Assembly (NCBI GenBank): GCA_964304625.1
Contig: OZ199840.1
Coordinates: 1,838,532 to 1,902,531 of the forward strand
Source of the DNA: Kudoa neothunni
Taxonomy: Eukaryota; Animalia; Cnidaria
Direction: 5' to 3'
DNA length: 64,000 bases
Position 1 is the stretch's first letter. Each line of letters begins with the position of its first letter. Below the pieces are notes generated by a model, which worked only from the letters and a program-made list of their open reading frames with translations, was not told the DNA's origin and made no database searches. This document shows positions 1-64,000 of the stretch, piece after piece. Both the position numbers and the translations under genes were made by a program.

Positions 1-779
1 TATTCTCATATTACTTCAGGCGAATACATGTTTCTCGTTATAATGATTATGATTTACAGTCATCTAAGAATTCTGAGAATTAACGGATTATTTAATTTTA
101 AAGCAATCTAAATCTCAATATTTAACATTCATGAAACTGAATCATGGATAAGTAATGTAAGATATGCATACAATAATAAAAATAACTGAGTTATTCAGAA
201 AATTATATATATATTTTTTATTTTAAACGACAATAAAATTATAGTATTTATTTAGATATTTATTGTCTATTTAATGGAATATTTTATTACGGAAAAATAT
301 AAAAAGTATCTTAAGATAAAAAATGTTAGATCGGATATAGTGAAGTAAAAAAATAACTTACTATTACGAACGAGAAAAAATTTCAGCCGATAAATTCAAC
401 GAATAAGTTGAAAATTTGGAATAAACAGCTTTGCACATATATTTTGCGAATTTTAAAATATTTCGTGTGTGAATAACAAAAAGTCATTAATACCGTAACC
501 GTACATTAATATCTGGGAAATGCATTTATTTTAATCTTAAACACAATCAACTAGTTTACTTGAGTGCAAAATATTTTTTTAATAAAAAATCTAATGATAT
601 TTTATCGATAGAAATCTTTCAATGAATTTATATCAATATAATAATACTTGAAAATTTATCAATTTTTAATATTAAGAATATCGAAGTCACAGAATAAACT
701 TTAACCCCATAATTATTTCGCTGTATTATCTATGTTCAACGTAATGTTAGAAACTAGTCTACCTATAATGTATATGAGC

Positions 780-2300
780 ACGAAAAATAACATTCTGAGT
801 AAATATAATCCTCATTTTTACGAATTTTAGAAACAACATATGGTAATCTTAATAAATTACCAATTTTCCAGGAATAGGTTTTGAACGACGGCTTCTAGGT
901 AATAAGTGTCGTAATACTCCTTCTAATTTTCACATGTGATTTTTAATTTTTCCAATTTATCAATATAAAATTCATTTTTATCCAATTTAGGTTACTCAAG
1001 ATATGTTTTATTCCTTGTTAAATTGGGCTTTAATTTTCACATAACCCCTCAATAAAAGTAAACAGAGCAGAATATGCTCAATCGAAATATGAATAAAATA
1101 TCCATTAAACAATTCAGCCACATCCGGGGTTAGATCCATCCTTCTTTAACTCTCTTTTGGGTGTTAAAAAGAGTCATATCATACTTGGAGATTTTGGTAC
1201 ATATTCTAACAATGGAACTACGTTAACATTTCTCAGGGCACGTGATTTTGTTTTAAGTATGTTCAATTCGTTAATTGGATGATTTTTTAATACAGAATAC
1301 ATGGATGATAGGCGTTTCACGTACAAAAGAAAGTGGTTATTGCTGTGATATTCATTTTTCAATCCTAATTTCTGAACTAAAAAAACACATTGATTGAAAT
1401 GGAAAATTCAATTTAATATTACATTTTGATTATTTTTTAAATGTATCATATGTTATCTTTTCAAGACCTAGAATATAATTCTCTGAAAATATACGTTCTT
1501 TTTATTCTATATCATCCTTAACAATTGGGGTGTGTAATCATATTCACTTTTCACAACCATTAGGGGCACATGAACGGGAAAATTCACTAAAAGATTTTGA
1601 CGTGAGTAGTGTACAGTTGATAAAATTCCATCAAAATTCCTTTAAATGATGCAACCGCAGTCTATAAATCGGTATTCATAAAATTTGCAATATTCTCTTC
1701 ATTAATAAATAGAATTATTCCATTCGCTGAATGGGAACCTGAATCATGCAAACGAAATGGTTCATTTTTGAAGATTAATATATTGGATTCGGTCAGTCTC
1801 CTTTCTATGCTGATTTTTATATTACTTTTTTTTAATATTAATGTAAACATTTCATTTTTAAATTAATAAGGTATCAGCAATAATTTGTTTTATGGTAGAT
1901 AATGCAAACACCTGGTTTGTCGGGAAATGCATATTTTCGGTCGAACGTTTAATTTTTTTCATTAACAAGTTTGAAATTTTATTTCAACTTCAGGTACTAT
2001 AAGAATGTGATTTCCGAGCTCTTTACCGAGCTCTTTAATATTTTAATTTCCCTCAACCATATTTATGTGTAATCTTCCCTTGAAATATCGCACATCACGT
2101 TTACAGGATTGGATGTTACCGTATTTCAAGTTCAAAATGCAACTGTCTTAGAATGAAATGATTAAATAAATTATTAATTTTTTTCGATATTCAAACATCA
2201 AGATGAATAGAGTTTAGGGTGGTTTGAATGATCAAGGCGGTTTTGTGAAGGAACTTTTTAATTTTTAAATGACCCCTCAATAGGATAGAGAATGGCAAAT
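780..2300 (-). mobile_element. Degenerate MULE (Mutator-like) transposase remnant; ends not defined
   Basis: Fragments read FRLHDSGSHSANGIILF..., ...FYQLYTTHVKIF..IFPFM and FHFNQCV..VQKLGLKNEY. These match the animal MULE pattern (FLLHDSG..RIIIF / F.QLYTIH / CFFH..Q....IQ.LGL...Y). Many stops and frameshifts. Confidence 0.55.
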
Positions 2301-4899
2301 ATGATAATAAAAATAGAAACTTAGGATTGCTTTGTTTGTTTAAATTAGTTGCATAATTAAATCTGTTTTTTCGAAAATAACATTTTCCATAGAAATGAGA
2401 TCTATTTCGATTTCTCCATTATCCGGATCATCGAAAGTAATTAACTTATGAAAACTTGAAATATATTTTTATATCGGATACTTTTAACCTTGAAGTTCTC
2501 TGTGATCACAGGAATCGATCTGCCGAATGAATTTTCATTGAATTGGGAAACTCCGATCCACTTATATAAATGATTAGAGTATATATTAACTAATTTTTGA
2601 GAATTTCTATAACCTAACTTTTTTTATGAAATCATTAAATTATATGAATTAAAATATTTTTTTCTTATTAGCATATTTTCTGGAGGATTTCTCATTAACG
2701 TGATGCGGGAACTTCTTTTTATGGTATAATAAAAACTCCATAAGCAGCTACACATTACGTGTCTTCTGACATCAATATTATAATGCTCAGATAGCCTTCC
2801 ACAAGTTACTTCTACTGTGTTTGTGCAGTTTCCACCTATTAAATCCTTTATTTATTTTCTGTGTGTCAGTTCGTTTGGATCTTCAGTCTCTAACTTTTTT
2901 AGAAATTAAAGCAAGGACCAGTTTTCATTCTTGTTATAAAATCTTTTCGACCATGAAATTATGAACTCCTATTTTATCAGAAACAAATGTACTGGGTAGT
3001 TATCCTTGTAAAAATGAAAGTGAGAGAATAAATGTTGAATAATTTAGATAGTGAAACAGTCGTATTCCTCATGTTTTACCAGTTGATATATATATATATA
3101 TATATATTTTTGTTGGTTTCTGCTTTACTCTGACATTTTTCCCTAACGTGCTCGCTAGTTTCTAATGAATTAAGGAATACTTAACTAAAAACTCATTATA
3201 CCAATAATATTTCTTGTTTAATATCTTTCTTGAATAAACTCCTAAAATTTTATACAATGTTAGTTTTTTATGTGAAAATTGATGCTAATAATAAGCATTG
3301 ATAAATCTGATTCTCGTCAGGATTTTTACGTTAATATCAATTAAAAATTTTTATAAATGTGTCTTTAATTCTGACATTAAATATGTCAGCTAAGTTGAAA
3401 AATTGAGATGTACCTGAATTAATAATTAGTCGCTGCGCTAACAAGGATCGTTGCATTTTGAATTTGAAATACTCATTTTTCCAATTTAGTTTGTTCATAA
3501 AATTAACGCGAAGAATTTGTTGTCATCACGTAGCGTATTTACGAGAGTATGTGGCGTTTCCATGTAGCTCCAATATCCAATATCGGCATTTTTCAGCACC
3601 GTAGTACGCACTTGCCGGTCTGCCGAATTTTTTTTAATGGAGAGATTTCCTGTATCCGCTAATATTACACTATTTCTCAAATGCTAAATCTGAATTCTAA
3701 GGTTATTTTACGGGAGTTTGAATCTTGCAAATTAAAATGAGATTAACGCTCTCTTCCGGATGGCATGTTCCAAAACGTACTGATTTGCTGTTTCAGTAGA
3801 TATCTCTGAAACTCCTCCAAACGTTATATTACCAGTTTATGTATAATGTATGAATTAGACTACTGTGAAAATTTAGTTCCTGATGGACGGATTACTTTGT
3901 TACCTACCCTAAATGAGTTACATTCATCCAACTTGCTTATTCTACATTTTTCAAAGTTATATTATATTACATTTTAATTTATAATAAAATCTATATTACT
4001 CAGAAAAAATTTAATTTAAACTGTTAAAAATGATCTAAAATTTCTGGAGGTCCGTCCCCTCAAGGATTAATACCCAATTATCAAAAATCTATTCGTACTA
4101 TCTAAATAATGTTATATTTCTAATTATTGATATATTGACTGATTAATTTTATAAAAAATTCACCAGTAAAATGGGGCTTGGGTAGATTTTTACATTTCCA
4201 GTTGAAAATGCTTGTAACATAATAAGAAAAAATCTATTTAATATCGGAAAAACGTCATTATAGAAGATTTGATTTATTTCAAACTCTTTCTGTTTATATA
4301 TACATGAATATTATCAACACGCATAACTCTAAATATTAAATATGTGGTAATCACTGTTTCAGAGAAAAAATTTCCTTTGGCAGAAGTCAAGAATTCCAAA
4401 AGTCCAAAAATCGCGCTACACAAAAACCACTATAATAAGATTTTTACCATGAACTGTAAAAATAAAACCATATATTTATAATGCATTAATTACCATCGTA
4501 TATTATACAATTTAAAATTAGAAAATCTAATTTTCAATGGTTTATAAATACAATAGCGAACAACATTCATATCCTATACAATGCATTATTTTTAGTTTTT
4601 AAATTCATCGAAAAACGTTAATCTAATTGTTCTCATTCACCGTATACCCTCGCGTATAGGTCAAATCCTCGTTTTTGCCCATTAACTCTTAAATGATGAG
4701 TACGATCAAGAAACTATATGAAAACATTACTTTCCCTTAAACTTAAAAATTAGTCGGATTTCCTAAAAAATAAACGTGACTAACATGAATCTTATAAGAA
4801 AGAGCTAGAAAAATTATCTGAAAGCAATAAAAAACTAAATAAATGAAAAAAGACCCTCACATGCCACAAGTTAATTTTATAATAAGCGAATTAAACACA

Positions 4900-5819
4900 A
4901 AAAACATTTATAATACTATAACCATTCCTATATTTATTGATTTTACTTCTTATTTATTATCAGTAAATAAGTAAAACTCAATACTAATGTATTGTTTGAG
5001 CGAATCTATTCTATAATGAAAATTTAGGATATCAACACAGGTTTATATACCTTTCAATGTTGTGTGTGAAAATTAACGAATATCCAATCGCACGCATATA
5101 ATATACCCACATTATATTTAAAATTTCGCACAGTAGACTATTCTCTATTCTACAAAACCATATTTTACCAAATTAAATAATTTTTTCAAATAACGATATC
5201 ATTAATTATAGGGTAAAATAATGGCAACACCAATGAGCTTATCCATGATGTTTAACCAGATATACTGAGAAACATTTATCAGATATGATATCGAAAAGTC
5301 TATCGAAGCTAAAAAAACATTTTGATTTTCATGCAACAACAAATACAACGTCGAATAGCCAAGATAGTAAAATATTAATCCTACTATTTAAAACACATCG
5401 AGAGGATTAACAATGCAGATACGTTTCATCGATCCCTCCTACCACTGGTTCTCTAAACATATAACACCAATTTTTATACTAATAATTTCGATCTGATTAA
5501 CTGCCATAGCATATTGGCATAGTTAGAAATAGTTAAAAGTTTCAATTTTTAGATTAGGAAATAATCTGACCAATTATCGCATAATTTATTCGACTTAAAA
5601 AAAGGCCCATTTTAACCCTATAAATCAGTTGTATCACCTTCGATTGTAATTTTAAATAAAATACAAAACACAATGACCGCTTTAACACTCGTTTACATGA
5701 GATAAAACTATAGCAACATCTGTTGTTGATGAGAGCGCCAAAGCTGATAATCCCTTGGCGGCTGCGTCGAAAGCGTTACTAATCGAAGTTGCTAGTGCTT
5801 TTGTGCGGATTTGCTTCAT
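4900..5819 (-). CDS. Probable multi-exon hypothetical gene, head-to-head with the kinesin; 3' end uncertain
   Basis: GC-richer first exon MKQIRTKALATSISNAFDAAAKGLSALALSSTTDVAIVLSH followed by a GTAAAC donor. Further short open segments flanked by GT..AG occur down to about 5000 (e.g. RINILLSWLFDV). No complete spliced model was obtained. Confidence 0.4.
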
Positions 5820-5883
5820 TTGTTCCCGTTGTAATACATTTGAAATCACAACTGACAACATCCTAGCAGCAACATCAGTAAGA

Positions 5884-8800
5884 ATGTCGTTCAGCTCAGA
5901 TAATTCCTTGACACCGGTGAAGGTATTTGATTTTATTTTGCGATTTCGCTCGAAGAACAAAACCAAAAATTCAGTAGCTCACTGAGTTATAGATCTACTG
6001 ATCGTATCCTGCTCGTTTAATACGTATCTAATGTTTAGGTTTATTGTCGAATAAAACCTCACCACAGCTCGAACGGCGAGAGATGTGTGAACTTTTTAAA
6101 TTCCACACAAATTGAGTTGATAGTACCATCCACAAAGGTAGATAAAGACAGGTTGGTGGTTGTGTAATCGAGTCATTAATCAATATAGGATTATTCCTAT
6201 AAAGATAAACCAACAATAGTGGCTGATTTCACACGCGTATTTCCAGCTGCCGACAGTCAGCGTTGTCTGTTTGTCGAAGTGGGTTATCCACTAATTAAAA
6301 AGCTTATCCACGGTCAAAATGGATTGTTGTTCGCGTATGGAGTAACCTGCTCCGGTAAGACCCACACACTCACCGGAAATGCTGAAAACCCTGGCATAAT
6401 TCCTCAAGCCATTTCCACAGTGTATCGATCGTTATCCACCAGTCTTGTGCCCAAAGAAGTAATTTGATTGCAGTTGTTAACCATGAAGTAAATCCATACA
6501 TACATACATACATAGACTATTTATATCGATCAAGAGAATAACGTTGTTCAGGATCAACGCCGATCATCAATCTATTTGATTAGAGATGAACTATTTCCAG
6601 TGTATTTCTTGTGATTACGTTGTGTGTGTGTGTGTGCATAAGGTTGATCGAATTAATTTGGTTAGAAATACGGATGTGGTTGGTCAATGGTTGATTCAGG
6701 ATGATGTCACAAAAGTTGAGCTGGTGTGTGTTTGATTTTTTGGCGTATCTAAACAAATCTAGATCGATGAATTCTCCCGTTACGCTATTTTTATATCCTA
6801 TATCGAAATATACAATGGCAAAATATACGATTTGTTGTCATCGAAAAGCAAAAACTACGATAGGTAGAATTCGCGACGTTAACCAATTCAAATGTAAGCG
6901 TTATACTTGTCCACCTTAGGTCATTGCTTAAAACACTGCGCGACTACTCACTCGGTAAAAGCATATTCTCAGAATGTGAGTATCAAATGAACACCGTGGA
7001 GGAGGCTCTTTCGGCTTATTTACATGGTGATTAATTAAATTCAAATTATTCATTGTTTTCTACGTGTAAAATTAGCTCAAAATTTCAGAAAATTTGAAAA
7101 AACCGGCCTCAACAAAAGTAGCAGTAGAGGTCATGCTATTTTTACCATAAGGATTGTTCGATTGGAAGATGGAGTTCTTGTAATGGTGAGCTTTTATAAT
7201 TTGGTGACGTTTTACCCTCTCACTAATCACATACAAATTGCCATTATTAATGAGAATTTTAAAATAAATAGGAATACTCACAATTTATTTAATTTTTAAT
7301 TATCCTAACGATAATTATTCAAGATGATTGGATGCATTTTAATCTAGAATAGCTACAGTAGAAATTGTCTATTGAATTGCGTAAGTATAGTTCCGAGTAT
7401 AAATTAGCTATATCTATTCCCAAGATATAATTCTAAGATATAAATTCTAAGATATAAATTCTAAGATATAAATTCTAAGATATAAATTCTAAGATATAAA
7501 ATCTAGGATATAAAATCTAGGATATAAATTCTAAGATATAAAATCTAAGATATAAATTCTAAGATATAAAATCTAAGATATAAAATCTAAGATATAAATT
7601 CTAAGATATAAAATCTAAGATAGATATAAATTCTAAGATATAAAATCTAAGATAGTGAAGATTAAAACGCCGATCTTTATATTTGTTTATTTTGAAAATA
7701 AACGGTGTTTAACTCCTAGATAGATGTAGGGAGAATTAGGGCAAGTAAAAAATGCGTGCTAGCTAGATATTTGATTTTACAGTAGACAACCAATTTTATA
7801 TAACCCCTTTTGAACCGTGAAAAAGTGTAAAATCAAAGCCAATCAATTTATTAGTGCATACGCGAAACTATTAGTATGCTTTTTTATGGAGCATAAAAAA
7901 ATTGGCGGTCTTTTTACTGCCAACGTATAAATGAACTAGAGTTATATTACAGAAAAAATAGGTGATCTTTAGTGTCATTTTTGAAAAAATCAGTTATTTT
8001 GGATTATTTTATATTTTGACTCACTATATCGTATGTAAATCAATATGCAATTGTGATAATTTTCGAAACCGATCTAAACGATTTTTTAACTTTTAACTGG
8101 TGGGAAATTTTGATCTTTCTTTTTTCTTTGGAGAAAACATTATTCGAGTTGCTGTGTTTGATATGTTGGAATGTGTCACAATAGCTTTCTTTTAATTTTT
8201 TAATGAGAAATTTGTAAATATTTCGTATTGTCTATTTTAACTTTATATTGGCATATTTCTAAATTTTCTGGGAATAATGATATATCGATTAACAGTTTAA
8301 AAAAGTGCTAAAAAAGTGCTAAAAATCGACAGGCCATGCGATTTTTAGTATATATTTTTCATCATTTACGGTTAATTATGTAAATGATGTAGATTAACAT
8401 TGAGAATATTTCCAATTACAATCGAACCTCGATTATCCTGAAGATATTTGAATTTTTGGTTGAATTTGATTGAAATAACATTTTGATAAATGTCCGATTA
8501 ACTGGAAAGAAATCCCAAGCCCCAAGTCTTCCGGATAATCGAGGTTCAATTAAGTAACTTCCAAAAAATGTGTGAAATCGGTTGATGACTGTATTTATCA
8601 TATTCAGTCGACTATGCTTGAAATAGCTTTTTTATTTTCTTATTTTCAATCTTCTTTTCCATTTTTAATTAAGATGTTAGTAATAAGAATAATTATTTAT
8701 GCAAAAAGTGTTTGAATTTCATTGTTAACCCTCTAAGTATAATTGGGGTGGGGTATCTTGGAACCCACGATTGTTTTTCATCTAATTATCCCAAATATTG

Positions 8801-11800
8801 ATTTAAATGTTTGGAGGGAATTTTAAAAAAATTCCATCGAGCAAATATTGTTTTATTGCATGAATATCATATCTTAATCTGTATCGCGCATGTGCCAGAA
8901 ATTAATTTTAAAGATATGCTCAAGTGATCTTAATTTAATAGTGATTACTCCGATACCAAGTCTTCATATTCATATACATTTTCTTCGCCTCAATTATTTA
9001 TCGTTAGAAAAATTTTATATTGATGCGATTTTATTAAACCAGCTAGATTTTGAGTTTTGCTTTTTAAAAAATATGCGATCTTAAAAGTAATACAATACAT
9101 ACACATACGATGTGGTCAAAATATTTCTTTATCATTCGCGCTTGCGCGCACAATAATACATAATGCCATTTATGAAATTACTGGTTATATAATCGATCAA
9201 ATATTTTATCAATAAAAACGAGGGGTTTGTGTGACCCCAATTATACTTGGAGGGCGTAATTTTCATGTGAGACCTAGAAGGTTCAAATAAATTCCAAATT
9301 ATATTCTTATGTTTGAACAATAATAAAGTGGGCATTGTTGTAATCGTTGTTTGTCTGATTTGCGTAATCATATAGTTAATTAGATTTTATTGCTCGTTCG
9401 TTTATTCTACTTTTTGTCTGCATTTAATTGTGTACATGCTTTGTTTCAAAATTACTCCGCTTTGTACTGTGGACAAAAACGTCTAAGTCCAATAAATAGA
9501 ATTATGCCTCAAAACCTGAATTCATGTGTGTTTTTCGATTGACTATATTACTTTTATATCTTGGAAATAATAATTTTTAATATATAATTTCAAATTTAGC
9601 GCAATTTTCGCAATGAGAATTCGTTAAATCTGAGAATCATTTGCGTATATATCTTAAAATTAAGAATAGTTGCTTTTTATTTACATGCAGAGAGAAGTTT
9701 ATTGAAAATTATCTGTTGAAATTAACAATTAATTTTCGATGATTACGTGAATATTCCGCGTATAGTTCAAGAGCGCTAGTCAATTTTTCTATTATCTATT
9801 TTTTTAACCTAATTCGATCCCGAACCAAATTCAGTCAGCCTTATTTTTCGGATTTCATTAGTTTTAAAAATAAGAAATTCTTCAATTAAATTAATTTAGT
9901 TTCTCTGAAACGAATATAAAATTTTCAATCGACCCATACCATACAGAATTGTAAATTGACAACATGGCGTTGTGATTAGTGGTTTGATAGAGGGATCTGT
10001 TGCTTGAACTATTTTCACCCGTTTTATAGAGCGATAGCAGTGTAACAGTCAGTCAACTTTCTATTTGTGACTTGGCTGGGTCAGAAAGAGCGAGGCGCGC
10101 CAACAACGAAATCGATCGACAACGTGAAGCCAATAACATCAATGTATCTCTATCTACCCTTCAAAAGTGTATAATGACTATTCGCGAAAATCAACGCATA
10201 CGAAAAAACAACCTAACCACCGGAATCAAAGTTTCGATCAAATATTTCTTAAGTTTAGTTGACGTAAATTTATATAGATTGTGCCATATCGTGATAATAT
10301 TCTAACTTCATTATTTAAACCCTATTTTGATGGCAATGGCAAGGTAAATTTAAAAAATTTTGATCGAAATTTCATTTTTTTCAACGATTCACTTTACAGA
10401 TACGAATGCTCGTTTGTCTATCTCCTCGTGCTGATGAATATGACGAGAATGCGGTAAGTTTTTGTCTGGCTTCGTAAAGTCTAAGAATGAAATGCGAGCC
10501 CGCTAGAACTTGAATAAAAGGGCACATTGGTTGATACGGATTTTAACAAAATTAGCGTGTTTAATCATGTATAAATCAAATCGAGGATGAATCTAATCAT
10601 GTATAAATCAAGCATTGGAGGTTTAGTGCAACTTTAGATTATTAGACACAGATTAAAATCTTGGTAATCAACTAATATAATACTTTCCGTGTGCGCCTTA
10701 CAGTAATATTTTCGTACTGAGGTGATAAATATTTTATTAGCATTGTTAAATTTTACCGAATGAGTTTGTAGGAGTTAGATTTTTATCAAGACAAAACCGC
10801 AGTAAGATCTTATTCTGCGAGCACGCAATATAAACATAGTCATTTTTTTCAAATGGTGTCAAGTTTAATTAGATTTTAAAATGTCTAAGTTCAGATAACT
10901 TTATTCTTAATTTTCTTCTACGCTTTGACGTTTTGTAAAGCACATGTTATGCCATTCATAACACTCCATTTATCGATTATGGAATTTAATTGTTTCTTAT
11001 TAATATTAGAATCATTGTTAACTTGGAGTAAATAAATTAAAATAATATATTAATTTTCCGCTGCTTATGCGCATCATTTGGACTTAATTTTTGTTTTATG
11101 TAATAGAATTTTATTGATTGTTTCATCCTCTCCAATTCCATTAAAGTAACAAATCACGTGGAATTTAACAATTTTTGTTAACCTGTAGCATTTTTTTATC
11201 ATGAAGTTTGAAATTTAATTTGAACTCTCCCCTTTATGTGCTCTAATTAGTGGAGATTATTTTATCAAACTATTTTTTTAATAACTAGTCTTTTCGTGTG
11301 CTTTTCTTTTTTCATTATTACAATAAATTTTTTTAGCACGTCCTAAAATTCTCTGAACTCACCAAAGAAATTCATCCTGAAAACACTCCCCAAACTAATC
11401 GCAGCAGGCGTAAGGGGTGTTGGGTGATATCCACTCTTATTGATTTTAGATATGAATGTTCGTACCCCCAATTCGTCTGCCAAAAAACGCACGAGATACT
11501 ACAATCACGAACCTTCGTGTGAAACTCCTCCTTGTCCTCCCTTTATTGTAATTTGATTGGGTGTTTCTTCTATTCAAATTGCCTATAGTTGGAGAATTAT
11601 AATAACACCGAAGTGATCGTAAATTACGCCCAATACGTCAAGAAGTGTATAGCTCTAGCTAATCCAATCAAACAAAATCTAGTTGAGACATGTATATTTG
11701 TTGGATTTTATTGCTGATGTAATTTACGAGGATTTAGTGAATTCGCTTAGAGATCTGATAAAGAATGATTATTCTGTAGAATCTAATTGTTGATATTTTT

Positions 11801-12346
11801 GATTTGATTGATGTAGAAATTCAATCAAATTGAAAAAGGCAATCTTAACGATCACGTTCAAATTGGAATTCTTAAAGCTAATCTTGATGCTGCTAATAAA
11901 CAATGCGATTTATACCAACAGAAAAACAGCGAATATGAGAATGATATTCGAAATTTACAACTTGAGGTTGGTTATTTCTTATGAGGTTTCTGTATCAACC
12001 AACGTTCGTGTGTTTATTTTAGTTAAAAAAATACAAGGATAATTGTACGGTTATGTCTCATGATAACAAACGACTTAAAGAGGTAGGTTTTAGTTTAAAA
12101 TGGTTTATGTAAATTTTCTTTTGTTTAGGAAGCCCAAAAAATGGAATCCGAAATTAGTAAACGTTATGATCTTCTCTATGTAATTTTTTATACAACCATT
12201 ACCGATTGATATTAATAAATGTAATGATATAGAGGGAGAAACTTTCTAAGTATGCCGTCAACATGGCCGATAATATAAAGAAAATTAGTCAAATACGCGA
12301 CATTACCACCGGTGATAATGAGAATCCTAATCGACAACTTCGATAG
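5884..12346 (+). CDS. KIF23: Kinesin-6 family motor (KIF23/MKLP1-like), multi-exon: motor plus short coiled coil
   Basis: Spliced exons give VYCRIKP, LIHGQNGLLFAYGVTCSGKTHT (P-loop in KIF23-type context), [75 protein letters not shown] and HVLKFSEL. All junctions are GT-AG. Long introns at 7186-10029 and 10454-11336; stop TAG at 12344-12346. Confidence 0.9.
7422..7654. repeat. 14-bp minisatellite (TCTAAGATATAAAW), about 16 copies, inside a kinesin intron
   Basis: Tandem units are directly visible, with A/T variation at the last position and occasional G variants. Confidence 0.95.
8419..8552. mobile_element. Short Tc1/pogo-type MITE (intronic)
   Basis: TA-CAATCGAACCTCGATTATCC ... GGATAATCGAGGTTCAATTA inverted repeat; same TIR family as at 13529 and 18147. 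Confidence 0.7.
8729..9254. mobile_element. piggyBac-type MITE (intronic)
   Basis: TTAA-CCCTCTAAGTATAATTGGGGT ... ACCCCAATTATACTTGGAGGG (21-bp TIR, 1 mismatch); the right TTAA is degenerate. Confidence 0.75.
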
Positions 12347-13896
12347 GGATTTCTTTCGTGTGCTTTTCGATAGTATGTCGATTGCTTTTATTTCCTACAC
12401 ACTAATTTCGTACTTTCCTTATATTCACTCCATGTCTTTATGTGCTCGCGCGCTTAATGCAATTTTTGGTTCATAGAATTGCTCAAAAGTCTTCAAAAAA
12501 TACTACCCCATTTTTAATATTAATTGGTCAATCCTTTTATCGTTTTTTGGAATATCTTGTCAAGTTTAGAATTTTGACTGTCCGAATTAAAATACTACAG
12601 AAAATAGTCAACATAAAAATCATGTTATTTTGTAGATTTGGTGCAATTTTTACTACATGCGTCATTAGCTATTTTTAGATCTTAGTTTACTTTCTAGTGA
12701 AACTCCTGTAGTTGATGATTGAGAAAAATTCTTAATATATACTCACATATTTGTACATTAAAAAATAGGATTTTTTGACTAAAATAATTTTTACTTGTTT
12801 TCTCTTCCCAGAAGAGAACCCAGTTACTGATGTAGTTTATATATTTACAGAACTTGGTTTTTTAACATGATTATTGAAAAATCAGAGATAATAGCAACTG
12901 TGGAGAACAGTTTGACATTTATAATCCACCGAAAAGACGAGAAATTATAAAATTCACACTTTAAAATAACCACAAGAACGCATACAAGAATTTGAAGTGT
13001 ATTTTAAAATACATTGTAATAATAAAATGTGATTATCAATTCTTCAGGCGAATCTTCATCTTCATTCATTATAAGGAAAAATATCAAATAATAAATATTA
13101 TCAAAGTTTTTATCTCAAATAATTTTTATAAACATTTAATGATTTCTTTATTAAAAATATTGAAAATCTTCATTTTAAAACAGATAATGATAATAATGGA
13201 ATAGAAATTGTTACCTTCATCCGTGCACGCGCTACTGCATAACTTTGATTTCATCGTTGCATTCGAATTTACTCATTTTTTTTGCTTCGTTCTGAGGGGC
13301 TTACTTGAAATTGATGACCTGCCACAATAAGTTAGGTCATCAATTTCCCAATAATTATATTCATGGTTAAAATATTGAGTGAATGCGTAGTATTGCTATA
13401 TTTTGATCAGAATTAGCCTTACTTAGAAATTTTTTTTTAATTTAACACGATACACTAAAATATATTTCTCAGCTCATCTAAATATTCTAATCTTTAATTA
13501 TCTTTACTCTAAAGTGGTCTTATTTATACAGTCGAACCTCGATTATCCCGAATATTTGGGACTCGCGATTTTCCAGTTAATCAAACGTAAACAATGATGC
13601 TTGCGTATTTATTGGGAATTTTTGCTTGTTTTGATTGTTTACTCGATTTATAACCGATTTCAACTATTTACTAAGTAAAATAATTTAACGTCTGCAACTT
13701 AAAATTACAAGTATTGTCATCTATTAAATATGAATATGAACATTTAAAATAAAAAATAGCGCATAATTATAGAAGAAAAACACATCTACAGAGGAATAAC
13801 CTACTTTTATAAATAATCGATGTTAATGTTTGTTTAATACGTATACAGTCATATGTTCAGATATAGTACAAATTTATATAATAACTGAAGGCTTAA

Positions 13897-15402
13897 CCCT
13901 CTAATGCGAGGGCTCCCAACCGTTTTTTAAAATTTACTTACTATCTCGGATGCCAAATTCATATTTACTTTAAGGTTTTATGCTGGTTTAACTAAGGCCA
14001 AAGCTATTTTCATGGTAAATTCTAATCCACAAATAATGTATGCCTGTGCAATGATAGCTTTTGATCCTAGTAACTCTTATTCACAAACTGTCGAAAGATT
14101 TATTTTTTATATTCTGCTAAATATAATTATTTTTTGGCCATTACCTTGCTCGTAGGGCAAGGAATAATTAAAAATAGCCAACATTAATGGCTCTTAAATA
14201 TTATTAACTATTTAAATAGTTACTTTAGATATTATTATTATTATTAATTATTATTTGGCTACATCTCTAATAAATAAACGAGGCATAAAAGAAAGAGACT
14301 GATAGTAGCTTTATAAACAGTTGTTAAATACTCATTCCTAAAAATATTTTAAACGTTTCTGACAACTTACTATTGAATTGAGTTTAATAGCCCCAAATAA
14401 TATAATTCCTTAGACATCCTTATATAAGTCACAAACCACGTCGGTCAATAATTGCTCCTATTTAATTTTGATGCTACATAATTTAAAACCAGTGATTTAA
14501 AATTTACTCCCGATTGAGAACCTCTGCTCTAATGGATTTGAGTTAGAAATCTACCCCAATGAGACTTTGTTTATTGTATAATTCGTTACTTATAGTTTCA
14601 AACTTTCTGAGATTACCTGTATTCCTTCAAAATAATTTTATTTAGATATTAAAATATAATAACAATTTTTATCTATTGTATTGGCGGAAATATTCATTTT
14701 CCACCCTCCTAGGGGCTTTGGGGTAGAAAATTACCACATAATTTTTTAGCTAAAATTAAAGACCAAATAATTCCGAACGTAAATGATGGGTTTCAAGATT
14801 TTAAATAATCTAGATTTTCCGATATAACGCTTACAAACTTTAAATAAATCACGTGATTCTATATAAAAACGTTTGTTGGTGATGCCACTTTTCGAAGGGA
14901 ATTCTTGAAATAATAGCAATATTATTATATGGCGTACTAATGGAGAGAATCGTGGTAACCGAAAATCTTAAACCGCTTTTAATCTCTATCCTAAGAAGAT
15001 GGATTTACAACCAACGTTGAGTGCACAATTTGCAATAAATGTTGGTGTTAGAACCATCTAATAAATGTTTTTGAGTCTTGTTTGCATTAGATGCGTTTTG
15101 TTTATGACAAACAAATAGGCTAAGTAATTATGTAGATTAATATTTTAATTTTAAAAGCTTTAATTAAAACAACACACAACCGATCGAAATCAGAACTAAA
15201 AACTAATACTAATATGACGGTTGTTGACGTTAGTATTATTCGTAGGATTATCGGAATTATTAACGAATTTATTTGCGCTATAACTCTTTACTCTTTTTTT
15301 GCATCCACCTAAATCTTCAATATTTCTTCTAACGGAATTTTTTTGTAACGAAAGATAAAATCAAAATATAGGGTAAAAACTACCCCAGAGTTCATCGGAG
15401 TG
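13897..15402. mobile_element. Degenerate piggyBac-type MITE, interrupted in its left TIR by a hAT MITE
   Basis: TTAA-CCCTCTAATG(insert)GATTTGAGTTAGAAATCTACCCC, with an approximate inverted copy GGGTAAAAACTACCCCAGAGTTCATCGGAGTG at 15371-15402. Confidence 0.45.
13907..14526. mobile_element. hAT (Buster-type) MITE
   Basis: 8-bp direct repeat CTCTAATG at 13899-13906 and 14527-14534 (central TA). Termini CGAGGGCTCCCAACC ... GATTGAGAACCTCTG. Confidence 0.7.
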
Positions 15403-15424
15403 CAGTCGATTATCAGTCCATTAA

Positions 15425-17898
15425 CACTTGTACTTACACTCTGGGTCCAATGGACCCAGAGCATGGTTGTTGTTTATATTATGGCTCTCTCAATAGAGTC
15501 AGAAAGTCAAAATTTAGTGTAGCTTCCTGAATATTTAGGTTGTATTTTTATTCATGTTTGTATGATCTAATAATGTCTGGGTGGTTTTTTATTTAATCGA
15601 AAAAAGGTTACACCCTCTTATGTACAAACTGGGTCCAATGGACCCAGTAGAATTACTTGACAATTAACGCTTTTATAGAAATAAAAACCAATACAAACAA
15701 CAAAATATATTTAATGGAGAAATCTGAAAATCCAGATTTGATGGTAACAAAATAAAATATCTCTAAGTAATTGCACCTTTGTTTGTTTCGAGCCATGTTT
15801 AAAAATTATAAGTTGTTGCATACTTTACAATAATTTCTAAAATTTTCAATTATAATATTAATTTATTATAAATGAAATTATAATTTTATACGTTGAAATA
15901 TCTAGGCATAGTTATTAAGGATAGTAACAAATTATCCTTTGTCGCCCTCGTGTAATTGCTAATGTGTATAGAATGTTAACCCTTGATGATGCAATAAAAA
16001 TGATTTTGGAAAACTCAGGAGATTCTAACGTGAATGAGAATCTGTCTTCTGATGAAGAAATAGACAACGTTATAGAAGAACCAGTTTCAAGCGATTCGGA
16101 GAATATTTCTGATATTGAACAATCTCAAGAGGAAACTCTGTTCTCAAGAGACAAATTAATTAAATGGGAGACGAAAATACCAACTAAGGCGGTTAGAACA
16201 AGAAACCACAATATTGTAACGAATTATAAATCTAGAATGCCAAACGAAGTTAGGGAAAAAATATTTTCACCATTGACTTCATTCAAAAGTTTTATCGGAG
16301 ATGACATTCAAAAATAATAATTTCGACAAATACATTTATGGAAAAGAGAAACAATAAAATAAAACTTAACGATTTTGATGTTTGGAAATGGATAGGTGTT
16401 AATTTATATCTTGGAACAATGAAAAACAGAAACTCTTCATTACAAGATTTATGGAATAAAGAAAAAGGTTTACCGTTTTTATCGAAAAGTAATATATCTT
16501 TAATAAAATTTAAATACAAAAATGTGGAAATAAAATTTATATATTTTATAGTAATATCATATCGGAGATATAGAATTATCTCTGAAAATATTCGTTTCGA
16601 TAACCGCGTAGAGCGTGACCCTCAGAGAAAAGACTCACCAATTAGTTTTGTATGGGATCTATTTATAAATAATTGCTGAAATAACTACATACCATCAGAG
16701 CAATTAACAGTGGATGAACAGCTTTGCACAACAAGGGGTAGTGTGAATTTTAAAATTTATATACCGAGTAAACCCAGAAAATATGGCATCAAAACTTCGG
16801 TCTTGGCGGATGCTAAAAATGCTTACTTGTGTAATGACCACATTTATACAGGAAGATCATCAAATGGTCCGGAGGTAAATCAGGGGAACGAGTTGTCAGA
16901 GAACTCGCAAGCCTTTATCTAATATCTAGATAAAGGTAGAACTATAACAACTGACAATTGTTTCACAAGTTTGAACCTGTCAAAATATTTAAGAGGCCGT
17001 AAGACAGCCCTAGTTGGAACTGTGAGAAAGTCACATAAATTTTTACCTACGTGCTTTCAACAGAATAAAAAAGAAGTTGGATCTCAGTTTATTTTTCATG
17101 ATAAAATCACTCTTGTTAAGTTCTGTGAAAATACAAATAAGTCTGTTTTGCTTCTCAGTTCTCTAAACAATGACAATAACATTGAGGAAGATGGGAAGCC
17201 CCAAATAATACATTACTACAACCAAACTAAGGCTGGCGTCGATGTTCTTAATCAGCTTATTCGATTCTACATTGTAAGGAGAAGAACTCTGAGATGGCCA
17301 CTTACAAATATTCTATAATATGATTGACATTTCTGGTTATAACTCAATGCTTGTATATTTGGAAAAATATATTGAATTTAAGTTAAAATACAAAAACCGT
17401 ACTAGGCGGCAAATTTACAAAATTTAGTTGATGAAATTGTAGAAGCATACGGTAACGATAATAGTGACCCTTCGCTTATCGAACCATCAAAAATCTATAG
17501 AAAGAGTGAAAAAAGAAGATGCCGGTTGTGCTCCTATATAACAGACATAAAAACTAAGACGGTCTGTTCTAAATGTGGAAAAAACGTTTGTAAACGACAT
17601 TATTCAGTTTTATGTAAGAATTTTCATTGATTATTTATGTTTATTATAAAACTAAAAATTCACACTAGTATATTTGTGCTGTCATCCACGTCAGTAATGG
17701 CGTCGTGTTATATCTTGTTTTTTACAACTTTGCGATAAATTATTAACATGACATTAAAAATAAACCAATAAGAAATTTTCTTTTATATTTATGGCATATT
17801 TATAATCAGTTGGGCAGCGTTAAGTCCAATTTTACCGACTGGGTCCATTGGACCCAGTTTGTTCAGTAGTGTGATTTTTTGGGGCGTACGTACGAGTG
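15425..17898 (+). mobile_element. Full-length but inactivated piggyBac DNA transposon
   Basis: TTAA TSDs at 15421-15424 and 17899-17902. TIRs CACTTGTACTTAC / GTACGTACGAGTG. Subterminal palindrome CTGGGTCCAWTGGACCCAG at 15441, 15629 and 17839. Internal transposase. Confidence 0.92.
15964..17630 (+). pseudogene. piggyBac transposase pseudogene (DDD domain plus C-terminal Cys-rich domain)
   Basis: Motifs IRFDNR, DEQL..TRG..FKIYIPSKPRKYGIK, TTDNCFTS, LVGTVRK, YNQTKAGVDVLNQ, RRTLRWP and RRCRLC..VCSKCGKNVCKRH. Frameshifts near 16310, 16895 and 17315; stop at 16677. Confidence 0.9.
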
Positions 17899-20587
17899 TT
17901 AAAGGGCGATCTTAAGTATTAAAAGAGAAATTTAAAAATAATTAACACAGAAATACTTTTGCTTTAAATATTGCATTGGCATATATGTTACATTGTATGG
18001 GTCGTACAGTGATGAGTGGTATTTTTGTCCGGAATTATGATTAAATAGTTGTTCCGATCTCCGGATAATCGAACATTTATTAGCACGTAATTTCAATAAT
18101 ATTCAAATAAAATTTAAAATATTTTCCGGATAATCGACGTCGGATTGCATCTCAAAATATCTCAAGTTATAAAAATTTCAAGAAACATTCTATTTTTTAT
18201 AATTCAGAACTCTTCATACAAAATCAGTGAATATAACATAATTGCTTTCTAATAATCATAATATTGAGAAATATATATAAATTCACACCGTTCCCATTAA
18301 AATAAGAACTCATCAGTTCGATTTATATCTTATTTTTTAAATGTTAAATCCAATTCTGTAAACTATTGTACGGCACTGATAGATTTTAATTGACCAGCTA
18401 CATTGTAAAAATTTAATTATTTAACAATTAGCCTTGAGGAATTTTCAAGATAAATCCCTAACGATATTCACGAATTTGCTATTTCATATATTTTTTAAAT
18501 AGATTATCAACAATAAATGATATTTCTTTACATGCTTAATTTAGTTATAAATAACGATATTTATTCCGTTTGTTAATTATTTTTAATGTTTTTGAGTAAA
18601 AATAGAAATAATAATAATTGTTTCGATGGAGGAATAATCTAAGTTGCTTATCTTAGCTTAAGTTAACCATAAAAATTCATGAAGGTTCAAGTAACGTACT
18701 ATAACCATATCAGTTATTTATCCAAAATTTTTACACTTTCCTTGATTTTTAATTATATAAACTTTCAATTTTAGAAATCTAATTTTTTTGGATTTTCAAA
18801 TATTAGGAAGAGAACAATGTTAAATGATTTCACTCGTAGGTAACGTCATCAAACTACGTACTATTCCACCAATGTTTCTTTCTTCATTTCCAATTTATTT
18901 TTTATAATTGAATAATAATTTTAAATAAAAATATTTTGAAGCTTTATTGTTAAGAAAATAATAGAAAAATTGAACTGGTATCGAATAATTAGATTATGCA
19001 CAAAGGACTCGTTATTTTCTTTATATTATCTTATGTATTTGCTTCATGTACTCACGAAAATTTTATTTGCTTATAGATTCATAAAACCAGGGAAAATCGT
19101 ATCATTTATTTCATAGGTCGTGGCAATAAAATATGCGTGCCTATTTTATTTTTCGTTTACTTGTAGTAATTATATTTTAAAATATTTAACAAGTATAAGT
19201 ATACGATTATCAACAGCAATAAATATAAAATTCTCTCATATATAAAATATTTAATGTATTAAATGGCATTTTTTAATTGCAGTTTACAAATTATAATCCC
19301 TATCGTTAATCCCTATTATGTGATGGGATTATAAGGCGCCATATCAGATATAATAATGCAACATTAACTGGTAACCATTTACTAAAAAATATTTATAAAA
19401 TATTAAGGAGTAAACTGTTATATGAAAGAGGTCAGACATCAAAGTGGTAAATGATCTACAGTAGTATCCAATTTCTATAAGACAATAGGCTAAGCTTAGG
19501 TCATTCAATGTTTTTTAAATTAAGCCGAAGATTTTATAATGCAACATTTATTTTTACATATAATCAGTTTCTACTTCAAGCATTATCATAATATTTTGTC
19601 AAAAAAGCTATATATGTGGATGATATGTATAATTGTTCAAAAAATAAAGTATTTTAGCAATTATGGTTGTTAATCCTGTATTAATTTATTCAAAGAATCG
19701 AAGAGATTCGTATAAAAGTATATAATGATACTAAGCGATTATTATATATTTCGAAGTGAATTAATTTATTTTAAAGTAGAAATATCAAATAGTGATCGGC
19801 ATTTATAATTATTAAATTTAGATATAATGAATGTCATCGTAATATTTATATTGTATAAAATACTTCTTTTCTATATTTTACAATTTATTATTTTTAAATA
19901 AATTGTGCCTAATTCTCAATAGAGGAAACAAAAGATTACGATATAAATAATTTTTTTAAAGTGAATGAAACTTACAATATTTGTACAACAAAAAATCTTG
20001 AACTTAAACTTTCTATTAACTAAAAACCTCGTCATATAATAGAATTTCATTTTTGGGGAAACAATTCGACTTTAGCGTAAAAGAATTTCCAATCGTTTTC
20101 AAATAGGTAACGCCCATAAGGCGTTTTACTTCAGGAATATCTATAAATAATGAACGTAATAAATCACTATAATAGAATTATCGTTAAACAGTTATTTATT
20201 GAGATATTGTTGAATTAATTTTTTTAATTGTCATTGTTAATACATAAATTTAATTGATAAAGTTTTAAATTTTTTAATTATATTTTTTAAGAAAAAACCA
20301 AATTTAATTTAACCCGACGGTAAAATTAATTTTAACCAATTTTATTTATGTAATATCCGATAAAATTTATAATTTAAATTAAACTAATTTTTATACTAAT
20401 ACTCGCATATTATAATTTGAGAAATAGATCAATCTCACGTAAATCTTAATCCGTTATTACATTAATAAACTATATGCTTTGTTTGATATTAATATATTGT
20501 TTGAATCGATAAATCTTATCGATTCCTCTATGATTCGTCCATAAAAAACCGCTGAACTAATGAACAATCTTTCATATTAATGACAAT

Positions 20588-21560
20588 ATGTGTTGGACAT
20601 CAGCATTTGCTTTGATTATTCATTGTATCTTGTTTGAGTTTTATATATTATTCACTACAATTAGATACAGTTAATTTTATGAGCACCGTTCAGGAATCGG
20701 AAGTAAACTCTTACAATTACTCAGCTTATGTGAATGAAATGACTAAATTTGCATAGTTAACGTTAACCGACAGAGCAAAGAGAGATCTATTATCTAATTT
20801 AGAGACGTATTATAGAAAATTAAGCCCAAATTCTCCACAAGTAGTTATATAGAGCAGATCTAATTTCTATGCCCGTAGCTTCAATCTATCGCGGAAATTT
20901 TTCGTGATATAGACGTATTGCCTCAAATGTATCCCAAAATGAATGTTTTTATCGCATATTATGCAAATTGTACTAAAGATCTTGGTATTTGTATTGAGTT
21001 CTTTATTCTATTCAAAATTATCTATAGTCAATAACTTTTATGATGAGCGGGAGAGACCTTTTATGTGCGTTGTAACAATTTTGAATGTTGATAACACATC
21101 TCATTACAATTAGATGATTGAATATATAGGTTGCAGGACTGCTTTAACAAAAATTAATTCTTCTGATTTGAATTTAAAATATTGAAAGGGTTTTTCGTTA
21201 TACCTTTTTGCAGATAGATGAAAGTTGTATACATAGGGCGGAGGATAAATGTGGAGCGACACCAGATGATGTAATGTTTCCTTCCTATACATCGACTAAT
21301 GATATGATGGTTTTTTATGATACATCGTCCGATCAAACTGTTCCTTATTACAATCTCAATCCAACCATACGTATAATCTACCTTGTTCGGCAATTGTAAT
21401 ATTATTATTCTAATATCATTTTATAGTTGAGATATTCAAACATACTACAAGCAAGCCAACAAATGAAAACAATATTTTAACCCAATATTCTCCACTTTAT
21501 AAGAAATCTAAAGCAAGAACCACCGTTGTTACTTTCGAATTCAATCGAAATCGAAATTAG
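20588..21560 (+). CDS. Secreted Cys-containing protein A (about 8 exons), paralogue of the 26312-27596 gene
   Basis: Signal-like MCWTSAFALIIHYTVNF. Spliced core LTLTDRAKRDLL..YPKMNVFIAYYANCTKDLVNNFYDERERPFMCVMIEYIGC..CIHRAEDKCGAT. Intron positions and phases are shared with paralogue B. One junction near 21130-21213 is unresolved. Confidence 0.7.
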
Positions 21561-22389
21561 TTCATCATTTGATACGTTGGAAATTCGTCTGAAATGTATC
21601 TACTCCTTTCGGTCGAATTATTAGTAGAATTGATAATTGTTTGGGCAGCATCTAATTATTTCTTTCCTGATTTTTTATCAATAATTTAATAATAATTTGT
21701 AAGAAAATTTCATTACAATTTTTCTACTTTGGATTAAATGAATATAAAGTGATTAAGATTTAATGTTTGACTTACTCATAAAAAAATTTTAGCGCTTATT
21801 ATTATACAAAGAGGCATAAAAAATATAAATTTGATATAATTTGTAGTCAATTAACATTTAATAATGTATTTAATGTTGAATTCTCCCCAAAACTAAATTT
21901 TAATTGCAGGTCCTGTTTTTAAGCCAAAACATATAATTTTGAATATGCTTTAAGAATCTTAAATCTTTCAGTCCAGAAAATCATGTAATAGGAACATATT
22001 TTTTTAAGCACAGAGTAATATTCGGTTTTATGATAATAAAAATTTAGTTCAAAATTTCGAGAATACTCAATGAGAAACACCATGAATTTAAATTTTAAAA
22101 GTTGCCATATGGCGACATTCGGAGATACCTAATTCCAAATTCCTGTAAGGCTCATTTTTCTGTAGAAAAAGCACTCCTTTATTTTATAACATATATACAT
22201 TTAATAAATTTCACAATAAAGCAAGAAATATATAACTTTATACGTTTATTTTGGATTAAAATTTAATTTGATATTTCAGTATAGATGAACATAACATTTC
22301 GTGCATATAGTTTTAGGGTTTACTCCACAGAACTTGCATCAACCGTTCGTTTCTACATACTAGGCGGGGCGAGATATCTATATACATAT

Positions 22390-23535
22390 TCTATATATAT
22401 ATATAAAGCTTAAGTATTAGTGTGTGTGTGTGTGTGTGTGTCAGCAAGTACACATGTGTGTCAAAATTTGTTCTTTATCGAAAGACGTTTACGAAATTTT
22501 TTAAAACTCACAATGTTTCAAACAATCTTTAAATAATTTTCACACTAAAAAATATTCCCAAAATAGTTTAGAAAATGGTGATTTTGTCGATTCAAAGATT
22601 GTTTATCGGATTCCCTTAGTTTAACAATAAGATTAACACCTGTTTATGCCATGATAATGGTCAGTTGAGGTTAACTTTTCTCCTTATATGCTTTATCAAA
22701 TTTAAATAAGCGATATCATCTGACTTTCTATATAAAAATGGTGCTTCAATTTGGATGTTTGTGCAAATACACTCCTTATTTGTGGAGTTTTAACGTATAT
22801 GACTTGATAAATATATTTTAAAGTTCTATCAATGGTTTAAAATATGAGAAAAATTCTATATTTACAATATTAATAGCGAGTTGATAGTGAATGTTGTAGT
22901 CAGATACATTGATGTATTGTAATGCGAATATTGTGTCCGTAAATTTCGTTGAAATCGTCCGCTAAGTCTAACTTTCCGTGATTAAACTCAACGCAGATTG
23001 CTGTACTTTTATTTAACCCAGTTATTCAAATAGCTTATGTTGAAGTTGACCCGATTTGTGGCTGTTTATGGGAAAAAATGCGTTAAGCTTTTGCCGGGTC
23101 AAGGGATATTAATTTGAGTAGTAGAAATTAATTTTCGTCTATTTTCTTCAAACTCTATATCTTTTTCTATTTATTTGTCCCCCTTAAGCAGTAGTGCACG
23201 AACTTTCGGGGCTGGGTCAAAAATAACGTTTAGAGTAACATTTTAAAGGGATTTAAATTATTCGAAATTCAAACAAATACGACATTGACAATAAATTATT
23301 TAGCGTTCGTACTGGGTCACGAGATTTTTGAACGAACGCCAGGATTGATATTTTCCTTCACATAAATAATCATAATTTAAATTTCGCTAATCCAAATCGT
23401 TGAAAGTATGTCACTGAAAATTTTTTAGTTATTTTGCATGGATAGTTTAGTTTGAAACTTCAATTTTTTTTAATATTATTAAGAAACGTATCTACGCGAG
23501 ATCTTCCCCAAGCAACGCTGGAGAGTTACACCTAG
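22390..23535 (+). mobile_element. Non-autonomous Helitron-like element; a second 3' end lies at about 23770-23798
   Basis: Starts TC(TA)n..(TG)n and ends with a GC-rich degenerate hairpin CCCCAAGCAACGCTGGAG followed by CTAG. A related end CCCGAGCATAGCCGGG..CTAA is at 23771. Weak Pif1-helicase-like remnants (YAM..., RILCP). Confidence 0.5.
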
Positions 23536-26311
23536 CATATATATAAAAAACAAACTTAGGAATTTCCCAAGATTGTGTTCCAAGAGACGGTTAAAATGTC
23601 AAAAAAACAGATCAATTTTTAGTTGTATTTTTTAGCGTTTAAGTTTTCATCGATATCAACCTTCAGGTGAACGGGAGGATTAGAACCACCTGGGTGGAAG
23701 TTATGGGCGATAAATTTGTATATGGATATTATATTGAAATTTCTTCCCCTAAATTAGATATTCCTAACACCCCGAGCATAGCCGGGTATTACGGCTAATT
23801 TTGTCTAAACGTGCATCAGGACTCCATTTTGGTCCCAACAGATTATAGATTTATTAGTTAAAGAGATCGGAAAAATAGCGGTATCATAAGTTGGTAGTCT
23901 TCTTATTTATTTGGTGATACATTGATGCTTCATTCGCATGGGTAAATTGTTCGCTTACTGAGAGTTTGAAGTATAAGAAAAGATAAATAATACCTCACTG
24001 GTATATCAAATAGTAAAAATTATCGATTATATCCGGGCATTCGTCAAGTATGCACAACCATATTTCTCACAAGAATATTTTCTTAAACATCTCTCGGATT
24101 TGAAGTAAGTGTATGAAGAACCATTACCAAGTTGATAGCCGCTATTTTATCTATGTTTGGATTCAAGTTTTATTTTATTTAGGTAGTTAATTCTAATGAT
24201 ATTTTGTAGATTATGATTGTATCTACCTGTTGAGCTCAAGGGGAAAACAGAATAAGTCAACATGTCAGTTAAAATTGAGGCGAATAATTCATGGTGCCAG
24301 ATTTTCTTTTAAATGGAATTATTCGTTCAGACGTACATTAATCTTATTCTGACTCAACTTTATGTATTTCTCCCTAATCATATTTCGCATAAATTTCACG
24401 TTAAATAAACTAATCCTAAACTTTGCTGATTTTAGACGTCCCTATTATATTGTTATTACAAAAACATATATATTATTGATTGATTCAAAAGGATCCGTAG
24501 ACAAATTTTTTTTATTGGATTATAATTGAGTCGATTAGACCGATATCCCCTTAAACGTGATAATTTGATTATCGATATACCTATATGCATTAAAATTTCT
24601 TTTTTTCTATTCCTTAACTTTAAATTGTTTTCTATAGTATAGTAACTAATTTCTTGGCAAATGAATTTTTACTATTTATTCTAAAGAAATTGATTAAAAT
24701 TTAAATAAGGATTTAAAATGTCTGTGTTCAAAATTTTTTATCTAATAAAAAACATCAGCTAGTAATATTTGACGCAATTTTTACATAATTAGACTGATCG
24801 CTTTTGTATTTCTTTTATCGAAACTGACATCTAAAAACATATCAATGTTAGTTATTTATTATACCGCCTAAAATAATCTTAGATTTTTTCCCTATTACCA
24901 TGATGAAATGATATAAAGCCCTTAATAAATTTATCAAAAAAACTGATTTAGAATATTAGATTCGACATCTATCGCAAAAATGATCTTAATATATATGAGC
25001 CGAATGTTATGACATGGCACAAGAGTTAATTAATCCTTGAACTCCCATTCCTATAAATATTTATGCGCATTTAGTTCAAATAGAATAAATTTATCTATAA
25101 ATTAATTTTTTTATAGAAAATCTACTCATAATAAGGTTGTATATTGATCAATGAAATATAACCTGTTTATTATTTCTAAAAATACTTGATTATTTCATAT
25201 TTTATTAGTATAAAAATTTTAAACTATTCCTATTTTATTTTTATGAAATAAGATAGAATTAGTTAAAAACAATTGTTGAAAAAATGATTCTAAGTATTGT
25301 ATATTCTTTGAGAAATTTGTAAATCAGCCCAACACCACCTGTATGATTTTCTTCCCGTCATACCCACTCAAGAAGAAATGATTAAAATTTGTACTTGAAC
25401 TTCGATTAAAAAACGTTTTTTCTATAACATTTGATGAAGTGGGTAACGGCAATAAATCTTTTTTACTATTTAGAGAATTTTTTTATAATTTCATTCATAA
25501 TGGTTCGCATATAATAAAAAACTCAAGTAAATTTTTTAGTAGCTTCATTAGGTGTTCTCGATATATTCAATAACTAGATAAACCAATTGAAGTTAAATAA
25601 TCGAATTCCTTTTTTCAATCCATTTAAAAGTACACCATTAATCTGATGTTAATTAGGGTTCATCGTGGGTCATAAAAAAGCTCATTGAGTACCGGATTAG
25701 GCCTGCGGGCCGTGGTTTGTGCACACCTGTCTTAAAGAGTAAAAGAATAAATAAGTGATGTAAAATGTGTTTAATTTTGTACTCTAATTCCTGAAAATTC
25801 CATTTTTTATTTTATAATTAATATTTGTTGATCTATATTAATAATATTGTTTATAGTCGTTACATTAGATTTCCTTCTAATTCAATACCCTTATCCATGT
25901 TAATTTTACGTAAGTTTTGACTGATAGTTTTTGTTATCTGTATTAATACATTAAATAATACAACGATTTTAAGTCTTGCAGCTAGAGATAAAATTACTTA
26001 AATAAATTACTATCTTGAACTCTCTTGTTTTATTGAATAATATTATTTATTTTTAAATTTAATTGATGAATTAACTGCCGAGTGTTTTCGCTGAAATTTT
26101 ATTTATATAGCGCATTTAATTTTATAGAAATATTTAAACTAATTGTTTTATTATTCAACTACTTTTTATTCTTAAACTAACAATAAACTTTAAGTGTATC
26201 ATATTTGGAAAATAAATTTAGTTTATACTTGTTATTGTAACATAATAATAAAATTAAAAGCTTAAACCACAGAAACACTATACCTCAATTAAGTACTAAT
26301 TACTGATAGAA

Positions 26312-27596
26312 TCAATTATATATGATGTTAAGAATGGATAATTTCTTTCGGAATTTTCTACCAAAAGGGTACCTCTTCTTGAAGATATTGTTTTCTATAT
26401 TATCTTTATTCCTCAGTTTCTTAGATTTATCACCTAAAAGGTTATATTATAATTATTATTTAATAGTAAAAGTTTATTTAGAGTAAATCATACTGATATA
26501 TTGATCCGCTTCATAGAAGAAATCAAACTCAACATCAGCCATGGGAGGGGAATCAACTTGAGTAGCCTTCTGTGGAAGATGGGTCCGCTTGACTAACAGC
26601 TGCGGTGGAAACTTCCGTAGTCATAGATACAGTGGAAGATAGTTCGACTTGACTAGCAGCTTCGGTAGGAACTTCCGTAGTCATAGATTCAGTGGAAGAT
26701 AGTTCGACTTGACTAGCAGCTTCGGTAGGAACTTCCGTAGTCATAGATTCAGTGGAAGTGGGCTCCACTGTGACACTTGTAGACGAGGAGGAGTCAACTT
26801 GGATGGCAGTTGTGGACGATGATGCATCTTGATCCTGTGGAAGCACAGGTGTGGAAGAGGAAACCACTTGTTCAGCCAATTCACTTGAACGCATCACAGC
26901 GTGTAATGTAGTGCCACATTTTTTCTCAGAGTCATCAAGACACCAATCACTGTGCTATACAAATGGTAAAACAAGGAAAAATTAATTTCATCACTTTATT
27001 TGGGAAAGATCCGATTTCAATGAAATACCTAAACAAACCGCGTATTTAATGGCCTAGGTCGAATTAGTAATTCTATCGACGTTATAAATTTTTACCACAC
27101 AAACAAATGGTCTTTCATGTTCAAGATAAAAGTTGTGGACTACAATAATTTCGATTCAAAACCAACAAGCTCAAAGCCTGATAATACTTGTGTTTCCGGT
27201 GCAATTTCCATAAAAACGCATTATATCTTCTCTTTTGGGATATATTGCAAAAAGTCTGGATATATCTTCCCACGAGTCCACAATCACTCTACGCTGAAAA
27301 AGGTAGAATCGAAATTATTCCGAATTGTGAATACTTCTGCACCAGATGATTGTGCATTCCAATAAACTCGTGTACCGCGAAGTAGGTCTCCTTTTGCTTG
27401 TTGAGTCAGATTAACCTATGCATTTTTACTGTTTAACAAGTGTAACAAACGTATTATGGATTATAGAAACTTTTGTTTACCCCTGATACTTGAGCGGTAG
27501 ATTCGAAGTTAAATGTGACTAAGAATCATTAAAACATGTGATTTATAATAAGATAGTACAAAGAAAAATTGGACCAAATATCAACATCCAACTCAT
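26312..27596 (-). CDS. Secreted Cys-containing protein B with a Ser/Thr-rich mucin-like repeat tail; frameshift near 26570 gives an early stop at 26553
   Basis: Signal-like MSWMLIFGPIFLFTFNF. Core VNLTQQAKGDLL..IYPKREDIMRFYGNCTGNTIHNFYLEHERPFVCVAIKYAVC..WCLDDSEKKCGTT, then the S/T/E-rich ORF 26553-26897. Confidence 0.75.
26585..26760 (-). repeat. 60-bp coding tandem repeat x3 (STESMTTEVPTEAASQVELS)
   Basis: Sequence lines 26581, 26641 and 26701 repeat at a 60-nt period. Confidence 0.95.
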
Positions 27597-29033
27597 AACT
27601 GTGTTAATCGGGAATGTTTTCGTAGGTTCCGAATTCTTATATAGTTTAATATTACTTTATATAAAGACTTCACTCAGGAATTAAAACAATATTTATAATC
27701 ATAAATAAACATTATCAAAAATTCAGATAATTAACTATTTAAAAACAATATTTATCAATATTAGATTATAGATATGATCATAACAAAGTATATATTATTA
27801 CTTTTTTTGTGTAGATAAACTTTACGCTGATATAACCCCTTATTATTTTCGTTCTAATATGATAATAAACTTTTCGAATAAATATATTGATAGATTATAA
27901 TTATTAATGTAATTATCAAATTTTAAATTAAATAGTTATTATTTTTTCCTTTGTATAAAGTAGTATTATTAGAGGTATTTGGTAATTGTTTTCATATAAA
28001 TAAATATAATTATTTTTGGGTAAGAGCACCTATGGTTACATAAAATAATCACCAACTTTAGATTAAATCATGTAAAGTATTATGTATTGTAGATAATATT
28101 GTGCAAACAATATTTTATTGATACAGAATAATTTTTAAATCATTCAGCGTGCGTTTATCTTATTTTAATAAAACGGATATTTTCCAAATAATTTTATAAA
28201 AATTATTTAACTGAAAATAATTTTAAAAAATTTCTTAAATATTCGTCATTTCTAGAATATAATAATCTTATCATTCAAAACACATTAAGTTTGATTTCGA
28301 TTAAATCGTTAATAAAGCTGATAATTTTATTTATTACCACAAAGAGTGAATTTCACGATTTCAATTTAACCTCCGGACAACTTTTATTCTTAGAACAGAG
28401 AAAGGAAAAAACGAGGTAAAATTAGACATTTTAATATATAGAGCAGCCCAAAAAATATTGAAATTTAATATTATATAGCCATAGAAATTTATTTCTTACG
28501 ATAAACAGAATGTTAAAAATGATATAATTTTCACGAATAATATCTTTCTAAACTAATTTGCCATTAATAATCTATGTCAAACAATTGTATAACCAAGAGA
28601 AATCGAACTCAAGTATAAACGAAACATATATGAATGAATTATTATTTGCGCTTACCTGTTTCATCTATATAAAAACAAGATTTAACTTCAAAATATATAT
28701 TTTTTAATGACAGAGACTATTGGTAAGGTAAGTTATAGTCTTAAACGGCATATACGCTGGAGCAATGATAATTTTAATCCAAATAACTACATAAAAAATT
28801 CATTTTTTAGAACCTTCTATATTTAATTATGTATGACCCATCGCTTCTTTCTTAGGGACCTAAAATAATTAAGTATAGTCAAAAGTAGGGAAGCCTGAAT
28901 ATTATCTACCATACCAGTAGCCACTTACTTTTCAAATGATTATTTAGTATTATTCGGAACATGTACATTACGCGAGAGACCAGCTCCTTTCTGTTAACCC
29001 TCAATAAACAATAGTATTTTTTGTGACTGAGAA

Positions 29034-29105
29034 CGGATGGATTAGTTGTGTGACAACTGGACTGAATATACAAAGGTAGTGGGTTCTACTCCCGCTACCG
29101 ATCAA
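29034..29105 (+). repeat. Degenerate tRNA-like (SINE head) sequence
   Basis: B-box-like GGTTCTACTCCC within a T-arm-like hairpin (GTGGGTTCTACTCCCGC); no complete cloverleaf. Confidence 0.4.
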
Positions 29106-29298
29106 TTGAAGGATTTTATCCTTTTACAAGTGATTCTCTGTCCACTGTAACTTTAGTCGTGTTTAGATTGAGATTGCACTATCATATGCAATTTCATTTC
29201 CAGTTATAGTTTGATTTAACAAAGGAGGTGGAATTCGATGGTTGATTCGTTGGGGATGTACTACATTATCTGTCCTGAAATCTCTGTAGAATCAAAGT

Positions 29299-29741
29299 AA
29301 CCAATCTGGACAATATAGTATAGTGGTGTTAGGTCGAGATCACATGCCGGGAGGTTGCGTTGCGAGTTCGAAGCCTAGTCCGGTCGTTCCTGTTCTCCTA
29401 ATCTGAAATTAAGTAGGAAGGCTGTAGTAATCGCAAGGATCTACGATTTATCATGGTTTTGCTTGCATCTGGGAGGGGAACCTGGCGGAATGGTAGAATT
29501 CAAGCCCTCATTAAACGCCGAAGTCGTCTAAGTATGGTGGGGGTGATGATAGCTCCGAAACGAGGATGTTTAATGGGGTAAAATCCCACACTTCCGCATA
29601 AACGTAAGTCGCCTTAATAAGACGCTGCGGTGCCTAATGCGTAAATGGAGAAGATCTAACTATCCCAAATATCACAACCAAACAAGTTAACAAGTTAAGT
29701 TAACAAGTTGCGCCAGGGGTTTGACCTCGTAAACAGAAAAA
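29299..29741 (+). mobile_element. tRNA-derived SINE-like retro-insertion with a 14-bp TSD
   Basis: Direct repeat TGTAGAATCAAAGT at 29285-29298 and 29742-29755. A-box TAGTATAGTGG (29316) and B-box GAGTTCGAAGCC (29364). Short ACAAGTTA tandem repeats near the 3' end. GC-richer than the flanks. Confidence 0.7.
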
Positions 29742-30321
29742 TGTAGAATCAAAGTCCTTATCGAAAAATAAGATTTGGTACGGGGATTTCCATAGAGACG
29801 AGGACTTCAATGAGTTAAACTATCACGCTAAAGAAGGAAAATAAGGGGTGGGAATAAATGTTTTTCATCATGCGCTGTCTCTGGTGTAAATTGGAGTTAC
29901 TTAAACAATCCTAACTATTTGATCCAGGATTTTCATTCTTTAAAGTTTAAACGAATAAAACTTGGTCTAGTTTTGGAAAAAAATATATAGATTTTTAAGA
30001 CAAAAATAAACTTATTAATTACTTCTTATTCATTCTATTGTATACTTTAGTAGAATAAAACTTAACAGTTAATTAACATGATATATTAAGCTGTAAATAA
30101 AAAGTTAAATATTTTTAGATTAGTCTGATATGAAACATATTTTCGTTTTTGTGTACAAATGGAAAAACTTAAAAAATATACTCCAATTATGTAAAAATGA
30201 AAGTCGACAACAATTGTAAGGTTTCAAGAGATTTTTATATGATAAACTGTATTATTGATATAGGAAAAAAACAAATTTTCTTCGATAGTTGAATATTAAT
30301 TTCTGTGTTCAACTAATATAG

Positions 30322-31366
30322 TTAAACCCATTGGTCGTTAATAATATGGTTATTATCGTCCGCCAACTTCAACAATTCTGATTCTGTCTCAGGTGAGATA
30401 TCATATTGATGGTATTTGTAATCGATATCGTTCTTTTCAACTTGGTTGTAGTCATTGTTGTCCCCATAGTTATAATTCCTATCTGGTCTTGAAGAATATT
30501 TGGGGTTTTTGAGGTCATTCTGTGATGAATGATGATTTCCTTTTTGTATTAATTTAAAAAACAATAACAAATATTTCCCTACTTTTGAAATCTGGGGGAG
30601 GATGGTTCACATGTAAGAAATTGTTACAGTGCTTTTGCTCATAACAGTAGTCTCTGAGATCATATAACGAAGAATTGATGAAAACAAAAGGTCCAAACTT
30701 TAAAAGGGTAATAATAAGAAAAACTTTAATTATATACATCAGGTTTTTCCCATTTTTTGCATCTAATGCAAGTGTTATTGTTAATATATTCTGTTTTTTC
30801 GGTTGATGGGTCAACATAAAGAGCAATCCACGTATATACCTTTATTTATTTAGTTAGTACAGATAGTGATTGTATATAACTACGAGGCATGGGATGCAGT
30901 TGGTATGTTTTCTTAAACCAACAACTAAAATTTGTTAATTTCTTTCTACATTATTTATGATACTAGTTTTATTATGACAGTGAGTAAGTCTTAACCATTC
31001 CACTGATCTGAATGGAAGTATATTAAGAAATTTTTCTACGTCGACCTCAGACAATTTTATCCAGAATTTCTGCTCATCAAAAGATTAATATATCAGCAAA
31101 ATAAGTTATGAAAATTACCATTCCACTAAATTTCATTAATTCATCATAGAAATACTTAAATTTGTATCCCAGTTCAAACTTTATATCATCACTGAGTTTC
31201 AACTAGTACGTATTTATATAGTGAAAATTATTTTTGGAAATTATTCGTTACGTAGTCAATAACATCGCGGTCGATAGAATGAACCTCTATGGCTGATATC
31301 AAGATTATACCTAAAAAACATTAGAAGTGAATTTTATCGACCTATACCAAAAACAACTCCTATCAT
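30322..31366 (-). CDS. Secreted Cys-containing protein C (8 exons) with an Asn/Asp-rich tail
   Basis: Spliced GT-AG model: MIGVVFGIILISAIEVHSIDRDVIDYLKLSDDIKFELGYKFKYFYDEL..SVECCGLRKHTNCIPCLVYTWIALY..TCIRCKKWEKPDFGPF..YCYEQKHCNNF..NDQWV*. Confidence 0.7.
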
Positions 31367-32071
31367 TTTATTTACTTCGATTGTTATCTTTCGGTAAATA
31401 TATTTATTGCAACTTAATAGTCTAATATTACATATCTTATCTGTTGTATCAATAGAGACAACAAAATCTACAATCTATTGTTGTTATCTAAAATGTTTGA
31501 TAAATTAATTTAGGAATAACATAAAATCACTTTTCATTGGAAACCGCCTAAATATGTTTAACTTTTTAATAAAAGCTTTCTGTAATTATTAAATTAATTA
31601 AAAAAAAATTGTCAAATATAATTAATAACATTATGTAACACAAATAAAAATTTCATTAAAATATTATTTTTTATAATTCCGATATAACCGTTTGTTATCT
31701 TGTTGGAATACCTGAGGGGTTCTACTAAGGTGAATTAATGGCCTTTAATTATCATTCGTTAAGATCCCCAAAATAGTAGTTAATTATGCCTTATAGATAA
31801 AAACAACTATTATCTCTAAGTAGACGACTTATCGTATTTTACTCGTAGTGTTATGAATACTAACTGCAACATTCTTAACATACCTATTCAAAATTTAATT
31901 TAATGGACATTTAAATTAATTTATTTTAAAATTCAATCTAATTTACAATACCAAATCTGTAGATACGCAGAATTAAGCTCTTCAAATTTAAAAATAAAAG
32001 ATTAATTATTTGTATTCGATAATCGTCTTAAAATATAAATCACAATTAATATTTAATGAAATATCCAAGTA

Positions 32072-32318
32072 CAGTTGAACAGGGCTCGTACGTAATCGTC
32101 ACTTTTGTTACATTAAACTAAATTTGAATTTCGTCATTCTCAGTTATAATAAAGTAAATATATCTGGCTATAAAATAAACAAAAATTAAAAATTTTCATT
32201 GACTTGAAAAAAAAATAAAAATCATGGCTCGTACGTAATGCAGCGATACAGCGATACAGCGATTCTAGGTAATGAGACCCCGTTCCCCGACTCATTACGT
32301 ACGAGCCCTGATCGACTG
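32072..32318. mobile_element. Tc1/pogo-type MITE
   Basis: TA-CAGTTGAACAGGGCTCGTACGTAAT ... ATTACGTACGAGCCCTGATCGACTG-TA (25-bp TIR, 2 mismatches, TA TSD). Confidence 0.88.
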
Positions 32319-33712
32319 TAGTTAGTTGATCAATACATTAAGATATATTAGAAAGATAATAAATTATAACAAAAATATATTGGTTTTAGTCGTTGTCTAA
32401 ATAAAGATAAATACAACATTAATTCAAAAACAAATATAGTTCGTAGTATTAAATGCTGTTTACATAAATAATCAATATAGATAATTACATAATCAACTTT
32501 TTTAGAGTAAGGTTTAATTTTAATGCAATAGAATGATATATACATAACAACTAACTAACATTCTTTCATTATAGTTGTTAGGATTATTAATGCTGCTGGG
32601 TCAGCCTCATGATTTTCTTGATGACACTCACAAGAGTTGTTAATTGATTTTTCGATCAGATATCCTAACAGTTAGGTATTAAAGGGAAATCATTAAAAAA
32701 ATTGTAGTATAAATATTGAAAAATAGTCTAATTATTAAATTGTGCCGGTATTACATGGAACATATGGGAGATAATTTTAATTCTTATAATAATTAATGAG
32801 ACTATTATCAGAACGATTGATGCCTAGAAATAATTTATAATCTAATATTTTTGTCTATATATTCTATTCGAATGAAAATTATATGAAATATGTGTAATTA
32901 TTAAAATTCAAATGTTTGAATGGACCTATTTTTTAATACAAAAAATCGTGATAACTATGTCCCCCTGCATACCGATTTCCAATGAAAAACAATCATCTAA
33001 TTCTCTCTTATTTTGCTCAATTAGCTTCTCATATAAACAACTCCATATGTGTTTAATCTTTTTAGTTATGGTGAAGACTTGAAATTGACGATTTCAAATT
33101 TTCTATTCCTCCCAACGAATAATTCGATTAAACAACGCACATTAATTTTTTCGAAATAAGCAAATTTACATAAGTAATTAAAAACATTTTTTTAATGATA
33201 TAAATTTATTTAAATTAGTTAGAGTAATTCTCGAACAATTTTTTTTCAAATCATCACCAATAACATAATTAATGACCGTTTCACTGCCTCTCTAGAACGA
33301 CTCCCTTGTTACTCGACAATCGAACCGAACCCTGCCCTCTTACAGTCGCATATATTTTATCTGAGTTTCTATGAGCTTTTCCTAAGTTACAAAAAATTTA
33401 AACCCGCCTTTGAAAATCTCTTAAATCCAATATTTCATAAAATTCCGACAAAATTTTTATAAATCTTATCAAGCTCTTAAAATAATAATAATAATAAAAA
33501 TGCTAAAAATCATAAAATAAAAATAACTAAACATAGTTAAATTCATTCTTTTTCTTAAAAATTAATATTAACAAATAAAATCACATTTTTCAAATATTCG
33601 ATAAATCTACAAGGTAGAATAAATAAAAATAAGAATAGAAAAAAAGTTAACCAGATCCAAAATAAAACCGATCACGCACGATTTATGACGGCATTTGAGT
33701 CAGGCCTTCCGA

Positions 33713-34187
33713 ATGTCTAAAATTGGTAGCTTTCTGTTGAAAAAGTTAATAATTCCAACGGCTAAAGTTGGAGTTTTAGGTGGTGCGATCTACTACTCAT
33801 GTAGGGCAGTAGTTTTGTGGTTGTTGGCGTGGATAATGCATCTCTATTTTTAGTTGATTATTTCGACACTGCAGAAAAATCTATCAATGCAGCAGTACAT
33901 TCTCATATAGAATTTTGTAGTTGGTTTTCGAGAAATGAATTGGTTAATAAAATCAGGTTATCTCTGGTAGGTGAAGAAGTTTCACCTTGTATCCTAGTTG
34001 AAGTACGCGTTAAAGATAGGGAAATTGATTGATTAATTAATTAATTAATGTTCGATAACAGGGCAGAAATATTTATGAAAAAGGTTGGAATAAACTGCTC
34101 ACGAAAGTATGCGATGGCTTGGTTGTAGCTCCCATTCACATGAAAATGGGCGCCAATATGCTTGTAGAAAAACTCAAACAATTATAA
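33713..34187 (+). CDS. MICOS13: MICOS complex subunit MIC13/QIL1 (3 exons, about 120 aa)
   Basis: Introns 33801-33853 and 34003-34061. The product has KVGVLGGAIYYS (cf. KGSVAGGAVYL, GxxxG transmembrane motif) and GWNKLLTKVCDGLVVAP (cf. SWNAGIMTVMSALSVAP, WN motif). Length matches the family. Confidence 0.78.
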
Positions 34188-34289
34188 ATAATTCAAACGT
34201 TCACACATATTACATAGACACAAACAACTATGTTTTAATTTGAATATATGACGATTTATCGCGTGATACATAGATATCAATTCATTTTA

Positions 34290-35462
34290 TCAATAGGGGA
34301 GATTATTGATGTTATCGATCAGTTTGTGCAGGATAGATTTTTTAAGTTTCAATTGATAATATCTATCTCCACGCTCACCAACGACCAAGTCGATTAAGTT
34401 GTGATCGACAAATTCGACAAGTTGCGAGCGTAGACTTGATTCGTTGGTGGTTAGAAAATTTCTCCTGCAATACTCGTACAATTGGGTGTGGGGCATGTTG
34501 GCGGTGGGGTCGGCGGAGTCCCCCGATGACAACGCAGTTTTGATAATATAATCGAAAATTTGTTGAGCGTTTCTTGTGAGACTTTGGTAGACACACAGTA
34601 CCGAATCGATAATTTTTTTGTTGTTGGCGCCATCTCTATCAGGTTTCAAATCTAGCGCCAATTCCATATCGAAATTTTTCTCCAAATAATTTGTTGCGGC
34701 GATTTCCCGCCAAAAATGTTCCAACGTATTAATTTGGTAGTGCACGAATTGTGTTGAACAAAGAACCGAATAGTAGGATATAGTTGATATGAATTGTTGG
34801 TCATTGTAGGTGGCCATTAGGGAGAACAACGATTTCTCCAATAACAACCTATCAAGTAATAGGTTCAACATATTTTCATTGATGCCAGTAGGAATGTAAT
34901 TTATATTATCGAAAATTAGAAGTGTTTTACGGGGATTCTCCACATCGTCGTTACTTGCGAGCAGCTTGAGATTGTCAAAAAATCTATTCATCATATCGAT
35001 AAACTTTTTCGACGAAACTTTTATCTCATCCACAAAACATTCATCATCCAACACACCATAAATAGCGTTGAGTTGTCGCAATAAATCAAAATAATAAATC
35101 TCCGAGTAGTTATGTCCGTTCATGATCAACACATGATAATTGGTGGTATTGAGTGTGAAGCGTTTGAACGATTGAATCAATGTGTGCTTGGAACCCATGC
35201 CATACACGAAAACAGTTAGGCCATTGTCGACATCACGAATCCATTTGTGGAAATAATCCATGAGGATATTGCTACAATTTTCAACTGTTATAGGTGGTGG
35301 CTGAGTGCGCTTTTTAGCCTTATTTTCCAAATCTTCTGAATAGGTCCTTAACATGTGATGAAAAAATGCGGTTTTCTCCGCCAATTGTATTTCATCCTGT
35401 TCATTACTCTCCTCCTCGTATACAGGAGAGGATAATCTTTGTCTTAACTTATGTCTGGCCAT
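34290..35462 (-). CDS. ORC2: Origin recognition complex subunit 2, intronless, 390 aa
   Basis: YFHKW...VFVYGMGSKHTLI, VLIMNG, LLIFDNI, VYQSLTRNAQQIF and LYEYCRRNFLTTNESSLRSQLVEFVDHNLI are ORC2 signatures. Confidence 0.93.
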   Translation of the reverse strand: MARHKLRQRLSSPVYEEESNEQDEIQLAEKTAFFHHMLRTYSEDLENKAKKRTQPPPITVENCSNILMDYFHKWIRDVDNGLTVFVYGMGSKHTLIQSFKRFTLNTTNYHVLIMNGHNYSEIYYFDLLRQLNAIYGVLDDECFVDEIKVSSKKFIDMMNRFFDNLKLLASNDDVENPRKTLLIFDNINYIPTGINENMLNLLLDRLLLEKSLFSLMATYNDQQFISTISYYSVLCSTQFVHYQINTLEHFWREIAATNYLEKNFDMELALDLKPDRDGANNKKIIDSVLCVYQSLTRNAQQIFDYIIKTALSSGDSADPTANMPHTQLYEYCRRNFLTTNESSLRSQLVEFVDHNLIDLVVGERGDRYYQLKLKKSILHKLIDNINNLPY

Positions 35463-38400
35463 TATAATCGGTCAATATCGGAATACACGGTATTCAACAA
35501 GATTTTGGAGCGCAACCAAAAAGCGATTTGGCAGTTTCGGACGCATTCGTATATAACCGTTTGCACGTTTTAATGTGTTTTCAACATTTTTTTTATAGTT
35601 TACAATGTATTTTTTAATTTAAGAGATATCTAATAAAATTTTGTGTTATTTTTAGACCTTTCTTAAATTAATAAATAAATAAATAAATTTACGTCTTAAT
35701 TAAATTGTTTAATTTTTTATTTAAAGCTTATCAACGTAATAAGGATTCTTAAATCATTCTAGGGAAAAATGAATATTATCGAAGTTTGTTTTTATGCTTT
35801 TTTGTTGATTGAGCATTAGTTCAATCACAACATAAACATACCATTTTTTCGCCGGCATTTTATTTCGTACACGTTTCATTTGAGGTTTAATTGGAAGATT
35901 TTTCAAAAATTAATGATAATAACAATAATAATATCAATAATAAATATGGACCATTTATTCATAGATAGATTAATGTATGATCGGATGTTGGTATTCGGAA
36001 AAGAAGCTGTTAGAACAGATTTTAAAAATCGTAGATATACAATGATTCCTTTTGGAAATCATAGTTGAAAATAATCTGTATATTAGAATTCATTTAATTT
36101 GCGTCGTTCAAAATTTTAAATAAAATTATGAGTAGAATTTAACAGATTCAATTATTGGGAAGATCAGTAGATCGTTTTACGAATTAAAATTTTTGAAGAA
36201 TGCTAATTATCTTGAAATATCACACTTTTCTGAATTAAACTACTTAGAGGTATATACTGATTAATTTCTTTTGATACTATCTCGCTGATATTCCTTGTGA
36301 TCCACGTTATTGAATGAAATTGTTGTATTGTTGGTCAAATAAATTAAAATGGGCGTAGAAATTTTTCAGGTGTGTAAATTATAGTCGCAGAATAAAAATA
36401 GAGAGAAAGGATATATTTTTTACTTTGTAAAGCAGCGATGCGCGCGCCGTATAAAAAATTCCGATTTGAAATAACAAATTCTGAAAATGATTAATATTCC
36501 CTTTAAAATTTTTAAATTTTACAACTTTAAATAAGAATTAGATAATTTTAAAGAATTTTTCACCTACATCAGATAATATTGGGAGAAAAATTCAATTAAA
36601 AATGTTATTATAAATGAAATGGATATTTTTTATTTTGTAATATTTTTGCAATTTTCATATTGTGTTAACATGACTCTGTGTGTTCAAAAATAACAATTAT
36701 GATATATTCAGTTTTTCAGTTATTTTTGATGATATAACTTTTACTGTAGATAAATGCGAACCAATTTATCATTTATTTAAAAAATTTTTACAAGAATTTA
36801 AAGAAAAACTATCATATATGTAAATGAAATAAAAATTTTAGTTACCTATAATTGGCGTTTATTATAAAAATATTTAATTGTGATAATTAATTGCTTTTAT
36901 GTGTATTTATAATTTGAAAACTTCTAGTTAAATCGAATTAAAATTTTAGTTTATTAAAATTATTTTAGATACAAAATATTGGTGATGCTGGATCTATTAT
37001 AAAGTTAAAATGAACATAGGATGATTATTAGATGCAATGGGAGGAGTGTTACTGAGCGAATATATTTAAAGAAATATATTCTTATGTTTAGATTGATGTG
37101 CGAAGGTATAATTTAATTTAAGGCTTTGTTGACTCCTCTTATTAAACTTATTTTCAGTTTAAATACATCTATATAAGTAAAGGAATTATCAGTCCAATTT
37201 CATTTCTATTATCTAATAAATAGAGTGCTAAAATAAAAATTTAAAAATACAGTGAAACATTGCCTATTTATTATTAAAGCATTATATTTCGTTATTTCTA
37301 TATAAAAATTTTCTTGAAATTAATATTTCTATTAGAATAACATTAGAATTCAACCTGTTTATATCATAAACTCATATTCATCTATATAAGATGCATTTTT
37401 ACACAGCAATGTAACTTTAAAATCTACATGCGTCTTACACGCGATTAAATCGAATAATTTTACATCATGAGTGAAATCCTATTTTTAGTAAGTTAGTTAC
37501 AAAAATTGAAAACCTGTAGTGTTAATATGATTTACTTTTATTTCAATAATTCGCTTCCTAATATTTACTTAATTATCAATCTTCAATATATGCTCAATTT
37601 ACCTGTTTAATAACTATTTTTTAGTCCGTAGTGAAGATTAATAAAACTAAGTTTTTTTTAACCAAAAATAACCTAATTTATTAATAAACGTCAAATTTTA
37701 CGAAATATTAATTGGTATTAGTTTTTTATTACATAAGCAATTAAATTCAATTTACACAATAAATACCATAAAATCTAAAAAATCTAAAAATATTCAAATT
37801 AAATAATATAAGGTAAAATCTTAATTATCCCAAAAAGTGGAGGAACTAACATTTTACTCTCAAATACTGAAATCTCATTTTATATCAAGTTTTGCGCGTG
37901 CGAAAAATTAAATTTAGGGGTTGGTTACATCTTTTATTTTTAACGATTCTATGTTGGTGTGTTATTCAAAAAAAAAGAAATATTATTTTAAAAGTATAAC
38001 TTCTAGGTGCAATGCAGTCACTACACACAAATTTCCCTTACGTGATGTGTGATATGCGATTTGTGATATATGAGGCTATATTGCTGATGTGATAGATTGA
38101 AATAAAACATTTTAATTACTGGAAAATGGTTTATTATTATTTAATTCATTATTTCCTCTCAAGTTGAAAATTTTGAGTTATACAACTAAGGATGATAAGA
38201 ATTAATAGAATACCAACGAGGAGAAATTGATCAGAGTTATCGATAAAAATCTTTCGGTTTTCCTCATTATTTAAAATACACCTTATTCTTAGAATTTACT
38301 ACTAATTTGTGAAAAGTAGGCCTTGACAAGACTTTAAAGTAAAAATTCAATGGAAAAACAAAAATGAGATGATTGTTAAATTATCCAGCTCCATAGATAA

Positions 38401-40180
38401 ACGGTTTTTATATATTAAACGATAAGTTTCGATTCAAAAGTAATATAAACTGTAAAATATAATTTTCCTTTCCTCAAAATTTATCTGTTCACAATCAATA
38501 TTGATACATTTTGATCTTAAAATATTATACGCTTTGTGTCATTTTATTTCTATTAATAAATTAAAAATTTAAATTAAATGAATAACGATTAAATGTAATA
38601 AAAATTAAGCTCGCGCAGCATCATACGCAGACGCTAATCGAGATTTCACTTAAAAAAATTTCAATCGAATTTTACATTAAAATTAAAGCGAAAAGTAATT
38701 TAGATTAATAGAATTTCTTTATACTTAGAATCTAAATAGATCTGAAAAAAAAATCGTTCGGATACACGGAGTTTGAATATACAAAGTTCTGTGTACTCAC
38801 AATTTTCGGTTGCAATAAACCATGGAAACAACAGTAACTGCAAACTGTGAACAGTTGATTGAGTTTGTGTTGTATTATCTACATATTTAGACATTGCAAA
38901 CCACCAGATTTTAGTTGTTAAGAAATCTTTTAATCTTTACAATTTGTTCTAACTCGTTTATTAACTTAACAATTCAAGGCTTGATGAAAAAACAAAAGTA
39001 TTTTTAAGGCAAATATTTCCATTAAAGCCGTTATCATAAAAATGAAACACCCAATTCTAATTAGAAGAAAAATACCAATGAATCCTTCTAAAATAAACTT
39101 AAATGCGTTTTAACTCTATAATTATCTTTTCGAATTGCAAACTCACCTAATTTAATCAGCGGTTTCTACATAATACAAATATAGCGCTCGTACTTAATTA
39201 AACGTCTGACCTTTAAGACGCATGATACTCAAAAAGCTAAATATTCAATTTTCCACTCTAGAATGTCATCCTAACCACAGATAAGCCATACAAAAATTCC
39301 TCATAGTTTTCAATATTACACAATAATTAGAAAAAAGTATGGCAAATTGGTCAATAATTCTTTTGAAGAGATAAAAAGGGCGCCTATTTATTCAAAAAGG
39401 GAGAATTATAATGACAACCTTTTATAATTCTCAGAAATCAAGTTTCGATATTAAGAAAAATCGTTTAATTTATATTATCTGAATCAAACAAAAAGTCCCA
39501 ACCCAAGGCAATTAAACATCACACGCAACAAGGCATTTAGTTGAGTATGATCACGCTCGTAAACCACGGCATAGATACACGAGCTTAATTCTCGTTAATC
39601 ATAAGTAGTAAACGTATTATAGTCAAGCACGAACGGTGACGTGACAAAAATCTTCTTGAATAGTAAATAAACATTTCACAGCCGCATCAATCATGTGTTT
39701 GTTTACCAACAATCTTTTCAATGGTGTTTTATTCCCAAAAGATTGGTGGATCAGGTAGATTGGTGAAACAGTTATAATTCTTCACAGGCGGAAGAGATAG
39801 GATTATTATTTTAATGCTCCTAATTCGTATATTAAAACCAATATAGTGACTATTAATTATTTAACACATATACAGTCATGTTAAATGATAGATAAAATTA
39901 ATTTCACCGTTGTCAATGACACTCGAGTTCGATGACGAATGTTTTGAGAACAAATTCCATTACGGTTAATTCCCAGTGATTAAATTATAATAAGGCACCA
40001 CGAAAACAAGTTCATAAATTCCTTCATTATTTATTTTACCACTGAAATAGATTCATTAAAATTATTTCATACAGTTAAAACCTTAGAATAATTCTAAATA
40101 GCTTTTGTTGTTGGTATGCGTAAATATTGTCACGCGCTAGCCGCATAAGACTCGTTGGCGCCCGAAAGTTAAGATCGAAG

Positions 40181-41533
40181 ATGAGAGAGTGTATTTCGTT
40201 ACATATTGGTCAAGCTGGAATACAGATTGGTAACGCTTGTTGGGAGTTGTACTGTTTGGAACACGGTTTAACCCCGGATGGCCGTCTGCTGAATGGCGAG
40301 AATAATGGGGTTAGTAAAGACAAGCATGAATTCAGTACCTTTTTCTCTGAGACTGGTTCCGGCAAGTATGTTCCAAGAGCAATTATGGTTGACTTGGAGC
40401 CGTCAGTTATTGATGAGATCCGTTCCACAACGTACAAAGGTTTGTTCCATCCGGACCAATTGATCGCTGGCAAAGAGGATGCTGCTAACAATTACGCCCG
40501 TGGACATTACACCGCCGGTAAACAGGTGATTGATCAGGTTTTGGATCGCACAAGAAGACTCACAGAAAACTGTTCTGGTCTACAAGGTTTCATGATCTAT
40601 AGATCTTTCGGTGGTGGTACTGGTTCTGGATTTTCGGCGTTGCTTTCCGAAATGTTGACATCTGAGTATGGAAAGAAACCAAAAATCGAGTTTTCAGTAT
40701 ATCCAGCACCACAGATATCCACCGCAGTGGTTGAGCCATACAACACAGTTCTTACCACTCACACAGTTCTCGAACACAGTGATGTGACTTTTATGATGGA
40801 CAACGAAGCAATCTATGATATTTGTCGACGCAATCTTGATACTGATCGACCTTCTTACCAAAATCTTAATCGCCTTATTGCTCAAGTTGTATCTAGTATA
40901 ACAGCATCACTTCGATTCGACGGTGCTCTCAATGTGGATCTTAACGAATTTCAAACTAATCTTGTGCCCTATCCAAGAATTCATTTCCCATTGGTCACCT
41001 ACGCGCCTGTTGTATCAGCCCAAAGAGCTCAACACGAACAAATGTCCATATCTGAAATCACCAACGCATGTTTTGAACCCTACAACCAAATGGTCAAGTG
41101 TGATCCCAGAGATGGAAAATATATGTCGTGTTGTTTATTGTATCGAGGTGATATTGTGCCCAAGGACGTCACCACTGCCATCTCCCAAATCAAAGCACGT
41201 AGAACAATTCAATTTGTCGATTGGTGCCCAACCGGTTTCAAAGTGGGTATCAATTCTCAACCTCCTGTTGTTGTACCTGGATCCGAGATGGCCTCAGTTC
41301 CTCGAGCCGTTTGCATGTTGAGCAATACAACATCTATTGCTAGTGCTTGGGCCAGAATCGACCATAAATTCGATCTCATGTACAGCAAACGTGCTTTCGT
41401 TCATTGGTACGTGGGTGAAGGAATGGAAGAAGGTGAGTTCACTGAAGCCAGAGAGGATCTTGCTTCTCTCGAAAAGGATTACGAGGATGTGGCTAGAGAC
41501 TCTGCTGATGAGAGTACTCAAATGGAAGCCTGA
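40181..41533 (+). CDS. Alpha-tubulin, intronless, divergent isotype (450 aa)
   Basis: MRECIS start at ATG 40181, [24 protein letters not shown] and [16 protein letters not shown]. Confidence 0.98.
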
Positions 41534-42670
41534 GTTTTCTTCAGTCTATCTCTCAATTATTATTACTATTACTAGATTTGTGCTGGTTGCGTTTTGAAAC
41601 AGTTTTTATTTTTGTTTGCGTGCGCTCTTCCTTGAAAATTGTCAATTAATTTGGACATTATTTCTTTAGTGGAAAATTTTAATCTGTTTCGACATTTGGC
41701 GGGAATTTTCATTATAATTAGTTTGTTGAGCTATGCGTTAATCAGTGTAATTTATGTTTTTATTAGAGCTAAAATAAAGGACCGCGCTCGTACGTGCATT
41801 ATTTATTTTATATATTAAAACTGTTTTGATAATTAAATAGTGTTAGAATTGCTCGCTTCAAATAATCTATAAGTATAATTACTATGAATTAATGAAAAAT
41901 AAAAAATCACGTAAGGATTGGTCGTACGTATCTTTCTGCTTATACCGCGGGTTTAAATTTATCGTTTTCTTTCTTTTTTCTACCACAGTTAAACAATTAA
42001 TAAGTTATTGTAGTTACATCAATGTGTTGGTGAATTGAAAGACAAACATTTTTCTTAATATTTAAAATTCTAAAATTATTTTCAAGTTTTTTCTATATCG
42101 TTTTTCTAAATGTTAATATATTGTCGATATAAACATTTTAATCAACTAAAATTCATTTACATTATATAGGAAAACCGGAATATGGAAATATTCAAGACCC
42201 AATAATCAGTAAAAATGGTATTGTACGGGGTTTTAATAAACTAATAACATCAAGAATCGGTGCAGAAAATATCATGAAAACCGTCTGGCGCTGCCTCCTA
42301 ATGTTCTCAGCACGTTAAAAGCATGTTAGATTGCTTTTTATTTTTTTCATAAACATAATTTGTGAATAAATAATCAAATATATCAATTGTTTTGAAAATT
42401 TCATTTTAAAGGTCTAAATTTAATTATCTACTATATTCGGATAGATTATATTTACTTATTATGATTCTATAAATATATTTTTTGTGGTAAATGAAAGTTT
42501 ACCGTATCTATTTTAATTAACGGTCACGTGTGAATAATTAGATCCTTACGAAAAATAAACATTAATTAAGTATATTCATAGCATATTTCTAAATTTTTGT
42601 GTGACTAAAATGAATAATAATTGTATAGCTACATTTTTATTTATTTTTAAAGCATATTGACCAAAAAACG

Positions 42671-43238
42671 TTGTGGGGTCCAAAAGACCCCAAAGTTCTT
42701 ATTTATATATTTCAATCTAAAACTTTAATCAAGAATAATTTAAAATTTTCATGGATTAATTTTAATACGGACAGCATTAGTGTTAGGGTGTGTCTGTTCG
42801 GCCCCTCACCCACAAAAACTTCCGACCCCTGTTGTATATATATAGTAGTGTGGTTTATAATGATGCCCTCCTAATTTGTAGTAATAACAATGGCGTAATG
42901 GTGACCCCCCTTAATAATTCAGAAACGGAATGTGATTTTATTGATAAATGATTGGCAACTAGTTTAAACATCATGGAACAGAGCAGTAGCATTAATAACT
43001 GATTCTATTTCGAATTTTTGTTCAACTTTAAATCGTATTATAAACAAAAAAATAACTATTTTTCAGTAATATTTAAGTTATAGTTAGTTTTGTTTTTTAT
43101 ATGTATAAATGTCTTTAAATAACATCACGTTGGTTTTTGTAATAATTGATGGCGTTTAAGACCGATTCAAAAGGGGGTCCCAAATGGATCCCATCGGCAC
43201 ACGCGTAATCGTTTCGCATGCAGTACAGGGAGGATTAA
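42671..43238. mobile_element. Probable degenerate piggyBac-type MITE
   Basis: GGGGTCCAAAAGACCCC (42675) and GGGGTCCCAAATGGATCCC (about 43174) palindromic subterminal-type motifs; ends near GGGAGGATTAA. Confidence 0.4.
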
Positions 43239-44155
43239 TTTTAAATGTTTTTTAAATAAAATCATCATAACGAACTAAATGAAGGCATCTGACCAACGTA
43301 CATCTATTAAGGAAATGTACTCATAACCTTCAAGAGAACCAATACAGTTACGTGTGCGAAAATGCATTCGAGCTTTAAGGGGACTCCGTTGGCCAGACTG
43401 AATTAATTGGAAGGTTGGATTTATATATTTCCTATTTTTCCGAAATAAATATGACTCTACTTAAAATTAATGGTTAGAATAATTTTTTCAACAGATTTAA
43501 CCACATCCTATTATTCTTTTTAGAGTGTGTTTATAATTTTGAAAATTTTAAATTATTACAACGATTATTAACTCCCAATTATTAGAATCTGATGACTAAA
43601 GGGTTAATCTCAGACTACGTATTTTAAATGCTATTAAATTCTCTGAATTAAATTTGTGTTCAGAAATTCTTTAATTTTTATTATATATCAAAAAAATTGT
43701 ATGTGCGAATATTTTAAGAAAAATAAGATCTTTAAATTCAATATAATTGTTGGACTAAATTTTTTGTTAAAATTGCATCCATTCACTTGTATAAAATTAT
43801 TGTAATTTATTGTCTGGATTAACAAATTATGATGGGATATAAAGCGTGAAATTTAGCTTCAACAAACTATACATTAATATCAACAGATATAATTCTATTA
43901 TAAAAAGCTTTTAATCAAAGATAGAAAAGTTAATAAAATAATAAAGGATCTGATGCTGTATAAAATGGTGTTTAGGGTGTACACTTGGATTAAAATTCGT
44001 TTAAAATATGCCTATAAGACAATTTAATTCGCATATACGACATTTTGACACGTATTTGAACAGAGAAAATTTTAAATAAATTGGATATAAAATAAATAAG
44101 AGTTAATTAATGAATACCAAAAGCTAGTGCAATTAATAATTTTATTAATGACCAT

Positions 44156-45193
44156 TTATTCTAAATATACAAAGCCTCCACTATCAAGGATCAAATGTCT
44201 AACGGCGCTATATTTGATGAGATGACAAGAACCGGCAATAAGTTCCACAGTAGTATCACTAGAATAAATAATAAAGTCAAAAGGAACAAATTCAATAGAA
44301 ATGCACTCAAATGTTATAGGATCCAAATCTTTTAATACTCTGATAAACACATATTGATCAGAATTGAAATAGTGGCCTAGTTTGGTGGGTTCTACACTCG
44401 AAATCCCAGGAGGCAGCTTAGTTAGATGACATTTGAAGTGATGCAACAATAGTTTTGAATAGCTAAATCGAAATCAAAACCAACGTAGTATCAAACAATC
44501 AAGCGAACTTTTTTAGGTAGATAATTTCGTTATCGGTTAGAAAATTTAAATTATCAGAGGATTCAAGTTGATGTGCCAGATAGAAGCAATATTTTTCAAT
44601 CTAAAACCAATATAATAGGAACATGAGTAAGTCGCATCACCGACTTTTTCAATCCGGCATTTAAGATAACATTTGATAACGTAATATTGTCTTTCAACCT
44701 GAATTATAAAATCAATTAAGAAAGCTTTGCAAATTTATAGGTCTACATCTAATTTGAAAAGTATATTTTGAATGGCATTGGAAGGCAGATCTTGTGAAGA
44801 ATCTAAAATTGCCTTCTGGTTGAAGGTTAAATGTAAAAAAAGTGTAAAAAATATGTGTTGGGTTCGATTACTGAATTCTTCAATGAATCGATCACATAAT
44901 CAACAATATCAAAGTCGTACGGAAGAATTTCTGGCGCTAACAACTCATTTGTAACAGTCTATCAGTAGAACGCGGTTAAATTAAACCTAAACCGTTGTAT
45001 ATACTTGATACAACTTTTCTAAAACAATTTTGTTGAAATTAGACGTCATATAAAGATTTTGATGTAGAACAGATTGTTTGGACAGATTAGTTTTTGGAGC
45101 CAAAGCGCGCAGGTCCCCGGCTATGCAATTGAAACAACGCGCCACAGGCAGATCAGCCTCACACCTCGTAAGAATGCCGTTTGAATATTCCAT
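44156..45193 (-). CDS. GINS4: GINS complex subunit 4 (SLD5), multi-exon; the true start may be the ATG at 45049
   Basis: Spliced LEKLYQTVTNELLAPEILPYDFDIVD, DVERQYYVIKCYLKCRIEKIEKY and the C-terminal YVFIRVL..VELIAGSCHLIKYSAVRHLI match Sld5. Confidence 0.92.
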
Positions 45194-47290
45194 CTTTTTT
45201 TGAAAATAAGATTAAAAACTATTAATAACGAAAAAAAATCGAATAAAGATGACCTTTATTTAAACTACGACATTTTAAAAAATTCTCCCCCATTTAACGG
45301 ATTAACCTATAAATTAGTTCCATATGATTGTACAATGCGATATAAACTTTATCTTAAAATTTCGGAATATAGAAAATAATTAATAAAATCTATTCATATT
45401 AGCTAAATGAAATTAAATCACACATTTAGAGGTTTTATTATCATTTTTAATATTTTATCTGAAATATTAATAGTATATTTTATTTATGAAAGGAATAAAA
45501 TTTTAAGTTAACAAGAATTTTGTAGTCCGTTGTCCGTTACAATCAAGAGTGGATCAACGGGAATAGACGAAAATGTATCATCCGCGTGATTTGAATTTTC
45601 GATATATGAATGAATAAATAATGCCATCAAAAAACATATATTCTTTTAATAGTTTTGCTCTTTCTGTTTGTAAAATCGTGAAATTTGTGCACAACAAGTT
45701 ACAAAATAAGTAAATGTCGTATGCGCTCTTATAAGTTCTTTACTGTTAAAGAATCCCGTGTAAAAATATTGTTATTTCGTTTTAACAACGTATGATCACC
45801 AAATATTCGACGATTTGATAATTTTTTCCGCGTATATTATGTAATTCTGCATATTATCGACGCACGCAATTGCCAATGATGTTTTCATTCTTTAATATAT
45901 CACGCCTTACATCGCGATAAAATTGTTATGCTGAGATTATGAATTTATAAATACAATGCCGAATATTTAATTCAGTTTATAAATTTTTGTTGTGAAATAA
46001 TTAATTGAAATTTGAAAAATATTCTACAATTCCTTCTAAAATTTCTATTGGGATTTTTTTAAAATCTTTTATTGGGATATTTTTCAGTGTAGAACTTGAA
46101 ATAATTAACTAAAAAAATTTCACATTATAGTAAGTGTTATTTGTATACATAATGTACATTAAAATAAAAAATAAAAAGTGTTACTTTTATTCTAATTTCT
46201 ATAAATTAGCTTTTAAATACGTATATTGTGTTGGTCACATTTGTAACTAATTTGTTACAATAAAAATCTATTTATTATTTTTTAAGAAAATCTTCATTAT
46301 ACAAAATTTTAAAATGTTGAGTGTTAACTACTATTGTATTTAACATCAATATTTATTTACCCATACCATATGAAAGTTTGTAGGAAGGATGTATAATGAG
46401 TGCCGATATTTTTCTAGAATGTTTATTTCAATAATGTATTCAGAAATTTCGATATTTAAAATGCTATTTTCATAATATTAATATACTCATCATTGTCTCG
46501 AAGTACCATTTAACAACCCTCCCTTTCCGAAGTCAGACACGAAAAGATATTGATTGCATTATTTTTCATGTAATTCAAAAATAAACTGTTAGTTTCTTAA
46601 AGGGGTTTAAATTCCTCTAAGATATTATAGGATTTTCATAGAAATCGGATTTTTATTATTTTTGATAAAATATAAAGAGAACTAATCAATAAACTACGTA
46701 TAATTTTATTATATTTAATAATATTCATAACTTTCATTTGATTTATTTCGGATTCAGAACGATGGAATATTTATATGTATTTCTGCTTAACAGGAGATTA
46801 GCGATAACTAATCTAAAGGGCGCTTTGTTAGTAATCCCACTTTCTTCATGAATCTACGTTTACTCAAAATAAAGTAGTCCACCATTCATTAGTTAAAATA
46901 AGAATTTTGTAATTTTTGGTATCTTCTCGGAATCTTATAGATTTATACTACGCTATTCTGAGTAATGAAAAATTAAGAGTGTTCAGATATTAATTGTTAC
47001 TGCGAATTTTTTAAAATTAATGGTAGGAAGTATTAATGCTTTTTGAAAAATTCATAAATGAGGTTGTCACATATGACAGTTTAGTAAACAACTATATCTA
47101 ACTATAAAAGCATATCTTAATTTTTAATTGGACGCTTTTGTAATTCAAACTATTCGCACAGAAGTGCTGAAATATAAATTCTGGCGGGTTTGCCAATGTT
47201 AATTTTTAGGGGTTCAAAAATCAAGTTACCGGAAAATGTGTCATTAGATTGATTCAACCTAATTATAATACCTCTTCTTTTAATTTTTAA

Positions 47291-50200
47291 CCCTCCAAGC
47301 AAGCCAAAAACGACAATGTCTCTTTCCACAACAATGGTGCTTGGGCGAATATTATAAGATTAACTTTATTTCCGTTATTTTTGTATGTTATAAAACGAAT
47401 AATCCGCAATAATTTTTCAAACAAAATGATTCATTTTTTTCGACATACCACAATGATATAACGACGTTATTTATCAAATTCAAAATAATTATTCATTACC
47501 TTGGGCCTACCTATAGTTTTAACTTCTTTCATAATAAAACTAAGTTTGAATTAGTTGTTAATAGCGGAATTTTCTACAATCACTTCCATTAAGTTAGTTA
47601 AAGTATGCAATAATTTATCTGTCAACTCTTTTTTTCGTAGTTATTATTTTTATAAATGTTGATTTTATTATGAATTTGAATGAATTTAATACAGTTTTAT
47701 CCATTATCTTATTCGATGTACGCGGGGAGGGGGGTCAGTTGATGCATCGCCGTTCATTATTATATTCACCATATTCAGATGCAACATTATGTTTTGAGTC
47801 GGTTGAATTATTTTTTATAACCTACATGAGGATCATAGGTGTTTTTATACTGACCTCAGATAGTTTTACCAATTTTAGTAGGTGGTTACACGGTAGTTGG
47901 TGCTAAATAAAGAACGGTCGCAAAACATTGCGTCCACACTTTTGATAACCATGACATAGTTCAATTAAAAATGAACAAAAAATTTTTCTGTTGTAAGGGG
48001 AATAAACGTAAAAATGTGTTCATTATTACGTCATCAGTCATCTTGTCAGGCAGGATTCATCGATAATTTGTTTTCCCTAATAATGAAATCGATTTCCAAA
48101 ATATTTGTTACCACAAATAAATCTGAATAATAAAGTAAAAAGTTATTTATAATGGATAACTTATTTTAAAAATCTCATATATCATTAAATTCTTTCTATG
48201 TTGTAGCATTTGATTTTAAACGCTAGAATCAGTCGTATTCACTAATTTTGTTGTAAAATAAAATATAACAAGATAACAAGATTGATTAAAATTTAGTTAT
48301 TCGCTTAATAACATACAAAAATAATGGAAATAAAATTAATCTTATAATAATCGCACATGCACCATTGTTGCCGATAGAGACGACATCGCCAAAAACCACT
48401 ATACACCAAGTAATTTTGGAGTCCAGTAGGACCCCAGATTTGTATTGCTTATTTTGATACGCAATATTATGAAATATTAGTATATTCTTTAAAAAAGTTT
48501 TTTACCAGAGCGATAACGAAATAATCATAATTTACTTGTGTGCCGATGGCAGGCGATGTCCCCCAACATGTATTTATCAATTTTACATGTTTAAATATTT
48601 ATGAAATTATATTTTAATTTACCATATGATCTCTTCACAACATTATATAGATATTAAAAGGATATTCGAATTCTCCAAAATTCTAATAATATCTGGAAAC
48701 ACATACGTTCACTTGTAACAACATAATTCTTATTTTACCGATTCTCATAATGTTTTTATAACATTTTTTGAAATGATATTTAATAAAATAAAATCTAATT
48801 GATATTTAGAAATAAAATTGGACACATCTACCGTTGCCAGCTCACCTAGAGTCCCATCACTCATAATAAAATATGGATTAATTATTAATGATCAAATAAT
48901 TAATATATTTCTTAACTAAGCTAAACAGTCAAAAATTGTATTAATTAAAAATATAACATGTAACTAAATAAATTATACTGTTCAATTTTTTGGTTCTGTT
49001 TCTAACAATAATCCTCGAATGTTTGTTGCAATGATGTTTGAGAAATTATAACATTTGTTCTTTATTTTTATATCAGAGAATCTAGTGCATAAAATACATC
49101 TTTTTACGCCGTGGACAGGATACTATCTACCTTATCCACACACCCCTAGTTTTGTTATAATCGACAATAATTTGGGGATTATTTGTCTGATCGTGGCATA
49201 AATTAACATTGTTTGAGGATGTCGCCAATAAAAGGACCACGTTGTCCTTTTCAGGAAAATAGAACTAAAAAACTCGCTCTATTCCTTGGTTTTAAGAATT
49301 AATGGGATATCCCGATTATTATGCTATGCCGAATTGTCTCCAGAAGGGTTAAAGCTAGGTTAAGAAGTGTGTTTGCTAACGGAATCGAAGTGGAAAAATT
49401 ATCGCGAAAAAAGTTTCTACTGGCCTTTTCAAGTGTGATTAGAGTTTTAAAGCAACCTTTTCACCAATACATTTAGTAATCTAGTCATTGTTTCTTGCAA
49501 GATAAACGAAAATATTACGTGTATAATTGGTATGAGGGTCCTTTAAAAGAAAAAATTTAATACCATAAACCCGCAAGTTTGGAGGGAATATACTGCGTAA
49601 AAGAAAACCTGCCTCTCAATGAAACCAATTCTCCACCAACAGTAAAATGAGCGGAGGTAATTAGAAACATCGGCAAAACACTTTTCCACCTATTGAAAAC
49701 CTCGGTTACCGGGAAAAACTTATCGACTTCTCATCGCAAACTCTTGTCTCGCAGTCATCGAAGTGTACATGTCTGTTTATTCGGATAAATCTATAAAGTA
49801 GCATGATTCTACGAAGTATATGATACCATTTATTTAAGCTCCACAATTGTTTAAGAAACTCTATTTTAGATTTAAAGATTGGCGTATATTTAAGAATTCC
49901 ACTATATTTTGATTTTCCATTTTCAACTGTAATGAAAAGCACCAAATCTATTAATGTGAGTAATGGCAGAATTGAAAATTATCCTATAAATTGCAAGTTC
50001 GGGATGCTACGAATGCAGTCAGACCTAAAACTTTGTTAAAGAGTTTTTCTTATTTGATTTTTGTATTTGAAGGAACAACTGAAGATCATAACACATTGTT
50101 TTTGTCCCTATACGTATTAATGATGTCATAATCATATGAATCATCATAACGAGATGAAGAGAAGCATTCTTCAATGATATCTTCAATTTCACTGCAATCG

Positions 50201-50538
50201 GCCTCGCTCAATCAATACAAGAAACACAAACCTTGATTTTTCTCTAGATCTAATGGATGTAACCTTTCGAGATTAAAATATTTTATTTTTTATGATTTTA
50301 TAAATGTTTTTGTGAAATAAAAACGTGGGATCCTCCTGACCCCAAAACTGCTTGGTGCAAGTATTTGATATAAAATCCTAGAAAACAAAAAATTCCTAAT
50401 TTTAAAATTAAATTATGAATATATAGAAACTTTTAAAACAATAATGATTGAATTCACCCAATTTAACGTTTTCAGTGAGCAGCGAATCGAGACTAAAGTT
50501 GGTCTAGGTTCATTTGGACCCCAAAAATGCTTGGAGGG
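47291..50538 (-). mobile_element. Old piggyBac element with a decayed transposase and a probable internal insertion (about 47300-48400)
   Basis: TTAA-CCCTCCAAGCA ... TGCTTGGAGGG-TTAA. ORF 49706-49945 has RRIMLLYRFIRINRHVHFDD..R..DEK (piggyBac MSRNRF..LRFDD motif). GGGTC/GACCC-type subterminal motifs at 48418, 50327 and 50506. Confidence 0.75.
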
Positions 50539-53039
50539 TTAATGAAATAAAAAATACGTAGACAAAAAAGTTAAAAGAACAAAGTAACTTATAATATTAG
50601 TGAATTATTAAACAATCTAATTATTATAATATTTTATTTACTTGAAAATAGAAATTTTTTAAAGCACATCTAAGTATTTTATTAGTTTTAAATGTTCATA
50701 TAGCATTCTTTTTATTTTGAGTCAAAAAAGGTAAAATTGTGGTTAGATATTTGAATAAACCTTAACTTAGTCACTTATCATAACATTTTTATTGTGGCTG
50801 GTGATTTAAAACGCAAATAAAATGTAATAACCAACTTCACTTTAAACTTCTAATAAAATTTGAATGTGCATCTGAAAACCACAGGTAATACTCAATAAGA
50901 TTCAGGGAAATGTTAAAAAATCAGGACGGAACCAAAAAAGAATCATCAAGTTTAATTAGTCCCATTCCCATTGTGATTGAAATATTTAGGTTTACCAAAT
51001 TAATATTTCAACTATGAGATTATGACAAAAAAATTAAATCAAAAAAGCTTGTTTACAAAAATTCTGGCCATATTTTAATTCCATTTAACATTATATGAAC
51101 CAAACAATCAATTTAAACGAAAACATCAACTAAAAAGACAACGGTCAAATAGGAATTATTAAATTTCAATTGAGTGCAGAGGATACACACGAATTAGTCC
51201 ACTCCATCACATCCTTGTCAACCTCATGTTGGATTACTTTTCCGTTTGCGTTGATCCATGGGCCGACGTTTCTAAAAGCGGATTTAGATTGATGACAAAC
51301 GAAAAATAATTGAAAAATGTATACTTTTTAAAAGTGAGCTTATTGACTTTATTCAACTGTTTACATTTGAAAGTGACATGCAAAATATATGTGGCAGTTA
51401 GAGAATCAAAATCTGAAGCTACGACCCATGAGTATTTTTTATCCTTACCAGGGAAAAAATTGAAAAACGTCACATAAATTTAAATATACTGAGAGTTTTA
51501 AATCTTTTTCATTGCAAAAAAGTATGTTATGCTTCAGTATAAAGTGCTCGTATAACGTTGTGATGATGTAGGTTGTGAAAAATCTAAAACACAATTCTCT
51601 CATTTTCTCACAACCGAACAACGCTGCTAGATTACCCAACAAGACATGGAACAGTGTATTGCTTTGCTGAATCATAACCATACTTTCTTTCATAGCAGAA
51701 TAATGAACCGCAAATAACACATGCGATTATTCGAAATAACAACCTAATATCAAATTGGATATGCGACGCAACACATTTTCGTTTATTGACAAATGCCTAA
51801 ATTCATTTCACATGGAATTGATGAAGACCGGCAGATTACTAAAATGACTGCATCATCTAATCCATTTTTCACAGAACTTTTTTTGTATTTGGATACGAGA
51901 ATTTCGACGTTTTTCATTGTGGGGTATCAAGTGTTCGGTTAAGTTCGCGGAGTATCGACTAAGGTTAGTGACTAGGCTTACTTCATATTTTTGGATTTAC
52001 AACCAGCCATATTGTTTAGTAATTATTATAATTATATTCTCATAGAAACTTATGTAATTCTCGTTCGAAATATTAAGATGAACAGTAAAAAATGCGCTGA
52101 TATGATTTTATCATAGCGATATTTATCGATGACTCAGTTAATAATTTGATTGTGATTTATTGGTAATTAATTTTATGAAAAGTACTTAGGATCGCTATAT
52201 TATTTTACATAAAGAAAATATTATATAATTTATATGTGACCTTCGTAAAATATAAGGAGTCTTCTCACACTTTCTTGTTGATATTATTTAGTGAATCAAT
52301 CACCATTAATGTGGGCAAGCAGCGGGTTGATTTTAAAAATTGCCGAGCCTTGTTTCTATTGTGTAATCAAAAAAAACCAAAAATACTAAATATTAAAGAG
52401 AATCATGTTGGCTACTAGTGGATTAATATAAGTTTATATTCGTTTCATAATATTCGGATTTAGCGCTTAAAATTCTATTTAGTCAATTTTTAATATTTTT
52501 AATACTGTTAAAGTTTATGACATTATTTTTGAAAATTCAAACTGAATAAATTTTATTTTCCATAACTATAGATCTAAATGTATTCTCACTTTCAGAGTTA
52601 AAACGACGTAGCTGGTGTAATAATCTCTTTGTTATACATAGAAAGCTACTATAAAAAAAAATACGATAACAATGAAAAAATTAAAATTTCCGTTTTATGT
52701 CATTTTATAGACTATTGTTCAAAGCGAATTATTTATAAAATAGAAATTTTTATAATAAAATTACACAGGCTCCATTTAAGTTACAAACAAATTTATTACA
52801 TACTTTGATTGTATATTAATTTTAAAAAGTAACATAATATCTCTATATATTTCTAAAATCATTGTTTTTAGAACCTCCAGAAATTAAAATATGTAATATG
52901 TGGATTTAATTAATCCACAAAAAATATTATATTGTATTTTTTACCCAAAACTACATAACAAGTATGTTTTTTGTTAGTGTCGCCAAAGAATAGAGACCAA
53001 TATAATGGCGAATAATTTAATTGAATTAGAGGTAATGGT

Positions 53040-55611
53040 GACCGTATTAGTAAACAGAAGTTAACCCCGTCGTATTAGTTAGAATAACGATAACTAATTA
53101 ATAATTAAGGATATCAGCGCGCCCAGCTGTTTGAATGTGATAATGTAGGTCCATGATAAATAATGTCTATGGGGATCATAACAGTTTTTACATTTATTTT
53201 TGTTTTAGGAAAAATATTATTTTCAGATAAATAGATAATATTAAAATTAGAATTAGAATTTAAGGAAGTGAGGAACATCGTTAATAATTTTTGTTAAGAT
53301 TTCTAATACTATTTTAGTAGAGTCAATAATGACTTGAATATTTTTAAAATATATATTCCACAATTATAACCAAATAAACGAGTTAAAATTGATTGATTCA
53401 CCATAGATTTATTCAATTAGGTGGGATATATTATAATTATGTAAGATTAATTATAGTAAAAATATTCCGCTAACATTCCTACAAAAACAATTATTTTCGT
53501 TAAATAAAAAATATTTGAAATTATTATTATTATTGTTTTTACTATAATAATATAATAGTAAATCATCAAAATCTACTCTAGTTAGTATAAATTAATCTTC
53601 TATGAACTTCTCTAATTTCTATTTTTCCAGTAACCAAAGTAGAAACCAATTCCGATAAAAACGATAGCAGCTGGAACTACAACTGCAACAATTCTAAATG
53701 CAATAATTAAAAAAGTAATTCCAGGTTACTTTACATCGAATTTTTAGATCTAAATAAATGTATAATGATATTCACGTATTAAAATTACGTTGATTTATTC
53801 GAGGCTTCACCTATATTTATTAATAATATTCAAATTATTGAACATTTGATACAACAATAAAAATAAGCTACCCTGATTTATTTCCCCGATTCCATAGATA
53901 CTTTCGTTTCCACTAACAAATACCGCTAAGTGATAATTGTTGATGTCTTCGACCTCGGTAATGGTGAATTCATTGCATGGAGGAAACACCCTACAACCTT
54001 CACCAACTGTCATGCATTTTTTTATGATCGGATTAGACATATCCTCCGAATTTGTTAATTTCCATTTGCATAACGAATTTGAATTCACGCCTTCTGGCAG
54101 TGTTGTTTTTACATTTAAAGTTTTGTCAACACGTGTGATCACCACTGTTATTTCCTTTTTAGGGTCCGAAGGAGATTTGAGAAGTGGGTCTAATTTAACC
54201 TTCGTTATTAAACTAGTAAATTACATTTATAACATAATTCATTTATTAATAAATTTGGATAATTTTTTTCAAAAGGTATATTTATTCGTAAATAAAGATA
54301 TAATTTTAGATGAAACATTACTTTTAGGTATATCTATTGTAACTTCAATAGACCTGTCGACAGCCGTCACTAAAACCTGATATTCCTTTTCTGCTTCGTA
54401 TCCTTCACTGAATACGATATTGCTACATAAAGGCAATGTTTGACAAGTAGGGATTCTGGTGTTGGTAGTTGTAGGTGTTACATTTGTTGATTGTTTGTCC
54501 GCCGATCTAGCCACTCCTATTTTAGAGAGTATTGATTTTGCAGGAGCACTTCCAGTATTTACTACTGGAGGCGCAGCAGGGCATTCGTATATTGAATCAT
54601 ATGATACGCCTCTCTTAACTTTTATTTTGTAATGACAAACGGCCGTTGGATATGGCAATGATAATGAACCTATCACTTGGAAACCTTTGTCCAAAAATTT
54701 CTTTTGAAGTGTAAGCGTTGACATTTCTTAATAATTATTTATTTAATTTCAAATAAGCATTTTGTTACTTGTGGTAATTTGATGAACTTTAAAACCGTAA
54801 CCAGTGTGTGCAACTATCTTGAGATCATACTCCGTTCCTGGACTTAATCCCACAATAGTTTGAGGTTCTCTACAATATCCTCGGCAAGGATAACTATCTG
54901 AACACATTGCACATACATAAACGTCCTTCCCTCTAGGACTAAGATAGTAAGCACAGGTGATATCTTCTTTGGAAGCTACGGCTGCAACCTCAAGTGCTTT
55001 TATAGTGAAACTTGTATCACGTATGGTTGGTGTAACGTCGGGAAATGTAGTTGCTCCGGCATTTTCTAAATAATTCTAAGCTTTTAATTAACGATTTATT
55101 TATACTTGTTCTGAAAAATATATGCTCTTTAAATTCGGAAGGAACTTCGCCTGCTGAAGATGTTGCTGTCGCCGCTTTTATTTCAAGAATATACGGTTTC
55201 CCACTTGCTAATTGTAGTATTGTTAATGCTGCAGTACATGCATCAGTACAAGGATTGGTAGCAGCAGTACATTTAGCTCTTGTAGTAACAGCAGTTGGCG
55301 TGGGTTTATCAGCGGCATAGTAACTTAAGGTACATGTTGTAAATTTGGGCGCTGTAGATGGTGTAGATGGATTAAATAAATGCACATTTAATGTAACACC
55401 AGTAGATGAGTCAGCTGATAATAATTCACCGGTACCGTTTTCAGCAATAGTTTCAGTAATCACTATATATATATTTGATTAGATTATTATTACTCATTTA
55501 ATACCAAATTTCTTTTGTTTGTAACCCTCGTAATCGGTACCAGCAGTATTTTTTTGTAGTGAGAAATGTCTTGTTTGTATCAATATTTCAACAACGCTTT
55601 TAGAATTTGTG
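53040..55611. repeat. Segmental tandem duplication, copy 1 (matches about 61385-64000, offset about 8.35-8.39 kb)
   Basis: ORF pairs 53807/62199, 54269/62661 and 55017/63409. Introns and the 3' flank also align. Confidence 0.97.
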
Positions 55612-56607
55612 AAAATAAGCTCCACATTATTGCATGGGGCAAAACATGGTTTCTCTGTCCCTCCACAATTCGACGTATATTCATTAGAAGAACTACTGCT
55701 AATTTGAGTTGATATTAGTTTAATTCCAAACCGGCAAATTTCAAATGGAAATTTGTTTGTGAATTTTAATAAGTATTTAGTTTTCTCGGTGTTGCTGTAC
55801 GTCACATAATACTGTGGTATATAGACACCGGTGTTCATCAAAGTATATTTATTTTGCAGTTTATAAAAGAAACTTGGATAACCCGCGCATCTCATTTCAT
55901 AATGTGGTATCATTACATCAAATTCTACTTCATTGGCACTATTATTGTCAATACAACTATCCCCAACTGTTCCTGCGGCATATTCAACATTCTTGTAATA
56001 TATGGGGCATGCAACTGGTTTACATGTTTTCGTATTTAATTTCAATTTTTTATCTCCTGTAATAATTATTGACACTTGCGGGTTTACCAATAGTGCTATA
56101 AATATTGTTTTAAAAATTAAAACAAGAGAAATTTACGTATTTCAAATCCAAAGACTGTTCCACCAGTAGATTTTTGAGCAGCTCCTGTAACATCATTTGC
56201 GTCAAAAATTTCAATATATTTCGTTCTTGGTGAAAATTCACCAAATGTTAATTTTATATTATTTCCGTTGCATGCCAACACACACTTACCATCTGGAGAA
56301 TCGGTTTCCTTTCCAGAACAAGAGCTGATATCTGCGTAGGCTGCACCAGCCTCATTTGATATTTTAATGTAGCATTTGTTTGTAGAAGAGTAACTTCCTC
56401 CACTAAATGTTAAATGGACTTTCATATCAGCACTATCTTTAAAAATTCTGTAAGATAGAGAGTTCGCTGTCGCCGTTGAAGTAGCGCCCTGTCCTTCAGC
56501 ATTTAGCAAAAATTTGACTATTACCAAATTAAAAATATTTCAAAATAGTGAAAATTTTTACAATTAAGGATGAGAAAAATTCCAAGGAGTCTTATAAAAG
56601 GAGTCAT
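53612..56607 (-). CDS. Type I membrane surface protein with tandem four-Cys FN3-like modules, copy 1 (10 exons, 837 aa)
   Basis: Exons 56607-56562, 56517-56137, 56095-55505, 55462-55106, 55065-54769, 54726-54322, 54189-53872, 53810-53789, 53749-53735 and 53693-53612 join in frame (2514 nt), all GT-AG. Signal MTPFIRLLGIFLILNFKFLLNAEG; FN3-like GLSPGTEYDLKIVA; transmembrane segment IIVAVVVPAAIVFIGIGFYFGYW; tail KNRN. Confidence 0.85.
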
Positions 56608-58854
56608 TTTATTTGAGATAATCCATTCCGACAGTTATTGTTCAATTCAATAAATCTAATACAATACAACCCCTGAGTTCGAACGTCTCGGAACTCGTAC
56701 AAGTCGGAATTTGATCTAAAATTTTGAGTCAGAAACATTTTTGAATTCGAACACATATAGAAGGGGTATTCAGAATAAATCCAGTTGGAGAAAAAACTAG
56801 AGAAGAAAAGAAATTCCCGAAGGAAATTCGCTCAGTCAAGTGTACGAACGTCATCGAAAGAGAACACATTACAGACGATGACGAGTGGTTCGTAACTTTC
56901 GAAAATATGTAAAAATTAGAAATTACAGAGGAAATAAATTATTAAATTTTACTTCAAAATACACATTAGAGTAAACACATTAAATGTAAAAAAATATAAG
57001 CTGTTTAATAATTACACGTTTGTAATTTTCCCTTATTTTTTTTAACTGACGTGTGGTTAGTAACTTTTCGGGGAACAAACATCCAGTTTTTTCTGTAAAA
57101 ACCATTTATTGAAGATGGAAATTCAAAATGATGTTAAATCTATTTCAGAAAAATAAAAAATAAACAATCATTTTGACAGTCAGTCAAAAGCAGAGGAAAA
57201 ATCAAGAGCTACAAAACTTTTCAATGCATCATCCATATTTACATTGTTTTATCTATACACAGTAGATAACCGATTTTCCGTAGTGTCCGATTTTCGGTAA
57301 CTTCGAAATTTCTCCATTAGAATATTGTTTTAATATTTTAAACCATATATTTGATTGTATTTTTAGGCTTTAATAACAATTTACATAAATTTTAAAAATT
57401 GGACATCTATAAGTGGGGTTTATCACATTATTAGCGCTTAACCGATTTTCCGTAACTCTTCAGCTCTAGGCCGATTTAGTGGTGCGCCTTTTTTTACATT
57501 TGCAATGTCTGAAAAAATTGAAAATGAGGAAACAATAAAACTTAAGTATAAATTTATTGATTATTTTAATAGCATACTAAACAGGAGTGCAAAAATACTA
57601 CTTTTAGTAAATTTAAGCTCCTTTCTATTTCTACTCTAGATATCATCTTGATTATGAAGAAAGATATAGTTTTATCTTATAAACTGGCTTGGCTTCTTCG
57701 GAGAGGAAAAATTTTAAACAGTGTTAAAAAAACGAAATCGATACTATAGTATATGACTGGGTGAATTATTTGAGATACAACAATTTAACTGTCTGATCAT
57801 GATATCATACACGAAAGAAACCAATTGACAAAAGAATTGAACCTAAACGTTGTAATGATCCATGATTGATTTGTTGGTTTTAAATCACGATTTAATTTAA
57901 CAATATCACTGCCCATGGTGATGCTGTTTATGTTGACTAAAGTTATGCAGAAAATTGGTAATCTAAATTGAATGATCTAGTCAAAGGTAACAACGATGGC
58001 TGTATATATAACCATAACAAAATTTCATTATTTTAGCAGAGACTAAGAGGTCCATTATTTTTACTGCTATGTTTTGTCGGGAGAAAAAAATCTAAAAAAT
58101 AGTTACTGGTTTGCTGCATACATCTACCTGGAGATTTCATTGAATCTCTTGTGATTGGAAATCACAAAAACCACGTTGTTTTAAAAATGCTAAAACATTT
58201 ATAGTAAAATACAAATCAAACTGGAAAGAATGGATAACTAGGGAACCATTTATCAAATATTTTTCTAATTTTGACAATGTATTCAAAACAAAGTACAAGA
58301 AAGTTTAATACTTCTTAATAATGCCACTTGCCACGTCGAAATTCATTTGTCCAATATCTCTCATATATTCCTTACGAAAAATTCAACTAGCGTTTTTCAA
58401 CTATTAGACCATGGAATCATTTTCTCATTCAAATCAAATTACGAAAATAATTTAAAAGAAAGACATATTGCTGCAGTTGGCAATGATATAAATACATCCT
58501 CTCAAAATTCGCTTAATACATTGTTCCTAATCATAAATAATGGGATGGTGTTTCAAAGGATATTGTATTTAATTGTTTCAGAAAATAAGAGTTTCCTGCA
58601 GCCAATGAATGCAAGATTTCATCAAATATTAATGTTGGCAATAAAGAATTTTCGGCTGGAAATAGTGAGATTATTTAGAGGAAGTCATTATGCCTACATC
58701 AAAACATTTTGACGAGCTTACACCTTTGAATATTGAATCTGCTAATTTTGAAACTGAAGATGAACGAGTGGTAGAAATTATATCATCAAAAGATGTACTT
58801 AAATGTTTAAAAAGCAGAATAAATATACGACAGAGAGGAATTGATTATCTAGAC

Positions 58855-61160
58855 CAGTGGTTCTTAACCTTTTGGGAGTGGCCGAACCACTACTACCTTG
58901 TAGCACGCCTCGTCGAACCTCCAAACATAAAATTTTTTAAATTTTAAATAAATTGAATTATAATCTAATCAATATTTGGCACATCATAAAAATTGCAACA
59001 TTTAAAAATCAAATTAATATAAAGCTAATTAATGTGATTTTTGTTCTTGTTTTTTTGCAGCCAATTCCGAAATACGAGGCAAAATGTTGGAGAGAGCAAT
59101 TCGCATATCGCTTTCACAGAAAAGCTTATTTTTTAACTAATTTATGGTGACCGATCTTGAAAATGATCGTTCGCAAAGGTAAGTTGTTACGAAATAAATA
59201 AGAACTTCCAAAGCCTTCATCGAAATTGTAGGATATTTCTCAATTTGATTTATCCAAAAGATTGATGGTGAAATTTTTTCGAAAGGTTGTTTTTGAGTTA
59301 TGTTGCGTTGAAGTTCGATTAGTTCATCATGGTATTTATTATTGGCATCCTCAGCTAAATTATCGAAACTAAATGGTTGCTTCACCCAGACGGGGAATGA
59401 ATTTTAGAAGGGAATAACCATCGAGTAAGTTAGAAAGTTCTTCTAAATGTGCAGAAATTATTTCCTTTAATTCAAAAAGTAAAATGACCAATTCGTTATT
59501 ATCGCTGCCATTAATATTACAAATATCGTCTAAAAGTGGAAAGTTTGCATAATTGTCGACCATTAATCTTCGTTTGTATAAAGATAATTTTATTTGGAAT
59601 GCACTAAGACACTCCTCTGCCTCAATGATGTTGACTCCATTTCCTTGCATCTGCAGGTTCGAACAATTTATGGAATCAAAAATATCAGCCATGTATGCCA
59701 AAAGAAGAGTAAATTCAAAATTACTGAAACATTGAGTATGACAATGGTTACACTCCAGCAAAAATATACCTATTTCCTTCCGCAGGGTAAAAACTCGGTT
59801 TAATACTTTTCCTCGAGACAACCACCTCACATCTGAATAAAATAAAAGTATATCAAATTCAGAATCCATTCCGTTGCACAAATATATGAAGATTCGATGA
59901 TTCAAAGAACTACTTCTCACAAAATTTACACAATCGATAACGATTTTCAACACTTCTGCCAGCCTTGGAGGCATATTCTTTGTTGCTAATGTATATCTAT
60001 GGAAAATGCAATGCGTAACAGTAATGAGGTGCATCTAATTTCACAAGAGCACGAAAGCCAGAGTTGGGCTTCAGCATAGCTGGGGCACCATCAGTACAAA
60101 TAGAAGAAACCATATTCCATGAAAGTCCATTGTCTTTGAAAAACTCATCGACAACTTTCTTAACATCCACTGCCTTGGTAGTTGTTAAAGGTTTGCAAAA
60201 AAGAAAATCCTCAACTATCACACCATTTTTCAAATATCTAACAAACGAAACCAGTTGACTTAGGTTTGAGATATCAGTAGTTTCGTCGAATTGTATACTA
60301 AACTTTGCTTTACTTGAAATTAGATCCAAACTTAATTGATCCAAAATGTCTTTATTCATATCATCAATTCTTATCTTAACGGTATCATTTGACAAAGGAA
60401 TTGTTGCTAATTTTTTTTCTGCAATACTTCCCAATAAAATATTTGTCATCTTCAACGCGACAGGCTTAACGAGCGTGTCACCAATATTGTGAGGTTTGCC
60501 AATTAGATACGAAACTTCATATGTTGCTGTTAAGATAGGCTTATCAATATTAACAAATCCAAAATTTCGCAACGTAGATCTTTCATCACACTTTTCTCTC
60601 TTTGCTTCAAGTTCAGAAAGAGTCATATTCCTAAATGCAGAGTCTCCATGGACATTCGTGAAATGTTCCTTTAATTTTGCTGGTACCAAACTGAAATTAC
60701 TTAACTTCGAGTTGCATATCACGCAAAGAGGTCCTTGAATACCACTAAGTTCTGTAACATAGGTAAACCCGAACTGTACAAAATCATTTGACTACTTTCT
60801 TTTTTTGTTTAAACATTCAAAGGGCCAATATTTATTTCCAGTAACCCTCACAAAACTAGAAAACAAACAACACTGCCACGCAATAAACTCTGTAACCCGT
60901 TACACTTGATTGTATTAATAAGATAAATCTTAAAGAATTTCAAATACTCGAAGAATAATTGAAATTAAATTATCAATAATTTTTTAATTTATCACTATTA
61001 TCTTTTTAATAGAGCTTCTATTAGGATTATAAATACAACCAATAGAAGGTTTATTTAAAATATTAATATTATAAAGAATATTAATCGTAGATTTGATTTA
61101 AAATTTGGAATTTTTTGACCGAACTCTGGGGTTCGGTCAAACCCAGGTTAAAAACAACTG
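58855..61160 (-). mobile_element. hAT transposon, Buster/Charlie (ZBED8/SCAND3-like) subfamily
   Basis: Perfect 8-bp TSD ATCTAGAC (58847-58854 and 61161-61168). TIR CAGTGGTTCTTAACCT / AGGTTAAAAACAACTG. Confidence 0.95.
59137..60816 (-). pseudogene. hAT/Buster transposase pseudogene
   Basis: FGFT..PLCVIC, QFDETTD, CTDGAPAM, HCIFHR, RWLSRGKVL and TTYLCERSFS. Frameshifts near 60030 and 59385; early stop near 60793. Confidence 0.92.
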
Positions 61161-62009
61161 ATCTAGACAAAATAATGAGTTAACATCATAAAATTACGAC
61201 ATACACATTAAAAAATATAATTACGAATAACATATAATAACATACTATTTCAATAAAAATAGATTATTGTATAAATGAAATTAATTTCTTTAAAATCGAT
61301 TTATTTTTATGTTATTGCGCGCAGAAAGCTACGTAAAATCGTTTACGTATTGTAGTAACAATTAATGTAAGTGAACTATGGTTGATAATGAACGTATTAG
61401 TAAATAGAATTTAACCACGTCGTATTAGTTAGAATAACGATAACTAATTAATAATTAAGGATATCAGCACGCCCAGCTGTTTGAATGTGATAATGTAGGT
61501 TCATAATAAATAATGTCTCTTGGGATCATAACAGTTTTTACATTTATTTTTGTTTTAGGTGAAAATATTATTTTCAGATAAATGGATAATATTAAACTTA
61601 AAATAAGAATTAGAATTTAAGGAAGTGAGGAACATCGTTAATAATTTTTGTTAAGATTTCTAATACTATTTTAGTAGAGTCAATAAAGATATGGATATTT
61701 TTAAAATATACATTCGACAATTATAACCAAAAAAACAAGCTTAAATTAATTGATTTACTGTAGATTTATTCAATTAGATTGTATGTATTACAATTATGTA
61801 AAATTAATTTAAATTGTAATTCGTCTAATTTTTTAATAAAAAATTGTAGCAAAAATATTCCGCTAAAATTCCTACAAAAACAATTATTTGCGTTAAATAA
61901 AAAATATTTGAAATTATTATTATTGTTTTTTACCATAATAATATAATAGTAAATCATCAAAATCTACTCTAGTTAGTATAAATTAATCTTCTATGAACTT
62001 CTCTAATTT

Positions 62010-64000
62010 CTATTTTTCCAGTAACCAAAGTAAAAAACCAATTCCAATAAAAATGATAGCAGCTGGAATCACAACTGCAACAATTCTAAATGCAATAATT
62101 AAAAAAGTAATTCCAGGTTACTTTACATCGAATTTTTAGATCTAAATAAATGTATAATGATATTCACGTATTAAAGTTACGTTGATTTATTCGAGGCTTC
62201 ACCTATATTTATTAATAATATTCAAATTATTGAACATTTGATACAACAATAAAAATAAGCTACCCTGATTTATTTCCCCGATTCCATAGATACTTTCGTT
62301 TCCACTAACAAATACCGCCAAATGATAATTGTTGATGTCTTCGACCTCGGTAATGGTGAATTCATTGCATGGAGGAAACACCCTACAACCTTCACCAACT
62401 GTCATGCATTTTTTTATGATCGGATTAGACATATCCTCCGAATTTGTTAATTTCCATTTGCATAACGAATTTGAATTCACGCCTTCTGGTAGTATTGTTT
62501 TTACATTTAAAGTTTTGTCAACACGTGTGATCACCACTGTTATTTCCTTTTTAGGGTCCGAAGGAGATTTGAGAAGTGGGTCTAATTTAACCTTCGTTAT
62601 TAAACTAGTAAATTACATTTATAACATAATTCATTTATTAATAAATTTGGATAATTTTTTTCAAAAGGTATATTTATTCGTAAATAAAGATATAATTTTA
62701 GATGAAACATTACTTTTAGGTATATCTATTGTAACTTCAATAGACCTGTCGACAGCCGTCACTAAAACCTGATATTCTTTTTCTGCTTCGTAACCTTCAC
62801 TAAATACGATATTGCTACATAAAGGCAATGTTTGACAAGTAGGGATTCTGGTGTTGGTAGTTGTAGGTGTTACATTTGTTGATTGTTTGTCCGCCGATCT
62901 AGCCACTCCTATTTTAGAGAGTATTGATTTTGCAGGAGCACTTCCAGTATTTACTACTGGAGGCGCAGCAGGGCATTCGTATATTGAATCATATGATACG
63001 CCTCTCTTAACTTTTATTTTGTAATGACAAACGGCCGTTGGATATGGCAATGATAATGAGCCTATCACTTGGAACCCTTTGTCCAAAAATTTCTTGTGAA
63101 GTGTAAGCGTTGACATTTCTTAATAATCATTTATTTAATTTCAAATAAGCATTTTGTTACTTGTAGTGATTTCATGAACTTTGAAGCCGTAACCAGTGTG
63201 TGCAACTACTTTGAGATCATACTCCGTTCCTGGACTTAATCCCACAATAGTTTGAGGTTCTCTACAATATCCTCGGCAAGGATAACTATCTGAACACATT
63301 GCACATACATAAACGTCCTTCCCTCTAGGACTAAGATAGTAAGCACAGGTGATATCTTCTTTGGAAGCTACGGCTGCAACCTCAAGTGCTTTTATAGTGA
63401 AACTTGTATCACGTATGGTTGGTGTAACGTCGGGAAATGTAGTTGCTCCGGCATTTTCTAAATAATTCTAAGCTTTTAATTAACGATTTATTTATACTTG
63501 TTCTGAAAAATATATGCTCTTTAAATCCAGAAGGAACTTTGTTAGAACCCGAGTCAGTCGCCGCTGCTTTAATTTCAAGAATATAAGGTTTTCCGCTTGG
63601 TAATTGTAATATTGTTAATGCTGCATTACACTCCTCAACACAATGTTGGTCACTAACAGAAGCAGTACATTTAGCTCTTGTAGTAACAGCAGTTGGCGTG
63701 GGTTTGTCAGCAGCGTAATAACTTACAGTGCATGTTGAAAATTTTGGCGCTGTAGATGGATTAAATAAATGCACATTTAATGTAACACCAGTAGATGAGT
63801 CAGCTGATAGTAATTCTCCAGAACTACCTTCAGCAATAGTTTCAGTAATCACTATATATATTTGATTAGATTATTATTATTCATTTAATACCAAATTTCT
63901 TTTGTTTGTAACCCTCGTAATCAGTACCAGCAGTATTTTTTTGTAGTGAGAAATGTCTTGTTTGTATCAATATTTCAACAACGCTTTTAGAATTTGTGAA
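62010..64000 (-). CDS. Type I membrane four-Cys FN3-like surface protein, copy 2 (5' part lies beyond the window)
   Basis: Same exon-intron structure as copy 1. Exon 63851-63498 is strongly diverged. An extra A at 62032-62037 shifts the last exon to ...GIGFLLWLLEK* (stop 62010-62012; the position equivalent to the copy-1 stop is 62003). Confidence 0.85.

Follow-up and report, generated by a model that had tools for sequence, protein, structure and literature searches.

Two neighbouring copies of a gene for a predicted surface protein, found in the window (the whole stretch of 64,000 nucleotides analysed here), are mosaics: two strongly diverged, old segments, namely the core of exon 4 and a block around exons 1 and 2, are set in sequence that is nearly uniform between the copies. 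We infer that this mosaic was probably left by repeated gene conversion among the copies, which is the best reading of the data. The flagged pattern can be explained by ordinary population genetics and does not point to a new mechanism.

Duplicated genes and their old segments

Copy A occupies a 3.6-kb block on the minus strand (53039-56661), while the block of copy B, on the same strand, starts at 61389, fills the window up to 64000 and continues to 65054, that is, 1054 nt beyond the window end. Both blocks were delimited by self-BLAST and comparison with the extended contig, and A and B are 99-100% identical across most of the 3.6 kb. The original prediction had described two tandem copies. 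Both are real, but this description was incomplete: in addition to B reaching past the window end, a third copy, C, is present in the extended contig upstream of the window start (window positions -3540 to -114), about 56 kb away.

According to our reading of the sequence, gene A (53612-56607, minus strand) consists of 10 exons and 837 codons; its frame runs uninterrupted to the stop codon, and its internal exons all have AG/GT borders and phase 1-1. The part of gene B inside the window (62003-64000, minus strand) was placed by a three-way alignment, a coordinate map and extension locus L026, and all of its splice sites are retained. All exons lie on the minus strand. Exon 1 is found at 56562-56607 in A and 64955-65000 in B, exon 2 at 56137-56517 and 64524-64910, and exon 3 at 55505-56095 and 63892-64482; exons 1 and 2 of B are thus past the window end, and its exon 3 ends past it. 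These are followed by exon 4 (A 55106-55462, B 63498-63851), exon 5 (A 54769-55065, B 63161-63457), exon 6 (A 54322-54726, B 62714-63118), exon 7 (A 53872-54189, B 62264-62581), two micro-exons of 22 nt (exon 8: A 53789-53810, B 62181-62202) and 15 nt (exon 9: A 53735-53749, B 62127-62141), and exon 10 (A 53612-53693, B 62003-62085). One extra base in a T6 run of exon 10 gives B a different two-residue tail after the transmembrane (TM) helix. In copy C, the reading frame is disturbed where exons 1 and 2 join, the stop codon is lost, and a T8 run carries a frame-changing difference.

Outside both block ends, A and B are unrelated and are consequently not alleles of one locus; as each copy is moreover a whole gene, we rejected a simple allelic-haplotype reading of the pair. 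Between the two genes, at 59369-60722 on the minus strand, there is a degenerate remnant of a hAT-type transposase, consisting of two overlapping ORFs with a match to DUF4371 (Pfam PF14291, E = 1.8e-5, below the family cut-off).

Self-BLAST and pairwise alignment of 53449-55613 with 61842-64000 gave an overall identity of 95.3%. The mismatches crowd into the exon 4 interval, which contains 54 of them along with 17 gap columns; elsewhere there are 0-5 per 50 nt. Positions of A-B differences delimit the divergent core of exon 4 at 55135-55439 in A and 63527-63828 in B (minus strand), where raw nucleotide divergence is about 18-20%, plus two in-frame indels of 9 and 6 nt. At the two ends of the exon (first 23 nt, last 29 nt) A and B do not differ, and in introns 3 and 4 they hardly do. 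When translated, exon 4 shows 81% identity, with 25 differing residues, all four cysteines retained, 24.5 synonymous differences and a dN of 0.13. This agrees with the original prediction of some 25 differing residues, kept cysteines, in-frame indels and many synonymous changes. Its statement that exons 5-9 differ by only about four residues is likewise matched by 2, 1 and 1 non-synonymous changes in exons 5, 6 and 7, respectively.

The second old block, 15-22% diverged, lies at 56055-56661 in A and 64442-65054 in B (minus strand) and runs from 55 nt upstream of the ATG, through exons 1 and 2 and the introns that follow them, to nucleotide 40 of exon 3. Hence, the introns are near-identical, as had been claimed, only in the case of introns 3 and 4, introns 1 and 2 being part of this block. 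Nor can we keep the idea of one hypervariable exon, since exon 2 is equally diverged and exon 4 is itself homogenised, together with its neighbours, in the paralogue pair L031/L036.

Calculated by the NG86 method, dS between A and B is 0.41 in exon 2, 0.11 in exon 3, 0.37 in exon 4, 0.08 in exon 5, 0.055 in exon 6 and 0.046 in exon 7, an exon-level estimate on 84 synonymous sites being noisy; dS of exon 2 against copy C is about 1.0. Such a contrast in dS, along with the near-identity of introns 3 and 4, indicates that the divergent exons are older and not merely faster at the protein level.

Probable exchange of segments between the copies

A Sawyer-type permutation of polymorphic sites gave p <= 0.0005 for each of the pairs A-B, A-C and B-C, with the longest runs of identical polymorphic sites being 79, 61 and 44, respectively; tests of this type also respond to rate heterogeneity, and the synonymous and intron sites speak against that cause here. 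Blocks in which A equals B, A equals C and B equals C alternate along the gene. One breakpoint falls within exon 4 itself (55194-55216, minus strand; max-chi-square with 5000 permutations, p = 0.0004), A going with B 5' of this point (33 sites vs 10) and with C 3' of it (17 vs 6). Exon trees are incongruent between segments, A, B and C forming a tight clade for exon 3 and exons 5-7 and sitting on long branches for exons 2 and 4. In the exon 2 tree, C is more distant from A than are two genes located 175-250 kb off. Other clusters of the family display the same gradient, with a variable 5' and a homogenised 3' part. Overall, the dS contrast, the permutation test, the incongruent blocks and the exon 4 breakpoint all bear out the original prediction where it saw an old segment in flanks homogenised by segmental gene conversion, and so do the per-exon trees that it had proposed as a check.

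In the scenario that we propose, conversion tracts of roughly 0.1-1 kb would have made exon 3, exons 5-10 and the introns (3 and 4 among them) uniform, and the exon 4 core and the exon 1-exon 2 block would have retained a much older divergence. Both old segments code mostly for predicted loops, which change at a near neutral rate and carry indels. As a result, these segments may have become too diverged to be converted whole, or conversion there may have been selected against; either a mechanical barrier or selection would account for the persistence of the islands. Within exon 4, short tracts probably still move between the copies.

One might suppose instead that A and B are recent duplicates, about 9% diverged, and that one of them later received its exon 4 and its exon 1-2 block from distant, possibly silent donors. 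The 3' flank of A (53039-53452) is indeed 9% diverged from B, which is below both the exon 4 core and the 5' block. Beyond -55, the promoter region of A bears no relation to its counterparts in B and C, and the exon 1/2 frame problem and missing stop codon of C suggest that silent copies may exist. We nevertheless regard such an import as extremely improbable, and the cassette-type exchange of the original prediction is not supported, because the genome holds no closer donor. Candidate donors in it reach no more than 72-80% for exons 4 and 2 of either gene: whole-genome DNA searches returned, outside the A-B-C trio, no match closer than 72-74% to either exon 4, and the next best match of exon 2 of A after B was 79%. 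Two donors would thus need to have been lost, and the exchange partners of exon 4 are A, B and C themselves. With stops in only 7 of 150 scored exon 3 copies (the other 143 are open-framed), there is no archive of broken donors or fragments, and the archive of silent or partial donors that marks cassette systems of the VSG, msp2 or pilin type was absent from the whole-genome search. Nothing in the analysis points to a programmed antigen-switching system. Diversity of the Dscam type, based on alternative exons, was rejected as well, each copy being a whole gene with its own start, signal peptide, TM exon, stop and single exon 4.

It is also important to consider the assembly. The stretch was found in one read sample only, DNA run X8 and RNA runs X10 and X11 of the same species label yielding 0 reads. 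Contig depth over the homogenised parts is 2-3x single-copy, confirming that there are multiple copies. The 5' block of A has about 0.55 of single-copy depth (3.7-3.8 for the block and the adjoining intergenic contig vs 6.3-7.9 for the single-copy left flank), and the 5' half of its exon 4 is almost uncovered (depth 1.13). At 55464-55493, 55749/55755 and 55936-55962, the reads carry only B-type letters in place of A-type ones. The mosaic as assembled may therefore represent one haplotype or be in part a product of polishing. A stronger version, in which the wrong joining of haplotypes, or polishing with reads shared by several near-identical paralogues, produced the tandem pair or parts of the mosaic, could draw on these same depths and letters and on the position of the frame-changing differences of B (T6) and C (T8) in homopolymers. 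Against it stand the unrelated flanks of A and B on both sides, the reads carrying the exon 2 block of A with zero differences, the raised depth over the homogenised parts and the same kind of mosaic in C and in many other clusters. Polishing noise would also not yield the in-frame indels of the exon 4 core with cysteines and framework kept. Taken together, this makes an artefact very unlikely.

Predicted protein fold and size of the family

The encoded proteins have about 837 residues and a single pass, with a signal-peptide-like N-terminus and one TM helix, and are presumably located at the surface. They comprise about seven FN3-like beta-sandwich modules with four cysteines, one per phase-1 exon and two in exon 3; a short stalk, encoded by the two micro-exons, precedes the TM helix, and the tail after it measures about 5 residues in A and 2 in B.

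The structural model of exon 4 (pLDDT 71, pTM 0.63) is a seven-strand beta-sandwich of FN3 topology. In a Foldseek comparison with the PDB, 49 of the 50 matches listed were FN3 domains (10Fn3/monobodies, contactin, Robo, DCC, insulin receptor), with TM values of 0.5/0.6, probabilities of 0.8-1.0 and E values of 0.04-0.2; we therefore assign the predicted FN3 fold with modest confidence. For exon 3, the model (pLDDT 82) shows two sandwiches in tandem that are similar to cytokine-receptor modules (E = 6e-5). Pfam searches per exon gave only sub-threshold fn3-type matches: exon 5 matched PF00041 with E = 0.0036 and 17.9 bits, below the cut-off of 25, and 7 of 27 members of the exon 4 set matched fn3, all under the Pfam cut-off (best E = 0.0023). 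A PDB profile search found titin FN3 (E = 0.026). The modules thus share with FN3 (PF00041) the seven-strand sandwich and, in some members, weak fn3 or titin-FN3 sequence matches, whereas the four conserved cysteines and the long Cys-bracketed inter-strand insert are not canonical FN3 features. In exon 4, 22 of the 25 residues differing between A and B fall outside the predicted strands. The four variable patches of its core all map to predicted loops of the sandwich model, loops being more variable than strands, just as anticipated.

The 40-Mb genome is that of an animal, as three nuclear-receptor zinc fingers show; its alpha-tubulin is about 75-77% identical to the listed tubulins of animals, whereas an ORC2-like protein had a single match, with 22% identity. 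Neither a nematode cuticle collagen nor an arthropod cuticle protein domain turned up, which is weak evidence, as the control search was likewise empty, and contig C4 could not be recognised as a mitochondrial genome. The genome contains at least 150 paralogues, and up to 473 candidates, arranged in arrays. Amino-acid identity to A across the family is 38-70% for exon 2 and 38-77% for exon 4, in comparison with 65-96% for exon 3. Outside this genome, relatives are scarce. When exon 3 was run exhaustively with HMMER against 1.84 billion representatives, 15 matches came up, the best being 51% identical; the nine that were looked up are singleton clusters without names on short ENA or Logan contigs. 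No usable match came from an ESM Atlas feature search with exon 3, and none at all from a word-indexed search with exon 4; the exon 4 ORFs of A and B are not on record by exact look-up, and a literature search brought up no described family that fits. With public protein space almost devoid of homologues and Pfam matches below threshold, the family, which the original prediction could not recognise either, is lineage-restricted, very large and previously undescribed.

Selection, comparable systems and possible role

The CDR-like diversifying selection invoked in the original prediction is not supported. In the loop columns, which had been picked for being variable, dN/dS is about 0.9 (range 0.7-1.6), against about 0.08 in the framework, and dS is alike in loops and framework, so relaxed constraint is enough as an explanation. 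Diversity might still be maintained by diversifying or balancing selection on a variant surface or recognition repertoire, the distal modules (exons 2 and 4) being kept different while conversion evens out the modules near the stalk and recombines short pieces of the loops into new variants. This agrees well with exons 2 and 4 being the most variable across the family, with indel-bearing loops on a strictly conserved four-cysteine framework, with the sub-exon mosaic inside exon 4 and with the many, mostly intact copies in arrays. The genome, in addition, apparently came along with a sample that bears the label of another species, as would suit a symbiont or parasite. The loop ratio just given, the richness of the loops in S, T, P, A and G, one patch that is simply a 9-nt tandem duplication, and the homogenised exon 4 of L031/L036 all argue the other way, and we consider this explanation rather unlikely.

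Concerted evolution with divergent islands is known from tandem multigene families such as the MHC, KIR and plant NLR clusters. There, as here, conversion homogenises neighbouring paralogues over most of their length and leaves loop or ligand-facing segments diverged, trees of different segments disagree, and the tracts end in conserved sequence. Our proteins belong to another family and have another fold, however, and MHC peptide-binding and NLR LRR residues show a clear excess of replacements, whereas dN/dS in our islands is about 1. Segmental conversion also diversifies the variant surface families of parasites, including Babesia ves1, Plasmodium var/rif, trypanosome VSG and Giardia VSP. 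Like the present family, these are large, lineage-specific, clustered sets of predicted surface proteins with mosaic exchange and conserved membrane-proximal parts; unlike it, they belong to protists, while here we deal with an animal, with mostly intact full-length genes and with no donor archive or expression site seen. Type I membrane proteins built of beta-sandwich modules, with a variable distal part and genomic clusters, are likewise found in Hydractinia Alr, Botryllus fuhc, snail FREPs and Dscam. Nonetheless, such invertebrate allorecognition and immune arrays use V-set Ig domains, not FN3-like modules with four cysteines; Alr-like receptors have a signalling tail, in contrast to the very short tails of A and B, which lack a signalling motif; and Dscam relies on alternative-exon arrays, as opposed to one exon 4 per gene.

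It is tempting to speculate, doubtful as this may be, that the family serves as a variable surface coat or host-interaction repertoire of a fast-evolving, genome-reduced animal living inside another species, with the loop diversity of exons 2 and 4 being selected and re-assorted by short-tract conversion between clustered paralogues. If so, it would be an animal counterpart of the protozoan variant-antigen families, and the half-depth and wrong-type read letters would be due to haplotypes that differ in their mosaics. Should the family prove to be what it seems, one unannotated set of surface proteins, variable at the tip and homogenised at the base, would take up a few per cent of this 40-Mb animal genome. 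This would be a clean natural example of conversion and divergence partitioning a modular gene, and a strong pointer to how the organism meets its host or partners.

Three copies and the genome around them

Self-comparison of the window, which is AT-rich (G+C about 29%), revealed a single long direct repeat (53039–55613 versus 61389–64000) reaching the window end, along with two short tandem repeat arrays at 7398–7654 and 26568–26758, whose repeat units measure close to 14 and 60 nt. The assembly comprises 40.26 Mb in four contigs, with the window at C3:1838532–1902531. When 10 kb was added on either side for the copy search, copy B of the surface-protein gene was found to extend to window position 65054, and a third copy, C, was located at window −3540 to −114. 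Over 3.2 kb, copy A is 93% identical to B and 90% identical to C.

Gene A, encoded on the minus strand, is split into ten exons, all with AG/GT borders, and its frame is open across 837 codons; exons were joined only for this frame count, while database searches and folds used single exons. Exon 1 encodes a hydrophobic N-terminus, exons 2–7 are each of phase 1-1, and micro-exons of 22 and 15 nt precede a transmembrane (TM) exon that stops about five residues beyond the helix. Copy B retains all splice sites, and a T6 run with an extra T in its TM exon alters the final residues. Copy C (gene at window −3161 to −167) has conflicting frames where exons 1 and 2 join, adjoining a T8 run, and CAG where the stop codon is expected, with about 2.4 kb of exons still open, which makes it a young pseudogene unless its sequence contains homopolymer errors.

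Upstream of gene A, window positions 57234–58800 reach 39–127x contig depth in sequencing run X1 and thus constitute a high-copy repeat. Between A and B lies a degenerate hAT-type transposase remnant (59369–60722, minus strand; two overlapping ORFs with a sub-threshold DUF4371 match). Past −55, the promoter region of A shows no relationship to its counterparts in B and C, which have about 380 nt in common at 74% identity.

Elsewhere, an intronless alpha-tubulin gene (40127–41533, plus strand), about 75–77% identical to the animal alpha-tubulins listed, is unusually divergent for that protein. An intronless 390-aa ORC2-like ORF (34290–35462, minus strand), whose single match is an insect ORC2 (22% identity, E = 2e-7), exemplifies the extreme sequence divergence of the genome. 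Only three nuclear-receptor zinc fingers were found genome-wide, in tandem within 10 kb (C1:10296485–10306767); their presence shows that the organism is an animal, a fast-evolving, genome-reduced one whose close relatives are absent from protein databases. Nematode and arthropod cuticle domains were unmatched in the genome, the control for the same search being silent too. Contig C4 (18,219 nt; G+C 42–45% versus about 29% in the window) is unrecognisable as a mitochondrial genome, its first 10 kb yielding no tRNA and no Rfam match, and it may be foreign. The window stretch occurs in four runs only, all from one sample; one DNA and two RNA raw-read runs filed under that species name contain 0 reads of it, so the name probably belongs to a host or a mixed sample.

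Two diverged blocks in a near-identical background

Most 50-nt bins of the A–B alignment hold 0–3 mismatches, while those from 55450 to 55107 hold 54 mismatches and 17 gap columns. Within exon 4 (55462–55106), differences are confined to 55439–55135: the 23 nt at its 5′ end and the 29 nt at its 3′ end are identical, and the 40-nt introns on either side nearly so. The residue-level account in the original prediction stands, with four patches, four retained cysteines, in-frame indels of 9 and 6 nt and many silent changes. Its description of one hypervariable exon fits only what the window contains, since a 5′ block (56661–56055 in A, minus strand) is likewise 15–22% diverged between A and B in the three-way profile. 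This block starts 55 nt before the ATG, runs through exons 1 and 2 with introns 1 and 2, and ends 40 nt into exon 3; together with the exon 4 core it makes up the two diverged A–B blocks of the profile and site patterns. Outside them the three copies are nearly identical, with alternating blocks: by site patterns, A equals B and C differs at 55562–54911, while A equals C and B differs at 55962–55936 and 54818–54668.

Nei–Gojobori estimates of A–B dS per exon were 0.41 for exon 2, 0.11 for exon 3, 0.37 for exon 4, 0.08 for exon 5, 0.055 for exon 6 and 0.046 for exon 7; dN/dS was 0.46 for exon 2 and 0.34 for exon 4. By these silent-site values exons 2 and 4 are old, not just fast at replacement sites.

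Probable exchange between copies and the possibility of artefact

Segmental gene conversion, as originally proposed, is backed by this dS contrast and by three further observations. A Sawyer-type permutation (A, B, C and the two next relatives aligned; 891 polymorphic sites) gave longest identical runs of 79 sites for A–B, 61 for A–C and 44 for B–C (p <= 0.0005 each). Exon trees are incongruent, A, B and C forming a tight clade in exons 3, 5, 6 and 7 versus long, poorly resolved branches in exons 2 and 4. Finally, exon 4 itself contains a breakpoint near 55216/55194 (max-chi-square permutation, p = 0.0004): in its 5′ two-thirds A groups with B (33 sites versus 10), and in its 3′ third with C (17 versus 6).

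Import from an extant donor is unsupported, because whole-genome searches found no closer source: beyond the three copies, no match to exon 4 of A or B exceeded 72–74%, and the next match to exon 2 of A after B reached only 79%. At the DNA level, exon 2 of A matches two other genes better than it matches C: identity is 76% with the gene at a distance of 175 kb, 79% with the one at 250 kb and 69% with C.

Contig depths in run X1 bear on whether the pattern was created by assembly. The single-copy left flank has a depth of 6.3–7.9, two-copy segments 13–16 and three-copy segments 17–30, so the multi-copy parts behave as real paralogues would. A's exon 2 block, matched exactly, reaches 3.7 against the 6.3–7.9 of the flank, the adjoining intergenic contig 3.8, and exon 4 of A 1.13 over its 5′ half; several A-type letters of intron 3 and exon 3 appear as B-type. 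These features may reflect a mosaic that is different on the sampled haplotypes, a tandem copy confined to one haplotype, or cross-paralogue polishing, and small patches of artefact are possible. As the source of the main pattern, artefact is unlikely, given the unrelated flanks of A and B, the presence of a third copy and the family-wide recurrence of the mosaic.

A family with variable tips

An exon 3 protein query against the three large contigs gave 473 candidates, 150 of which were scored (all E <= 6e-51); for exon 4, 150 of 301 were scored. Copies form many arrays, chiefly off chromosome centres. Twenty further paralogues all share the exon plan, with exons 2 and 4 least conserved throughout. 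Beyond this genome, exon 3 had 15 matches among 1.84 billion representatives (best 51% identical), and nine that we examined were nameless clusters of one member each, from short ENA or Logan contigs; exon 4 had zero in a 5.8-billion-protein index. One of the nine lies on a 7.3-kb eukaryotic Logan contig from another run (L048), where exon 2- and exon 3-like ORFs (about 31% identity) adjoin SNF5 and a ribosomal-protein gene, so the family is also present in a related organism, likewise unannotated.

For the exon 4 module, an AlphaFold model based on 27 paralogous sequences shows seven strands (pLDDT 71), and 49 of the 50 PDB matches listed are fibronectin type III (FN3) domains (TM 0.5/0.6, E 0.04–0.2), the exception being an axonemal chain at rank 46. 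The exon 3 model (pLDDT 82) comprises two sandwiches in tandem, and its matches are of cytokine-receptor type (E = 6e-5). No exon or exon 4 member searched reached the Pfam fn3 threshold. When profiles of exons 4 and 5 are aligned, the four cysteines all stay in register (hhalign E = 4e-4); the exon 2 alignment is weak.

On the predicted model, 22 of the 25 A–B residue differences in exon 4 fall outside strands, and across the family, column entropy measures 1.47 bits outside versus 0.84 within (p = 0.005). The loops abound in S, T, P, A, G and N, and one variable patch is a tandem duplication of 9 nt. The proposed diversifying selection on loops keeps its spatial part and lacks a dN/dS excess: in columns below 60% consensus the ratio is 0.67–1.1 among A, B and C, and its median across 66 pairs from the family is 0.93, values biased upward because the columns were picked for variability. 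Framework columns give about 0.08 at similar dS. Such ratios would be compatible with positive selection as well as with its absence, and a selected variant repertoire is possible. Cassette-type antigenic variation is unsupported, whole-genome searches having found no closer donor and only 7 of the 150 scored exon 3 matches containing stops.

Overall, the A–B pattern is best explained by mosaic concerted evolution. Conversion among clustered paralogues would keep the framework-rich, membrane-proximal modules alike, while the loop-rich cores of exons 2 and 4 may have drifted past its reach or been selected to differ, short tracts still being exchanged inside exon 4. Within-cluster pairs have dS of 0.05–0.2 in exons 5–7 versus 0.3–0.8 in exons 2–4, and in another paralogue pair (L031/L036) exon 4 is homogenised too (dS 0.11). 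A gradient from variable tip to homogenised base is therefore general in the family, with stochastic tract edges and no rule specific to exon 4.
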